A stretch of 64,000 nt of DNA from Entomortierella parvispora E1425 (lineage: Eukaryota > Fungi > Mortierellomycota). The position numbers were made by a program, and so were the translations under genes. This document shows positions 1-64,000 of this stretch, piece by piece. A model generated the notes under the pieces. It made no database searches and was not told the DNA's origin. It saw only the letters and a list, made by a program, of their open reading frames with translations. How positions within the stretch are numbered: the stretch's first letter is position 1; the number at the start of each line of letters is the position of its first letter. The stretch is from NCBI GenBank assembly GCA_020891255.1, contig BQFW01000006.1, forward strand, positions 992,001-1,056,000, written 5' to 3'.

Positions 1-1411
1 GCACCCGTCCCTCGGATCGAGGAGGAGGTGCCGGCAGTGGTGGTAAGGGCAGGTTGACAGTGTTGGGCGCAATGGGCAACATCGACCCCAGGTCAACAAG
101 CGTCGAGAGATCGCCCGAGTGAACCATTAACTGAGGGCGAATCTCTGGGGAGCGAGACAGCGACACTCTGGGCGTGGAGCTGCCGGAGTTTGGCGAGTGT
201 GGTGCGGGGGAGAGCGGGTGGACAGCGCGTTCCTTGATGCGAACAGTGGGCCGGGCGACAGGAGGCGAAACGAGTCCTGGATAGATTCCCTGGTCCTTGT
301 TTCCCATGGGATCTAGAGAAAGCAGAAGAGGAAACGACTCATTTGTTAGCAGCATAAAGAGGAGGCAGCGTGGATCCTTTTGCGATTATCTACACTCACC
401 AGCCATGCTGAACATGGGATGCACCGTGCCTGTCCAAAGTGATGCAGAGGGTGAAAGCGGAGGTTCCTCCTGACCCTGACCCTGACCCTGACCCTTGCCC
501 TTGCCATGATCCTGCAGCTTCAACGGCGGCCGGGCAGCGCGGTCGTTGTCGTCCGACTCCAGCTCGACATGGCCCGCGATATGGTGGTCATAGTCGATCT
601 GCCATTGCTGCTGAGCATCCTCTGCACTGTCCTGGTCGCTTTCAGCGTGATGACCGTCGCCCTCCGAGTCGCTGGTCTGGTCCTGGACCTGGCCCACAGA
701 CTTTATCCAGTGGCGAGCATGGTCTGCGGCCGGGGACCCAAAGACGGGGGAATGACCGTTGCTCTCGCTTCCGCTCCTGTGGCTGTGGTGATGGGGACTT
801 AGATATTGACGTGGTTTTACTTCCTTGGAATGCAAATGGCGGTGACCCCGACCATGGAACACCGCGGGTCCTGGTGTCGCCACGGGTTGCTTTTTGAGCA
901 ATGCTTGGAAGCTGCGTTCGATCTCTGAGGTATTGAACTGGGTCCGATGGTCAGCCATGGCGCTGCTACTTCCATTACTGCCACCGCTGTTTCGTGGGCT
1001 TGATTGAGTTGGAGGGAAAGGCGGAAGAGACGAAGGGAGGGTTGCGGGTGCTCCTCCTATTGCCGTTGTTGTTGCTGATGCTATTGCTGTGGGCGTGGTT
1101 GTTGTTGTGTCTGCGGCAGTGCCTTGAGCTGTGGAGAGAACGTTGGAGAAGGACACGGCCCTTGACAGGGCGGACTGGACAGGGGTCGAGGAGCGATGTG
1201 CAGTCGTGGGTTGCTGTGGTGACGATGGGGGTGGGCCAAAAGTGAGCTGTGATGGCGACTGGGGCAACGGTGCAGAGTGGTAGTGATGCTGTGGCGACAG
1301 GGGATGGGCATGGGCATGGGAATAGGTGCGCGATGGGGTCGCGGTGATGGAAAGGGAAGACCGAGGCTGAGGGGTGGAGGGCCGGGAGGAATCCTTTGGC
1401 GTGGTCGACAT
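1..1411 (-). CDS. Hypothetical protein, 5' part only (long S/P/H/T-rich disordered N-terminus); continues off the left edge
   Basis: Likely start MSTTPKDS at 1411, inside ORF 386..1606 whose upstream part is a translated CT-rich tract. GTGAGT donor near 399 and TAG acceptor near 313 join to an open frame (DPMGNKDQGIYPG...RSEGRV) running to base 1. No recognisable domain within the window. Confidence 0.7.
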
Positions 1412-2419
1412 GGAGAGGATGGAGAGGAAGAGAGGGAGGAAGGGAGGGAGGAAGGAAGGAGGAAGGGAGGAAGGCGGAGAGAGGGAAGAGAGAGAGAGAG
1501 ACAGGAAACAAAGCGACAAAGCAATGAAAGAAATGAAGGGAAAGAATAGAAATGAGGAGAGGAAAAGAGGAAAAGAGGAGAAGGAGGGAAGGAAGGACAG
1601 ACCCAAAAAAGAACAGAAACGAAACGGCGGGAAAAGAAGGTCTCTGCCTTCATTTCATTTGAATTTATTGTGACTATCAGGTTGAAATGACCAAGAGAAA
1701 ATTTATTAATATGGCGCTCAGTTGTAATTGACGAGACAGAAAGCAGATTTGACCTGAGAATACTTACATAAGTTGAGAGAGAACTCAATTCCTGACATGG
1801 GATCGACTCGCGATACATGTGGAAGGTTTTGATCCAGACCTATGGTGCTGGTGTTCGTTTGGGGGTGCGACCAAAGAATGGTGCCTGTTCGCAAAAAACA
1901 TACGCAAAAGATGTTCGCAAGTCTAAAGTGTGGCGGGTGGGGGTGGAAGTTAGCTTTGGATCATCATGTGCCCATCCAAGGATCAGTGTTGATCAAACTC
2001 TCTCAAACGAACATGCAAACTGCAAATGGACTCGTGTTCGCAAGGAGAGACCGCATCACGCAGGTCTCTGATGGAGTCTAGATGACGACAGTATGAGAAG
2101 TGAACGTTGAGTGACCTTCTCCATAGCATCGATACAAAAAAAGCGAGGGCACTGCCTTTGTCCTCTATAGCTTTTACACCAACCTGAGGGTTATATAAGG
2201 AAGCAAAGAACGATCGTTCACGAGACGACCAAAGTCAGTATGGATGCTCTGGTACAAAAAGAAACTACCAGCAAGCTTCTGGCTGAACGTTGCAAACTTC
2301 TAAAGAGAGCGGAACATGTACCTACCTCCTCATCCTCCTCTCCTCTCGTCAACCTCTTGCGGATCTGGTTGGGTGTAGGTTCTTGTGTATATATGGGTTT
2401 AAGTGTGGTTGTTGTTGTT

Positions 2420-2444
2420 GGGGGGGGGGGGGGGGGAGGGGGGG
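2420..2444. repeat. Poly-G tract (G17-A-G7), potential G-quadruplex
   Basis: Directly visible in the sequence. Confidence 0.85.
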
Positions 2445-2600
2445 AAGAGAAAGATGGGTGAGCGGTGAGTTGAGTAAGAAAGAAAGGAAAGCAAGCAGGC
2501 AGTTTTCATGATTGATCGTAGTGACTGCTCAATGTGTTGTATTTTATTTCATTTCTCTTTTTGTGGAAAATAAATTACATTAATAACTTACTCGTACTAT

Positions 2601-4424
2601 CTATCTTTGCACGCTCAACTGCGCGTCGCGAAGATCCATCAGGTCCTTCGCGTAAAAGTAGAGCGCATCGCTCTTTTTCGGAATGGGATGCATGTCTGCG
2701 CTCATGTTCCGCAGCTTGGGAAAGGACCGCACTATCCACGCTAAATCACTCTCGCGAAACTCTTGTCCTGACCGCGTGTAGTATATCCACCGGATCTCAC
2801 GCGCACGATACAAAGCGGCCAACCCCCTATTCAACCGCAACTCTAGTGCGTTCACTCCAGAGCTCGCTAAACCGTTCTTCTTATCTGAATATGGTGGCGC
2901 CTTGCTGTGGTCGTGACTTGCAATGCCAAAAACACAAAGTCGCCTAAACTGCCCGAGTCGCTCAAAGATTTGGAATTGTCTCCAGTGCCGCTGGTTGGCC
3001 TCTAGTGTATTGGAGGCATTGGAAACCATGCTGACGGGTCGAGCAAAAGGAGATTTCTTCTTGCGAAACAACAATTGAAGCAGAGGTCTCCTTATCGTAT
3101 CTCCTCGGCGATTCACATAGATCGGGATCATCCAGGTTGTCAGATTCCTGCAGACCCATTCTCGCCCTTTGATGGGATCATGATCCGGTCCGTCTTTGGG
3201 GGTCGTGATGTCCTCTTCACAGATCATGTCTCCACCCACATGCTCAAGATTGGGACAGGAGCACAGAATCCCGTGCAGCATGGCGCTGGACACCTCAGAG
3301 CATGTCGTGAAATCCAGACGCACCAACGTCAAGGCATGTTGATCCATCAATAGCTGGTACCCCACAGGGCCCAGTGTTCCTAATCCAATCACGAATTCCT
3401 TCAGTTTTGACGAGACTGACGTCAAAATTGTGTCTGCATTGCACTTTCGGTGATGAACATTAACGGACAAAAGTCGAGACCAAACGACGGACGCCCGAGG
3501 GTGCGTTTCCGACAAGGGGGGTGAAAAGTCGACAGCAGAGGGATGCTGATCGGCGACAGACTGGCATGCCCATTGAAGCACGTCTTCCGACCTGTGGCTA
3601 ATAACTTTTCCAAGGTTCTCGCTTTGTGCCACCATTTCAGCCAATCGCCACTTTGCCAGTTCATCGCACTTGACATCTTCCAAGATCAACTCTTGAAGCT
3701 CACGTCGCGGTCGGTCAATGTCCGCTCCTGATAGCGACGGACGACTAGAGGGGCCCCACAAGTGTATACTGCTGATTTTCAGCTTTTTCAGTTGCCGTTT
3801 ATCACAAATCTCCCAGAAAGCATCCAAGGCCTCCATCTTTGCCATACACAAATAAGCAATGCTGAATTCCTGCAGGTGCTCCAAATCTCGTATTGTACGC
3901 CAAGCCCTGCACTGTCTGGCCACCTCGTGCCCACTGACCCGGCTTGGCAGGGTGAAGCCCTCCAAATTAAGACGTCGCAGGCTATTTCGGTGGCGCAAGA
4001 TCAATTGAGAGGGTATGCCACCCAAGTCTTCTGTGAAGGAAGTAAGAGTTGGGTCGTTGATCTGGCCGGTAAAATAATAGGGGATGCCTATTCCGCTATA
4101 CATCCTCACTCTGCCGATCAGGCGTAATTCCGCCAGCTGAGGCAAGACCAAGGATTCAGAGTATTCGATCCAGAATGGATCGTTCAAGGTCAACGTCCTA
4201 ACCCATTCCGCATTCGCCTGAAGGACTGTCAAGGGTGGCATCGATTTGTGTTTCGGAGGATTCGTCTGTGAGAGCTTCAAGGTAACTGAGCGGTAGAGCG
4301 TTGGACCAAAAGCGCGGTAAAAAGTCTTTGAAACGAGTAGGCAGGACGCGAGGTCGACCTTGTGCTCGACATGGGCCGCAATGAGCTCAATGACATCGAG
4401 AATCTCGAAGAGACGGTGCGACAT
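2601..4424 (-). CDS. F-box/leucine-rich-repeat protein (607 aa, single exon)
   Basis: N-terminal F-box-like segment (LFEILDVIELIAAHV...DLASCLLVSKTF), LxxLxL repeats, and a C-terminal W.C..L / FERLGQFRRL / LELRL..GL block typical of expanded F-box-LRR families in early-diverging fungi. Confidence 0.8.
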   Translation of the reverse strand: MSHRLFEILDVIELIAAHVEHKVDLASCLLVSKTFYRAFGPTLYRSVTLKLSQTNPPKHKSMPPLTVLQANAEWVRTLTLNDPFWIEYSESLVLPQLAELRLIGRVRMYSGIGIPYYFTGQINDPTLTSFTEDLGGIPSQLILRHRNSLRRLNLEGFTLPSRVSGHEVARQCRAWRTIRDLEHLQEFSIAYLCMAKMEALDAFWEICDKRQLKKLKISSIHLWGPSSRPSLSGADIDRPRRELQELILEDVKCDELAKWRLAEMVAQSENLGKVISHRSEDVLQWACQSVADQHPSAVDFSPPLSETHPRASVVWSRLLSVNVHHRKCNADTILTSVSSKLKEFVIGLGTLGPVGYQLLMDQHALTLVRLDFTTCSEVSSAMLHGILCSCPNLEHVGGDMICEEDITTPKDGPDHDPIKGREWVCRNLTTWMIPIYVNRRGDTIRRPLLQLLFRKKKSPFARPVSMVSNASNTLEANQRHWRQFQIFERLGQFRRLCVFGIASHDHSKAPPYSDKKNGLASSGVNALELRLNRGLAALYRAREIRWIYYTRSGQEFRESDLAWIVRSFPKLRNMSADMHPIPKKSDALYFYAKDLMDLRDAQLSVQR

Positions 4425-4604
4425 TGTCTTTTCTAGATGTGAATGGGATTGAACATGTAAGAAGTCGAAGAATGATGAGCGATTAGAAGGGATTCAGGAA
4501 CACAGTCTGAGCAATTTCAAACGGATAGAGCCGCAGCCAGGTCGGTCACACAGAACCATCGCTTTATTATTGTTATTACTGGCGATCTATACTAGGAGCC
4601 ACGC

Positions 4605-7600
4605 TCAGCACTCGCGCTCATGTGGCTCCAGATACGCGATGTTCAGGTAGTCAAATACCTCCTTCTCTGTGCGGCCGGCCACCCATTGACCTTTAAAGAT
4701 TTTGTTCCGCTTCTGGTCCCGAATCACGTTCACGAAGAGACCCTTGTCAGAGAGACTCATTCCACGCTTCTGGGCCAGCAGTCGCATGGACCGGTTACAA
4801 ATGTCGTTGCCGGTAAAGTAGAGGAGAACCGCTCCATGGTGCTCATGCGGAACGACCAAGATGTCGATATGACGGAATGGATACGGGGTACTGCTGCCAG
4901 CTTCGGTCGGGAGACGACACACGCCCATGTACTTGAAGTGCTTGGGAGTGTTGGCCATGCTTTCGTCGTAGCTGGGTTTCGATAAATGATCGACCAGAAA
5001 CTCCTGCTGGATGAGATCCGTGAGAATATGTTCCATGATCAAGAAGAGTTCATCGCCATTGTTGATATTTGGTCGAGTAACCACGATGTCCACATCGCCA
5101 CAATCCTTCTGCCCTCGTCGATAAGATCCAGTGACTTGAACGTCAATGTCCGGGTGAAGTCTTTGTGCAGACTCCCTGACAACCATGCCAATCTTTTCCA
5201 CTTCGGTTCTGGGGATTCGTTTTTGAAGATCCTATTCGTACAGGGGAAAGAGCACAGTCGCGTTAAAATAGGATAGTCAATACCCCAGAAAAAAAAAGAG
5301 GATATAAAAACGAGGAATGGGACTTACATCATAGTACATGAGTCCAGATATTTGATTCTGGTTCAAATTGGGGAGTTTCCGTACATCGTCCAGTGTTCGC
5401 AGGCCTTGGTTGTACCACTCCGTGGCCTTCTCTGACCCGACACCATAGATTCCCTTGAAGAGGGTTTCGACGGACTTTCGGTCAACGTCCCAGTTCAAGT
5501 GGTCCAGCTTCTTGATACGGCCGAATGAGATGCACTCGCCAATCTTTTGTGCCAGCTTCTTGCCTACTCGAGGAACTTTGAGGGCCATCTCCTCGGAAGT
5601 GATTTCATAGTCCAGTGCACGGATGGCCGTGATGGCCTTTCTGTAATTGATAACTTTGAACTGCTCCTTGGATCCCGCAGTCTTGTGCTCATCATAGTAA
5701 TCCAAGAGAACTTTGAGCTATCGTTTGGATTAAAATGTCAATAGAAGAACTTTGTTAAAAAGTAGAAAAAGAAAAAAAGAATTATACATGATGCCTCCAT
5801 ACGTACCTGCTCCAGAATGGCCTTATTATGTGTAGGTTCTGGCCTCTTCCCAAAGAAACGACGCTTGCCCTAGAGTGAATAGAAAAGAATTCAGTAAGAA
5901 TCACAAAATGCAACATGAAGAAACCTTGGGTGAAGGGAGTTACTACCTCTGATTTCCCAGAGCTGATGATTTGAAGCAGAACGTCGTCCTTTCCCTTTTC
6001 CGACTGAGCAGCAGCTTCTGGTTTTTTCGTTTCCGAGTTCTTGGCTGGCGGATGCTCTGTTTCTTCCTCTTCTATCTCGGACGGCTCGGGCTCCTAACAA
6101 AATCGGTTTAAAATCACAACGAAACACCGATGGTTCGTTTGTAAATGCTTCTTTTTTTTGTCCGGCCCCAATATCATTCATACTGGGCTGTTGGGGTAGT
6201 ATCAAGACCCTTACCTCGAGTGACCCTTCCTGTATGGCCAACATGATCTCGTCAAACTCATTCTGCTCTTTCGTGTTCTTTTTGGGTGCTTCGCTCGAGG
6301 AAGAAGCTGCCGCGACTTTTCCAGTCTCCCGAGTTGTCTTCTTGGCTGGTGCCTCTCTTGGGGGTGTGGCGGATGTGGGGGAGTCCTTGGTAACTGGAAT
6401 TACTATCTCTGGCCGCTTGATCGAGTACTTGGATGGGTCCATGGGTTTATGAAACTGAATCAACCCCAAATACAATCGAGCATCGAGTAATTGCATAAGT
6501 AATGAGTCGCAGTCATCTCAAACTAGAGCAACAATATAAAGTTCCATACCAGAATTGTGTCTTGGAGCCACGTAGAGTTTACAATAGCGATACTAGGCTG
6601 ATAGATCCAGGCAGCAAGTGCTTTCCAGATTAAGTTTTGAACGTCTTTTGTCATTACCACGAGCACGACAAAAAAGGGGGAATTGGGCATACCTTGATCG
6701 TGTCAACTTTTAAAAGTTTCTTAATCGTGTCGATATTTGACAAGGCAGTGACGATATGGGTCGTGATGTCCTGATTCAAAGGTGGCATGCTCTCCTGAAC
6801 GGTCTGATGAATTGACATAATTTTGGTCGGCGCACCTAACCACTGGCCCTTCATTTGGCGGACTCTATCTCGCGAAAGGTCATAGACGACCTTGTCCATT
6901 CCCACTGGTATGGCATATATCCGCACACCATTCAATGGTCCTTCCAGGGGCGGTGATTTCTGCCGGGGTTTAGCGCTAGATGCCACTGCACTGGACGTTG
7001 CTGCCCCTGACTCTTTCTGTTCGTCCTCTGTGTCAGAATCCAGATTAATGACCGATTTTCCTCCCTGTGCCGGTGGATTCTCCGCAAGCACAAGTTGGGG
7101 CAACTGCCGGGGTTTAATGAGGTCTTTGGAGGATGAGGTTTTGCTAAGTGGTCGTTTCCGTGAAGCCAACGATCCCACGACTGTTTGAATCGGCTCCTTC
7201 CCCTTCTTAGGTTTGCCCCGAGTGAGTGCAGCGCTAGCGTCTGAAGAGGCCTGATGCGAGGATGAGGCTGCTGCTGTAGCTGTAGCTGTCCGGCTATTTG
7301 ATACGTCCAGAGACGCCTTTCTGCCACCTTTGGCAGCGTGATTTCCAGCAGCGGTGGCATTCTTTTGACTACGCAGTTCATCCTCAATCATTCCTGTCAT
7401 GGCACGGTGTAGACCCTTGATATCCCTGGCTCCAGGACTTGTCGCGATTCGTTCCTGACTCCGAAGTTCATGTTCAATCATGCCACTCATGGCGCGATGT
7501 AAATCCTTGTCCGAGCTCGCCCGCTTCTTTCTCAGGCGGATCAAATTCGACGAGGAGCCTTCAGAGTCTGAAAGAAGATCGACTTTGTCTCCTGCATCTC

Positions 7601-9077
7601 TGTCGCGTTTAGGGAGTGCAGTTGTCGAGGCACTTTTGGTGAAAGATGTATTCTTCATTGCAGATAACTCCACAGGAGGTGGACCTGATCTAGAAGTCGC
7701 GACCGAACCAGGGACCTGCTTAGCCACGCTCACGTCAGAGGTGGGAGGGGTGGAAGAGGGAAGAGACGCACTGGATGTCTCTGGAACTATCGGTGAGGCC
7801 GATGGGGGTGTAGGCGATTTGGGAGGGTCTGCCAGGACAGCGGCCTTTAGCTGAGGACTCTTGAACACTGGTGATTGAATAATCGGTGAATCGTGTTGTT
7901 GAAGGTGAGAGGAGGCAGAAGTGTCATCCTTTGAGATGGTAAAACTTGTTGAAGGTGAGGAAGTGGGCGGCGTCACTTGGCGATAGCTTGTGTCTGGTGA
8001 GAATTCAAGGGGGTAGTAGTCACTGGAAGTCGATCTGTCTGCCTCGTCACTGCCTCCTTTATGGTCGTAGGGAGGGGACTCTGGCCGGAAACTGGAGGGG
8101 AGTTTTGACAAGGGCGATTCACTTATCCTGTCTGTTGAACCAGCCACTTCTGGGGAACAAACCGAATCCTCTTCTATCCGTGGCCCCTCTGCTGCGATTG
8201 ACACGCCATCTCTCTCCTGGAATGGCGTTCGCCTGCTAATGACAGTGGTATGTAGCGGTGATTGGGACAGCACCCTGTCGTTCAAGTCGCCCGATTCAGA
8301 AAAGTGTTGAGGGGATCCTGGCGGAATGTTGGGAGGATGACTTGTTCTCCGAGAAGTAACTGCCTTGCCTTTCCCGCCAGGTAGTTCAGGGTCGTGTTGG
8401 TAATAGGTTGCATCAAATTCGAGAGGATTCTGTACATTTAAAGATGAACCTTCTCCCTTGTCAGGACTGGTCTGGCGGATCGATCTCAGATCTGCAGTCG
8501 TTGGAGACTGAGGCAGTGCAGATGTTCCACTCTGAAATGGCATAATCACACTGCTCGTATCTGAGGGAGATGTGGTGAGTCGAGGCGTGGTTGTGATTGC
8601 CGGTGTCGTCGTCATTGGCTCCAGAATGTTGCCTTTCCGCCACCATGGGTCAAAGCCTTGATGTTCGGTAGTGAATGGGAGGGGCATAAGGGCCGGGGGT
8701 ACCACCACGCTAGCCACATCCTGTATCCGTGCCTCTGTGGTCTTTGGAAGAACGCGCCTTTTTTTGCCTGTGGAGGAGACATTGATCTGTGGTCCTTGCA
8801 AGAGCTCTTCCGGGATACGGCCCTGATCTTCCTCTGCGAGGCTTCTCTCCAGAGCCTCAAGGCGCGCGTTGTAGTCGATCGTAGAGGACGGCATGAAAGA
8901 GGTGGGAAGAGAAGGGGTATATGCGATCGGCTCTGGATCCACCTGCAAAGAATTCGTTGAATTCTGATTGACACCTAGGTCACTAGCAGCTATGGCGGAT
9001 CGATGGGGGTTGGGCTGTATGGGAGGTGAAGGTGGAGGCGAGTGGGCAGCCCGCTTGCCTCTGCCCTTGTCTGCCAT
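4605..9077 (-). CDS. POL4: DNA polymerase X family (Pol lambda/Pol4-like) with BRCT domain and a very long N-terminal disordered region; multi-exon
   Basis: Palm motifs GSYRRGQKDCGDVDIVVT, HIDILVVP and YFTGN; thumb LSDKGL...YLEPHER; 8-kDa lyase/HhH segment YRKAITAI...VPRVGKKLAQKI; BRCT-like segment ending IVNSTWLQD. Start MADKGRG at 9077. GT-AG introns link ORFs 6654..9245, 5891..6496, 5277..5705 and 4605..5201. Confidence 0.93.
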
Positions 9078-9455
9078 GGTATGGAAAGAGCGTAAAGAAT
9101 GAGAATGAGCAATGAATGCGAATGACTGCACGAGTGTGGAGATGAAGCAACAAGGAGCAGGCGAAATCAGCGCGGAATGCAGGGTATTGATGGCTTGCAG
9201 GTGCAAGGATGGGGATGAATCAGTGGCACACTGACATGCAAGCAAGCATGGCCATCAGAGCGAATGTGTTGTTGCTGTGGAGAAAAAAGAAAAAACGGGC
9301 TGTAAAGAGCGGCAACAGGTGGCAAATAAGAGAGACATGCAGATTGGTGGCAACGGGCTCGTGTTTCTTTCGGTGTATTTCGCTGTTATTTCGGTGTATG
9401 GTCGTGTATGATACAATGGTTTCCTTTTCCTCTGCTTCTTTGCTTGGCCTGGCCT

Positions 9456-10483
9456 CTACACAAGCGAGTCGGCATCCCGTCGGTCGGGACTGCTAGCAGT
9501 CAAAGGAGCCGTCGGTCCTAGATCCTCGTCCTCGTCCGTCTCTTCATCCATATCAAACACGACGCTCTTCTTGGAGGGGCTCTTGGACGGACTGTTGAGA
9601 GATGACTTTACAGGTGATCCCTTTCGCGGACTCTGCGTTTGTATGGGTGTTCCTGCTAGGTGCGAAGAATGTCCCTCATCTTCGTCATCATCCTCCAAAA
9701 CATAAACATCTTCCAGCTGGGATACTGGCTTCCCTGCATCGGCTGTCCGTGAAGTGTCCTCAGAGCTGATGTTGGCCTCACGAGCATGTCCGTCCTCCAA
9801 GTCCACCATCGCCAATCCAACATATCCGTTTGAACCAGGCCGAGCTCCAGATGTCGCTCTGCGATTGCTTGATGTAAAGCCACCACCATCCATGGGAGTA
9901 CTGGCTGCTGACTGGTCTTCGTAAACGGCTCCTGTAAGTACTGCCTCGTCGTAAGCAACCTTCCATCCCAAAAACAACAATCGCAATAGAACCAGCAAAA
10001 ACGGTCCGTTGTAGAGAAGAACGTCGACAATGATCTCCAAAGGAATCAGGATCTGCTTTGTTTCCCGGTGGATGTTGCACAACTCCAGAAGCATATAGTG
10101 AACTGGGACGTAAAGGATGCAAAGGTACCACTACAAACCAAGGTAGAAAATCGTTCAGCCAAGTCTCCGAGGTAGGTCTATCGCTTGTGTCAAAAACCTT
10201 GCTGTCTTACCTTGTGCGCCCACAGGTCCCTTGGAAACTTGCCAAAGAAAACCACTCCGCTTTGCGCTGGACGCGTTACAACGTGAAATAAAAAGATCAT
10301 GGCGATCGCATACCAGATTTGACTCGTGGTCCAGCGCAGAATGTTGGATGCCCAGTCAAAGTAGAGGGAAGGGTCCTTCCATCCACGGAGCATATATAAA
10401 ACGTTGGCAAAAAGTGTAAGCACTGTTGCCGCAATGCAAACAAGCCCCATGAACCGATAGTTTTGAGCCACAGGCGCTGGCAA
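9456..10483 (-). CDS. Hypothetical membrane protein (about 4 hydrophobic segments, acidic S/P-rich C-tail); 2 exons
   Basis: ORF 10190..10483 is spliced (GTAAGA near 10209, TAG near 10131) in frame to WYLCILYVPVHYMLLEL..., which is ORF 9456..10094. Confidence 0.75.
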
Positions 10484-11057
10484 CAGGGCTACATTGGAAG
10501 AATTTTTTATCTGTTAATCACGCGTGCCTCAACTCTTCTATTTCGACAGCCCCGCGAGCGGTGGACGCCAATAACTCCTCATGTACCTTTTGCAATGGAT
10601 TCATTGGTGATGTGCATTCGATTGCTATCCGGGCCAGCAATAAAATGAGATTGAGGTCAGATCAATTCATCCACACGCTCAACACCACAGGGGAGTATTG
10701 AGACGCACATACACACATACCTTTTTCTCCGACAGTAGATAAAGAGGCCCACCATGACAACAATATCGAATAGAGGACCAAGGACAGCCGATATCTAGCG
10801 TTTCAACAATGGTTTGCATTAATGTTGAGAGGGCCATCCCAAATTGTTTTTTCCCTCAAAACAGAAAAGGGGGCATGCATGTCCACCTGTTGTAGGGGGA
10901 TTCAAAGATGGTATGTGGTGCGAACTAGTTGATGGCAAGGATTATCGGATTGTAGTCTTACCGAACACCCTGCGACGCGCGCGCAAGAGTAAAATAGGAT
11001 AAAGAAATAAAGGGTGGTCATGCGTTAGTGGCCATACATCTCTTCTGAACAAGGGGA

Positions 11058-11294
11058 TCATGAGAGAGCAGGATTAATATCCAGTGGCCTCATACAGACA
11101 ACGTAGCCCGCAATCTCCCAGCGACCCATTCGCATGCGGAGCAGGACCTGGTTTTCCATGATTAGCACTCCGACGCCGAGTAAGGTCGAGACGAGTCTTG
11201 CATAAGACCTCCAATCATTGAAGAAGGGCTGCAAGAAGGTGATGACTGCATGAATGTGTTTGGACCAGTCGTCGTATGGAGTGTTGTTGTCCAT
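11058..11294 (-). CDS. Possible small protein (78 aa) with one hydrophobic segment
   Basis: GCCATGG start context and protein-like composition (MDNNTPYDDWSKHIHAVITFLQPFFNDWRSY...). No homology recognised. Confidence 0.3.
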   Translation of the reverse strand: MDNNTPYDDWSKHIHAVITFLQPFFNDWRSYARLVSTLLGVGVLIMENQVLLRMRMGRWEIAGYVVCMRPLDINPALS

Positions 11295-11681
11295 GGCGTA
11301 GAATGTCGCAAGGAATCAATTGGCAAACACAATGAACGAGAAGGGAATGCGCAGAGAAGACCAAAGGACTGAGAATCAAATGAACGCGTGAAGTATCGTC
11401 CGTGGACGGTTAGACAAGGAGGTGAAAGGGCAGAGCGGACAACGTGAACAGTTGGAGTGATGGAAAGCGAGTAGGAAGAAAAGGAAAAGAAGGACAGCCC
11501 AGCCATGCGAACGCATGCCCATGCCCATGCGCAAGCGTGACTGCTTGTCGCCACGTTTGCTCAAACTGCGCGCTCTTTGCCCAGCAATGAAGTTTCTCTG
11601 TCGCTGGTGCAGTTCTGTGCACTGAAGAACATTGAAGAGATGTAATGAAGTTTATTAGGTGCGGCGTGATAAGAGAGTTGG

Positions 11682-11683
<2 letters not shown>

Positions 11684-11772
<89 letters not shown>
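11684..11772. repeat. (GA)n microsatellite, about 44 units, in the 3' flank of the secreted-protein gene
   Basis: Perfect dinucleotide run, directly visible. Confidence 0.98.
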
Positions 11773-11776
<4 letters not shown>

Positions 11777-11795
11777 GGTAAAGATGCAGTCTTTT

Positions 11796-12791
11796 TTAGG
11801 CCTTGCAGAAGCCCTTGATCTTGCTGACCTCCTTGGCAGAGATATCCAAGCAGGCCTTGGCGCAAAGGTCGGCGGCACCCTTGAAGCGAATATTGACAGA
11901 GTTGGAGACATCAACATCGCCAGTAACATTGATCTTGATCAACAAGAGGTTGATCGAGAACTTCTTGACCTGGATATCAATGGCGGTCTTGATCTTGGTC
12001 GAGAGGGAGGCGGCGACCTTGTCCGAGATCTTGACAGAAGACTTTGTCGTCAACTTGACGGCATCCTTGACAATGTTGTGAGCCTGGAGCTTGATGCAAT
12101 CAGCATCATGCTTGGGGCAGCGCTTGGTGACGAGGGCAGCCAAGTTGGCGCGCAAATTGGCTGTGAACTGACCCTTGATCTGAACATCGACTTCATTGCG
12201 AACAGTGGCCTTGATCGAGGAGCGCAGAGCGGCGGAGAGCTTGGTGCCGAGACCGAAATCGATGTTGATAAGACCACTATGGAAAGGGAGCAAAAAAAAG
12301 GTGGAGAACGTAGAGAGTTGAGCGAACAAGAACTTTTGGTGGCACATCACGTGTGCTCAACACGCGTTCTTCGCCATTGGAACGACGATTCGCACTCTTT
12401 GCTCTCAGGGCGAAGGGCAAATGCCAACAGGAGAAAGCGACAAAGTGCAAACACCTCGTGTAAGCTACTTCTCAGTTTGCCTGACGGTGCAACCAAAGCA
12501 AGATTCGACAAGTCCGATAAGGCAAAAGAGTAAAAGAACTTACGAGATCTGAACGCGGAGGTCGGTGGAGATATCGGTGGACAAGTTGGCATCAGTGCAG
12601 ACATCAGCATAGGCCTTGACGACAATGTCAGAGTGTTCCTTGACCAAGAGATCCAAGGTAGCCTCGAAAGCGGCTCCAGCAACAGGCTTGGCGGCGCGAA
12701 CCTCAAGGGCCTGAACAGACTCTGCAACAGCAAAGCTGCAGAGCATGGCAAACATGGCCATGAAGAAGGCGAAAAGGGAAGGAGTTCTCAT
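11796..12791 (-). CDS. Secreted protein of unknown function (about 242 aa, signal peptide, 6 Cys in the mature part); 2 exons (12544-12791, 11796-12276)
   Basis: Signal peptide MRTPSLFAFFMAMFAMLCSFAVA. A GTAAGT...CATAG intron joins ORF 12540..12791 to ORF 11796..12350 in frame. Strong codon bias. Confidence 0.85.
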
Positions 12792-14442
12792 TGTGGAATA
12801 TGGGAGAGAAGGGTCGGTAAGGTTGAGTGGAGGAGGGAGTACTTCGTCAAGAAACGGAAGGGGATCTCTAGGCTGTTTGTTCTGTAAAAGAAAGTGTGGG
12901 GGGAGGGTGGAAGAAAGAGTTCAAAGAATTAAAAACTGAGGGGAACAGACCGTTATTTTATACAAATGAAGATGCCGGCACCCGGCTGGGATGTAAACAC
13001 TGTTGTACCGGGAAGACGGCATTTTCTTTTTGGTCCTCTCCTCAACAGTCGCAAAGTCGTGCTTGGGGGGATGCTGTCCCATCAACTCTAGCTGAGCACA
13101 ACAGAACATTTTTAAAGTTGCCTCTTTGTTGTCGCTTTGCTTAGGGGTCGTGAACATCTGGTAGCTCCCCACCAGCGGGGAGCTAATCGGCATGTGTGAG
13201 GTCCGTCAAGAATAGATTCAAGGATATCAAACCATTCAACCATTCATGTTACATGTGTGTTGTAGCCCGCACATTAAAGATCGAAACGAATTATCAGGTG
13301 TCGGGCAAGGTCACTGCACTCTACTACATTTACGAAAGATAAATACATAGCGCCCAAAGAGTAGAGTGCGTGCCTCCGAGTTGATACCCGTTACAGGCAT
13401 GTCAATGAGAGCACGCTAGCTATCGAAACTTGGGTCCAGATTCCTAAACGGATTGATAGGGGTGAGAGGGAAGGTGAAGCAACAGCAGAGCCGTGGAGAA
13501 ACCCAGGGGAGACGGGTTGACGAAGTGGACAGAGCGGCCAGTGGCCGTTTCTTCTCTTGAGAGCGCGATCTGGGTTGTGAGCTTTTTTTTTTTTTCTTTT
13601 TTCTCTTCTGTTACTCCCCTCCACCCTTCCTCTCTCCCCTTTTCTCGTTCTCTGTTGAACTCTCCATAAACTTCTGCCACCCGAAGGCGTTCTTCACTGC
13701 GCTGCGCCTTAGTTATTGCTAGAATCAAGGCAAGACAAAAGAATGAGTAAAGAGGCCAAGTGGTTGAGGATATACTGCAACATTCCTTTGCTAATCTGTG
13801 AACATGTAGTTAATATCACAGGCCACACGATAATGGCCTGAACAGGCTTAGTGCATTTATGCCAGGTGCCGATCAGCAGCTGGCCCAAGACCTTTTGCCT
13901 GTGCAGCTCTCAAAAAAAAGAAAACCTCCTGACTGAGAGCCGCTGGGTTTGCACTCTTCTGGTGAATCCATTCTGCAGCCTTGCACATGTTGTACCCTCG
14001 GGTCGGTGTATCTCGTAACCAAACAACAACAAGAGCGAGCAATGGAGCAGCTTTGCTGTTCATCCTTATATCCAATCCTGTACCTTTGTATCTTTCGGAT
14101 ACGCAACATTAATATGTGGGGCAAAAGATACAATCAAAGCCTGTTCCGTAGAAAGCTTCGGGCGGGCGTAGGCAACTCAGGCCATTTGTGTGGTCGATGC
14201 AGCCAGCTGTGGCGGCAAGGAAAGCCACGCTTTGAAGGACCTCATTTTTTGAGAGAGGACGCGTAGCTCATCGCGACAACTCCAAAGGGCTTTTGGACGG
14301 ACTGATGACCATGGGATGAGTACTGTTCAGTACTGTTTATATGAAAGGTTCTAGTATACAAGGAAATGGGATACAGGCTATGCACAGTATTCTACAAGTG
14401 TGGGTGTGGGCGGCTATATAAAAGATGAAATGGAAGTGGTAT

Positions 14443-15811
14443 CTACAGGTAACAAGATCGAGGCAATGAAGCAGGATCTGCAGGTTTGGTAATCTCTTTG
14501 TACCAGTGTCGGGGATCTGTCTCTCCAAGGCATTGGGCGACGGGCATGATATCCAAGCCGAGGCTCTGGACATACTCAACAGCCCAGATGCTGGTGGCCT
14601 CCTGATAAATGCCAGTCATGACCATATCGTCACGGTCAAGGGTCAAATAAGGCAAACCACGGACAGCCTCAGCCCATTTGTTGGAAGAGGATGAAGAAAA
14701 TACAAACTCGTCTTCGCCGTGGCGGTGTTGGTGATGTGCCATGGTCAACTGTGGTGCTGGAGAGTTGTTTGACTCTGCCGACATCACAAGCTCGTCGCTG
14801 TCATCTTCCTCTTCCCATCGAGAATCCTCCATCTCTTGGGAGGATGGGGAGGAATAGGAAGTGCGACTTTCACTATCCAAGCGATCAACATCCCAGAGAA
14901 TCATGACATAGCCCATCTCTTCCATAATGGCCCTGACACGTTCGGAATGTTCCCCAAAAGGAGGGCGCATGTAACGAGGAACAACTCCGAGAATACTACG
15001 AAACGCATCTTCGATTTTGCGCATCTCCAACCGGATGGCATCGTCATCGAGACCTTCCAGATCGCTGTGGGACCAAGGGTGGGCTGCAATCTGATGCTGT
15101 CCCTGAAAGGCGCGTTTCAAGAGCCGCTGGGATTCCTGACCTAAGAATACCCAAAAAGAAGAAAAAAAAAGTTCAGAAACAGAAACAGAAACAGCCCGCC
15201 GCCATCCTCACTAAATAGAAAAAAAAAATGCTTATTGTTGCTCCGAGTTATCACACATACCATAGATGCAACTCCAGTTGTCGCCGTTCATGAAAAATGT
15301 AACCTTGAGTCCTTGTTCATCCAAAAAGTCAAGCAATTCGTCAGTCAGTTGTCCTGGACCGTCATCGAAAGAGATGGCGTAAGAGTTGGGCTGTACGCAA
15401 GAGTCGAGAATTTGCCCTGGTTGGTACAGGGGCTGCGAGGTTGATGACGTTGAGACGGGATAAGGAAAATGTGCAAGGTTGTTGTCATTGAGCTGTTTGT
15501 TGCTGCCCGTTGAACGGGGACTACGTGCGATAGGAGCGGCGGTGGCTTTAATATAGAAAGAGGGTCGGTCAGAGAACAGCAGTGTTAGGTTGTTAGGTAA
15601 GAGTTCTTTGAGAGCCTTGGGAGGCTGTTTGCGTTTTTAGTGCTGCAACAGTCAGAGGGGCCACAACTGCTCACTGAGCTCAGTGCTTTTAGGAGGTGGT
15701 GATCTCTCTGTCGATCTGTGCGGAGAGGGAGCTCTCAGTACCTTGTAGGGATATTGAGTGAAGGGTTACTGTGGTTGCCATAATGGCGGTGAGTATGGAG
15801 AGAGAGCGCAT
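14443..15811 (-). CDS. Secreted polysaccharide/chitin deacetylase-like protein (CE4, NodB domain), divergent; 3 exons (15742-15811, 15261-15545, 14443-15140)
   Basis: Signal peptide MRSLSILTAIMATTVTL. CE4 motif 1 SFDDGP, motif 2 HPWSH, motif 3 RPPFG and motif 4 WDVDRLD are present; motif 5 (LxHD) is not found. Confidence 0.85.
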
Positions 15812-16285
15812 TCGTGTCAAGGAGCAGTGAAGGAAGTGTTGAACAAAGAGTTGACGACCGAGCAACAAGAGCGTTGTGGAGGTGTCCGTATGAGAGAGTA
15901 GGCGAGATAAAAGGAGTGTTGGGAATGTCCAGGAGCTGTCCGTCTTTATATCGCAGGTGCCAAGACGTCTGAAGGTCCGACACAACAGTAGCCGATGATA
16001 ACAGGCTGACCAACCAGCACCTGCTATTTGTACGGCGTTGTAATTGTAATAGCAACCCATGACGAGGATTGGGCACAGTGGGCGGTGCGGGAACAGGTCA
16101 AAAATAGTATACATACGCAATATGACGCCCTGTGCGGCAGACGGGCACATGCCTTGCTTCATCCCTGGAAGGAAATAAAGGGTTGCTCGTTTGCCACCAA
16201 CGTTCACCAACACCATCCAACGCAATGAAGATCTGTATCATCTCATCTTTGTCTCTCTCGTTCATTCCAACTCTCGCGGACACAG

Positions 16286-18604
16286 ATGATCTACCTCGAA
16301 GACCTTCCTCTTGAGATTGTCCATGCCATCATCTCGCAATGCAGCCCTCACGACTTGACCGTGGCCGCTCGCGTGTGTCGACAGTGGCTCTCTATCATGC
16401 AACCAATTATCTGGGAAAAAGTCGTTATCAATGACCCAGCAACTTTTCATCGATTCAAGGATGGTAACCGAAAAGCAGCAGCCATAGCACGGAACGGGCA
16501 CCTCATAAGGCATCTGCGAACTCGCTACTTAGGTATCCTGGACGACCTCCTGGTCACGCCTAACAAAAAAACGCGAAGCAAATCCCCAGGGTCAAGTGTT
16601 GCTTCAATCATCCCGACTACCCCTAGAGCAGCCTGTGTGAACTTGGAATGTCTTTTCGTTGATAGCGAGCCAGATCCTGAGCTCCCAGCAGTCAATCCAT
16701 TCTCTTGGCATCAGCGAGAGATCCAAAAGCCTATTAGCCCATCCCCACCCACGATGCCACTGGCAGTTGCATTCGGAGGACAGCTTCCTGCCGTATCAGT
16801 TGCTTCGACTACTACAGCGTTTCCAACCGGCACAATGGCAGCAGCATCTACGGCACCAGTGGCACTTTCTCTTGGCGAACAATCACCCGATCCGTCCTCA
16901 TCTATTACTGGCGCATTTCAGTCAAATTCAGGCACGACTTCAACATCCACGGCGGCTCCAATCGGAGGACAACAGCCAGTTTTGTTTTCTACATTTGTAG
17001 GGGCTTCCTTGGCTAACTCAATGGAAGCCACAACGCCAACATGGACGAACGCTCCATTCGCCGGTCAGCTACCTGATCCGTCCTCGGTGTCATTTGGAGC
17101 ATTCCAAGAAAGCACGATGGCTGCCACCATACCAGCAGCTGCACCGCTGTCTGCGATTACAAACCCTCCCCGCGATCTCTCACTCTTGCGCAGAGAGATC
17201 CACGTACCACCCCCACCAACCCCCATTGATCCAACCAACCTATCCATTTTGCTTTGCAGCAACCCAGGACTCAAAATGTTGACTTTGAACGGCCGAGCTG
17301 TAGATGAGGACCATGTTTTATCACAGGTTATTCAAGACCTCCCATCTGACATTGAATTCTTGAGTATCAAAGGGACAATGGACCAGTTTCAGCTCACAAC
17401 GACCGACACGTCAGACTCACCCGAGGATGCGCCAGATGAGCAAATGAACCGGTTCAATAAGCTACAGGAGATTCGCCTTGGAGGAGACAAAATCAACAAC
17501 CAGATAATAGCTCGACTTATTCAGCAGAGCCCCGTCGTTGAAACCTTTCGCCTCATCACAAAGACTACGATCAATAGCCATGATATGGCATCGTTATTTC
17601 GGAAATATTGCTATAATTTGAAAGAGCTGTATCTTGATAACTATTATGAAACCGGGCCCGAATCAGATGTAGCTTTGGCGAACTATCTCTCAATGAGCAC
17701 CAAAGGCTGGATAACGATTGGAATCCCAGGAGTTCCAGTAGGGCCCCTTTCCGTATCGGCTCTTCTCAAGCACTATTCGACATTGGAGAATCTGAAGATT
17801 CAAGGCTGTTCCGGGATCTCAAGTGCCAACATCCAACAGATTTTGACCACAGCAGCGAATTTGAAACAATTCCGGGCTTTAACACCACATCGCTCCCCTC
17901 ATAGTAGCGATCTTGCTCTCGATGCAGAGGACCTGATCCGGTCAAGTTGGGTTTGTCTTGGACTGGAAAGCTTTCGGTGTGTGATCACTGGAGTGCCGCG
18001 TCCAGATATCAAGCACAAGATGAATGGTCGACCTTTGACTGGACGACTTCACGAATTTTCTCTTCAAGATAGCTACCATGTTCATCGCCAAGTTTATGAA
18101 CAGTTGTCTGCGCTGACGAGACTGAAAGAGCTTCGACTGGGCTTTAGCATTTGGGATTCAGGCTGGCGAGAGAACTTTTACGAGGATGAGGAGAATGAAG
18201 GGGAATATTCTGAAATAGGGCAAAGGATGGCGCAGGATGATCGAGTTTTCCGTCCTTACACACCACGTCATTTGGAATTGGGACGTCAGTATGAGTGTCT
18301 GGCATTGACCCTGGAAAGCGGACTCGATATTCTCCGAACGCTTACAGAGCTAGAGGTAATTGACTTTAGGAGGATGCAGATTGGATACTGGCGCGAGTCC
18401 GAGCAATTGTGGGCTAGGGAGCATTGGAAGAAGTTAGGCGCGCCATATCAAAAGTTCCCGTTCGTGGACAGGGATTACGAAGACCCCTTCTGGAAACCGT
18501 TGGACGAGCTGGATGAAATGACACGAGAAGACGAGCATACGCATCCCGAACTCGAGGAGGACATTATGCATCTTTACGTTCCGCCCGTGTTAGTGGCTTC
18601 TTGA
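16286..18604 (+). CDS. F-box/leucine-rich-repeat protein (772 aa, single exon) with a low-complexity insertion
   Basis: F-box LEDLPLEIVHAIISQCSPHDLTVAARVCRQW, LRR segments, and the C-terminal block WVCLGLESF...VYEQLSALTRLKELRLG...CLALTLESGLDIL. Confidence 0.88.
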   Translation: MIYLEDLPLEIVHAIISQCSPHDLTVAARVCRQWLSIMQPIIWEKVVINDPATFHRFKDGNRKAAAIARNGHLIRHLRTRYLGILDDLLVTPNKKTRSKSPGSSVASIIPTTPRAACVNLECLFVDSEPDPELPAVNPFSWHQREIQKPISPSPPTMPLAVAFGGQLPAVSVASTTTAFPTGTMAAASTAPVALSLGEQSPDPSSSITGAFQSNSGTTSTSTAAPIGGQQPVLFSTFVGASLANSMEATTPTWTNAPFAGQLPDPSSVSFGAFQESTMAATIPAAAPLSAITNPPRDLSLLRREIHVPPPPTPIDPTNLSILLCSNPGLKMLTLNGRAVDEDHVLSQVIQDLPSDIEFLSIKGTMDQFQLTTTDTSDSPEDAPDEQMNRFNKLQEIRLGGDKINNQIIARLIQQSPVVETFRLITKTTINSHDMASLFRKYCYNLKELYLDNYYETGPESDVALANYLSMSTKGWITIGIPGVPVGPLSVSALLKHYSTLENLKIQGCSGISSANIQQILTTAANLKQFRALTPHRSPHSSDLALDAEDLIRSSWVCLGLESFRCVITGVPRPDIKHKMNGRPLTGRLHEFSLQDSYHVHRQVYEQLSALTRLKELRLGFSIWDSGWRENFYEDEENEGEYSEIGQRMAQDDRVFRPYTPRHLELGRQYECLALTLESGLDILRTLTELEVIDFRRMQIGYWRESEQLWAREHWKKLGAPYQKFPFVDRDYEDPFWKPLDELDEMTREDEHTHPELEEDIMHLYVPPVLVAS

Positions 18605-18749
18605 AGACCATTTCCTCTCAGAATAACAAAGCCATGTCCAGTTTTTTTTTTGGAGTAAATAATTTCTATGGTGAACCACGTGGAGAAGAGGGCATCTGGT
18701 GCCCTCTTGGAAATATTGACTGGACGGTTGTTGTGAATACCAGGCATCC

Positions 18750-18938
18750 ATGACAAGAGTCGACCAAGAAGGGAGACGAGCCATGCCCTTCTTCTATCCT
18801 GGGAAAGAAACAAAGGATTGCGCTCTGCCACCAGTGAATTACAAGGACCCATTTTGGAAACCATTGGATGGGTTGGACAAGTCGGTGCGAGAAGAGCACG
18901 CTGACCCACAATTTGAAGAGGACATCTTGCGTCTTTAA
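18750..18938 (+). pseudogene. Diverged duplicate of the F-box gene C-terminus (paralog remnant or alternative last exon)
   Basis: YKDPFWKPLDGLDKSVREEHADPQFEEDILRL aligns with the upstream gene's YEDPFWKPLDELDEMTREDEHTHPELEEDIMHL. Confidence 0.6.
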
Positions 18939-19075
18939 CGCTCTTCCGACATTTGGGGCCCTTTGAATACCGTTTTCTCTTCAAATCGTATTCAACTGTT
19001 GCGACGTCTTTGTGTACCCCATGTTTATTGTGTTACATAGGATGCAAGTGATTAATGGCGAAGGTTCCAATGGTT

Positions 19076-19903
19076 CTAGTTGTCAATGCCGTCCAGAGGA
19101 ACGTCAATCTCAAATCCAAGCGCTTTGGTGATCTCTGTGTCCAAAAGATATTTCAATGAGTGATGGTCTCGATTGTAGAACCAAGTCTTGTGAACTAGAT
19201 CGTAGTCGTAGCGTTTGGGCCCACTGGTAGGAGAGGAGAGCCAAAGCTGCTTGTTGGGGGGTTGCTTGTTGACAACATAGGTGCCTTTGACTCCCAGCTT
19301 CAAGGTCATGACGCCGCTCTATTTGTAGAGTATTAGCATTAGTTCTTTGATTCACATTTCTCGGCGACGCGGGGTCAAGGAAGCATACAACGCTCTCCAC
19401 ACACGCAGACACACCTTTTTGCATGAACTCACCTGATATTCAACATCATATCCAGGAATTTCATGCGCATCGCCAATATCCTCGAAGTACTCGACCATTC
19501 TGTCCATGCAAGCATCAGAGATGTTGTGATAGTCGTCGTCCGGAAGGTCACTGAAAAAAAAAGAACAAAAAAAACAGTATAAGAATCGACCAAACGGCCG
19601 TTATCCAGCATGTTTTCCATTCGACACTGATCCCGGGAATATGGCACTTTAACAGTACCTGATGGAATATTGAGGTTCTGGGGTGGAGGTCGAGTAGAGG
19701 CGCGATGGGTTGGGTCCAGTCAGGAGTGGGGTCGTGTTGGAGTTGGCCCAGATGGATGTCTGTCCATGACGACGAACGATTGTCGCGGCAGCAGCGCTGG
19801 CTGCCGTCCGGGACGAGCATGCTCGGGTGAGGAATGAGGGAGTCCGTGTCCGCGATCCAGCGAGGAGCGTCCTTGCCGTGGTCCTGAATGCGATCGATGC
19901 CAT
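19076..19903 (-). CDS. YFH1: Frataxin (mitochondrial iron chaperone); 3 exons
   Basis: R/A/T-rich presequence, acidic helix ([20 protein letters not shown]), and the signature [38 protein letters not shown]. Confidence 0.96.
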
Positions 19904-20228
19904 CGTTGCCGACTGATGTGGATGTCTGCTTGCTTGCTTTGCTTTCTTGCAAGAATGCGGATCGCGCCTTCCTCGTTCGGAATGAGACTTGCAGCGCAGT
20001 CACAGTTTCGAGGCACCGTGGGATGAAATGAACAATTGGTTGCAAATGAGGACAGGGATGCCAGGGATGACGCCATTGCATTCATCTGTCAGCCTTCATG
20101 TCTGTCTACCTGTCTGCTCATCCTTATTCACATGCATGTCCATGCGTGCGCATGATATTCCTTCGCTACTGTGCACCTTCATATCCTTCTGCGCAAGTGC
20201 TTCCCCCGCACTTTTCCTAGAAAAGTGG

Positions 20229-20259
20229 GGCCAATTGGCCACCGGAGGAGCGCTTCCGG
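20229..20259. promoter_or_regulatory. Palindromic double CCAAT box (GGCCAATTGGCC) plus CCGGA-N8-TCCGG inverted repeat in the frataxin/uricase divergent promoter
   Basis: Perfect 12-bp palindrome at 20229-20240 and inverted repeat at 20242-20259, about midway between the two start codons. Function is inferred. Confidence 0.4.
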
Positions 20260-20551
20260 TCGGAACCCTTCGGCTTTCCACTGCCTCCGGCTCCTCGCGG
20301 TGCATTTCCGTCCCCCGCCTTGGCTTCTGGTGCTGGTGGGGTTCACAATTTGACGAAGCAATTGAACCTTTCTCAGCTTTGACTCCCCCGCATTTCTTTG
20401 TTCGTGCCGTCAGCGCTGTGACCTTCGTCACCAATAAAAGACCCCGGGTTTCTTGTCTCTCTTCTCTCTTTTCCTTTTCTTTTCCCTCAACCCTCCAACG
20501 TCTCTCTCCCCTACCAACTACCCCACTCTCCAACAAGAAAACATATCTACA

Positions 20552-21511
20552 ATGGCCAACCCCTCCGTTAACGTTTACCTCGACAAGCAGGAGTATGGAA
20601 AGGATCGTGTTCGCCTTCTCAAGGTCCACAAGGACACCAAGGTCCACCGTGTTGATGACTTGACCATCCGTGTTCTCCTCTCTGGAGAGGCTTTCACCAC
20701 CTCCTACACCGAGGCCTCCAACAAGGCCGTCGTTGCCACCGACTCCATGAAGAACACCTGCTACATTCTCGCAAAGTCCTCCAAGGTTGTCGACACCCTC
20801 GAGTTGTTCGCTGCTGAGCTCGCCAACCACTTCTTGAACACCTATGCCTGGGTCCAGGGCGCTCACGTTACCATCATCCGCCACCGCTGGGCTCGCATGA
20901 TCGTCGATGGCAAGCCCCACAACCACTCTTTCTGGAGAGACGGTGATGAGACCCGCCAGACCGACATCTTCATCAAGCGTGGACAGAACGCTCAGGATCG
21001 CACTGTTGAGCTCAAGTCCGCCATCTCTGGATTGTTGGTTCTCAAGACCACCGGCTCTTCTTTCGAGGACTTTGTCCGTGATGAGTACACCACTTTGCCC
21101 GAGGCCAAGGACAGAATCTTGTCGACTTGCGTTGAAGCCAACTGGGACTTTACCCTCCCCTTCATCCACAACTCTGCCTCGTTGTTGCCCACCTTGTCCC
21201 AGGTTCCCTTCAACGCCATCTACGATTCTGTCCGTGAGGTGACTTGCAAGACCTTTGCTGAGGATGAGTCTGCCTCCGTCCAGGCCACCCTCTATAAGAT
21301 GGCTGCTCAGTCCATCCAGAATTGGAAGTGGGTCCAGAAGGTTGCCTATGCTTTGCCCAACCGTCACTTCTTCCCCGTTGACTTGAAGTACTTCCGTGGC
21401 ACCCAGAACTTGAACGAGCACGCCGATGTCTACCAGCCCGTTGCCGATCCCTCTGGATTGATCACCGCCACCGTCACTCGTGCTCCTGACACCTCCGTTG
21501 CCCGCCTTTAA
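20552..21511 (+). CDS. UOX: Urate oxidase (uricase), intronless, with C-terminal PTS1-like tripeptide ARL
   Basis: Motifs YGKDRVRLLKV, VVATDSMKNTCY, LVLKTTGSSFEDF, SASVQATLY and YALPNRHFF. ATG at 20552 within ORF 20453..21511. Confidence 0.98.
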   Translation: MANPSVNVYLDKQEYGKDRVRLLKVHKDTKVHRVDDLTIRVLLSGEAFTTSYTEASNKAVVATDSMKNTCYILAKSSKVVDTLELFAAELANHFLNTYAWVQGAHVTIIRHRWARMIVDGKPHNHSFWRDGDETRQTDIFIKRGQNAQDRTVELKSAISGLLVLKTTGSSFEDFVRDEYTTLPEAKDRILSTCVEANWDFTLPFIHNSASLLPTLSQVPFNAIYDSVREVTCKTFAEDESASVQATLYKMAAQSIQNWKWVQKVAYALPNRHFFPVDLKYFRGTQNLNEHADVYQPVADPSGLITATVTRAPDTSVARL

Positions 21512-22267
21512 GTTTTTGGCGACGCCAATGGGTTATACCAACGGAAAGGGAACTCTTGGACTGTTGTATTCCTTGATCTGATCTTTGAGAGACGGTAAAG
21601 GAACAAAGAGAAAGAGAGCCACCTTTTCTGTGTTCATTTGTTTGGTTTATTCTTTTTTCTTTTTCTGCACTCTTCACTGGTGTGCCAGGAAAGAAAGAGG
21701 GAGAAGAGGGGGATTTGTGGGTTTACGAAGGAGGAGGTCCAATTGGTTGTAATAACAGTTTTTGTTCGGACAAGGGGTATCATCTAGTGGTAGGGGGTAC
21801 CTCGCAACGACAAACATATCGTCAAACGTTTTTTTTTTTATTTTTCATTTCCATCTTAGAATTATTTTTTTTTTATTCTCATGTTTTTTCTCTTTTTTTG
21901 TAATTTTTATATTTTATTCTTTCAACGCAAACTCTTTCCGTTTTTTGTTCTGGGTTCCCTCATGTCAGATCAGAAAAAAACTGTTATTCACATATCCATT
22001 TTTATCGCTTTTTTTTTCTTTCTCACTTTTCTCTTCTTTTCACTTTCTTTTCACGTACTTCATCGTCTTTTGTTTGTGGAAAAAGAAAAAGAAAATAAAA
22101 TAAGCACTTGTACATATCAACTCATCTCCTTGCGAAAATGAAGCCTGAGTGACGAGGGAAGGGCATCGGGGGCCATTTGTGTACTTCTTGAAATATTGCG
22201 CTCGGATAAAAAAACGGCCGTTCCTTTTGGTTTAAACTTTTAGTAATGTTCACTGTATTGTAGAAGT

Positions 22268-23562
22268 CTACTCCTCGCGCTTATCGTCTTCGATCTTTTT
22301 GCTGCTTCCTCCGACCGTTTGACTAGAGGGGTTGGCGGCCAACTCCTCAATACCGCCCACATCCACGATTCCTTTGATCTCTGGGTTTTCAATTGCGTTC
22401 ATGACAGCCCTCGCCAAAGTCTCCATCGCCAAGGGTGGGGTTGAGAGTGCTTGAGCAAAAGGAATGGTGCCGTTGACAGAGCTGCCAAGGATAGAGCTAG
22501 AGATTTGCAAAAGGCCTGCGAGAGGCAGAGTGATAGGTCTCTCAGGTGTCGACAGGAATCCAGGGCGGAAGATGACACTTCTAAACTTGGATGGGTGGGT
22601 CATCAAGTAGGATTCGGCCTCTCGCTTTGTGGTCAAGTAGCGGTTAGGCACCATGGGAGGAGAGAATGCTGCAGAGATGAAGACAAAGGAATCAGCTCCT
22701 TCCTTAGCAGCCTCATCAGCCACAGTGATGGCTATTAATGTTATAGAAAATGGATGTGCCTCCGGCATTGTTAGGAAGAAGTTATCATGGTGGGTCCTCT
22801 ATGCTGTATTTATCACTCAGTGATATCCTTACCAGTGTCGCGGTTGATCCGCTCATAGGTTAGTCCAGTCTTGGGTGCTTTTCCAGGATCCAATGGATTT
22901 TGTCCCTTGACGGCGTTTTCCACGCTCCTGGCAAGACCTTCGACGGATTGACTGTGCAGGATGTCCTTGTAATTGTCCTCAAGCAACATTCCAACAGTGT
23001 GAACGACCGAGTTGACTCCTTTGATTGCATCCTTGTATGAACTGGGGTTCAAGGAATCTCCTTGCGCCCAATTGACCTAATAGATGAATATTACTGTTTT
23101 TATGAGCGACGACATCTCGAACAGAGGCAGAGTCGAGTGTGAGAGAAGAAGACTGGATCCACACCTTTTGAACCCATCCTTGAGGCGCCACAAAGTCGCT
23201 CTTGTTCGTCTCTGTCAACTCTGGCTTTCCGCGTCGACTATTATTGAAAAAGGGAAAGAATAGGGGAGTTCAACGATCCGTTGTTCTCTTTTTGTTGTGT
23301 AGGTTATCTTGTGATTGGTACAACCAATACCTCAAGCTTGTAACATCCCAACCACGGGCAACTGCTTGCTTGCACACTTGAAAGCCTATAGGACAAGGAG
23401 AATAGGATATGTCGTTGAGAACGAGAGCTACAACTCTGGTCGCGGGCAAAACAGGGAGCGACACAAATGATAGAACTGGATTTCTGTCTCCATACCTACT
23501 CCACCGGTGCCTCCGACGACCAGCAACTTCTTGGCAAGGGCTTGTAGAGAGGGAGAGACCAT
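22268..23562 (-). CDS. COQ11: Atypical short-chain dehydrogenase / NAD(P)-binding protein, Coq11 (YLR290C)-like; multi-exon
   Basis: Rossmann segment KLLVVGGTGGVG...VCKQAVARGWDVTSLSRRGKP, then GDSLNPSSYK, VVHTVGMLLE, YERINRDT and YLTTKREAE. Start MVSPSLQ at 23562. Confidence 0.8.
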
Positions 23563-23865
23563 GACGAGGTGAATGTTTTGATGGGATTGATGAGAAGGAC
23601 CTGAATGAAGAGAATGAAGAGAGAATCAAACGCGAGAAGAGTCGTGTTTTTCACCCAAGCGGAGAAGGCCGCCGGTGACTGCGAATCGGATGTGGACCAG
23701 AAAGGGGACAGGAGACAGACGAAGAGAGAGAAAGAGCAAGGCCCCTCCTGGGGGTGTGGCGGGAAGACAGGAATGGACATTGGGCGAGAACGTGCCTGTG
23801 GCCAAGGGTGTGTGTGCGGATGGTGCACAGCGGATGGGCGCGCTGTGCTGGGTTGTATGAGTGAG

Positions 23866-23900
23866 GCAAGGCAAGGCAGGCAAGGCAGGCAAGGCAGGCG
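23866..23900. repeat. Short (GGCA/AGGCA)n tandem repeat in the COQ11/MAF1 divergent promoter
   Basis: gaggcaaggcaaggcaggcaaggcaggcaaggcaggc, directly visible. Confidence 0.7.
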
Positions 23901-24237
23901 TCACGGGGTCAGAGGTCAGATCTCCTGTGGGCTTTGGCTGGGCGGATTGGTCACCTCACCCGTGGGACAAACGAGACTTTCCATCCTTCTCTTCTTCTCT
24001 CTTCTCTTTCTTTTCTTCACTTCCTTACACACACACACACACACACACATACACCCTCACTCTTTTCTTTCTTTCTACCCTACCTACCTACCCTCAATCT
24101 GCCTCTTCTCCACACCATCCTTACTGCGTCTCTTTCGTCTCGTTCTTTTCACTCAACTCCGCTCTGCACAGCGTCATATGAAGTCACGGATAGCCCTGCT
24201 CCCTCTCTCGACTTAAAAAGAACCCAAACCCCACACC

Positions 24238-25619
24238 ATGAAGTTTCTACAAGAGCCAGGAATGGAGGCCATCAATGCCGCCCTCAATTTTGAGACACCT
24301 GAATGCAAGGTCTATGGCCGGGTAGAGCCATACTCTTGTAAGTCAAGGACTCGCTCACAGATGGAGAGAGAACAATGCATGCATTGTCCAAACCCCAGTT
24401 TTTGTTTCGCGGACATGAAACTGCCTTGACTAGGGCCCAAAAAACCAGGAAGGGCCGGATCGACATATTGACCTTGGATATGGAACTGCTTCCGCTCTTT
24501 CTCTGGAACCCGTGGACTCGGCGCAGCAAAGAAGGTCTTCTTCCGGATTCTCCTTTAATTGACGATATGTTCATCCTTCTTGCAGGCAAAGCAGCAGGAG
24601 CCGACAAGAAACTTTACAAGCAGATCGAGGTCAAATACGACCCCTCAAGTCTGATGAGCCCCCCAGACGACGACAGCATTCGGAGCATTATCTCACCCTT
24701 TGGACCCATGAACCAGCCGGCATCACGCAGGACCCTGTTCTACCTGATCGGCACGCTCAATGCGTCCTTTCCAGACTATGACTTTTCGTAAGGACCTCTT
24801 TTTTTTTTGACGATATTATTATTAGAGTTTGAGAAGCCCGTCTGTGTCACGCGGCGCCGCCTCTCTCTTTTTGTTCGAATGCCCTGGATTATGGCGGGGG
24901 AAGAAGAAGAAGAAGAAAAAATCGAAAGAACTAATCGGATATGACTCTTATGTCCATATCGTCATAGGGATACAAAACCGGAGCAGTTCAGGAAAGAGCC
25001 ATCAGTCAAAATTGTCGTCAACTCGATCAACGCCACTCTGTTCAACCACGGGAAGGAGCGCGCGATCAAGGACCTGGCCCTCTGGGACTGGATCGACCAG
25101 GTGATCGACCTGGAAGAATCGGATGTGTACTCGTACAACCCAGAGTCAGACTCTGATCCAAATGATGAAGAAGGCGGTGGCACTTTGTACGATAACCTGG
25201 TCCATTTGTTTTCTGTTTCTCTTTTTCCGCCGATGGTAGTGTTCAGAAGCGTTGCTTGCACTAGAAAGCTAATCATCCAACTCTATATTTGTCGATAGGT
25301 GGTCGTTCAACTACTTTTTCTTCAACAGGAAACTAAAGAAGATTATTTATTTCACGATGCGAGCTGTCAGCTATGGGGCACCTGCTGAAGAAGACGATGA
25401 TGACGAAACAAACAACTTCAACACGGATGATGATGACGAAGAAGGTGGTGTTGGTCATCGTCGGCGGAAGTACGTCCCCAAACCCCCAAACTTGACTCGT
25501 TGCTGAAACTGATGATTTGTCATGGATAAGATCTTAACGGAATTCTTTTACAACAATCTAGAACGGACGACACGGAGGACGACGACTTTGTGGCAGGAGA
25601 GATGGAGATGCAGTTTTAG
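24238..25619 (+). CDS. MAF1: Maf1, repressor of RNA polymerase III transcription; 5 exons
   Basis: Box A MKFL...[18 protein letters not shown], box [22 protein letters not shown], box [12 protein letters not shown]...DVYSYNP...[16 protein letters not shown], and an acidic tail ending EMEMQF* at 25619. Confidence 0.96.
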
Positions 25620-25911
25620 GGCTGCGTGTTTCTACTTCAGCGCTCTCGCTCAAGGATATAGATCATAATAGTAGCAGCAAGCGGGCAGTCCTCTCAGTAA
25701 TGTGGTGAACTCAACCCTTATCCGCCGTTTCGTGAACTGGAAATAAAATTTTCCTTCGAGATCCATCAGAGATCGCCAAAGACTTTTGTATATGAACCAT
25801 GGGGAGTAGATCGTAGAGATCCCCACTTACTCAATATCTACGCTGGTTGCATTCTTTTTTTTTCTTTTGTTTACTGATAGATGCCGACGGAAGGAAGCAA
25901 GGGTATTTTGT

Positions 25912-28900
25912 TCAGATCGGAGGGAGTTCAGGGACAGCACCATAAACTTGTTTGAACGCATCGCCATATTTGGCCAACCATGCCACACGAGCGACACGAC
26001 GTCTTTCAACTCGCTCTTCTTCTGACTCACGCTCATCATCCTCGTCGTCTTCTTCATCGTGATCTCCATCACGTTCGTCGTCATCCTCGTAATCCCCGTC
26101 CTCCTCTTCTTCCTCTTCTTCCTCTTGATTGTCTTCTTCTGAAGATTCGTGATGAGCAACGCCAATGTTGACAGTTGTATCCTTCACTTGGTGGGTGTGC
26201 AAAAGATTCTGATGATCTCGATTCTCCAGTGTCTGCTTCTCCTGTGGGGAAAGACGGCAGGGATGGCTATCAAAAGGGTGATGGACTCCTCGAGATCGAA
26301 GACTGAAAGACCCAACGGGACTCTTGATTGGGCTTTCAACCATGTACACCGGCGCCTGGATCATAGCCTTAGCAGGAACTGCTTGAATTGGGTGAGGTGT
26401 AACACGAACTGGCTGAGGACCAGTGATTGTGCACTGGTTCTGGTAAACCAATGACCGCTGTTGCTGCTGGTACTGCTGATGCTGATGCTGTTGGCAAGGT
26501 TGATGAGGCTCGATAAAGATCATGGAGCCCGTGGGTGAAGGAGAAGGAGTCGAACCCTTGGCAAAAGTCACCTTCTTTCTCTGAGAGGAAGGGGTGCCAT
26601 CAGGCATCAGAGGTCGCTGCTGCCTCGTTTTAGAGGTCGGTGATTTCTTGAGGCAAGACTTTAGAGGGCCCATGGGGGCATTGTTTCGACGAGAAGACTC
26701 GCTGAGGAGACGTTTTTGTTGCTGGTTCTGTTGAGCAGATAGCTTGTCCATTCCTTTCCGATGCAGTTTGGCCACTGTCCTTCCACCGCCGCCGTTGCTG
26801 TTGCCATTGGCCAAGTGGCCATTACTGCCATTGATCCCACGCGTTTGATTCTTGTCATCTCCGTGGTCCCCTCCGTTGCCCACCACAGCTGCTTGACTTA
26901 CGGAAGATAACAGCGTCAGAGCCGAGAGTGTCGTTACAGCCAATGTAAAAGTAGTCGATTGCGGGTTCTGGGGTGATGATGAGGATCCTGATCCAGATCC
27001 GCCGGCCAAATTCAGATTCGAGTTGGATCCGTTAGGAGACGAACTACTTCCCATGGACGTCGACCAAGAAGAACGAAGCAGAGGAGAGGATGAAATAGAC
27101 TTCGCAATCTTGGCTACCAATCCACCCCCGTTGTGGTTGCTGCTGCTGCCTGCGGCGTTGGCCGGCCCATGGTGGTGATGAGGAACAGACAATCCGCTCA
27201 AATCACCATCCTTGGTACTGTTATTGTGGATAGGCTGTGGTGAGTCGATGGGGGCGGCTGCGGAGGTGAGATCAAAGAGCAGTGGCAATGCTGGCGAGGC
27301 CATGACGGTTACTTCTCCGGGTGAGACTTCGGCCTGTATCGTGGCTCTATCCGCTTCATGCGACAAACTTTCATCGCTAGATAGAGCCACCGTTGACAGG
27401 TCCTTCTGGTCAGGCTTGGAGGCATCCAAAAAAGACGTTGATTTTGTGCCATCTATGACGATCCTTGGCAACTCTGGTCCACTATCTCTCTGAAGCACCA
27501 CCACCTTCGCAGCAAGTTCAGTCACAGGACTCGGTACAGACACTTTGCCCTCACCTGCCTCAGGGAGACCTTCAGCATCCGTTGAAGGACTGTCGTTTGT
27601 TTGATCAGAAAACTCTGAAGCCTGCACTTTTGCAGTTGCAAGGACTGTGTCATTGCCTGGATGAGGCATTTCGGCCGACTGAAGCAAAGAGGGGCCCATC
27701 GAAGTCAAGTGCTCCGTGGACACCAGCACACGGAGAATATCGCCCCCAGCTCCAGCGGGGGAAGTAGGGGAGATATCCCCTGTCATAGCTGCATGATCTA
27801 CTGTCTCGACCAGTGCACTGACCGATTTCAGTGGAATGGCCTGCTCTGGTTCCTGATCGATGTCGCTCACTCTGGCCACGCCTTTCGTTTGCACAGGCGA
27901 TTGGGGTGATCCGTTGTTGACTTCCTTTGCAACTTTTTGATCCTCAGGCGTGGCTGTCATAGGAGACACGACCGATTCGGACTGAAGAGTGGCATCGGTT
28001 CTCTTGACCAAAATCGGGACTGGCGGCAAAGCAATCTGAACAGAATTGGAGACGCAACTGATGGCGCCTGAGATGGTCGAGATCCTGTTATGATTGTATT
28101 GGGACACAATCTCGATTGGTAGCTCCAAGAACGCGCCCATCCGGCCCTTGAAGAAGAACTTGATGATGAAGGTGTACTCGACTTTGACCAGTTCTCTGTC
28201 AGTGATTGTCAGGGCAGTTTCCTACAAGAAAGGGAATAGTAAGCCGCCGTGGTATAAAAAAAAACAAGTCTTATCTTTTGAACTTACAGGAAGACGCATG
28301 CTGAGTTTGTACATGGATAGCGACTTTGTCGTCCTAAAATCCTCATAGTCCTCATAATACCCCTTCAAGTGATTGTCATTTGCATGACTCTCCTCAGCTT
28401 GGGCTGGGACATACGCCTTTGCGACTTTCACCACATGAGTATCCACAAGTCGCTTCCTCCTTATTTGTCGCGACTGTTGCTTGGAATCCGATGGAAGCAC
28501 AGCTGGTGACCTCTCGTGAAGGTCTGGTTGATCCTTCTCGTCATTAACGAGAGAATAAATCTGGATCGTTTCCACCAAGGATACCTTGATGTTGACCACC
28601 TTCATCAATTCTGATTTACAGACAAACATGTCCATCGTAACGCTCTCACCTGCTGCCGCTACAGACTTGTCGATATGAGCCCCAAATCCAACTTCATCCA
28701 GTTGCTCGCCCTTCTCATCCTCACGTCTGCTGCTGCGTTTGGAAGATGAATGGTACTCTGGCAGTGCAAGTGAATCTATCCTATCGCCTTGAACGATGGA
28801 TCGTGCGGTTCTTGCATCCGTCGGATCACCCATTGCGGAGAGCAGTTGCTGCTGGGCGGTGGGTGGACCCTGTGATATTGCTGCCATGGCGCCACTTGTT

Positions 28901-30806
28901 GCCGAAATGGATCGAGTCATACCCTGTCGTTGGTGGTAGTATTGTCCTCCCGAGCCAGTTGATGAGCTTAATGACCCTCGACGCCGGTGATGGTACCGTC
29001 CATACCCATGACTGCTACTATACTGATACTGGCTACTTTGACTGGACGTCGCGGGCCCCAGGCCCCAAAGACTGTAAGGTCGTACGGATGCGGTGCCCAG
29101 AACAGAGTTGGACTGTGGGATAACGAAACGAACGCCAGCCTTTGAAGGCGACATCGCTGACTGTGACGTGATTGTGCCCGCAGCAGATGCGGATGAGGGA
29201 GTAGCAGAAAGAGGAGCAACATCATGTGGCGAGGTTACCTTGGAGGCACGAACCTGCACCAGCTCAAAGAGCGAGACGGGAAGGGATTGCTTCAGAATAA
29301 ACACCTCTCGTCCTAGTCGGATATGAACGAGGCTATTGAGAGAATTAAAGAGCTACTAGTTAGAAGTCGCGTTTCACTCTAGGAGCATTTCTTTTCAGAG
29401 GAGGACTTACGCCGTTAATTGGTAATTGATGGAGGCATGGGCACTTTTGAAGGATCCTCCGACTTTTTCAGGCACTCTCATTGCAAAAGGGATCCCTTGT
29501 CGGGTTCCAGGTAGAACATGGCCAGGCTCAAATAAGGGCATTGGTTGATGTTCAGACAATTTGTTGTCATTTGACAAATTGTTCGGGAAGGAAGATAACG
29601 TGTTCTTGCGCGACATTGAAAGTGTGGTGGGTGCGGTGGATGTGATGGAGTAGGGCTGTGAAGACGATGAGGAAGATGTCGATGTTGATGCCGACCCTGA
29701 TGACGCTGAGGAGGAGGATGAATAGGATGACGAAATTGACGATGATGTGGAGGACATTGTTGGAGAAGTTGAAGTGGAGCTCGTAGAGGCAGATGAAGAG
29801 TCCTGAATCCACCTCATCTCTCCTACTGACAGAGATTGTGTTTTCTGCAGGAAACAATGATGGTCGGACTTTGTCCTCAACAGCAATCCATTGCCGGTGG
29901 TCACCTCTAATGAAAATGCGCCGCAAAAATATAGACGTGTTGGGTGAGTGGAGAGGCAATGGGGGCGCTGGAGTGCGTAGGGTTCAATAGGAAACGTAGA
30001 ATTCTACACATACCTTCTATTCCTGCGAGTTCAATTTCGATGTGCTCGACGTTGACCATACTGCTCTCTCTGTTACTCTTACTTCTCTTTCCACTCCTGC
30101 TTTTAGCTCGGTCGGGAGATAGCATCCCATTGGATTCAGCCAGAGCCGGCGATATACGGTGCTTATCTTTCCCCTTGATCTTTTTCAATGCCCCATGATG
30201 GCCCCTGCCAACGACACCCGCGGCGGCCTCTGCAGCGGCTGTTTTCAGTTCCGAGGACAACTCTTTGGCTGTAATAATGAGGAATCCTCTCAATGTCTCT
30301 CCTGCGGCCTTGATGGGCTCAGGCACCTTCCAGTCCACCTTCACGGCTGGATGCTTCTCAAGCATCTTGCATACCCTTGGGTACTCTGTTACGGGAGCTG
30401 AGCCTGTTGTCAGTTCGAATGACGCCACAGGCCTTACTGCCCTCTCTTCTGCTGTCATGAGCTGCGACTGACGATGCAACTCTTGGCTGGGCTGTCGGTC
30501 CTCCAATGGTTCTGAGCAGCCGTCAAGGTGTTTTGTTGCAAAAGAGCTTGTGCGGGGGGTTACGATCATAGGTGTTAAAGGGGAAACTGGGATTGATGTG
30601 ACGGGAGACGATGCCTGGGATTCGTACGACATTGACACGCCTGAGTGGCCGGATGTGGCTGATAAGTGTAAAGAGGGACTGAAGGGGGAAGCATCGGCAA
30701 GCCTGGGTATAGTGTTTGCATAGCCTGGCTTCGTTTTTGGGTGAACGTCGACGGTCAGAGGTGCAACCTTTCGAAGCGGTTGTGGCGACGATCTGGCACT
30801 GATCAT
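25912..30806 (-). CDS. Large alpha-arrestin-like protein; multi-exon
   Basis: Arrestin-N-like segments (AAGETLRGFLII, VEHIEIELAGIE, GIPFAMRVP..VGGSF...INYQLTA) and arrestin-C end (VEYTFIIKFFF...FLELPIEI). One LPEY motif and a long disordered C-terminus. Start MISARSS at 30806. Confidence 0.8.
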
Positions 30807-31279
30807 GACTGAAGTGGAGAAAAGAGTGGCAATGAATTGGTAGGATGGGGCGAGTGATAGGACAATGAGGCGTGCACTTCTAAGGATACCTTGCCAATTG
30901 GCTGAAGAGTTGACGGGACGAGAAGGGCAAAAGAGGAAGAAGAGGAGGAGGGGAGGAGGGGAGGAGGGGTATTCAAGTGGTGGCAAAGAAGAAGGTCGGA
31001 AGAAGGATCTTCAATGCGAACGGTGGAAAGCAGATGGAAGGGAAGAATACGTTGACACTGACGGCCAACGAGCAAGGACTCGCAATCTTTCAAGAGCGCA
31101 CTGCATTTGCGCCGCGTTGTGCCCATACCATTCCAAATGCTAATCCTAGCCAGTTACCCGTCTGCTCAACAGTCGGTTGCATCACACTAGCTAACTCACT
31201 GAGTGGCTTACTGTGCACTCTCTATTACTACCTTTGCGGATTGAGTCTGTTGAATAATTCTCCCGGCAGGGATTGGAAC

Positions 31280-31310
<31 letters not shown>

Positions 31311-31726
31311 GGTTGCTGTGTTACTGCTCTGCCCGCCAGTGTTGTTGGCCTGAAGGATGGAGAAGGGCAAGGGACAACATTATCATGACGGTGTTCACAG
31401 TAACCAGGCTGTGGATCTGTAAGAGAGGGTCAATTGCTTGGCGCACCCTCAGCCTCCGCTGCATAGCACTCAAAGGCCAAGAACCCTGTTTGGTTCTTCG
31501 CATGTAGCATGCAGCCTCAGAACTGGAATACACAGTACACGTGATTCAGGAACAGCGTCTGCGCCGCGCGCACACACCTTAATTGCAATAGCCTCCAGTG
31601 GAGCAACGCTGTCGGTCTAGGGACCATGGCGCGGTTCGCCGCTCAAGAGGACAAAGACCCCCAAAACAGGCAGCAGTTTGTCCATCTGCCAAACTTTTCT
31701 TCCATTCTCCATCTACTCATTTCCTC

Positions 31727-32488
31727 ATGGCCACACGAACATCACAAGCTCCATTCTTTCGTTGGAGGTTGGCCCTCGCTCTGATCGCCACGGTCAATGT
31801 TGCGCTCATGGCTGCCTACTACGGTCTCTCGGCTACCTCGTTTTCAGGAATGGGATACGGACCCCAGCTGTTTTGGGGAAACTGAGCCGAGATAGTTATC
31901 AGCGCCATTTTTTTCTTGAGCTATTGCTATTCAATTTTCGGGAAAGCATTCTTGCATCGCTTCCTTCGCTCGTTCCTCCTGCTTGCTCTGACTGTTGTCA
32001 TTTTGTATGTAGACCTTCAAGAGGTTCATTTTGGACTCTTGGTGTCTGAAGACCACCAGCTTTCCCCTTTTGAATGCGATGGAGACACTATCTGCGGCCT
32101 CTATTGGGCCACTATCTTTGTATCCATTATTCTTGGCTTCTTGGTGATCGTCGATGCGGGTATTTCTCCCAAGCTTGGTCCTCTCGAGCCCAAGGCCTTC
32201 GGCTCAAGAAATCGCAAGAGCTCGCCAACCGTCGTCGTTGTCCCCTCCGTTCAGGATCAGGGACTTGCATACTCTATTCCAAATCCTTACGCCATGCCCC
32301 AGTCGGTCCAAATGCAACCGCAGCCCTACTATCAGCAATCGCCATACTCAACACCGCCAGCACAATTGCAACCAGCCGGCTCTTACAAGCTGGAGATTCA
32401 GGGTCAGGGATACCATCCCCAACTCCTGGCTTACTCTCAGCCATACAGCTCCCAGGGACCTAATGTTCAGCACCAATATCTATACTAA
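31727..32488 (+). pseudogene. Four-TM MARVEL-like gene, array copy 1; single in-frame TGA at 31883-31885, otherwise fully open including the Q/Y/P tail
   Basis: MATRTSQAPFFRWRLALAL...FWGN*AEIVISAIFF...PFECDGDTICGLYW...GPLEP... ORFs 31598..31885 and 31916..32488 are in the same frame. Confidence 0.8.
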
Positions 32489-33004
32489 TGAAAGGGAACG
32501 GTGCACACAGATGCAATTGAGTAATAAACGTACCATCGAAGCTTACCGTGCTGAGAGATTGTACTTTTTCATACTTCTGCAGGTGAACCGTGTGTTAGAG
32601 CACGTTTTCATTGGGCTTGGTAGCACCTTTACTTTAAGTGGCCTTGTCATGAAAAAATATGAAGAGCATGGAGAATAAGAATGGGGCAAAGCGCACACCG
32701 CCTCTCGACAACCTACCGTCTGCGTAAATTGGGGAATGCCTCTCCTCGGTGGGACAATATTCCGGCCTTCTCTTCGGGAGATCATTTTGTGGTCCTTTAC
32801 TTACCTTCCCCCACTTAGCTGGATATCGCAACCTTTGATGGAGGCTACGATAATCTTCCGCCCCTGGCCTTTTTTTTTTTTTTTTTTTGGGATACCTTCA
32901 AGAGAGCGGCGTGGGCATCGGCCAATAAATCCAACTCTAATTTTCTCGACATTTCTTTCTTTCTCTTTTGCTCTCTTGCCTCTTTAATTGTCCACCCATC
33001 CATC

Positions 33005-33736
33005 ATGGTCTCGTACTCAGCTTTCCGTTTCTGGAGGATCGCCGTCGCCTTCATCGCCACGCTCAATTTCATCGCCATGGTCACATACTATGGTCGCTGG
33101 GCCAGCTATAGCTCGGGACTAGGGCTTATAGCGCCGACTCTGTCCTGGAGGGATTGGATAGTAACTGTCATTAGCGTTGTGTTCTTTATCAGCTACTGCT
33201 ACTCAGTCTCTGGGAAACGCAGCCTTCTGCATCGATTCATTCGTGCATTCTTCTTGTTTGCGCTATCAGTGTTGTTGTTGTACGTGAACTTGGTTGCGAT
33301 TCGTTTCGCCCTGCAATTGCAACAGAACATCCCCGATGATATTGCCTTTTCTTGCCATGGCTTTCTTGTCTGCATCCTCAGTTGGGTTTTTGCCTTCATG
33401 TCTATCATTCTTGGTTTCATTGTGATTTTTGACGTGGGCATCACTCTCAAGCTTGGCCCATGCGAACCGAAGTCTGCCACCTCAGGACTCCAGCAGAACC
33501 AGGCGTCCGTAGTCGTTGTGCAGCCTCAACAGGGATACTATCAGCCTCAGCAATATTATACTCCTCAGCCGGACCAGATGCAACAGCAGCAATATCAGCA
33601 GCAATACTACCAGCAGCCAATACAACAGAACTCTCCTCCCCAACAAGAGAGCTCTTTCAAGTACGAGCAGGTGCCACAGTCCCCTATGTATAATCCACCA
33701 TATGGCTACCAGACGCCACCTATCAGATATAACTGA
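33005..33736 (+). CDS. Four-TM MARVEL-like protein, array copy 2 (intact, 243 aa, Q/Y/P-rich tail)
   Basis: Four hydrophobic segments, W-x-D in loop 1, HRFIRA after TM2, FSCHGFLVCILSW (C-x5-C), and a tail containing QQQQYQQQYYQQP. Confidence 0.9.
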   Translation: MVSYSAFRFWRIAVAFIATLNFIAMVTYYGRWASYSSGLGLIAPTLSWRDWIVTVISVVFFISYCYSVSGKRSLLHRFIRAFFLFALSVLLLYVNLVAIRFALQLQQNIPDDIAFSCHGFLVCILSWVFAFMSIILGFIVIFDVGITLKLGPCEPKSATSGLQQNQASVVVVQPQQGYYQPQQYYTPQPDQMQQQQYQQQYYQQPIQQNSPPQQESSFKYEQVPQSPMYNPPYGYQTPPIRYN

Positions 33737-34028
33737 CAATGCGGTAAATAAACACGAACTGAGGCATTTCTCCAGTCGACAAGGACACGTCGACTCTGTC
33801 ATGGTGTGCCAGAAGAAGACAGAAAGGGCTGCAGGGATTGTGTATGTTGGCAAATGGTGACACCAATGACGACGAGACAGTCGAAACGCAAAAAAGTGAA
33901 CCGCGCTCATGTATAAAAGCAAATGCTTGTGCTCTTGCTCCAGAGTCAATTTACAACAAACATCGCCGCCAGATCTCTCTCTTCCCTTTCCCTGCATCCT
34001 ATCCGTTTGTCCCATCCGTTTTACCACC

Positions 34029-34502
34029 ATGGTTTCGCAAATAGCCTTCCGCCACTGGAGACTCGTCGTAGCCCTCATCGCCTTTATCAGCTTCGTCATC
34101 ATGGTGGCCACCTACATTCGCCTCAGTGTCCTGGCTGCAGGACAGATGGAACTTCGCTGGGCCGACTACACCCAGATTATTGTGAACGTGATCTTCTTCC
34201 TCGTCACCTGCCATGGAGCCTTTGGAAAGTCCTGGGGGGTTCCTCGCTTCTTGCGCGCTTTCCTCTTGTTCGCACTCGCCGTCTTGCTTTTGTATGTGAA
34301 CCTAGAGTCCGTTCATCTTGCGATTCAGTTCCCCGTGTTGGGCTTTGGATGCGACTCTAACGCCTTTTGCGAGCTCTTTTGGGCCAATGTCTTTGCATCC
34401 ATCATCAATGGGTTCTTTGTCATCTTTGATGTGATCTTGACACTCATCGTCGGCCCTCTCGAGTCTACTCAAGCTTCCGTCGCCCCCGTCAAGGTTGTAT
34501 AG
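34029..34502 (+). CDS. Four-TM MARVEL-like protein, array copy 3 (157 aa; tail cut by TAG at 34500 and TAA at 34533)
   Basis: MVSQIAFRHWRL...FGCDSNAFCELFW...GPLES. The homologous Q/Y tail is still readable in frame beyond the stops. Confidence 0.8.
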   Translation: MVSQIAFRHWRLVVALIAFISFVIMVATYIRLSVLAAGQMELRWADYTQIIVNVIFFLVTCHGAFGKSWGVPRFLRAFLLFALAVLLLYVNLESVHLAIQFPVLGFGCDSNAFCELFWANVFASIINGFFVIFDVILTLIVGPLESTQASVAPVKVV

Positions 34503-35219
34503 CCTGAAGTTAGCCAGTATACCCCTCAACCATAATACGTGCCTCAGCAGGAACAAACGCAATCCAACCAACAGCAATACTATCAGCAGCAGCCGGCCAT
34601 CACAGTGTGATCCTGGTGTTTATAAGGTTTACCATCTCAACAGCCTCGTTACCTGGCCAAAGCGTACCCCTACAGCCCAAACCTACCTTCACTTTCCCCG
34701 CAGCGCAGCTTGTACAGTACAATACTCTATTTCAAGAAAAAAGAAAAAAGAAAAAACCTAATCGTAATGGAATAAAGCGCCTCAACTTTATCTGCTTCCA
34801 AGATACCATCCCCTCATGACTTGAGCTCTTAGAGTGATCGTCTTGAATTCGCCATGTGTTTCCCGGGCGTCCCCTATAACACCGAACTTCCAAGTACGAC
34901 CGACAATGAGCAAAATGAGCAACAGAGATTGAGCTCACCAAACACATCTTGGTACCTGATTTTTTTAAACATGAAACCTGTGATGCGACAAGACATTCAA
35001 CATGCAAAGAAAAAAAAAAGAATGTGAAGAGCGCTCCTGTTCCAGGTCGCTGGTTTTTGGCCGTATTGACTGTACATGTACTGTAAGTACGGCCACTGCT
35101 GGCGATCTGCCTTAAAAAAAGAAAAAAAAAACAGAGCTAGCTCCTTCTCTTCTTTCCTCTCTTGTCTCCAAACCCCTTCTCCACCATCATCCTGCTGTCA
35201 GTTCATTCCACCTGTCATC

Positions 35220-35714
35220 ATGGTCTCGCAAGCAACCTTCCGACGCTGGAAGATCGTCCTTGCCTTCTTCGCCTTTGTCAGCTTCATCGTGATGGCGATC
35301 AGCTACATTTACCTCAGTGACTTGAACGATGGTCAGGTCGATATACTTTGGGGCGATTCTGTCCAGATTATCGTCAACGTCACTTTCTTCTTCTCCGCGG
35401 TGCACGGGGTCTTTAGAAAGCCCTTTGATATCCCGCGCCTCCTGCGCGCCCTCTTCCTGCTTGGACTAGCCGTCTTTCTTTTGGTTGTGAACTTGATGGT
35501 CATTCACGCTGCGGATCTAGCCTCTTCGTACGGATACCGGGGCTTTGAATGCGACTCTGACGACTATTGCTATCTTTTTTGGGTCCATGTCTTTTCATCT
35601 ACTATCATTGGGTTCCTTATGATCTTTGATGCCATTTGGACATTCATGAGAAGGTCTCCCAAGTCTGTAGAAGATATCCCCGCCGCCCCTCAAGGTTGTA
35701 AGACCGAAGTATAG
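35220..35714 (+). CDS. Four-TM MARVEL-like protein, array copy 4 (164 aa; tail lost by an apparent frameshift near 35690)
   Basis: MVSQATFRRWKI...LWGDSVQII...FECDSDDYCYLFW. The 3' DNA aligns with copy 3 only after a 1-nt deletion. Confidence 0.8.
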   Translation: MVSQATFRRWKIVLAFFAFVSFIVMAISYIYLSDLNDGQVDILWGDSVQIIVNVTFFFSAVHGVFRKPFDIPRLLRALFLLGLAVFLLVVNLMVIHAADLASSYGYRGFECDSDDYCYLFWVHVFSSTIIGFLMIFDAIWTFMRRSPKSVEDIPAAPQGCKTEV

Positions 35715-36694
35715 CCATTATATCCCCTATACCATCATTTATTTCCCAGCATCAATATGTAGCCTCTACTCCATTTTACCATCTTGGTCGTAATAAACAA
35801 GCCACAACCAAATCGTCCAGTTCGTGAACTATCATCCTACTCACGACCCTAATTCTCATCGTGATCATTAAGGTCGTCACATCCAAAAGTACTTGTCCTT
35901 TTCGTGGTATTGATTCTCCCGTAAAACGGCGACCAAGTGGTAATTTGGAACGGGAGGAAGTATCTACAGGAATAATTGTTTGCAGATCCTGGGAAATGAG
36001 CCTCGTGCCGTAGAAGGAGAACTTTTTGGTGTTGGTGTTTGTGACTTGATCCATCATTGACTACAAGTGTCCAATTGCCGTTAAAGCATGCCAGTTGCAA
36101 CGATGTGGACTGACATCAACAAAAGAGAAGTGACATAAAATGGCTCACAACAGGACAACGTGCTCTGCGGCTCTAAACACAACCTGACTTCTATGGCCTC
36201 ACGTGTATGAAGCCCCACCAGGCCCAACGCAACAGCCGCAATGTCATATGTGATATTTTGCAACTGGCAATGCAGCAGCGCTCTCCCTATCCACAGAAGA
36301 GCTCTTGCAAGGTAGACCCCTACGAAGCACCGCCACAGTTGCCTTCTCTACTCAAATATGTTGCTCAACAGGCATCATCCATGAAGAGTCGACCGAATGG
36401 TCAAATGTCTCAGACTGCGTTTCGCGATCATCGGCTGTACTTCGGAATTTGGCGCCCCTGTATTTAAACATGAGACTTATGATGACAAGACAGTCGAAAC
36501 GCAAAAAAAAAAAAAAAGAACGTGTAGAGCACTTCGCTGTTCCAAGTCGCTGATGTTTGGTATAATACATGTATTTAAGTACTGGCGATCTGCCGCAAGA
36601 AAAAAAAACATGGCTCGTTCCTTCTCTTCTTTTCCCCTCTTGTCTCCAAACGCCTCCCCTAGCATCTTTCTGTCAGTATATTCTACCTACCATC

Positions 36695-37321
36695 ATGGTC
36701 TCACAAACAACATTCTGACGCTGGAAGATCGTCGTCGCCATCATCGCCCTCATCAGCCTCATCGTCATGGCGGCCAACTACATTTACTTCTCCGCTCTGC
36801 TGAACATGTATGATGACCCAATTTTCAGTCACTGGTTCGACCATGTCTGGATTATTGCGAGCCTGGTTTTCCTCTTCACTACCTGGTTCGGTGCCTTTGG
36901 AAAGCCTATCAAGGTCCCGCGCTTCCTTCGTGTTTTCCTGGGTGCGCTCGCAGCGTTGCTTTTGGGTGTGAACTTGTGGATCCTTCACTTTCAGGTTGTA
37001 GACCTTCTACATGGATACCCAGCCTTTGACTGTGGCGCCGATGTCCAATGCAAGCTCTCCTTGGCCACCACTTATTTGTCCGGCATCAATGGACTCCTTG
37101 TGCTCGTTGATGTCGTCTGGACATTGAAAGTGGGCTCTCTTGCGTCTGTTGGATCTCCCCCCACCTCTGTCGAATCGTGCGGCCTGACGTTAGCTATTAT
37201 AACCCCCAGCCATACTACATGCCCCAGTCCGACCAAACGCAAGCAGAGAAACAGCACACACATTAACTACCAGCATCCAATGCAGCCGTTGCCAAATCCT
37301 GACAACACTTACAAAGTTTGA
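36695..37321 (+). pseudogene. Four-TM MARVEL-like gene, array copy 5; TGA at codon 8 (36716-36718) and frameshifted tail
   Basis: ATG GTC TCA CAA ACA ACA TTC TGA CGC TGG AAG, versus copy 4 ...TTC CGA CGC TGG AAG. Downstream ORF 36767..37321 contains FDCGADVQCKLSL. Confidence 0.8.
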
Positions 37322-37821
37322 CAAGTCGGGGCAACATTCTTAATACCGGACTCGAGCACAATCCTGCAACGTCCAAGCACGCAGCGCAAGAAAAAAAGTG
37401 TACATTAATATCAGCATTGTAAATAATAAAGTGGCCGCAAGTCTGGCTCTGTTCTTGCAGCAACTCGTCTTGTTTCCGAGATCGAATTCCCCTTTCGGTC
37501 TTTACATGCTGCACACGCTTGCTTGCACTACATGTGTTTGTCGCGACGATACGCGCGCGCACGACCAAATCCCTTTGGGTGGTGCCTGAGTTCTACACGT
37601 GACATCCATGACGAAAAGTGGAAAGCAAAAAAAAAAAAGAGCAACGCTCACGGTCCTCCGGCCGTTAGGTCGGCAGCGTGGCAGTGCAAGAGCAGGCTCT
37701 GCCCCCTGGGTCAATTGGCAACAAGAAACGGCGCTAGCTCCCTCTTTTCTTTTTTTCACCCTTTCCTCTCTTTCCCTCTTTGCCTCCCCTGTCCCATCTG
37801 CTTGACTCTCTCACTGCCGCC

Positions 37822-38556
37822 ATGGTCTCGCAGACAACCTTCCGCCAGTGGAGGATTGCCGTGGCCCTCGTCGCCTCCATCAGCGCTATCCTCATGGCGG
37901 CTACCTACATTCGCCTCAGGATTCTGTATGGACAAGATCTTGATCTTTACTGGGGAGACTACTCCGAGATTATCGTGAGTGCGATTTTCTTCTTCACAAC
38001 CTTGTATGCTGCCTTTGGGAAGCCTCTCGGGATCCATCGCTTCCTACGCGCCTTCCTCTTGTTCGCACTAGCAGTCTTGATTTTGTATGTGAATCTGAAG
38101 AGCATTCACTATGAGGTTCAGTACGCTTCGGAGTCTGGTACCCCCGCTTTCGAATGTGGTACCTCCACCTACTGCAAGCTTAGCTGGTCCAGTGTCTTTT
38201 TATCCATTATCACTGGGTTCCTTGTCATCTTTGATGTTGCCTTTACACTCATGGTCGGTTCTCTCGAGTCTGCAGCAGCTGCCCCCGCTATCGTCGAGGT
38301 TGTACAGCCTTCAGCTGGCTACTATCCTCCGCAGCCATACTACGTGTCCCAGCCGGACCCAATGCAGCAACAACAGTACTATCAGCAGCCAATGCAACAG
38401 CAACAATACTACCAGCAGCCAATGCCGCAGCAACAGCAATACTATCAGCAGCCATTTCAGCAAATGACCCCTGACGGTTCGCAATTCCATGCCCAAGCAC
38501 AACCCTGCAGCTCACAACCATCTCCGATTCCCCAAAAACAACCGTACCAACAATAG
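37822..38556 (+). CDS. Four-TM MARVEL-like protein, array copy 6 (intact, 244 aa; tail with 3x PMQQQQYYQQ repeats)
   Basis: MVSQTTFRQWRIAV...YWGDYSEII...FECGTSTYCKLSW...; ATG at 37822 within ORF 37780..38556. Confidence 0.9.
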   Translation: MVSQTTFRQWRIAVALVASISAILMAATYIRLRILYGQDLDLYWGDYSEIIVSAIFFFTTLYAAFGKPLGIHRFLRAFLLFALAVLILYVNLKSIHYEVQYASESGTPAFECGTSTYCKLSWSSVFLSIITGFLVIFDVAFTLMVGSLESAAAAPAIVEVVQPSAGYYPPQPYYVSQPDPMQQQQYYQQPMQQQQYYQQPMPQQQQYYQQPFQQMTPDGSQFHAQAQPCSSQPSPIPQKQPYQQ

Positions 38557-38665
38557 TGTTATTTACCCGAAGTTGATAATAAAAAGGCCTCCCGTTTCTT
38601 GAAGTTTAGTGTTCTTCACGGTCCTATCCCCATTCTTCATCATAGTCGTTGTCTTTGTTGTCGTT

Positions 38666-39318
38666 TTATGAACCCCCTGTCCTCTTCGTGATGTTGTCGT
38701 TGTTACTGATACCATTTCTAGTATTGATATGAAAGAACCCTCTAGCCTGGCCTTCAGGCCCGTCAGAGGCAGGAGCAAATCCATGCGCAGTAGACAAAGA
38801 GGTATGGAGGAGCCATGGTGGATACTCTAGATGGTACCATGTCGGCTTGGAATTAGCCTCTTTCGTCCGTTTCGGAGGAAGACCCTGCTTGAGTTCGAAC
38901 TGAGGAACAGACGAAGTGGCCAACTCCTTTGTGACCAAACTCAATTTTTGTCGGTAATCTACCAAGTTGTCCGAGAAAGCTGATGTGGAAAGTAGGGTAT
39001 CGCGGACCGTTTTAAAAAAAAGGCGGAGAAGCTGGGAGGAAATGAAGGTCGCATTTTTTTTTTTTTTTTTTTACCGTCGTAGGCCTCTGGAGTCTGGTTT
39101 CGACAAACCACATCCTCTGATAGTCCGGTTTCTGGCATCTCGATATGAAGGTCTGGTCGTGTTCTCTTTTTGCCTGCAATGACTGCACAAACACGCACAC
39201 CTGTCGGGGCTAGACTCTGAGTCTCTGACGAGGAGTGGGATGGTTTGTGAGTTGGCTGATCAATTGCGGGTGCAAAAGACGATTTGACAAAAGTTGGAGT
39301 CACTGATGGCGGAATCAT
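38666..39318 (-). CDS. Possible small two-exon hypothetical protein (exons 39201-39318 and 38666-38979)
   Basis: A GTGTGC...CATCAG intron joins MIPPSVTP...SLAPT to AFSDNLVDYRQKL...TWYHLEYPPWL...GGS* in frame. The 5' end is uncertain. Confidence 0.4.
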
Positions 39319-41288
39319 TGAACTAGAAAGTGAAGTGATGTCTCTGGTGTAAGGTACTCAATAGCTGGAGGGTGACTAGGATATCAGAGAAGATGACTGC
39401 GAGCAGAGCTAAAGCCAGGGGTGGGGCTGTAAACAAGAGCTGTAGCTGGTGGTGATGAGGGAGCGGGTAGTGCTGAGCGGGTGGGGGAAGTATTTGTAGA
39501 AGCTCTTTGTTTGTACACTCTAGAAGCATTGATGTTAGGAGACTTATCCACCGTTGACCAAGAGCGTAACAACTGCCACGAAAAATGGCCAATTATAGGC
39601 ATGTGGCATGGAACAAGAAAAAAGAGAAATGGACAGCGATGGAGTAAGGTGTCTTTATAGAGACCACAGTGGAACAACCCAACCACACGTCGTTACTTCG
39701 AGCCTCAACTCGGCTACAGACTGGTAGACTTCGTAGAATGGCCAGCCGATCGACAGTGGTGTCGGCTGTTGTGCATGCTCTTTCCTTGTTCATAAGACGA
39801 CGTTACACCTGCGATTCGGAAAATGGTGACTATTGAATAAAGGGAAGGACATTGGTCACGCGATGATAGAGTTGATAAACCATTGTATCACGACGCCCTC
39901 TGCAACCTCGTCTACTTCTCCACAACTGACCCAGACCAGCCAGATCCGGGAATACAACGACGAGATATAAAAGGACATTGCAGCAGCAAGTAAATGCATC
40001 TTTACGAGAACTCGCCGAGACCCCTGGCCCTCCTCCTGCAGTTGATTTTTTTTTTCTTTTTTTTTTGAGCAACCTCGGCTACTTTCGACTGAGAGACGTA
40101 AGAGTCTAGCCCAATATCTTTTGGGTCTTTGAATGCCAATTGTCTCTTTTCGAGTCAACAACTCGTGGGTCAGGACTCAATTGGTCTTGTGAAAGATGAC
40201 TCAAGGGTGAACGTACATGTAAGAAGCACCTCAAGTGCTGTTGTCGTTCATGAACACCCGCAGCAAGGGGATCAAATCATGCCCCATCCAATTCTCTTGA
40301 CTGTTCGACATGAGACTCTTGTTCGAACACATGCAAAATGAAAAGAAGCCCTTCCTTGTGAAAATCCAGGGGGAGGGGAGATTGCACGTGGTAGCTGCAG
40401 AACGGGACATCGTTGCATGAAGTTGGAACGAGGGACAGCAAACAACACGGACGACAACTCGCTGTCTTTGAGTAAATTGCATGAACACTGCAGCAGCTGC
40501 GTTGGGCACTTGATGAACCTCAAACCTTTCGCCTGTCGGGGTCACTCACTGTCCTGCGGTCTGTCTTTGTGCGTCTGCCATGTGGCGAACGCAACAAAAC
40601 CAAAAACTGGTCTAAATGAGCCCATGTGGCCAAGGACCGACCCCTTACAAAAAAAAAAAAAAAAAAAAAAAAAATCAGTCAGCCCTTTGAATCGTGTTGA
40701 GTCATCGGTCCGGGACTGGTCCAACATGCAGGCACCGTGCATTTCTCTCTTTTTTTTTTTTGTTCCCTTGCATTCCACGATCTGCATCAACCCAATTGTT
40801 TTTGTGTTACCCTATGACGCGCACTCCCTGCTCAAGAGGCCATGGACGTCGTCTCTGGATCGGGGTCACCGGAATGAACAGGCCCTTACTAATGCCTGTG
40901 TCACGCTCACAACAATCGTTGACTCTTCAAAATCGGACGCGCTCATGGGACGCGCCACAACCCGCGTCCCCTTCCCCACATAAAAAGGATGACCTCGATT
41001 CTGTTTCTTCCTTCCTTCTTTACTCGTCACTGCTTCACTCAAACCATTTTCAGACTTTCATCATCCTTGGTCCCTTCTTTTCATGCCTTTACCCACGATC
41101 GTAACACAGAGAGGTACAAACCAGCGAACCCTCGGAGAGACGAATATCCTGACATGCCCCCCCCCCTTTACTGATATGACCATTCCTCTCGATGGCTCTC
41201 TGTGTATAGAACCCTTCGTCTGCTAGGCTAAACAGCCCTCAAACCTGGATATCCATTCCATTTACCAAACAAAGACAACAACGCCATC

Positions 41289-43080
41289 ATGCTGAGAAAC
41301 GCAAACGGCTACTTCGAGTTCCGACCCTTGACTTTACCCAAGGCTATTCCCATGTTCCTTGGCAAAGGGTTCCAAACCATCGAACGACATGTGGACGAGG
41401 GACTCGAGAACGAAACCGAGGAGACCTTGCACCGTCGAATCAAAGCTGACATCGTTCAGTTGTGCCAAGAACGTGGTCTACCCTCCGAGGGCGAGAAGAG
41501 TGCGCTCATTCGCAACTTGTTAGGCTGGGTAAGAAGTCATGACAGACAAAAAAAGCATCGTATCGTTCTTGTTTATCCATTCTAGATACCAACTTTGAGT
41601 TAACCTTTCTATCGTCTCTGCACAATAGCAAAAGGCCAAGCCGGTACCTGGGCCATCAACGCCTCAACTCTGCTCTCTAGAGCCTATGGTAGTCTCCAAG
41701 AAAGCTCCCATCAACACCCGCTATCTCAACTCAATTCTTGCCGATGTGGACTTTCATGGCGAGATTTCGTACGACCAGTTGACAGTGGGTAGGAAACTTG
41801 GATCTGGCGGATTCAAGGATTGCTATGCAGGCACCTTCAAAGGGGTAAGACTACAGAAATTACCATCACTTCAGAATCCCTCCTTTTCTTTCTTTTTGTT
41901 GGTCTAGTTGGCTGATATGCAGGGAAAAAAACATGTGCTGTGATAATAGGAAGAGGTAGCAATCGGTGAACTTCGGATCCAAAACTTTTCTGAGTTGGAC
42001 GTAAAAGAGATGAAGCACGAGATCAACGTCCTGAAGTAAGTGTGTGCGGGTAGCAAGAGGTTATTCAGGTTGGATGCTGTGGGACTAAGGGAAGATACAT
42101 CGTCAACCCACTATTGTCACTCACAACTGATATTTGACTTTGTTTAGACAACTTCGACACGAGAGCATCATCCGGTTCATTGGGGTCTGTACGAATGTAC
42201 GTCATCTCTGTATTGTTACTGAACTTTGCGCGAACGGAGACCTCTATGACCACATGCGCAAGGTCCGGAAGCCATCTTTTGGTCGAATGGTAACAATTCT
42301 CATTCTCAAGACTGTTTCACGAAGTCCACTATGTTCAATATATGGATCCTAACCCGCGAGAAATTGTGTTTGCAGATCATGATCATGCATGACATTGCAA
42401 TGGGCTGTTCTTATCTCCACGCTCGAAGGCCAAGCATCATTCACAGGGTAAGTTGGAAGCTACGTGGTATCACGCACCCATGTCGAAAGATCTCAGTTCT
42501 TTGACTAACGGATTTTTTTTTTTTTTTTTTTTGGATGTCCTCAGGACATGAAATCGATGAATGTTTTGATCACCTCTGACGAGAGAGCCAAGATCAACGA
42601 CTTTGGGCTTGCACGCATCCGCCCAAGAGCCAATGCTTCTCTCCATACCCAATGCGGCACCCCCAATTGGCAAGGTAAGATTCCATAAGAGATCAATACG
42701 TGCAAGGGAAATTGCAGAACTGAGCAATGGAGTCCAACTCTTGCTCACGTATATAAAACTCCCTCTCTCTTCAACTTACATCAGCGCCCGAATTCTGGAC
42801 ACCGAATCCAAGTTATACCGAAAAGGTGGACGTGTATGCCTGTGGATTGATCTTTTGGGAGATCTTGTCCTGGGCTGAGCTCGGATACCCCTACCACAAC
42901 TTGACCGAGCACCAACTATACGAGGCTGTCAGAGACAAGGAAGTTCGCCCGCCTCTGGAGAAGCTGCGAAAGTATCCACCTTCACTCTTGGCCTTAATCC
43001 AAGACATGTGGCGCAAGGATCCTAAGAAGCGACCCTCCATGTTCTATGTTGTCGATCGACTGGCAGATTACCTTCAGTAA
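41289..43080 (+). CDS. Protein kinase (TKL-like catalytic core) with N-terminal SAP domain and WNK-type lysine placement; 7 exons
   Basis: SAP-like LHRRIKADIVQLCQERGLPSEGEKSALIRNLL; GSGGFKDCY; VAIGEL; HEINVLKQLRHESIIRFIG; HR|DMKSMN; DFGLAR; CGTPNWQ|APE; KVDVYACGLIFWEI; KRPS. All six introns are GT-AG. Confidence 0.93.
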
Positions 43081-43585
43081 TCAGAAAATGAGGAGGCAGG
43101 GACTCCCGTTTCAATTCTTAATTTTTCATTTGACAAAGATGCCCTCTGCTCATTCCTCATTCTCCACTCTGCCCTCACCCTCTTCACTTTATTTTTTGGA
43201 CAAACCCTTCTCAAGGACTTTCCGACAGACATCTTTATATCCCCTACATAGAAACAATGAAAAAGTCCTCCCAAAAACATGCCCTTTCTTTATACCAGTT
43301 CTAGCACCCCAAAAAAAAATAAAAAAATAAAAAAAACCTCCCCTTTGATAATATGGCACCAAGAAAGTTGAGGTTTACAAGCTTGCCCGCATGGCCCTAT
43401 TTGGATTGTTTGAGCCCAATGCTCACTCGGTATCTTAAAAAGAACTCTGCGGCCCATTCCTCAAAAAAAAAAACATGAAGTCCGACTGATGGCGCAGTGT
43501 TGAAGATTCCTCGCCCTGGAAAGAACAAAAAAAATGTTGTTACTCGACAAAGTTTTATTTTTTTTTCTGCATGAGACGATGACTT

Positions 43586-44342
43586 TCAGCCGCGGCAAGC
43601 GCTCAGACAGGATCTCCAAGTGCTAGCACAGCTGTTGAGACAGGGGTTACTGGATTGGCACTGGCCAGTGCAGATGGTGACCGCACGCTGATCTCCGGTG
43701 CAAGTACTGAGGCAGCTCTTTAAAGCAGCATCATTGTTATGACAAGTATCTTGGCAAGAGTCAAGAGCGCTGCCACAGTCGACATTGCATTGGAAACCAC
43801 CCGAACCAGTCGTTGGTGCAGGATTTGGAGCAGCCGTGATAGTGGTGGTGGTGGTGGTGGTGGTGGTGGTGGTAGGAGAAGCAATGGTGGAAGTAACATA
43901 CGCCTGGGAGGGAGGGGACAGGTATCCCGTAAAAGTAGTGGTAGGAAAAGCCCCTTTTGACTGGATTGTGTTGGTGCTTGTAGAGCCAGGGCTTCCGGCA
44001 GAAGGCACACCGCCACCACCTGTGATGCCCTTACTCCCTGAACCTTCTGAGGAGTTCTTGTTCCAGACAGTGCCGCCGAGGACGCCGAGAACAATGGCCA
44101 AAACGAGAACGAGAACAATATAGAATTCCTTTTTGCGATAGTCACGCACGTTGAACAAAAAAGTACCAAAGGTGTACCGACCATGGCTATAGCTGTTGTT
44201 GTCCATTGGCTCGCAAGGGATAAAAGTGACCTCCCCGTTCTTGTAGGGCGTTGTTGAGGTTGCTGGGGAAACCTGAACGATCGTGGTTGCACTGCTGTTG
44301 CCCGCACCTGGGACGGGGTAAGCTCTCAGCTGCTGCTGCTGC

Positions 44343-44378
<36 letters not shown>

Positions 44379-44417
44379 CGTTGTTGATGTTGTTGTAGTT
44401 GTTGCATCTGTTGCACC

Positions 44418-44458
<41 letters not shown>

Positions 44459-44884
44459 CCGTTGCCGTTCGTATTGCAAGTAGAGGTTTTGTTGTTGCTC
44501 CAGCTGCCGTTGCTCTTCCAATTGCAACTGCCGATTGTACTCTTCTTCATATGTCAGTCCTTCATAATTGGGCAAATTCTCCTGCTCTTCAACTACTTGG
44601 CCCGCCGGAGCTCGAGAGGAGTGGGACGAAGCCTCGGTCGAGGTTGATACAAGTGGTGAAAATGTGGATTGATGCGAGTTCTCAGTTTGATTGGAGTGAG
44701 GGTTTGTCGGCGCTATATTGTGAGGTGAGATGGCTGCAGGGGGTGGGGGCACATAGTCGTGAATGTGTTGCGGTGACCTCAGCAATGTTGCCTGGTCGCC
44801 CTGAGGCGATGCTTGTGGAGGCACAGTCAAAGATGAGCCTTCATCCAAAGTTTTTTGAGGTAGGTTACTGTCAGTGATCGTCAT
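43586..44884 (-). CDS. Single-pass (predicted type II) membrane protein: poly-Q N-terminus, TM, S/T stalk, 12-Cys C-terminal domain
   Basis: Start MTITDSN at 44884 in ORF 43586..45058. TM FYIVLVLVLAIVLGVLGGTVW is preceded by RKK; the C-terminus has six Cx3C units. Confidence 0.85.
44331..44470. repeat. (CAG/CAA)n poly-glutamine coding repeat
   Basis: Trinucleotide runs (tgc/tgt on + strand) encoding Q tracts on the minus strand. Confidence 0.9.
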
Positions 44885-46847
44885 GATATACAAGATGGGT
44901 GTGGCCAAAGGAAGGGTTCGTGAATCAATTTTTTGTCGCTTTTCTTTTCGTTGAGGATAATGAAGGAGCAGGAGAGGACCGATGATGCTGCCGGAGGGTA
45001 AGGTAGGGTGAGATGGACAAGAGAGACGAAGAGGGAAAAGAAGGGAAGAGAGCCACAAAAAGAAAAAAAAAAAAAAAAAAAAAAGGGTAAAAGGACGTTT
45101 TCAAAACCCAGATATATATGAGAGAGCCCGAGTGCATCTTCCTCCGGGCGAACGATCGCCAGCCTCGTCAATCTCGGTTTCGCAGCCATGTCGTTGCACT
45201 CTCAAATACACAGCCCAAAGTCGAGTGGCGCCCACCATGTAAACGATAAGAAATTGCCTGTAGACGGAACTTTCTTTCTCTCACGCGACCATACTTGTGT
45301 CTCTCTGCTCTTCCCCTCTCTTCTCTGTCAAGGATTACCCGCGCGTTGGAAATGGAGAAGAGTCATCCATCTCTAGTCTTTCCTCCTCAGAATATTGAAG
45401 GCGTCTCCTCCATGATGTGTGTGACTCTCCATCGCGGCACTCTGGATTGATCAGCCGTGGCATCTGTCAGTTGTGGATTCTTTTTTTTTTCGACGTGCCA
45501 TAAACACAGACGCCAATATAGAATTTACTGCAATGGTGTGAAAGCGGAGAGGTGCGGCGCGATCCGAAGGCTGCCAGTATTTCACCCGACTGGCTTCCAG
45601 TTTTTGGAGAAATATAATGAGCTCTACGACTGTCTCGTCGAGCCCAGGTGCCATGTATCCACGTATCCTTGGACAGTGGTAGAGACAGATGGAGGAAGCG
45701 CGATTTAACCTGAAGCTACAAATTGATGGCGGCCCGGGCTTTCGAAGGACCATGGATATGTAACCTGACCTCCTCTTCCAACCACTCGATATTTTCAAGC
45801 CACCTGTCGATGACTTTCGTGGACTATAGCAGTACTGCAATATGTTTATTGTGCTCGTATATAATAAAACCATTGTTTTTACCATAAACTAGGGGATAGG
45901 GATAAGAGTGTGAGGCTGGTGCATTGTTCTGTTGTTGCTATTTAGAGTGTAATGGGAAAGCTCAAGGGAAAAGCGCGAACGATGTTTATTGGTATGAAGT
46001 ATGGGGTATTTATACTAAAGGTTGTGCAAGTGAAGTGTTGTTTGAGGTGGTGGTAATGATGGCAATAATCGCGGTGATTGTACTTGACCATTTGTTTGTG
46101 GCTTTGCTGTGAACGAAGGCACTGCATGGTACGAGACCTACTTCAAAAAAAAAAAAAAAAAAAAAAAAAAAAGCAGGAGCGAAGAAATCAATCAAAGGCA
46201 CCAGACAACCAAATAAGCTAAGGGCAGGAGAAATAAGGGCAAGGGCAAAGTAACGGGTTAGCATAGAGGAAAGACCTGTGCGACTGATGCAGTGGATAGG
46301 GTACAAAGAGAAAGGAGTCTCCATTGTGGGCTTGCACAGGAGCGTGTCACATCATTTCTTTCATGGTCCCGAAAAAGGTCTAGGACAAAAACCAATTCAG
46401 CGGAGCACAGGAACGAGAACTTTCTAAACTCTCGGTCTGCTTAACGTACTTTGTCAAACGTACACACACGTGGATTCAGCTGTCAATGTATGGAGAATAA
46501 AACGTCAAGGTGGTACATGGAACAGTTGTGTGTTTGAACGTTTAATGAGGGAATTCTGAATAAAAATCCAAGCTCTTGTCTGAGCCACATGTAGGGAGGG
46601 GCATGCACATCGGGAGAGATTTTAATCATCCAGATAGATGACGGTGCAGTATGTCAACCGTCCCCTGGAAGAACATCTGCCTTAGCCATGCTTTCGCCTC
46701 TTGATTTACAATGTTGCTTTCGATGGCGCTGTTGTCATATTTTCATTGACCCGAGGAAATTTGACCGCTCACTCGACTCCGGTATAAAGTGCCGGTTTGT
46801 GAAAGAAAGCGCTGTGTCGTAGTTGGCCATGACGATAAAACCTGAGA

Positions 46848-48241
46848 CTAGACTTGCGCCTGTGGATCATGAACTTGACCAGTTGATATTCGTCTTTTGT
46901 CTTCTTCTTCCTCCTGTCTTCTCCAGAGTTCCGTTACTGGATCAGTATAGTCCCTGATACGCGACGGGCTTGCATATTTGAGCACAACGTCACGGTAATA
47001 GCGGCAGTACTTTTTTGCTGTCACTGTCTCGCCTTGAGCCCCGCACCAGACCTATATATACGAAAACCAAGACGCCAGAACAATGATGAGCTGTACATTC
47101 CCTTTGGTTAGGAATGATAGGTAGGGAGCGTCTCTTATAGGCTTACCTTCCAAAGAACCTCGCCGAGTTCAATTTCTTGATTTTGCTGTTGCCGCAAGCT
47201 TTGGTCCTCCTCAATGAAACTTTGGTCCTCCTCACTGAAGCTTTCGATACTTTGGATTGATTTGCGAGAGCGCTTCTGAAACGGTGTGGGTTCCGACATA
47301 GCCATTTCCAATGTGCGTGTTAATGACTCAGGGTCTGGCATGGGTGTTTTGACATCAGGTATCGGTGGGGAAGGATCTAGCACCAAGGTCTTTGAACGCG
47401 AGCGAGAATGTGGAGGACTCGGGGATGCTTTCAGAGACGAGGACCGCCGCAGAGTCACAACTCCAGACTCCATCACTTCATCTTCGAGCTCATCTTTGTT
47501 GGGGCCTTCTTTGTTGGGTCTGGCTTTCTTACTTGGATCACGTCTCCTGCGACAGACTCTCCGCTTGAGCTGTTGGTGCGAGGTCTCGTTACCCTCTTCT
47601 TCATCTTCAACATCGTCCTCATAATCATCGTCCTCCTCCTCCTCCTCAAAGGCACTGTCCTCTCGGTAATCTAGATCCTTTGCATCATCACAGTCAATCT
47701 CCAAATCAGAATCCTCATCGTAATCTGTTTCGGCCACGTCTTTGACCGTCAGGGGAACACCGACTCCAGGCTCTATCTTGGGCACACTATCAAGCTCCAT
47801 GCCAGCACTGTTGAGGGTATTGACATCTTGCTCAGAACAGCCTTGTGGAGAGGTATTGTCATCGTCGTCTTCATCCAGGGTCAGATCAATGATTTCGACT
47901 GGCCGTGCGGATGCCTTTTCATGGTTGTCGTCGATGGAGGCTACTCGGAGATGAGAGATCTGGGTTGTGATGGAGTTGCTTCTGCTATACGTGTAGCTGG
48001 GTTTCCGGGTAGGGTACTGGCGCTCGTGTTGTTTCTGGCCCTGATTCTGGTTCTGGTAATGATCCTCGCCTCTTGCAGAGGGGCGCGACCACCTCCGTTT
48101 CTGATAGGGGTCGGGCTCCAAGGAGGAACATGAAGGCTTTTCGAGTCCATGGGACGACGTCTTGATCGACCTACGCCTGTCGAGGGTTTTTTGACCCTCC
48201 AACCAACTGTCAAAGTCGCACGATGGACTTGATTCCTTCAT
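46848..48241 (-). CDS. Hypothetical acidic, disordered protein with NLS-like and SIM-like motifs; 2 exons
   Basis: Start MKESSPS at 48241 in ORF 47135..48787. A GTAAGC donor after EVLWK joins exon 2 (VWCGAQGETVTAKKYCRYYRDVVLKY...QAQV*), with the stop at 46848. Confidence 0.75.
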
Positions 48242-48800
48242 CTGGCGTGGTGTGTGCAAGCGGAAATGTAGTGTATACAAGTAGACTATTTGTAGAGCAG
48301 ACAGGCACTGTGGTCTTTTATCTTTTATGAGATAGAGAAGAGAGAAGGAGAGACAGAGAGAGCGAGAGATACAGGTAGTTTCGTAAAGTGGATCAAAGAG
48401 CGGGGGGGGGGGTGATGCAGTGATATGTGATGAGGATGGGGAACAAAAGAAAGAGAAGAAAAGAGAAGAAAGAAAGAAAAGGAACAAGAAGAAAAAAAGG
48501 CTTTTTATGAGGATGGATGCTCCCATGCTGCGAAACAATACGCTCAAAGGACGTGCTTTTTTTGGTGGCCACCAAGGGACCCTCGATCCCTTTCCTTTTT
48601 GGTGGCATCGGACAGCGGCAATCTCAATCGACACAGTGCTGTACAAGGATGCATTCATGCATGCACAAGCTTGCACCTGGTCAAAACCTTGTTCAATATT
48701 TCGGTTCAACACGGTGCTTTGCTGACTAGCTGGACTTTGCTGGGCAGTGGATGGAGGTACGGAATTCAGATCTGTAACCTTGTTCATTCTAAGCGATGAT

Positions 48801-48840
48801 TGAGGCTGGTTGAGGCTGGCTGAGGCTGGCTGAGGCTGGC
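48801..48840. repeat. 10-bp tandem repeat (TGAGGCTGGY) x4
   Basis: tgaggctggt tgaggctggc tgaggctggc tgaggctggc, directly visible. Confidence 0.9.
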
Positions 48841-49200
48841 CCCCCTACATTACGCGGAGATGGCTTGAAAAACTCTGCCTGCAAGCCTCATTGCTTCAAG
48901 ACAGTCGTTCTGTTGCGAGCCAAGAAACGGTGATCGTGCTGCACTTTTTCAACATGGTGCTGTTCGCCATATCAGTCGATGGAGATCCGTCACCCTTTGA
49001 TCCCTCCAATCTAAAACCCCTAGTCTGCTTCCGGTGCTTCTGTTACCTCTCCCCCCCCCCCCCTCTCCAAGCCGCAGCAGCAACAATAGTTATTGTTGTT
49101 GTTTTGATGCTTTGGCGAACAACAGCAGTCATCAACGGCAACCTGACCATTTTCACACGCGATGGTCTGAACACAAAGACGCACGGGCCGCGAATGCTGT

Positions 49201-49239
<39 letters not shown>

Positions 49240-49363
49240 GTTAGACAGGGGAACAGAGTTGAAATTTGAACATGACAAGACACTTTGGTACAAGTTTTTA
49301 ATAGACAAGGGGAGAGGGGGAGAGGGGGAGAGTATTCTTTCTTTCTTTTTTTTGATGCTTGCT

Positions 49364-52300
49364 CTATGGCTCTTGTAGGCCATTATCTTCTCGGAGTGAT
49401 GTCAGCAAATCTTGCGCCTTCACGGACACTGACGCCGAGTGCTCCGCACGGTTCTTGCGACGGCGGTCCCTTCTCGAGGCCTCGTTGTCGCCACCATTCC
49501 GGAGTGTCTCCAGCAAACTGTCCATCATGCCCTTGTCATCACTACCACCATCCACATCGGAAGTAGAGCCTGTGGAAAAAACATGGAACAAAAATATTTA
49601 AAAAAAAAACCACAAATTAATAAAGCAGTAAATAAACATAAAAGCAACCAGACCATCAGTCGGCCAGAGTAGAAAATCAACGAGAATGCCACCCTTACCT
49701 TCGCCATTGATGTCGGGAACCTGGAGACGATTCCTCTTGGCTGCAATCTGTTCTTGCCGAAGCCTGGCCGCCTTCTTTGCCTTTTCGCGCTGGGTATCCT
49801 TTTCTCTCTGCTTGCGATTGTCCTCTCTTGCCTTCTATAAAATCCAGGAAAAGAGGCACAAAAAAGTACTTGTTAATGAAACGAAATGCGCACGGATCAT
49901 AAAAAATAGACAAAAGAATTAAAAACGAGTAACAAACCTCAAATGAAGCCATAAAAGTCTTGAAAATTCCAAAGAATTCGTCGGGCTTCATAATGGCCGC
50001 ATCCTCTCCATAAAACTTGACAACATCCTTGTAAAGTGTATCCATTGTGGCCATGGCCGCCTCTGCCTTCGAGAACTCCTGTTCCGCTGACTCGATAAAT
50101 GGCGTCATGACCTCGCAGAACCGGTCCTCGGGACATGACTGGTAGCCGTCGAAGAAGTGGGTATGAAGTTCCGTCTTGATCTCTTTCAGCTTGGTCTTGA
50201 TGAGATTGATGTCGGATTGCAATTCTGGTAGTGATACTATAACAAAACAAATGTGAGATTCGCAGTCCTGTTGACCTCAGAAGACAAAAATGAAAAAGGC
50301 GTCTCTTCTGTTACCTCTGCAAGCCTCTCCGCAAGAGCTGATTTCGGTCTGGTACTTTAGGAGGTCGGGCAGTGTCGATTCCGTGATGTTGGTCAAGAAG
50401 TGCAAGAGGGTAATACTGGGACCATTCGATGCTTTAGTATCCACGAGCTAAAAGGAGGTACAAAAATGAGTACTCAGTACTTGAAGCCAGATGATCATGT
50501 ACCGCATTGCAGCCAGCAAGGCAACATACCTTGTTGATACTGGCAATCTTAAAACCAAACGCTCCTCCGTTGTGCCCTCCTCCGTTCATGTAGTTTCCGA
50601 GCATGAGAATCAAGTTCAGCAGCTCCTTAAAGTATTTGGCATTCTTCAATCCCTTCGATGCCGCTGAAATAGCCAAAATAGACTAGAGGTGAACAGAAAG
50701 AGGCACCGGGTGAGCACTTGACAAGCAGATTTAGAGGCGGTTTGTGCAAACTTTTCAAAATAAACATACCTCGTTCACTCCGTCGATCAAGGACCGGAAG
50801 GTGACCTTAAATTTGAGTCCTTCCAGTCGTTGCTGGTACCTGTCAATGTTCAGGATCTACGACAAGGTATTAACAAATCTTATATTAGTACCATGCCATA
50901 TACGACTGCAGAGTACAACCTGGAAATTGTGCACTCACCTCCACAAAGAATGCTTCAGCTCGGCCTAATTGCAATTTCACATCATCAGATGCATCCTTGT
51001 ACTCCAAAAGCTTTCCAGTCTAGAAAAGATGATTATTCAGTGAGACATTTGCTAGATTGTTGAAATAAAACAAAAGGTTGCCTTCTGCACATAGTAAACT
51101 CCATTACCTCTTCTGCCTCAGGCACAAACTTCAACAGATTAGTCAGTTGCACCAGGGTCATAAACTCTTCATCCATGCGGAAAATGGCCTGTCGGATTTC
51201 AGGGTTCGTATGCTTCATGCCACCCAGCATCAAGTTGATCTGATGGGCTCGACGCTGCTCCACAATAAGGATTTCACGCGCCTTCTTTGAGGCGCGGGGC
51301 TCTAAAATGTTGGACATGTGGAAAATACAAGTCAGAAACTTTGCTCCGTGACACCGGTCTCACAGCCATGATCAGAAACCGTGATTTACCTCTGTACTCC
51401 ATGACTCTAGCAACGAAGAGTTGCTCCATGCTACCAAAAATGCCACTCTCTCCTAGGGCCTTCTGGAGGGCGTCTTCGTCAACGCCACCAGAACCCCAGA
51501 CGGTGTTACCAACAGACATGTAATTCAACTTGTCCCACTGCAAGGTCTTCAGTTTGACGCCGGCTGTGGCAGCATCCTTCTTTTTGTTGCCCAACATCAT
51601 TCCAGGTCCTGGGGGTGGAGGCGGTCCGCCTCTACCTGGTGGTGGAGGGGGTGGAGGCGGTCCTCCAGAGCCAGGTGGTGGTGGTGGGGGTGGAGGTGGG
51701 CCCCCGATTCTGGGTGGTGCAGGCGCTGGAGGTGGCCTCTTCACATTGGGATCAACTGTGCCAAGCTTCTTCTTCTTTGCGGCCAACAAAGCTGCAAAAC
51801 TTCCTGGTGCTGGTTCATCCGAGTCTGAATCTGAATTCTGACCTCCAAACTTGGCGCCATTGTTCTTGGCCATCATTCCAAGAAGTCCAGCCATGCCTCC
51901 TGGTGATGTAGGTGTTGATGGAACGCTCGTTCCTGGGGGAGGTGGGGGAGGTGGGGGAGGGGGTGGTGGTGGTGGCCCACCGCCTGGGGGTGGGGGTGGG
52001 GGGGGAGGTGGTGGACCCCCTGAAGGTGGTGGGGGAGGAGGTGGAGGAGGTGGTGGTGGTGGAGCCCCAGTTGGAGGATCAGACATCTCGACATCTAGCC
52101 AAAAAAAAATCGACTGTTAGATCATCCAGTCCACGTCCCCAGAAAGATTATTTCAAACCAGGCAAGCGTGCTTACCAGCGTCAACCTCGATCATAAGGTC
52201 TTTGTGACTACCGCGGCGTCTGCGTTCTGGACGAGTGATCGGTTTCTCTGCAGCACCATAGTTTGCGCCTACTTCAGATCCCGCCCCCGTGCCTGTTCCA

Positions 52301-53399
52301 GTGTATTGGTATCCATTCAGCTTCTCTAGGTCTTTTGTCAGCGCCGGATCTGCTTTCGCAGGAGAGGTCGACGCTTGCTTACTATAACGCTCCTGCATTT
52401 TGGTACCCTCAATCCTAGTCTGCTCAAGCATGCGGCGAATCTTTTCTTTATCCACCGCTGGGTATTCTCCGCCATATGCATGGCTGCCACCGCCCACGCC
52501 GTTGCTCGTGCTGCCAGTTCCAATAGACACACCGGTCTGCATTCCAGCCTCTGCCATGAGTGTATTTGCATCCTGCAATGACTTCAACAAGTGCTTCAGC
52601 TGAGACTCCTGTGCCGCCAATTTCTGCTGTGTTTGCGTTTCTACGTCGTTCAGCTTCACTTGAAGAGTCTGGATTGTATGGCGAGACAACCGCAACAGGT
52701 CCTCCAGTGAGTAAATATTGGATTTCAGCTGCGACACTACGCCATCTATGGAAATGATAAACAAGACTGGACTGATTAATATCTGTAGTCTTCTCTCGAC
52801 ATTCAATTGTAACTAAGTCCACTTCTCTGATTTACCATCATGCTGACCCACTTGAAGCTCTAGTTCATGCTTTTCGCGGGTAACTCTATCCAAGTCATGA
52901 CGAGCCTGTTTGGCATCTTCAAGCGCCACGTTCAAGCGGTCCTGGTCCACTAGCTTGCTCACCAGCTGATTCACTGAAATACCAATCTTTTGATCAAAGT
53001 CGTCTGTGATTCCTTTCCGGTCTAGCACTACCTGAGTGACAATCGCATCCATGAGCTGAAAGTATCGGATCCTAATTCAATCGTTGACCAACGGGAATCT
53101 GTGTTAGGGCTGCAGGTCAGATTGTTCCATCGAATCTCTCCAGACCAAAGTATCATACCTCAGGTCTCCTTCTTCACGGATGAGCAACATATGCTGAAGA
53201 AGTGAAAGAAAGAAATCGTAGGCTCTGCTACTTTCCACGGAACGAAGTAGGGCGTGGAAGACATCGTAGGGGTCCGACATGTCGTGAAGGATCTGATGGT
53301 TGTAAAATTCGACCATATCCTCGTAATCATTTTCTGCCTCATCCTCGTAAATATTCAATTGCCTGTCGATCAAGTCATGATTGAGACTCCTCATTTTCT

Positions 53400-53430
<31 letters not shown>

Positions 53431-55523
53431 TCCAAAATTGTTGCGAATGTCAGCTCATGTTCCTCAATATCACTTTCAAGATTGGCCTGCAAAAGCAAGA
53501 ACTTACAGAAATGATTCGCGTCAATCCGCTTGTCGTCAGTTGACTCCGAAGATGCACTCGAAGCTCAATATCATCCACCACTTGAAGCAACGCGTTGATA
53601 AACACGACATTGGAAAGCTATAAGAACCAAATCGTACATCCAGTTGTGAGTAACGATTGCCATAGTTTGTTCGCGCTTTTCCGATCAACGTTATTTGTCC
53701 ACGATTGACAGATACATACCACATATTCAATGAGATGACTGTCCATAGTACCAGCCTTCTTCAGATCTTCGCTCATTCCAACCATGGTTCCAAATCGACC
53801 TCGACCATCGATTGTGTTCTCCAAAATTCGCATCCAGGCATCAAATCGGGCGCTTTCCTTCCAGTACTCCTGCACTTGATCGAGACCTTCCAAGACCAGC
53901 TTGTGACCCATCGGTACTTCGCAGTAACAAAGGAAAGTAAGGACTTCGACCACAAGCTTCCTTGTCTGAAGTTGAGGAGACGTGATGGAGAAACAGAGTG
54001 CAGAAATACAAGGAGGATGTTTGATCGCCTCTTGCGCTCCCCATCTGTTGTTGAGCAGAGTCTTTAAGCACTTGACAATCTCGTGCTCCATGGCCAAATC
54101 CGTGTCTCGCCTAAGATGAAATCCAATTATTTGTCAGTACACCGTTATCATTCATGCGGAGCCAAAGTCTCTTTGATCCAAGGCACCGTGCTTTTGCATA
54201 CCTTGAGGGGCGGTGGTTCAATGTAGCCAGAGAAGACGATAAGATCTGTTGCCCACGGTTTTGGATAAAGATGCGAACCCATCTAGAATATAGAGAAGAC
54301 GTTAGTCTACTGTTCCAAGTCCTGGCAGTTATAGAATACAATTAATAAATCGTACGATATTGGTTGGGACTTGAGCGACACATGAAGGGCGACGAGAACT
54401 TTGATATCCATGTTCCTGAAGTCTGCGTCTGATTGCATCTTGCGCACATAGTATTCTGGAGACGTTTTGTCTATATAGCCCTCCTCACGCTTCCTTGCCT
54501 AGAATGGTTTGAAGTAGTTTTCATTTAGTATTGGCTCATTTGTCCACCAACGCCATCCTTTTCCCAACAGCCATGATGTCTCCAATCATGCTCACCTTGG
54601 ACTGTTCCTGAGACTCGTGCTGGTAGATGAGCTGCCATTTGTTATCCATAGAAAGTCCTGCCATCGCCTTTCTCTTTTCAGGCTCGTGCATGCCCATGTT
54701 GTTCTAGTCCCATAGGGCAAGTGAAGTCATAGTGTGAGAGCATTAGTACAATTTTTTTTTTGGCACGAGCGCGTAACTGCCCATTTGGTATCTGCGCCTG
54801 GGTCGTGTCGCATTTTGTTTGCTCTTCTCATGCAAAAGCGGTAAGAGTCCACCTCCCAGAACTTGCCATAAAGTCAACAAAACGATCCTCGATTTCCTGG
54901 TCCGTTCGTGGGCGGGCCAGCGACATGGCTTCTGTCCGGCCTGCCTCGCTCATGGTGCCTGAGGTCGAGGTCCGATAAGATCGCACAGACTGTGCGTCGT
55001 AGGTGTTGCTGGGCGAGGTCGGCCGGTCAAGACCAGACGAACCGCGGTGATGGCCCGAGGTGAAGCTGGAGATCACACTGGATGTCGCTGCCGAGACGGA
55101 GCCAAAGTAGGGCGATGCTGAGGACGAGAAGTGGGAGGGATGACCTCGACTGGAGGAATGGGGTGGAGACGAGGTCGAGTAGTCGCCCGAATGGGATTGA
55201 TGGCCATGCACACCACCGTTATTGGCTCTGGAGGATCCATTGTTGCTGACAAGGGTGGAGAGACTGGTGGTCGTGCTGTTGTTGTTGGCGTAGGTAGTTC
55301 CACCGCTGCTGCTGGCGGCCGACAAGAACTGGTCGCGATCGCCTTGGTTCAAATTGACGCTGGCCCGAGGCTGATACGTCGTCTGCGGCACAAACGGTGG
55401 CGGCGAGTTGGCATGGGGAAAGAAGGCCGAGGTGCCAGTCGGGTTCGGGGTCGGGAAGGAGATTGAGATTGGCGGCGATTGCTTGGTCGACTTCTTCTTG
55501 CCCAGGTGCAGGAGTTTGTCCAT
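49364..55523 (-). CDS. BNI1: Diaphanous-related formin (Bni1/SepA-like): GBD/FH3, coiled coil, FH1, FH2, DAD; multi-exon
   Basis: GBD NKWQLIYQHE; FH3 EHEIVKCLKTLLNNRWG, RKLVVEVLTFLCY and RFDAWM; poly-proline FH1; FH2 KLKTLQWDKL, LILMLGNYMN...AFGFKIASI and MKPDEFFGIFKTF; DAD GMMDSLLETLR...RRDRRRK. Confidence 0.96.
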
Positions 55524-55705
55524 GGCGACGGGGGGATGGATGGGAGAGATGGATGAAAGAGCGAGGGAACGAGGGAACGACCTCGTCAGTGTCTGGGTGT
55601 CTTTCTGTCCTGTCTGTCAGTCTGCGCCCTTGCGTCTGTCGCTTGTTAGGAGTCAAGGATGGGGAGAATGAATGAAAAGGAGATGGGCAATGTGGCGACC
55701 CGGGT

Positions 55706-55766
55706 GGATTGTTCAGGAAAGAGAGAGAGAAAGAGAAAGAGAAAGAGAAAGAGAGCCCGCGAGAGC

Positions 55767-55802
<36 letters not shown>

Positions 55803-55905
55803 GTGATGCAAGGTGATGATGAGGTGGATGTCTCGCTTTTCTTTTTTGGTCCCTTCCTTCCTTCCTTCAATCCTTCCCTCCTTCCCTCCTTCCTTCCTTC
55901 CTTCT
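55706..55905. repeat. Compound (GA)n / (GAGAAA)n / (CCTT)n simple repeats upstream of the formin start
   Basis: Directly visible purine- and pyrimidine-rich microsatellites. Confidence 0.85.
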
Positions 55906-56187
55906 GACTGGCTGTTCATTCTCTTGTCTCTGTGTACTCCCCTTTCCCACCACTCGTCCCTGAGTCTTGAGTCTTCTCATGCAACATCATCATTCCTATT
56001 GCTGCCACCACACACATACACATACACAACATACATTACACATGCGCACATTGTGCACAAAGAGCTCTTTTTGCTCTTTCTCGAGGAGAGACACGGCCCA
56101 CAGGCGATACATAGGAGTTGGATCCCTGTACGTGATTTCAGGCTGCTCGATGTAGCACACGTAAATAGAAATAAATTTATTTTTGGA

Positions 56188-56218
56188 AAGTGCAAGTGGA
56201 AGTGAAAGTGAAAGTGCA

Positions 56219-56249
<31 letters not shown>

Positions 56250-56330
56250 AAGTGCAAGTGTGGAAGTGAAAGTGAAAGTGCATAGAGTGGAAGTGAGGGC
56301 GAAAGTGCAAGTGTAAAAGTGTGTGAGTGA
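56188..56330. repeat. Degenerate hexamer array (A/G-AGTG-N)n in the 3' flank of the MFS gene
   Basis: aagtgc aagtgg aagtga aagtga aagtgc aag agtgag agtgag..., directly visible. Confidence 0.85.
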
Positions 56331-56357
56331 AAATAAAATTACAAGAAAGCAACTCCT

Positions 56358-58318
56358 TTATCGCGAGGATTTCTCAGTCTCTTCCACAATCGTGGGCGCG
56401 ACAGAGAGGGTCGAGTCGGCAGGACCACTCTGACCCTGCTCCCCCACCTCGTCAGAGACCTCCTCCTTGTCACCTCCGACATTCTTCTCCTCGTCCATCT
56501 CCACGGTCTTGGAGGATGCCTGGGCAGAGAACTCGGGTGGGTCTCGATTGGAGGCCAAGACGACCGAAATCACCATGCCCACTCCAGCAATCACTGCCAT
56601 CGTGTAGAACGCGGCCGCGTAGCCAGACATGAGGCCATCCCCAGTCGCCTCAGGAGCTGTGTGGGCATTGGCCATGATGGTGGACAAGGCAAGACCAATT
56701 GGGCCACCAAGTTGCATAGCCACGTTAAAAATGGCTCCTACCACACCTTGGTCCTCGTCCTTGGCATCGGCGACCGCGTTGACCTGGCAACTCATCCACG
56801 TAGGGGAGAGACCCAGGCAGTTGACAATGAACGCAGGGAAAGCCCAGTGGAAGTAGCTGAACTGACTTTGCATTCTGCTGAAGAGGATCGCAGACACAGC
56901 AATGAGGCACCATCCAATGAGAATGATGAACTTGGTGCGGATAACGACAAAGAGACGTGTCACTGTGTAGAGACCCAGGACCAATCCACACCCGTGAACA
57001 ATGTAACAGCAGGCTGTGATCAGAGGGGAATACTTCATGACGTTCTGGAAAGTGAGCGAGGTGTAGAAGATCATGGTGTTGTAGGTGGCCGTGACACAGA
57101 CAATGATTGCCACCGAAGACGCGAACCGGCGAGATTTCCAGATATGGAAGGGCATGATAGGGTACTCAGTGACAACCCGAAGTTCCCAAAAGACAAAGAC
57201 AGCAAGGAGCGCAAGGCCGGCAATGAAGGCGGGCAAGGTCTTGGCGGATCCCCACCCGGCGGTTGTCGACTCGGAGAGGTAGTAGACCACGGCAATGATA
57301 CCGATCATGAAGAGGGCGACTCCTCCATAGTCGATGCGACGATCAGCGGGCACGGGGTGGTTATGTTGGCTCTTGGAGATGACAAAGAATCCACTAACAG
57401 CGAGCGTGGCTGAGATGATGGCTGTCACGTAGAAGATCCAATACCAACCGATGGTGGCGTCAAAGATGCCTCCGAGAAGGACACCGACGGTTTGACTGGA
57501 GCAAAGAATAATAAAAAAAGTGGGCCCGTTAGCTTTCTTCTTGATTGGTATTCACAACTCTTCAACCTGTTCTGTAAAAGGACCTACCCAATGCAGGCAG
57601 CTCCTCCGAACATGGACAGAGCAAATGTACGCTCAGGGCCTAGAGGGTAGGTGGTGGTCAACAAAGCCAATGCGGATGGACTGCAAAAGATAAAGGAGGC
57701 GCGTTAGAAATCAACAAAAACGTGTAATGAAACTCAATTCCTGATTATCATTCTTATTTTTTATACTCACATCGTAAAACCAGCTCCAGCACCTTGGAGG
57801 CCTCGGGAAACGGACATGAAAATGGGATTCCTTGCGAAACCGCAGACCAATGACCAGACAGCAAACCAAGTCGTGCCAAGCAAGAATATACGCCTGTGGC
57901 CAAAGAGGTCTCCCTAAATAATAGGCAAAAAATCGGCAACACGTGTATTGTTAGTTGAATTGCTTGGGGGTAGCGCACGGTCGCCTATGATAGCTAGCGT
58001 TGAGATGAGAAAACCACCTACCATACGACCTCCAACAAGGAGGAAGGCCGAGTATGTCAAGGCGTAACTGCTGACAATCCATTGGAGCTGGTTTGGTTGG
58101 TAACCAACATCGCGTAGAATGGAAGGTAGTGCGATAGTCACCGAGGCCACGTTGATGATATCAAGCATCTGAGCCATACAAATCAACAGAAGCAAGATGC
58201 CTTTGGTTTGGTCAAGTCGCCGATACCATGGTAGTGATGACTTTTTTTCTGACACTGCCGCTGCTGCTTCAGTGGCATGCACTGAATCTGTCATGGTGGA
58301 GACTTCAAAGTCAGCCAT
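56358..58318 (-). CDS. MFS drug:H+ antiporter-type transporter (DHA2, Atr1-like); multi-exon
   Basis: AQMLDIINVASVTIALPSI, QWIVSSYALTYSAFLLVGGRMGDLFGHRRIF, RGLQGAGAGFTIPSALALL, IDYGGVALF and DQGVVGAIFN.AMQLG; many hydrophobic segments. Confidence 0.92.
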
Positions 58319-60778
58319 TGGGTATGAAGTATGGGTCGGTTAAGAGGGGGGGGGTGAAGAGAGTGTGAATGATAACAAGAAGGACAGATAGAAGGCGAAT
58401 AGATTACAAAGACAAATGCGAGAAGAACAATACTGAAGTCGAAGAGAGAGAGAGAGAAAAAAAAACTAAAAGAAAAATGATGTGAAAGGTAGGGAACTGA
58501 TGTGCTCTTTATATACGCGTTTTCCAAATGACCCCTGCCCCCCATCTGGCTCCGCGTCAGCACTTTTAGTCGTCCACTGTCCACTGTCCCCTTGTTTTTC
58601 TACACTCCGTGCTATTCTTGCGGAGAAAAGCGCGACGTTGGCAGTCACTTCTCCGAAGTCATGTCTCTCGGACACTGCGCTCTGAGTGCTTATCTGAGTC
58701 TGGGATTGAGCTGCGCTGTGAATATTGGTGCTCCTCACCTGCGGCCCACCTTATTTCCAATCCAACGCACTTGCGCAGACGTCGCCTGCTCTATTCCCCT
58801 GATACCACACCAAGTCCAGTCCTGGGAGATTGAACAAAAAGCGACCGTCCACGGTCCAACAGTGCACAAATCCCCTTGTGTCGCCATCGGAGCTATCAAT
58901 TGCTTAACCTTATCCACCCTTCTCCTGCCTCACACATTCAATTCCAATTGGCTCAATGGCTCGAAGATCGCCCAGGTCGTTCAGCAAAGCCCACCCTATT
59001 TTCTCTTTTGCTCCTTCTTTTTCTTCGGCATTAGTAACAAACACACCTCCTCGTCCCGATTTCAAAGCAAAAAAAAAAAAGAAACCAGACCAGTCTAACC
59101 ATCTTTCATGCTTCTTTGGCCATTTTCCACCTCTCAATTACCAGGTGCACAGAATTTTCGGGTCTCATCCTTCCGTTTACGCCAAGCTATCACCCCTACT
59201 CCTCTGTTGAATAGCTTACGTATTCTTCATAAAAGGAAAAGGGCTGAACAAAGTGACAGCAGAGTCTCTAATGATTGGATGCTTCTGCGATGTTGGACTC
59301 TACCCAGGAGGGGGCTGGATCAACCTTAAAGGTACCCCCTCATGATTCTCCTCGAACAAAACATCGCCCAGAGGCAGGTGAAGGATGCAATTGGCCATAA
59401 ATGATAGATGTGGTGCAGGTTTCCTCGCAACATCAAAGTATCTCCCCTGTTGCATGCGCTTCCCCCTGTTTTTGAGAGCTGCGTTCGATAGTTGATTTTA
59501 ATACTCTTACTCTCCCTAGATCCAGTTTCACTGGGCCGACATGCACTGCTCGCCTAGTGGTTACTCGCAGCCTGCTGACTCGAATGCCACCGTAAATTTC
59601 AATCAAAGTCGTTTGAAAGAAGGATGACATCCACGACCAACAGTGACAAAAAAAAAAAAAAAAAAAAAAAAGGGAAAATCACCAATTGTTCAAGCTACGC
59701 GAGACAAGCTCCTCTTCTATTTCCTGGGAGTGCTGCTGTATGATCACCTTGCGCAGTCTGACGAGGTCCCCGCATTGCTGTCAAAGTATTGAATGTATCT
59801 CTATAACACTGTCGAGATTGACACCTTGTTCTAACGGTTAAACCACTTTTCCGTTCATATATCGTCTACCTCCAACATGAAAGAGTCGATGGGGGTTAAG
59901 TATACTATGGGAGCAGGGTTTAGATGGTCGAACAGACAAAGCGTCTTCTCCGCTTAAGCTGTTTGTCCGGCATCATCATTGGACTGGGAGGGCTAATGAA
60001 TGAGAGCCGAGTCCCTTCTGCTGTATGGATATCGGAGTCGATATCAGAATGGATTGTGCAGATGATCTGCTGCATCTGGCCATTGTCTTTCTTTGTCTTA
60101 GTTTTTAGATCCCCCAGAGTCCTCTGTGGGCCTAGATCAATGGGGATAGTCCTCTAAAACACATAGACGAATGTCTTCATTGCTGGTTAAAGGTTGACAT
60201 GAGCTTTACGCCCCCTGTGAATATCTTTATCAGGAAGGACGTGCGTGTAGATGTGTAGCGAAAGCGGCCAGAAAGTGAAGGGAAGGGCAGGAGCAGAGAA
60301 ACAGATTAGGCTCGATCCTTGCCCCTCGCAAAAAAAATTTGAATAAAATAATTGCAATATTTGTTTATTAGTCGGGAAAAATTACCGACCCTTTGCAAGT
60401 TGATGGAAGGCAAGGTCGCCCACCAACTCGGCTCTCGCAATGGAATCAAACCCTCTCCTTGACACCTGCGTTGCAAGGTGGAAGTGAGAAAGAAGCAATC
60501 ATGACCAGGCAAGATCTCTGGGTCACGTTTTTTCTGTGGCTTGGTCATGTTCCTGAGAGCCGTCTTTTTTAGGCTGCGGCGAAGTGCAACGGTTTCTTTT
60601 CTTTTGCTTTCCTTCTCCTCACCTCATCACTTGCCGTTGTCCGCCAGGTCTATCCAGTTGACCGATCGTATACTCGCCGCTACAAGGACAAGCCATCAAA
60701 GGAAAAAAGAAAAGAGCCCAGCTGGAAGGGGAGAAGACAGGACACATTAGCTTTGGACAAACACATAACGACAACAGC

Positions 60779-62015
60779 ATGGACTATATCCGCCACCAGT
60801 GGCCGTTGCTGGCCGTAGTCTTTTTCTCCATGGTTGACACCAGCGAGGTTCTCATCTTTTTAAGGCGTGCAGCGATCAACATTAAAGGTACCTCTTTTTT
60901 TCATTCCAGCCGAGGATTGTTGTCTGTGGAGCAAGGGGGTTGACCATCTGACTCTGACATTTCTTTTAGGAGGGAAAACAGCAGATATTGCCACAGCTTC
61001 TATAGTACCTATTCTCCTTTTCCAAGGAGTCTACCTTGCCATTCGATTTCAACGTGTCTCGGCTGTGATGAACCGGTCCATGCAGGCGACTCGATGGGCG
61101 TTCAGATTGTTTTGTCTGGAATATGGTCTCAAAATGGTCTCTTCCTTATGTTTAATGACGCTGATGGCGACAGACCCGGATTCTTTCAAGGATATCATGG
61201 AGGGCCAACAACAAGGCGCTGTTGACTTGTCCGAGATTTCGCTCCTTCGCCGTATCATGTTTTTTTCGCCCATCTTGGTTGGATGGGGTTTGAAAAGGAC
61301 CTTGGATGAGTTGCAAGAGGAAGAGAGGGCGGTTCTCCAACAACTACAGCCTCAAGAGCAGCGGCGGCAAGAGGATATTACGTTCAGAACTGAAGAGGAA
61401 AGGCAGCAATTGCTCAGAGTGCGATCATGGCCCAGGATCGTTGTAGGAGTTCTGGGTGCCACGGTCTTTTTTGAGTGTCTTCAGTGGCTTGCTACATTCC
61501 CATCCGATTCCTCAAGTAAGTTGATTTTCTATCTCTTATCCTTGACCATCCTTTCTTGGAGGTTCTTAGAGCCATGGAGTGTCATGAGCGTGGATGCGCC
61601 TGCCAGTTTGCTAATACTTTTTAATTGTTTATTTATTTAAGAATGGGCCATTTTTTTTACAGTGTATGTGACTTTTACGGCCTCATTTGCTATTTTGGCC
61701 ATTTATCGCAAGTCTCTTTCGGGAGCTAGAGTCCTTTGGAGACTCAATGCCGCAGAGGCGGCCATAGATGTTCTGGACTCTGCCTGGCATGCCCTTTTCA
61801 AACCAGAAGAGGCTCCCACATTGATTGACTTTATCGCAATTACTCTGATCAACCAGGGCGTTCTTTGGGTTGTGAAGCAGGTTATTCAGGACTTGGAGGA
61901 GAAAGACGCTCGAGTGGCTGCATACAATGCACAGATTACGGCTGCGATAGCAGAGAAGGCTAGATTAGACGCAGCCCATGAAGAGCAGAGCAGAGGTGGT
62001 CCAGTGACGCTATAA
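60779..62015 (+). CDS. Hypothetical multi-pass membrane protein; 3 exons (60779-60888, 60971-61515, 61663-62015)
   Basis: MDYIRHQWPLLAVV... is spliced via GTACCT..TTTAG and GTAAGT..TACAG, giving one frame through ORFs 60867..61640 and 61662..62015. Confidence 0.65.
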
Positions 62016-62129
62016 CAAATGGTGCTCTTGTCAGACAGAGCCACTCCTACCAATGTTCTGCAATAAAGATATAGATACCCTGTTTTCCTAAAACATTTTT
62101 TTTTTTACTCTGCTTTCATTGTGGATGCT

Positions 62130-64000
62130 CTATCTGCCGCGTCCATGGTCCATTCCACGACGGTCATCCACCCGATCTTCCGAGTAACGCGATGTGATAT
62201 CTCTAAACATCTTTTTGCACTCTACTCTGGCTCCCAGTTTTGAACAAAGCAAGAATGCGCCAGCCAATTTCCTGTGCATGGAATAAGTCTCGTCTGGTGG
62301 GGGTGTCAATCTGTGCTTGAGCATCGTTGGGATCTGATCCTTGACTCTTTGGGTAATAGTCTGGTACCGGAAGTCGTACACATCCGGCGCTGATGGGTGG
62401 AATGGCTCTGCCAGGGTCAAGAGCGAATTGATATGGGCTGTCTCCATCACGGGCGTCTCCTCGCCCGTCAAGAATCCTAGCTCACGGGAGTATTGCAGAC
62501 ATGCCTCGCGGTCTCCAGAAGCGCCGGCCTGCAGCGTATGGAGGTAAAGGGTCGTGAATCTCTTGTCGAATCCTCGGGTTGCGCCAAAGTCCAACAGCTC
62601 CAACTTGTTTGTTTCGGCATTATACAAAAAGTTGCTCCAGTTGGGGTCTGTTTGCATGTACTGAAACTCGAAAAGCTCCCGCAGACAGAGGGCCATAATG
62701 CTGGTACCGATTCTATCCCTAGCTTCCTGATCGCGCAATGCCATGGCATGTTGCATCGTCTCGCCTGTCATCCATTCCATTGTGAGCACCATAGGTCCGC
62801 AAGCCTCGGGGACCAAACGCGGCACTTGGAAGTCCCGATCATTCTCCAGCAGTCGCCCAAACTCTGCAATGCACTCTGCCTCTCGGAGGTAGTCAGTTTC
62901 CCATCCAAGCTCACGCTGTGCGACTTTGATGGTGTTGTCAAGGTACATGCCTCGAGGAAGGAGACTGGACATGACAACTAGTGTCTTCAAGTTGGAGAGA
63001 TCAGAATCAATTGATGCAGCCACTCCTGGGTATTGGACTTTGACAGCCACCTCCATGCCTGTGGCGCGATGAACAGCGCGGTGAACTTGACCGATGGATG
63101 CTGCAGCAATGGGGGTCATGTTAAACTCGGAAAACTCAGACTCCCAGTTAGACCCCATTGTCTGGCTCATGACGCTCTGTAGAAAATTAGCAGAAAAATA
63201 CACATTATTAGTACGAGAGCTTCGCGCGAAGATATCAAAAGTGGTTTGAATGACAATCTCTTACCCTCATCTGCTTCTCAGGCATAAAGTTGGCACTGTT
63301 TTGAACCCTCAACAAGACCTCCTCCAACTCTGGTGGCAACATCTTGTTGTCTAGGTGGTCGCGTTGAATGTTTATAGGAGTTAGAACACAACATGGTAAT
63401 AGTATTATAATTCTCAAAGTGTAAGCATTTGCCTGCACATACCTTGGATACTCAACATCTGGCCCAACTTTAGGGCAGCTCCTCGCATCCTAGTAAGCTT
63501 ATTGACCAGACGATCCATGTTTGCTGGAGTCAAGAATGAAGGTGACTCGCTTGATGCTGTTCCTCGTCCAACGGACCGTCTGACCGTTTCCGAGATGGCT
63601 CCAATTCCCAAGGAGGCGGCCAATCCTATTGAACAACCCTTTGTTAGCACATGTTGTCTTCTCTTGGGAAACATGATCCGGTAAACGAGGTGATCATTAC
63701 CTCCGTAGTGCAGCAGTCGACTCACACGTGAAGTGGGCATTGCTGATTCAGTCAGGTTTTTTTTCGATATCTCAACAGGAGATCGATTCCCGACCTCCCG
63801 AACCTCCTGCTGGACGGGCTCAACGGCGCCAATATCAGGCTCCTGTTCTTCTGTTACGGATGTCAATGTCGAGGCATGCGGCGAAGGAGAGGAAGTTGGT
63901 GCTGCCGATCCTGCATCCTCTGAGGTGGATATATCGGCCTCAAATGCCTGTTGATCCGTAATAAGGTCCTGCTCATGGCTATGTTCCTCGGTATGCTGCA
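62130..64000 (-). CDS. COQ8: ABC1/UbiB atypical kinase Coq8 (ADCK3-like); 5' end lies off the right edge
   Basis: KxGQ motif RGAALKLGQMLSIQ, AAASIGQVHRA, VAVKVQYPGV, FEFQYMQTDPNWSNF, LLDFGA, and PPPDETYSMHRKLAGAFLLC. Confidence 0.96.

Follow-up and report, generated by a model that had tools for sequence, protein, structure and literature searches.

Comparison with described four-helix membrane families

MARVEL proteins, such as synaptophysin, synaptogyrin, occludin and Nce102/Fhn1, have four helices, cytosolic ends and cysteines in an outer loop, and synaptophysin also carries a disordered cytosolic tail rich in Q, Y and P. This architecture is shared by the predicted products of a tandem array in Entomortierella parvispora E1425. 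The array lies in a window of 64,000 nucleotides (contig BQFW01000006.1, 992,001 to 1,056,000), and all positions below refer to this window. A Q/Y/P-rich tail is also present in EMPS_08648, a true MARVEL protein of the same genome, whose helix 3-4 loop holds a Cys pair and whose tail is of the Q/P/Y/G type. The array family differs from MARVEL in its signature: loop 1 contains W-x-D, helix 3 is preceded by K/R-Y/F-x-R-A, and helix 4 includes an acidic residue and is followed by G-P-L. MARVEL is represented by one or two conserved genes, whereas the array family forms multi-copy clusters and evolves far faster.

The MS4A/CD20 family (PF04103), known from animals, and sarcospan are also four-helix bundles, and the Cys pair found here is analogous to the disulfide in their helix 3-4 loop. 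The MS4A/CD20 Pfam model matched neither the six copies nor 60 family members, and the structural Z scores of the MS4A/sarcospan range (9.4 for CD20 to 11.2 for FcERI beta) were within helical-bundle noise. Claudin/PMP22/Sur7 proteins are likewise small, span the membrane with four helices and conserve cysteines in an outer loop. In claudins and Sur7, outer loop 1 contains a beta-sheet and a W...C...C motif, whereas loop 1 of the array family has W-x-D without Cys, the Cys pair lies in loop 2 and no strands are seen in the AlphaFold2 model. Claudin_3 matched one of the 60 members below threshold (E 0.051), and PF00822, PF06687 and PF06653 were otherwise unmatched. Tetraspanins have a large second outer loop with CCG, whereas loop 2 of the family has about 10-25 residues and two separated Cys without CCG; the tetraspanin model (PF00335) matched none of the six copies or 60 members. 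The tails resemble Q/N/Y-rich prion-like domains of the Sup35 N-domain type in their QQxY/YYQQ repeats and growth by slippage. In contrast to those domains, they are proline-rich and extend from an integral membrane core, and their aggregation is only putative.

We consider it probable that the array arose by lineage-specific tandem expansion of an undescribed four-helix membrane family restricted to Mortierellaceae, and that its decay is ongoing. This is ordinary gene-family turnover and reveals no new mechanism, since just two of the copies are whole and the unnamed, fast-changing family is confined to this fungal group.

Layout of the array

Six paralogs (c1 to c6) were located on the + strand with starts at 31727, 33005, 34029, 35220, 36695 and 37822. 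The initial annotation had described six co-oriented paralogs at these starts, and a six-frame genome search bore this out, with matches to c6 at E-values of 2e-59 to 8e-35. The family profile recovered the six copies at 3e-65 to 5e-51. The description of the genes as intronless was also correct: the models P0001 and P0002, which like P0056 were taken to be annotated gene models, are identical to the plain, uninterrupted ORFs of c6 and c2, so no introns are required. DNA identity between units was 60-80% and unit spacing was 1.0-1.5 kb, indicating, as had been anticipated, that the array is not an assembly duplicate.

A 5' leader block at 35153-35194 (+) is shared with a c5 block at 36631-36672 at 81% identity, and A-tract and CT-rich blocks are common to the approximately 250 nt upstream of c3-c6. 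These common blocks indicate that every duplication brought along promoter and leader. The single-base indels of c4 and c5 described below rest on a Nanopore-based assembly polished with Illumina reads at high coverage. Five large flanking ORFs had no Pfam matches.

State of the six copies

The array consists of two intact copies (c2 and c6), two tail-less copies (c3 and c4) and two broken copies (c1 and c5). The intact genes c2 (33005-33736, +) and c6 (37822-38556, +) encode 243 and 244 aa and equal the database proteins P0002 and P0001, respectively. Each has a four-helix core, followed by a tail of 89 aa in c2 (60% Q+P+Y) and 95 aa in c6 (62% Q+P+Y).

Copies c3 (34029-34502, +) and c4 (35220-35714, +; equal to database protein P0006) retain intact four-helix cores of 157 and 164 aa, respectively. 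The c3 tail was lost at a TAG codon (34500-34502) directly after V-K-V-V, where c2 and c6 have CAG, and the relic tail at 34503-34610 holds a second stop, TAA, at 34533-34535. Database model P0007 for c3 begins at Met25. In c4, one additional base within 35680-35689 causes a frameshift ahead of V-V-V-V; the ORF ends with a stop at 35712-35714, and the tail beyond it has decayed.

Copy c1 (31727-32488, +) is pseudogene-like. Its frame is colinear with the family and is interrupted by TGA at 31883-31885, which is codon 53, in loop 1, and reads TGG, TAC, TCT or CAT in the other copies. The Q/Y/P tail of c1 remains readable. In P0056, the model for c1, an upstream exon is spliced past the stop and helices 1-2 are missing. 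P0026, from a JGI metagenome, is 58% identical to c1, and a search for related loci with P0026 found none. Copy c5 (36695-37321, +) is a pseudogene with an early TGA and a 1-nt deletion. The TGA at 36716-36718 is codon 8, the site of a conserved Arg (CGN in c2, c3, c4 and c6; TTT in c1), and the deletion near 37173 puts the tail out of frame. Both c1 and c5 are probably dead copies. The initial annotation had counted six proteins, which overstated the coding content: only c2 and c6 are full-length, and the other four carry lesions.

Introns at the in-frame stops were rejected because the alignment is gapless, codon for codon, through every stop, and the frame is the same on both flanks of the stops in c1 and c5. 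An alternative genetic code was rejected because all three stop codons (TGA, TAG and TAA) interrupt the copies. Repeat-induced point mutation was considered because C-to-T or G-to-A changes account for three of the four stops; it was set aside, as GC content lies in the normal range (0.47-0.51) and divergence among the copies is far too high.

Motifs, fold and tail

The array copies share an MVSQxxFRxWR-like N-terminus, W-x-D in loop 1 (W-G-N in c1), G-K...R-F-L-R-A after helix 2 and, in all six, F-x-C-x5-C-x-L with five inter-Cys residues that differ in each copy. These motifs had been listed in the initial annotation together with G-P/S-L-E after helix 4, which held less well: it is found in c1, c3 and c6, reads GPCE in c2 and is degraded in c4 and c5. 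The C-x5-C spacing is array-specific; family-wide, the two Cys are separated by 3 to about 13 residues.

AlphaFold2 placed helices at 4-39, 44-65, 73-105 and 116-145, with pLDDT above 90 in the core and below 60 in the tail. The core is confidently predicted to be a four-helix bundle with both ends cytosolic (N-in/C-in) and the tail to be disordered, a topology supported by modelling and charge distribution. Over 60 members the charges followed a positive-inside pattern, with K+R of 2.4 and 3.3 and D+E below 0.3 in the cytosolic segments. Both outer loops are net acidic; strong basic character is seen in the N-terminus and the helix 2-3 loop.

The family signature comprises four helices with Trp44, Arg76, Cys112, Cys118 and an acidic residue at 138 (c6 numbering). 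Near-invariant residues are Trp44 (outer loop 1), Arg76 (where helix 3 starts on the cytosolic side), the two Cys of outer loop 2 and the helix-4 acidic residue (Asp in the array, Glu elsewhere); for the Trp and Asp/Glu this holds across 60 family members. Arg76, Cys112 and Cys118 are invariant in all array copies aligned there. The array copies carry this signature, which is that of an unnamed, profile-defined four-helix family of Mortierellaceae.

The tails contain 45-65% Q+P+Y and are enriched in QQxY (z=8.9) and YQQP (z=8.5). A 30-nt tandem repeat of 3.4 copies in the c6 tail (38359-38463, +) encodes the unit Q-Q-P-M-Q-Q-Q-Q-Y-Y, which shows that the tail lengthens via replication slippage. 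PPxY was depleted in the tails (z=-2.4). A role as Rsp5/Nedd4 adaptors was discarded, since PPxY/LPxY motifs are rarer than in shuffled tails. Members with naturally short tails occur in the family and have been conserved between genera; c3 and c4 may therefore still function as tail-less partners.

Distribution and phylogeny of the family

Judged by sequence, the copies belong to an undescribed family that has no Pfam model and was seen in Mortierellaceae only. The family has 121 representatives at 50% identity. Among 30 representatives looked up, 29 were "hypothetical proteins" of Mortierellaceae; all 29 sampled hits (E 1e-41 to 1.5e-4), of named-organism or metagenome origin, were consistent with this group. 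Pfam searches with the six copies and two dispersed paralogs gave no matches, and DUF6652 for c3 (E 0.045) was taken as chance.

Clustering of family members was also seen in at least three other species, as judged by locus-tag numbers and shared contigs. BGX23_011429/431/434/443 of Mortierella sp. AD031 are on the same contig, BGX29_005774/785/787 of Mortierella sp. GBA35 have close locus tags, and BGZ76_002218/2219 of E. beljakovae are adjacent. In the tree, all six copies group with one Gryganskiella protein in a single clade, and c3-c6 make up a younger subclade within it (SH-aLRT values 98 and 97).

The initial annotation had proposed a fast-evolving birth-and-death family, and both parts of that proposal agree with the data. 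The highest cross-genus identity in the family is 38%, versus 75-95% for the true MARVEL protein in the same fungi. Disabling or truncating lesions are present in four of the six copies, c3-c6 have no cross-species ortholog, and c2 and c6 as full-length queries found no relative above 50% identity outside this genome. A word-index protein search with c6 only returned c6 itself as the sole match.

Divergence and selection

Amino acid identity was 0.26-0.32 in the outer loops versus 0.37-0.58 in the helices. The loops had higher dN, yet their dN/dS of 0.24-0.75 was not above the helix values because loop dS was high too. The strong divergence of the loops relative to the helices, as first described, was therefore confirmed by region; the ratios are below 1, so the loops give no evidence of diversifying selection.

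Omega was 0.22 for c2 versus c6 and 0.42-0.66 within the c3-c6 clade, with dS saturated between c1 or c2 and the rest. In the lineage tests, which were underpowered, omega was 0.48 for c6, 0.58 for c3 and c4 and 0.91 for c5, and c6 alone departed from neutrality (p=0.04). The lineage-specific substitutions of c5 look neutral (omega about 0.9).

Alternative explanations

True homology to MARVEL, with the family as a strongly diverged branch acting like Nce102 or the physins in membrane-domain organisation, is in our view doubtful. The shared four-helix N-in/C-in layout and the loop Cys pair and tail of EMPS_08648 fit this reading, and synaptophysin (9bra_s) topped the wide structural search with Z 11.9 over 132 aligned residues, with synaptogyrin also listed. 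However, a de novo bundle (11.4), FcERI beta and sarcospan (10.9) had near-equal Z, claudin designs and tetraspanins also tied with synaptophysin, and according to the tool itself a helical-bundle match is unspecific at Z below about 13. The Pfam MARVEL model (PF01284, curated cut-off 32.8 bits) matched two of 60 members below threshold (best E 3.5e-4), but none of the six copies, nor the two dispersed paralogs, at E<=1. ESM Atlas leads were all below 0.9, with 0.80 for a MARVEL cluster and 0.83 for a CD20-like cluster. The family profile found no MARVEL chain among PDB sequences at E<=1 and gave one weak tail-region match, and Foldseek against PDB returned nothing at E<=1e-3, its best match being claudin-15 (E 0.042). 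In hhalign comparisons, the probability was 0.5% (E 0.11) for the 60-member core with a set of 63 true MARVEL proteins of Mortierellaceae, and 3% and 0.7% for a small profile with two single MARVEL proteins, L009 and L010, respectively. Since the synaptophysin score is within bundle noise and the hhalign probability is 0.5%, MARVEL is an architectural analogy and membership is not established. The likeness to MARVEL and synaptophysin in the initial annotation thus stands for the architecture (four helices, outer-loop Cys pair, Q/Y/P tail) and is not supported for homology by Pfam, PDB or hhalign.

That the whole array is non-functional debris, with c2 and c6 simply not yet hit by a stop, would agree with four damaged copies and the high omega values within the c3-c6 clade. 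It is quite improbable, as the c2 versus c6 omega is low, 730-nt frames stayed open despite saturated dS, c6 departs from neutrality, the family-wide invariant residues are all kept and the repeat in the c6 tail is still clean and in frame. Polymorphic surface recognition of self/non-self or of a partner such as an endobacterial symbiont, with loops under diversifying selection, is very improbable. Outer loops are the most divergent regions, the inter-Cys residues differ in every copy, the family is clustered with fast turnover and the host strain harbours a Burkholderiaceae-related endobacterium; but loop dN/dS is never significantly above 1 or above that of the helices, the loops are short, at about 10-25 residues, and four damaged copies fit redundancy better than selection for diversity. 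Recognition or receptor-like signalling, as initially suggested, received no support from these ratios. Least probable of the biological readings is a rapidly diversifying Mortierellaceae system in which hypervariable disulfide-stapled loops sense hyphae or the endobacterium and prion-like Q/Y tails relay the signal by templated clustering; tail-less copies of the c3 and c4 type would then be decoys or dampers. Misassembly through repeat collapse or expansion might be suspected from Nanopore data, but with copies of 60-80% DNA identity, distinct spacers and Illumina polishing its probability is close to nil.

Proposed explanation and significance

Under the preferred explanation, lineage-specific expansion with ongoing decay, each unit of promoter and intronless ORF (1.0-1.5 kb) was generated by local duplication. 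In the protein, the Cys pair may form a disulfide stapling loop 2 to the start of helix 4, and Arg76 may pair with the helix-4 acid near the cytosolic face. The architecture suggests a membrane-organising scaffold. Its predicted disordered tail consists of QQxY and YQQP-type units that follow a short N-V-V-V-V-S/Q-P motif, and by analogy with physin and gyrin tails it could mediate multivalent weak association with itself or with partners.

The results define a family outside all curated libraries, with about 120 representatives, recognisable by a clear signature and modelled with confidence as four helices, and they document tandem clustering, repeated loss of a low-complexity tail and pseudogene formation in progress. 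The full-length, tail-less and dead copies form a natural series for probing Q/Y/P tails on small membrane scaffolds. The annotation of Mortierellaceae genomes may benefit as well, as at least three database models for the array, taken as annotated, are lesion artefacts.

Organization of the array

Six co-oriented paralogous reading frames, c1–c6, were located on the plus strand at 31727–38556, and each start proposed in the initial annotation (31727, 33005, 34029, 35220, 36695, and 37822) was exact. We read this array as birth-and-death within an orphan family of four-helix (tetraspan) membrane proteins. With c6 as the query, a search through all six frames of the genome recovered the other five copies with E values of 2e-59 to 8e-35. 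The array units were spaced 1024–1475 nt apart and shared 60–80% DNA identity; units so divergent rule out assembly duplication, an artefact that had already been considered unlikely. The 250 nt upstream of c3–c6 contained common A-tract and CT-rich leader blocks, indicating that the promoter travelled with each duplication.

The expected motifs were found. The MVSQ..FR.WR-type N-terminus, G-K...R-F-L-R-A after helix 2, and F-x-C-x5-C-x-L were present, the latter with a different pentapeptide between the cysteines in each copy. Loop 1 had W-x-D, replaced by W-G-N in c1, and G-P/S-L-E after helix 4 was kept in four copies (c1, c3, c6, and c2 as GPCE) and degraded in c4 and c5.

Homopolymers T25, T19, A15, and T19 were observed in the array spacers and just outside at 31286–31310, 32870–32888, 36503–36517, and 39054–39072, respectively. 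The A-rich tract upstream of c3–c6 belonged to the duplicated unit. Five large ORFs of 359–742 aa flanked the array on the minus strand (25915–28140, 28225–29304, 29910–30986, 43589–45058, and 47138–48787). These raw ORFs, which may be pieces of spliced genes, had no Pfam match at E ≤ 1e-3.

State of each copy

The array had been described as encoding six proteins; just two copies, c2 and c6, were whole. Copy c1 carried TGA at 31883–31885, where the other copies had TGG, TAC, TCT, or CAT, and was otherwise in one frame throughout. Copy c5 carried TGA at 36716–36718, corresponding to a CGN Arg codon in c2, c3, c4, and c6 and to TTT in c1, together with a 1-nt deletion near 37173, so that what looks like its tail is a formerly Q/Y-rich tail read in the wrong frame. 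Copy c3 was interrupted by TAG at 34500–34502 (CAG in c2 and c6) and by a second stop, TAA, at 34533–34535 within tail sequence that was still recognisable. Copy c4 contained an extra base within 35680–35689 and a stop at 35712–35714, and its tail had decayed downstream. None of these lesions was common to two copies, indicating independent origins.

Introns were rejected as the cause of the in-frame stops, as the alignment was codon-for-codon colinear through them, and a variant genetic code was rejected since all three stop codons (TGA, TAG, and TAA) were present. For the strain E1425 genome (N50 2,802,632), Nanopore reads were assembled and the result was polished by Nanopolish, plus Pilon with Illumina reads, at 409x coverage (PMC8759367), which makes assembly error unlikely for the substitution-type stops; the two single-base indels of c4 and c5 are somewhat less certain.

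Among the protein-database entries, taken as annotated gene models, P0001 (c6) and P0002 (c2) were plain ORFs, and P0006 (164 aa) corresponded to c4. P0007 was c3 with its start at Met25. P0056 (169 aa), the c1 model, concerns regions 30977–31507 and 31727–32488. Its 11-residue upstream exon was spliced into helix 3 at mid-length, which bypassed the c1 stop codon and left out helices 1–2. P0056 and P0007 seem to be work-arounds of the annotation rather than real products. Copies c1 and c5 are probably dead, and c2 and c6 most likely give intact products acting as small membrane scaffolds.

Predicted structure, topology, and tails

AlphaFold2, run on a 60-member alignment, modelled four long helices at residues 4–39, 44–65, 73–105, and 116–145, where pLDDT exceeded 90, whereas in the tail it was about 46–61. 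Family-wide, a strong basic charge and a near-absence of acidic residues marked the N-terminus and the helix 2–3 loop, and the other two loops were net acidic; this charge distribution places both termini in the cytosol (N-in/C-in) and the cysteine pair on the outer side. Trp44, Arg76, Cys112, and Cys118 (c6 numbering) were near-invariant, as was the acid at position 138, which is Asp in the array and Glu in 54 of the 60 members, and Pro147 was strongly conserved (44/60). The Cys-x5-Cys pair would form a disulfide stapling an outer loop, and helices 3 and 4 may be joined by a salt bridge between an Arg and an acidic residue close to the cytosolic face.

Tails of at least 60 residues, reaching 210, were found in 31 of the 60 members, most of these consisting of 35–66% Q+P+Y. 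In the long tails, which started with a conserved N-V-V-V-V-S/Q-P-like motif, QQxY and YQQP were over-represented and PPxY under-represented, and the c6 tail contained a 30-nt tandem repeat. In the c2 and c6 products, the disordered Q/Y/P tail might mediate multivalent weak association. The remaining members had tails of 5–56 residues, most under 30. One cluster with short tails kept over 90% identity among four or more genera, so forms without a tail can be functional, and c3 and c4 may survive as such variants.

Comparison with known four-helix proteins

No Pfam model matched the six array copies or two dispersed paralogs, and Foldseek against the PDB gave no match at E ≤ 1e-3 (best, claudin-15, 0.042). 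The wide VIA-align search ranked synaptophysin first (Z 11.9, rmsd 4.2, 132 residues), although the program's guidance treats scores under about 13 as unspecific where helical bundles are concerned. Just below lay a de novo helix bundle (11.4), FcERI beta (11.2), and sarcospan (10.9), with peripherin-2 (PRPH2), a designed claudin fold, CD20, and synaptogyrin also close behind. The family was checked for the claudin/Sur7 and tetraspanin signatures, and neither was found.

The genome also encodes true MARVEL proteins, EMPS_08648 (406 aa) and a 290-aa paralog, with loci on the minus strand of contigs C12 (L009, 828398–828805) and C15 (L010, 566462–566887). Like the array family, true MARVEL proteins of these fungi have four helices, a cysteine pair in the helix 3–4 loop, and a long tail rich in Q/P/Y/G. 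In sharp contrast to the array family, they are 75–95% identical between Mortierellaceae genera. The likeness to MARVEL (PF01284) proteins such as synaptophysin drawn in the initial annotation is thus a fair description of the protein's look. Membership is not established, since a direct profile–profile comparison of the family core with the core of the true Mortierellaceae MARVEL family (EMPS_08648 and 62 relatives) gave a probability of 0.5% (E 0.11), MARVEL matches were sub-threshold and occurred in 2 of 60 family members, the family profile found no MARVEL chain among solved chains, and the Z scores were unspecific.

Distribution and phylogeny

Three further members were found in the genome. 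The first (L007/L015, C2:2563972–2564586) has a His-rich, not Q/Y-rich, tail and metagenomic orthologs P0004 and P0005; the second (L008/L019, C15:353543–354124) matches Entomortierella parvispora EMPS_10778 exactly and has a 151-aa P/Q/Y tail; and the third (L020, C15:913512–913970) is distant (E 4.5e-7), with L-P-x-Y-like motifs in its tail. An exhaustive HMMER search with the core profile returned 121 representatives when E ≤ 1e-3 was allowed, and the stricter E ≤ 1e-10 left 66. Thirty, spread over the whole E-value range, were looked up, and 29 were Mortierellaceae "hypothetical proteins" or unnamed metagenome entries; the other, a repetitive 1913-aa fish protein, was taken as spurious. 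The family occurred in Dissophora, Gryganskiella, Mortierella, Linnemannia, Podila, Actinomortierella, Haplosporangium, and Entomortierella. Judged by locus tags and shared contigs, Mortierella sp. AD031 had four members on one contig within 15 locus tags, Mortierella sp. GBA35 three with nearby locus tags, and E. beljakovae an adjacent pair. Scanning metagenomes for related loci yielded no hit.

In the maximum-likelihood tree, the six copies and one Gryganskiella protein formed a clade (SH-aLRT 98), within which c3–c6 formed a subclade (SH-aLRT 97) without a member of any other species. Together with the independent lesions in c1, c3, c4, and c5, this supports the birth-and-death family proposed initially. 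Copy c1 had a 58% identical metagenome relative, and the best named cross-genus match of c2 was 38% identical.

Selection and divergence

Pairwise Nei-Gojobori dS was 0.6–0.9 within c3–c6 and saturated (above 1.4) for c1 or c2 against the rest, and omega was 0.2–0.35 for old pairs and 0.42–0.66 within c3–c6. As anticipated, the outer loops were more divergent than the helices, with amino-acid identities of 0.26–0.32 and 0.37–0.58, respectively, and higher dN. However, loop dS was also raised, so that loop dN/dS (0.24–0.75, intervals spanning 1) was not above helix values and gave no evidence for diversifying selection; the outer loops are under weaker constraint. Approximate omega from lineage-unique substitutions was neutral in c5 (0.91), could not be told from neutral in c3 and c4 (0.58), and departed from neutrality in c6 (0.48, p = 0.04), values that serve as indications only given the small data set.

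The helix 1 segment, encoded at 31766–31831, 33035–33100, 34059–34124, 35250–35315, 36725–36790, and 37852–37917 in c1–c6, respectively, showed a mean pS of 0.38, compared with 0.53–0.76 elsewhere, and the 5' 81 nt were 69–74% identical even between c2 and the c3–c6 group. Both could reflect gene conversion or a nucleotide-level constraint at the 5' end.

What the first reader, a model, noticed from the sequence alone, without database searches (positions are those of the whole stretch)
41791..42035. WNK-type lysine relocation in a fungal TKL-like kinase
Seen: after splicing (AAAGGG|GTAAGA...TAG|GAAGAG) the N-lobe reads LGSGGFKDCYAGTFKG-EEVAIGELRIQNF. The canonical beta-3 lysine (VAIK) is Gly (GGT, 41965-41967), and a Lys sits in the Gly-rich loop (AAG, 41815-41817). 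Established: WNK kinases use this arrangement (GRGSFKTVY...VAWCEL), and yeasts lack WNKs. Seen: the alpha-C Glu, HRDxKxxN, DFG and APE motifs are intact, and the C-lobe (KVDVYACGLIFWEI) looks TKL/MLK-like rather than WNK-like. Inference: an active kinase that reached the WNK solution convergently, or a deep fungal WNK-like lineage, rather than a pseudokinase.
Basis: partly seen in the sequence, partly recalled or inferred. Interest (0 to 1): 0.8.

Follow-up and report, generated by a model that had tools for sequence, protein, structure and literature searches.

The report
Fungal TKL-like kinase with WNK-style lysine
A conserved fungal protein kinase has moved its ATP-anchoring lysine from its usual strand into the glycine-rich loop, at the same position as in human WNK kinases; it appears to have done so independently, and I found no paper describing this.

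Summary
A 7-exon gene (41289-43080, +) encodes a 393-aa protein identical to EMPS_04348 of Entomortierella parvispora. It has an N-terminal SAP-like domain and a kinase domain.

- **The two residues.** The glycine-rich loop reads GSGGFK (Lys143, AAG 41815-41817). Strand beta-3 reads VAIG (Gly158, GGT 41965-41967).
- **Splice.** The exon 2/3 junction is seen in a spliced contig from a related strain. VAIG lies inside exon 3, so no alternative acceptor could restore a lysine.
- **Conservation.** The arrangement defines a monophyletic family: 291 of 291 family domains have the loop Lys with a small non-Lys beta-3 residue, against 0 of 122 non-family domains. HRD, the catalytic-loop Lys and Asn, DFG and APE are essentially invariant.
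- **Range.** Mucoro-, Mortierello-, Glomero- and Zoopagomycota, aphelids, and all three basidiomycete subphyla.
- **Alignment to WNK.** Against natural WNKs, Lys143 aligns with the WNK loop Lys and Gly158 with the WNK Cys.
- **Nearest relatives.** By sequence and by fold these are Raf-like/MLK TKLs (CTR1, DLK, BRAF). WNKs score only at generic inter-family level.
- **Unresolved.** Topology tests cannot reject a WNK sister relationship.

Best reading: an active TKL-like kinase that reached the WNK solution convergently. Activity is inferred, not shown. I found no paper on this family.

The parts
41289..43080 (+). Whole coding region (ATG to TAA) of the SAP + kinase gene. Seven exons, 393 aa, identical to EMPS_04348 of Entomortierella parvispora.
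   Evidence: model, all GT-AG; 100% identity to P0172 over 393 aa.
41289..41528 (+). Exon 1 (residues 1-80). It holds the SAP-like helix-loop-helix, residues 44-82, from about 41418.
   Evidence: Pfam SAP scores 16.6-18.8 bits here, below the 23.9 cut-off. 20 of 62 family members hit SAP, best E 7e-8. In the AF2 model, helices 52-61 and 70-82 have pLDDT 93-96. Of the 29 strain differences listed in this exon, 22 are at third codon positions.
41629..41844 (+). Exon 2 (residues 81-152): linker, strand beta-1, the glycine-rich loop and strand beta-2.
   Evidence: BRAF alignment.
41815..41817 (+). AAG = Lys143. It sits at the position of the third Gly of GxGxxG, at the start of beta-2, and is the proposed catalytic lysine.
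   Evidence: Invariant in 291 of 291 family domains and in alignment A1. Aligns with the loop Lys of a natural WNK. Beta-2 starts at residue 143 in the AF2 model.
41950..42035 (+). Exon 3 (residues 153-181): strand beta-3 (EEVAIGELR) and helix alpha-C.
   Evidence: Both flanking junctions are seen in the spliced X10 contig.
41965..41967 (+). GGT = Gly158, in place of the canonical beta-3 (VAIK) lysine.
   Evidence: Aligned to the Lys of CTR1 VAVK and EGFR VAIK and to the Cys of WNK VAWCEL. The family has G/A/S/C here and never K.
42019..42021 (+). GAG = Glu176, the alpha-C glutamate.
   Evidence: Present in at least 90% of the rows of alignment A1.
42148..42289 (+). Exon 4 (beta-4, beta-5, hinge, alpha-D).
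   Evidence: Pfam PF07714 hit.
42376..42447 (+). Exon 5 (alpha-E). It ends with the His-Arg of HRD (42442-42447).
   Evidence: His251 is invariant.
42545..42674 (+). Exon 6: Asp253 (42545-42547), Lys255, Asn258, DFG (42599-42607) and the activation segment.
   Evidence: D253, K255, N258, D271, F272 and G273 are invariant in A1.
42785..43080 (+). Exon 7: APE (Glu298 at 42790-42792) and the C-lobe, with the TK/TKL-type MW(x)6RPSM motif, then the stop codon.
   Evidence: Pfam PF07714 scores above PF00069 on this exon. The motif definition comes from PMC3937382.

Best explanation
The gene encodes a catalytically competent Ser/Thr kinase of the tyrosine-kinase-like (TKL) kind, closest to Raf-like and MLK kinases, with an N-terminal SAP domain. 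The lysine that normally sits in strand beta-3, binds the ATP phosphates and pairs with the alpha-C glutamate has been replaced by a small residue: Gly here, and Ala, Ser or Cys in relatives. Its job is proposed to be done by Lys143. This residue occupies the third-glycine position of the glycine-rich loop at the start of beta-2 and would reach into the active site across the small beta-3 residue, as Lys233 does in WNK1. The arrangement arose once, before aphelids and fungi split, and has been kept in a mostly single-copy family ever since. It most likely arose independently of WNK. The SAP domain suggests the kinase acts on or near DNA or chromatin.

Shown: the gene model, the residue positions, their conservation, family monophyly, and the nearest relatives. 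Inferred: catalytic activity, the role of Lys143, convergence with WNK, and a nuclear role.
For: Gene model and splice.

Position equivalence: the loop Lys aligns to the third Gly of BRAF and CK1. Gly158 aligns to the beta-3 Lys of CTR1 and EGFR. Both align to the WNK Lys and Cys in BLASTP against a natural WNK, whose identity was confirmed at 445 bits to WNK3 and WNK1 chains.

Conservation:
- 291 of 291 family domains have the arrangement, against 0 of 122 others.
- G140, K143, H251, D253, K255, N258, D271-F272-G273 and E298 are invariant, and E176 and A156 at least 90% conserved, in 62 rows sharing down to 34% identity with the window protein.

Monophyly: SH-aLRT 98-100.

Range: zygomycete phyla, Basidiobolus, Paraphelidium, Amoeboaphelidium, Agaricomycetes, Malassezia, Violaceomyces, Tilletiopsis and Rhodotorula.

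Expression: P0003 comes from an intron-free 1369-nt contig, and the X10 contig is spliced.

TKL affinity:
- PDB sequence hits (ortholog P0003 as query) are CTR1 161 bits, DLK 142 and BRAF 130, with no WNK in the top 60.
- Foldseek's top hit is CTR1 (TM 0.90, rmsd 2.0), with no WNK in the top 50.
- phmmer scores are 116-176 bits for most sampled canonical TKL domains (eight of eleven checked; three score 59-104) against 87-98 for WNKs.
- WNK itself scores 102 bits to CTR1 and 104 to PAK1, so it has no special affinity to this family.
- Source annotations read 'TKL' or 'TKL-ccin'.

Literature: WNK1 Lys233 on beta-2 replaces the beta-3 Lys and is required for activity (PMC4718504, PMC10211241).
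Against: - No biochemical data exist for any family member.
- No coordinates were available from the AF2 model, so the reach of Lys143 to the ATP site and to Glu176 was not measured.
- TKL membership is not clear-cut on Pfam profiles. PF07714 minus PF00069 is about 0 for the family, against +19 to +37 for canonical TKLs and -43 to -51 for WNKs.
- Convergence is not proven. Trees that force the family together with WNK are only 2 lnL units worse (p-AU 0.45). N-lobe columns prefer that grouping by about 9 units, while C-lobe columns prefer the TKL grouping by about 11.
- No STE, NEK or NRBP kinases were in the tree.
Confidence: 0.68

Rival explanations
1. It is a pseudokinase. Loss of the beta-3 lysine abolished catalysis, and the protein works as a scaffold or allosteric partner. 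On this view the loop Lys is conserved for a non-catalytic reason such as nucleotide binding without transfer.
For: By the formal definition (lack of the VAIK Lys) it counts as a predicted pseudokinase (PMC4718504). No activity data exist. One divergent agaricomycete paralog (Flagelloscypha, P0140 and P0396) has HLD and a degenerate loop, so some copies can decay.
Against: Every other catalytic residue (HRD Asp, catalytic-loop Lys and Asn, DFG, alpha-C Glu, APE, the VAI Ala, the first two loop glycines) is invariant or nearly so over a family reaching from aphelids to mushrooms. The beta-3 replacement is always small (G/A/S/C), as expected if a side chain must pass over it, and the loop Lys is 291 of 291. 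WNK and POMK, with the same layout, are active (PMC10211241).
Confidence: 0.17
2. The family is a deep, highly diverged branch of the WNK lineage. The lysine relocation would then be inherited from a common ancestor with WNK rather than convergent.
For: The Lys and the small beta-3 residue are at identical positions, followed by E-L in both (VAIGEL against VAWCEL). Without an outgroup, WNK attaches to the family's stem. A constrained family+WNK tree is not rejected. N-lobe columns favour it by about 9 lnL units.
Against: - WNKs score no better against the family (87-98 bits) than against CTR1, PAK1 or NEK7 (about 100-105 bits), while the family scores 130-176 bits with TKLs.
- WNK signatures are absent. 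The family has HRDxKSxN, not HRDLKCDN; DFG, not DLG; GTxNWQAPE, not GTPEFMAPE; and no domain after the kinase.
- The C-lobe carries the TK/TKL W(x)6RP motif.
- The best tree found and the free search both put WNK outside TKL plus family.
- No WNK appears among the 50 nearest folds.
Confidence: 0.12
3. It is a gene-model or assembly artefact, and the true transcript encodes a normal VAIK.
For: No RNA run of the window's own strain was listed.
Against: VAIG lies inside exon 3. The junction is seen in a spliced contig of a related strain. The model equals the deposited protein. More than 290 homologous kinase domains, several from intron-free transcript contigs, read the same.
Confidence: 0.01

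Closest known systems
WNK kinases (WNK1 to WNK4; 'with no lysine')
   Same: The catalytic Lys sits at the third-Gly position of the glycine-rich loop, at the start of beta-2 (GRGSFK against GSGGFK). The beta-3 residue is small and non-Lys (Cys against Gly/Ala/Ser/Cys) and is followed by E-L. All other catalytic motifs are kept.
   Different: The family has DFG, not the chloride-binding DLG; HRDxKSxN, not HRDLKCDN; a TK/TKL-type P+1 loop and subdomain XI; and no C-terminal WNK domains, but an N-terminal SAP domain instead. Sequence similarity to WNK is only generic (87-98 bits). The family is restricted to fungi and aphelids.
POMK / SGK196
   Same: This is the second published case in which the missing VAIK lysine is supplied from beta-2 and is needed for activity (PMC10211241).
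   Different: POMK also relocated its HRD and DFG equivalents, and it is a secretory-pathway sugar kinase. The fungal family keeps canonical HRD and DFG and looks like a cytosolic or nuclear protein kinase.
Raf-like and MLK TKL kinases (plant CTR1/EDR1, DLK/MAP3K12, BRAF)
   Same: These are the best sequence and fold matches (34% identity to CTR1 in the Foldseek alignment; P0003 scores 161 bits to CTR1 by phmmer; TM 0.90). They share LHxRxPxIIHRDLKSxN, W in the P+1 loop, and W(x)6RP in subdomain XI.
   Different: They have the canonical GxGxxG and VAxK, and different regulatory domains. Pfam profile preference for the family is neutral rather than TKL-typical.
FslK, the fungi-specific TK-related lineage (PMC3937382), and the Kinbase catch-all 'TKL-ccin'
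   Same: Both are fungal TKL-type kinases retained in Agaricomycetes and lost from ascomycetes according to that paper. The Coprinopsis ortholog is labelled TKL/TKL-ccin.
   Different: FslK is described as a multi-copy expansion. Members are mostly without extra domains, have conserved ATP-binding residues, and were found only in Agaricomycetes and Chytridiomycota. The family here has few copies per genome in the hit lists (not counted systematically), carries SAP, lacks the beta-3 Lys, and is abundant in zygomycete phyla.

Membership tests
WNK kinase family | Catalytic Lys in the glycine-rich loop / beta-2, with a non-Lys residue in beta-3 | tested here: met
   Lys143 and Gly158 align with the Lys and Cys of natural WNK L029. 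The pattern is conserved in 291 of 291 family domains.
WNK kinase family | Highest sequence similarity to WNKs, and WNK signature motifs (HRDLKCDN, DLG, GTPEFMAPE) | tested here: not met
   WNKs score 87-98 bits against 116-176 for most sampled canonical TKL domains. There is no WNK in the top 60 PDB sequence hits or the top 50 folds. The motifs here are HRDMKSMN, DFG and GTPNWQAPE; the WNK forms are.
WNK kinase family | Phylogenetic grouping with WNKs | tested here: inconclusive
   lnL is -25114.1 for family+TKL and -25116.3 for family+WNK; p-AU 0.52 against 0.45. No STE, NEK or NRBP sequences were available.
WNK kinase family | Chloride-binding pocket built on the Leu residues of DLG | tested here: not met
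   DFG is invariant in the family. The DLG role is taken from PMC5346417. This was tested at sequence level only.
WNK kinase family | Regulatory domains C-terminal to the kinase domain | tested here: not met
   The protein ends about 5 residues after the kinase domain, and Pfam finds only SAP plus kinase.
TKL group (Raf-like/MLK neighbourhood) | Nearest characterised relatives are TKLs | tested here: met
   CTR1, DLK and BRAF lead the sequence hits. CTR1, Roco4, TNNI3K and BRAF, with Src-family TKs, lead the fold hits. Atlas neighbours are RIPK2, Mos and STY46-like clusters by features, and STY46-like, EDR1/CTR1-type and TNNI3K clusters by the structure of the first hit.
TKL group (Raf-like/MLK neighbourhood) | TK/TKL subdomain XI motif CW(x)6RPxF | tested here: met
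   The window reads MWRKDPKKRPSM, that is W(x)6RPSM with C to M and F to M. W371, R378 and P379 are at least 90% conserved. The motif is as defined in PMC3937382.
TKL group (Raf-like/MLK neighbourhood) | Pfam PK_Tyr_Ser-Thr (PF07714) scores clearly above Pkinase (PF00069) | tested here: inconclusive
   The family differs by +1.6, +1, +3.7, -5 and -5 bits; canonical TKLs by +19 and +37; WNKs by -43 and -51.
TKL group (Raf-like/MLK neighbourhood) | Nested within or sister to canonical TKLs in a rooted tree | tested here: inconclusive
   A quick tree rooted on bacterial kinases nests it among TKLs. The best tree found and the free search keep WNK outside, but the alternative is not rejected.
Pseudokinase (formal definition) | Lacks at least one of the VAIK Lys, the HRD Asp or the DFG Asp | tested here: met
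   The beta-3 Lys is absent (Gly158). The HRD and DFG aspartates are present and invariant. WNK shows that meeting the formal definition does not show inactivity (PMC4718504).
SAP-domain proteins | A roughly 35-residue helix-extended-helix SAP motif | tested here: inconclusive
   The window protein scores 16.6-18.8 bits, below the 23.9 cut-off. 20 of 62 relatives hit SAP, best E 7e-8. The two helices are modelled at pLDDT above 90.

The most novel reading that the evidence does not exclude
This would be a third, independent invention of the beta-2 catalytic lysine, after WNK and POMK, and the first inside the TKL group. It would be fixed for the whole history of Fungi in a SAP-tethered, probably nuclear kinase. 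In the boldest form, the cavity left at beta-3 makes the enzyme anion- or crowding-sensitive like WNK, giving Dikarya, which were not seen here to have WNKs, an analogous sensor. Its unusual ATP pocket would also be a selective target in Mucorales and Malassezia.
Probability: 0.1. Interest if true: 0.85.

Novelty: new variant of a known kind. Interest (0 to 1): 0.62.

Why it matters
**Kinase mechanism.** Relocation of the catalytic lysine is regarded as a rare peculiarity of WNK, and more recently of POMK. An independently evolved, ancient and widely conserved case in another kinase group would show that the solution is reachable repeatedly. It would also give a natural experiment on what the relocation is for: WNK's chloride sensing has been tied to it.

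**Annotation.** Motif-based surveys would label this whole family as pseudokinases, probably wrongly.

**Fungal biology.** This is a conserved, uncharacterised SAP-domain kinase. It is present in Mucorales, arbuscular mycorrhizal fungi, mushrooms, Malassezia and Rhodotorula, and was not seen among the ascomycete-free hit lists here.

**Pharmacology.** WNK's odd pocket has allowed highly selective inhibitors (PMC5346417). The same logic could apply here.

Tried and rejected
- **RNA-seq of the window's strain.** None was listed. I used same-label runs at 85% likeness instead.
- **Searching PDB with the glycine-loop peptide alone, to see if WNK comes up.** It does not; CK1 delta and BRAF do.
- **FslK (PMC3937382) as the same family.** Rejected: its distribution, copy number, lack of extra domains and conserved ATP-binding residues are all different.
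- **Apparent 'N-K' and 'T-K' states at beta-3 and beta-3+1 in some basidiomycetes.** These looked like a retained lysine. They are an alignment shift caused by a 5-residue insertion before VAIA.
- **First rooted quick tree (WNK outside, family nested in TKLs).** I do not rely on it. A constrained search found a tree 33 lnL units better, which showed the quick search was poor. Equal-effort searches then gave a statistical tie.
- **Technical losses.** One IQ-TREE batch timed out, and background runs were killed between calls.
- **The Kwon et al. 2019 pseudokinase survey.** It could not be read because it is not held. I therefore cannot say whether it lists this family.
- **Chloride sensing.** No sequence support was found.
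- **The AF2 model.** It gave no coordinates, so the ATP site could not be measured.
Full report
**Observation.** Reading 41000-43500 and testing splice sites gives a seven-exon gene on the + strand: 41289-41528, 41629-41844, 41950-42035, 42148-42289, 42376-42447, 42545-42674 and 42785-43080. Every intron is GT-AG, and the CDS is an open 1182 nt encoding 393 aa.

The product is letter-for-letter identical to database protein P0172, 'hypothetical protein EMPS_04348 [Entomortierella parvispora]'. The window is therefore from a filamentous mortierellomycete, not a yeast.

AAG 41815-41817 encodes Lys143 in LGSGGFKDCYAG. GGT 41965-41967 encodes Gly158 in EEVAIGELR. Glu176 (alpha-C), HRDMKSMN, DFG and APE are all present.

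**Is the splice real?** No RNA run was listed for this strain. Four runs with the same species label were laid at 85% likeness.
- One 146-nt contig of X10 covers 41949-42035 and continues at 42148-42171. It skips exactly the predicted intron 3, with GT..AG ends.
- Its 29 unaligned letters upstream of 41949 encode ...K-D-C-Y-A-G-T-Y-K-G, joined directly to E-E-V-A-I-G.
- Contigs of X4 (same sample as X10) and X9 carry intron-sized, unalignable sequence at these places.
- The X10 contig is therefore a spliced form of the ortholog in a diverged strain.

VAIG lies 15 nt inside exon 3, so no alternative acceptor could create VAIK. Of the 29 strain differences listed in exon 1, 22 fall on third codon positions, which indicates purifying selection. 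Ortholog P0003 comes from a 1369-nt contig with an uninterrupted 389-codon ORF, that is, a transcript.

**Position equivalence.** phmmer against PDB aligns GSGGFK with GSGSFG of BRAF and CK1 delta. VAIG aligns with VAVK of CTR1 and VAIKELR of EGFR (shown there for the ortholog P0003).

To compare with real WNKs without typing sequences from memory, I scanned metagenome contigs for the degenerate WNK loop motif. This recovered 50 loci reading GRGSFKTVYKG...VAWCEL. Five have intron-free kinase domains. One of them, L029, scores 445 bits to WNK3 and WNK1 chains. BLASTP of P0172 against it aligns Lys143 with the WNK loop Lys and Gly158 with the WNK Cys.

The AF2 model (mean pLDDT 84.7; kinase domain mostly above 90) starts beta-2 at residue 143. 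The literature states that WNK1 Lys233 on beta-2 substitutes for the beta-3 lysine and is essential, and that POMK does the same (PMC4718504, PMC10211241).

**A conserved family.** An exhaustive search with the last exon and three word-index searches recovered several hundred relatives. Mapping all kinase domains onto a family HMM gave these results:
- 291 domains have the loop Lys together with a non-Lys beta-3 residue. The tally is G 118, A 115, S 45, C 5, plus eight N, T or V calls; the N and T calls, and at least one V call, are alignment shifts before a true Ala or Ser.
- 0 of 122 non-family domains have this combination, and one has both lysines.
- In 62 rows sharing down to 34% identity with the window protein, G140, K143, H251, D253, K255, N258, D271, F272, G273 and E298 are invariant. 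E176, A156 and the W(x)6RP motif are at least 90% conserved.
- An acidic residue follows the loop Lys (D in 284 of 291). Another follows the beta-3 position (E or D in 263 of 291).
- The loop-Lys sequences form one clade, with SH-aLRT 98 to 100. The only other rows inside it are N-terminally truncated fragments.

**Range.** Named members come from:
- Mucoromycota, Mortierellomycota, Glomeromycota, Kickxello-, Zoopago- and Entomophthoromycotina, Basidiobolus, Calcarisporiella and Endogone;
- the aphelids Paraphelidium and Amoeboaphelidium;
- Agaricomycetes, where the proteins are about 1000 aa and the Coprinopsis copy is labelled TKL/TKL-ccin;
- Malassezia, Violaceomyces, Tilletiopsis, Pseudomicrostroma and Rhodotorula.

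No ascomycete appeared. However, the lists are capped at 120 rows, so absence is not shown.

A SAP domain precedes the kinase. It is sub-threshold in the window protein, significant in 20 of 62 relatives, and confidently modelled as two helices.

**What kind of kinase?**
- By sequence (ortholog P0003 as query), the best solved relatives are CTR1 (161 bits), DLK/MAP3K12 (142) and BRAF (130), then ABL. No WNK is among the 60 listed of 2294 hits.
- By fold, CTR1 is first (TM 0.90, rmsd 2.0 Å, 34% identity). It is followed by Src-family kinases, Roco4, TNNI3K and BRAF, with no WNK in the top 50.
- Language-model neighbours are RIPK2, Mos and STY46-like clusters; the structure search run from the first of these hits lists STY46-like, EDR1/CTR1-type and TNNI3K clusters.
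- Local phmmer gives 116-176 bits for most sampled canonical TKL domains (eight of eleven checked; three score 59-104) and 87-98 for WNKs.
- The natural WNK scores 105 to NEK7, 104 to PAK1 and 102 to CTR1. WNK is therefore no closer to this family than to kinases in general.
- The motifs agree: HRDxKSxN, GTxNWQAPE and W(x)6RPSM are TK/TKL-like, and the WNK forms (HRDLKCDN, DLG, GTPEFMAPE) are absent.
- Against a clean TKL call, the two Pfam kinase profiles score equally for the family. Canonical TKLs prefer PF07714 by 19-37 bits, and WNKs prefer PF00069 by 43-51 bits.

**Convergent or inherited?** Trees with the family, canonical TKL domains, four WNKs and bacterial kinases as outgroup (fetched) were ambiguous.
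- Without an outgroup, WNK joins the family's stem.
- A rooted quick tree puts WNK outside TKL plus family.
- A constrained family+WNK search then found a tree 33 lnL units better, which exposed the weak search.
- With equal search effort, the two trait columns removed and LG+F+G4, the likelihoods were: free -25115.5, family+TKL -25114.1, family+WNK -25116.3. The p-AU values were 0.49, 0.52 and 0.45.
- Site likelihoods split by lobe. The 80 N-lobe columns prefer family+WNK by about 9 units. The 186 C-lobe columns prefer family+TKL by about 11 units.

That split is what convergence of the ATP-binding lobe on a TKL chassis would produce, but the effect is small. I therefore favour convergence on the similarity and motif evidence, at about 0.8 of the weight between the two readings, and treat the tree as undecided.

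**Mechanism proposed.** Lys143, at the start of beta-2, reaches over the small beta-3 residue to bind the ATP phosphates and Glu176. The rest of the catalytic cycle is canonical. This is inference from position, conservation and the WNK and POMK precedents.

Chloride regulation has no support. The WNK site is built on the leucines of DLG (PMC5346417), and this family has an invariant DFG. The SAP domain suggests DNA or chromatin association.

**Known or new?** Searches for WNK-type lysines in fungi, TKL-ccin, fungal pseudokinases, SAP kinases and early-diverging fungal kinomes found nothing on this family (papers read). FslK is a different lineage. One survey, Kwon et al. 2019, could not be read.

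The gene itself is annotated only as a hypothetical protein, 'kinase-like' or 'TKL'. I class the finding as a new variant of a known kind, of moderate to high interest, pending an activity assay.

Noticed in passing
L052:1501-2292: A contig of an uncultured proteobacterial MAG (2.4 Mb) encodes a eukaryote-like canonical TKL kinase. It matches the query at 30% identity (E 3e-38) and a eukaryotic TKL domain at 42%, and it falls among eukaryotic TKLs in the tree rather than with bacterial Hanks kinases. This could be gene transfer or bin contamination.
   Followed up: partly
P0001 (1715 aa), P0005 (2911 aa), P0006, P0030: These database proteins have 5-9 kinase-domain matches each. Some of the domains lack the beta-3 Lys or loop glycines. 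They may be tandem TKL arrays or fused gene models; their organisms were not looked up.
   Followed up: no
P0140 / P0396 (Flagelloscypha sp.): These are divergent extra copies of the family with HLD in place of HRD and a degenerate loop (GAGASK). They look like a decaying paralog inside an otherwise strictly conserved family.
   Followed up: partly
window 41200-43200 against runs X4, X9 and X10: Runs carrying the same species label hold this gene with roughly 10-15% nucleotide differences in exons, and with introns too different to align. The species label therefore covers deeply diverged lineages.
   Followed up: no
window 42504-42540: Intron 5 of the kinase gene contains a T run of about 24 nt. 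The read tool skipped it as a repeat.
   Followed up: no
window 43586-45058 (-): The neighbouring 490-aa open frame has long poly-Gln runs, a Thr-rich stretch and a Cys-rich C-terminus. It converges on the kinase gene's 3' end. It was not analysed.
   Followed up: no
L023, L028, L040: Some natural WNK-like sequences from metagenomes read VAWLEL instead of VAWCEL. The beta-3 replacement therefore varies within WNKs too.
   Followed up: no
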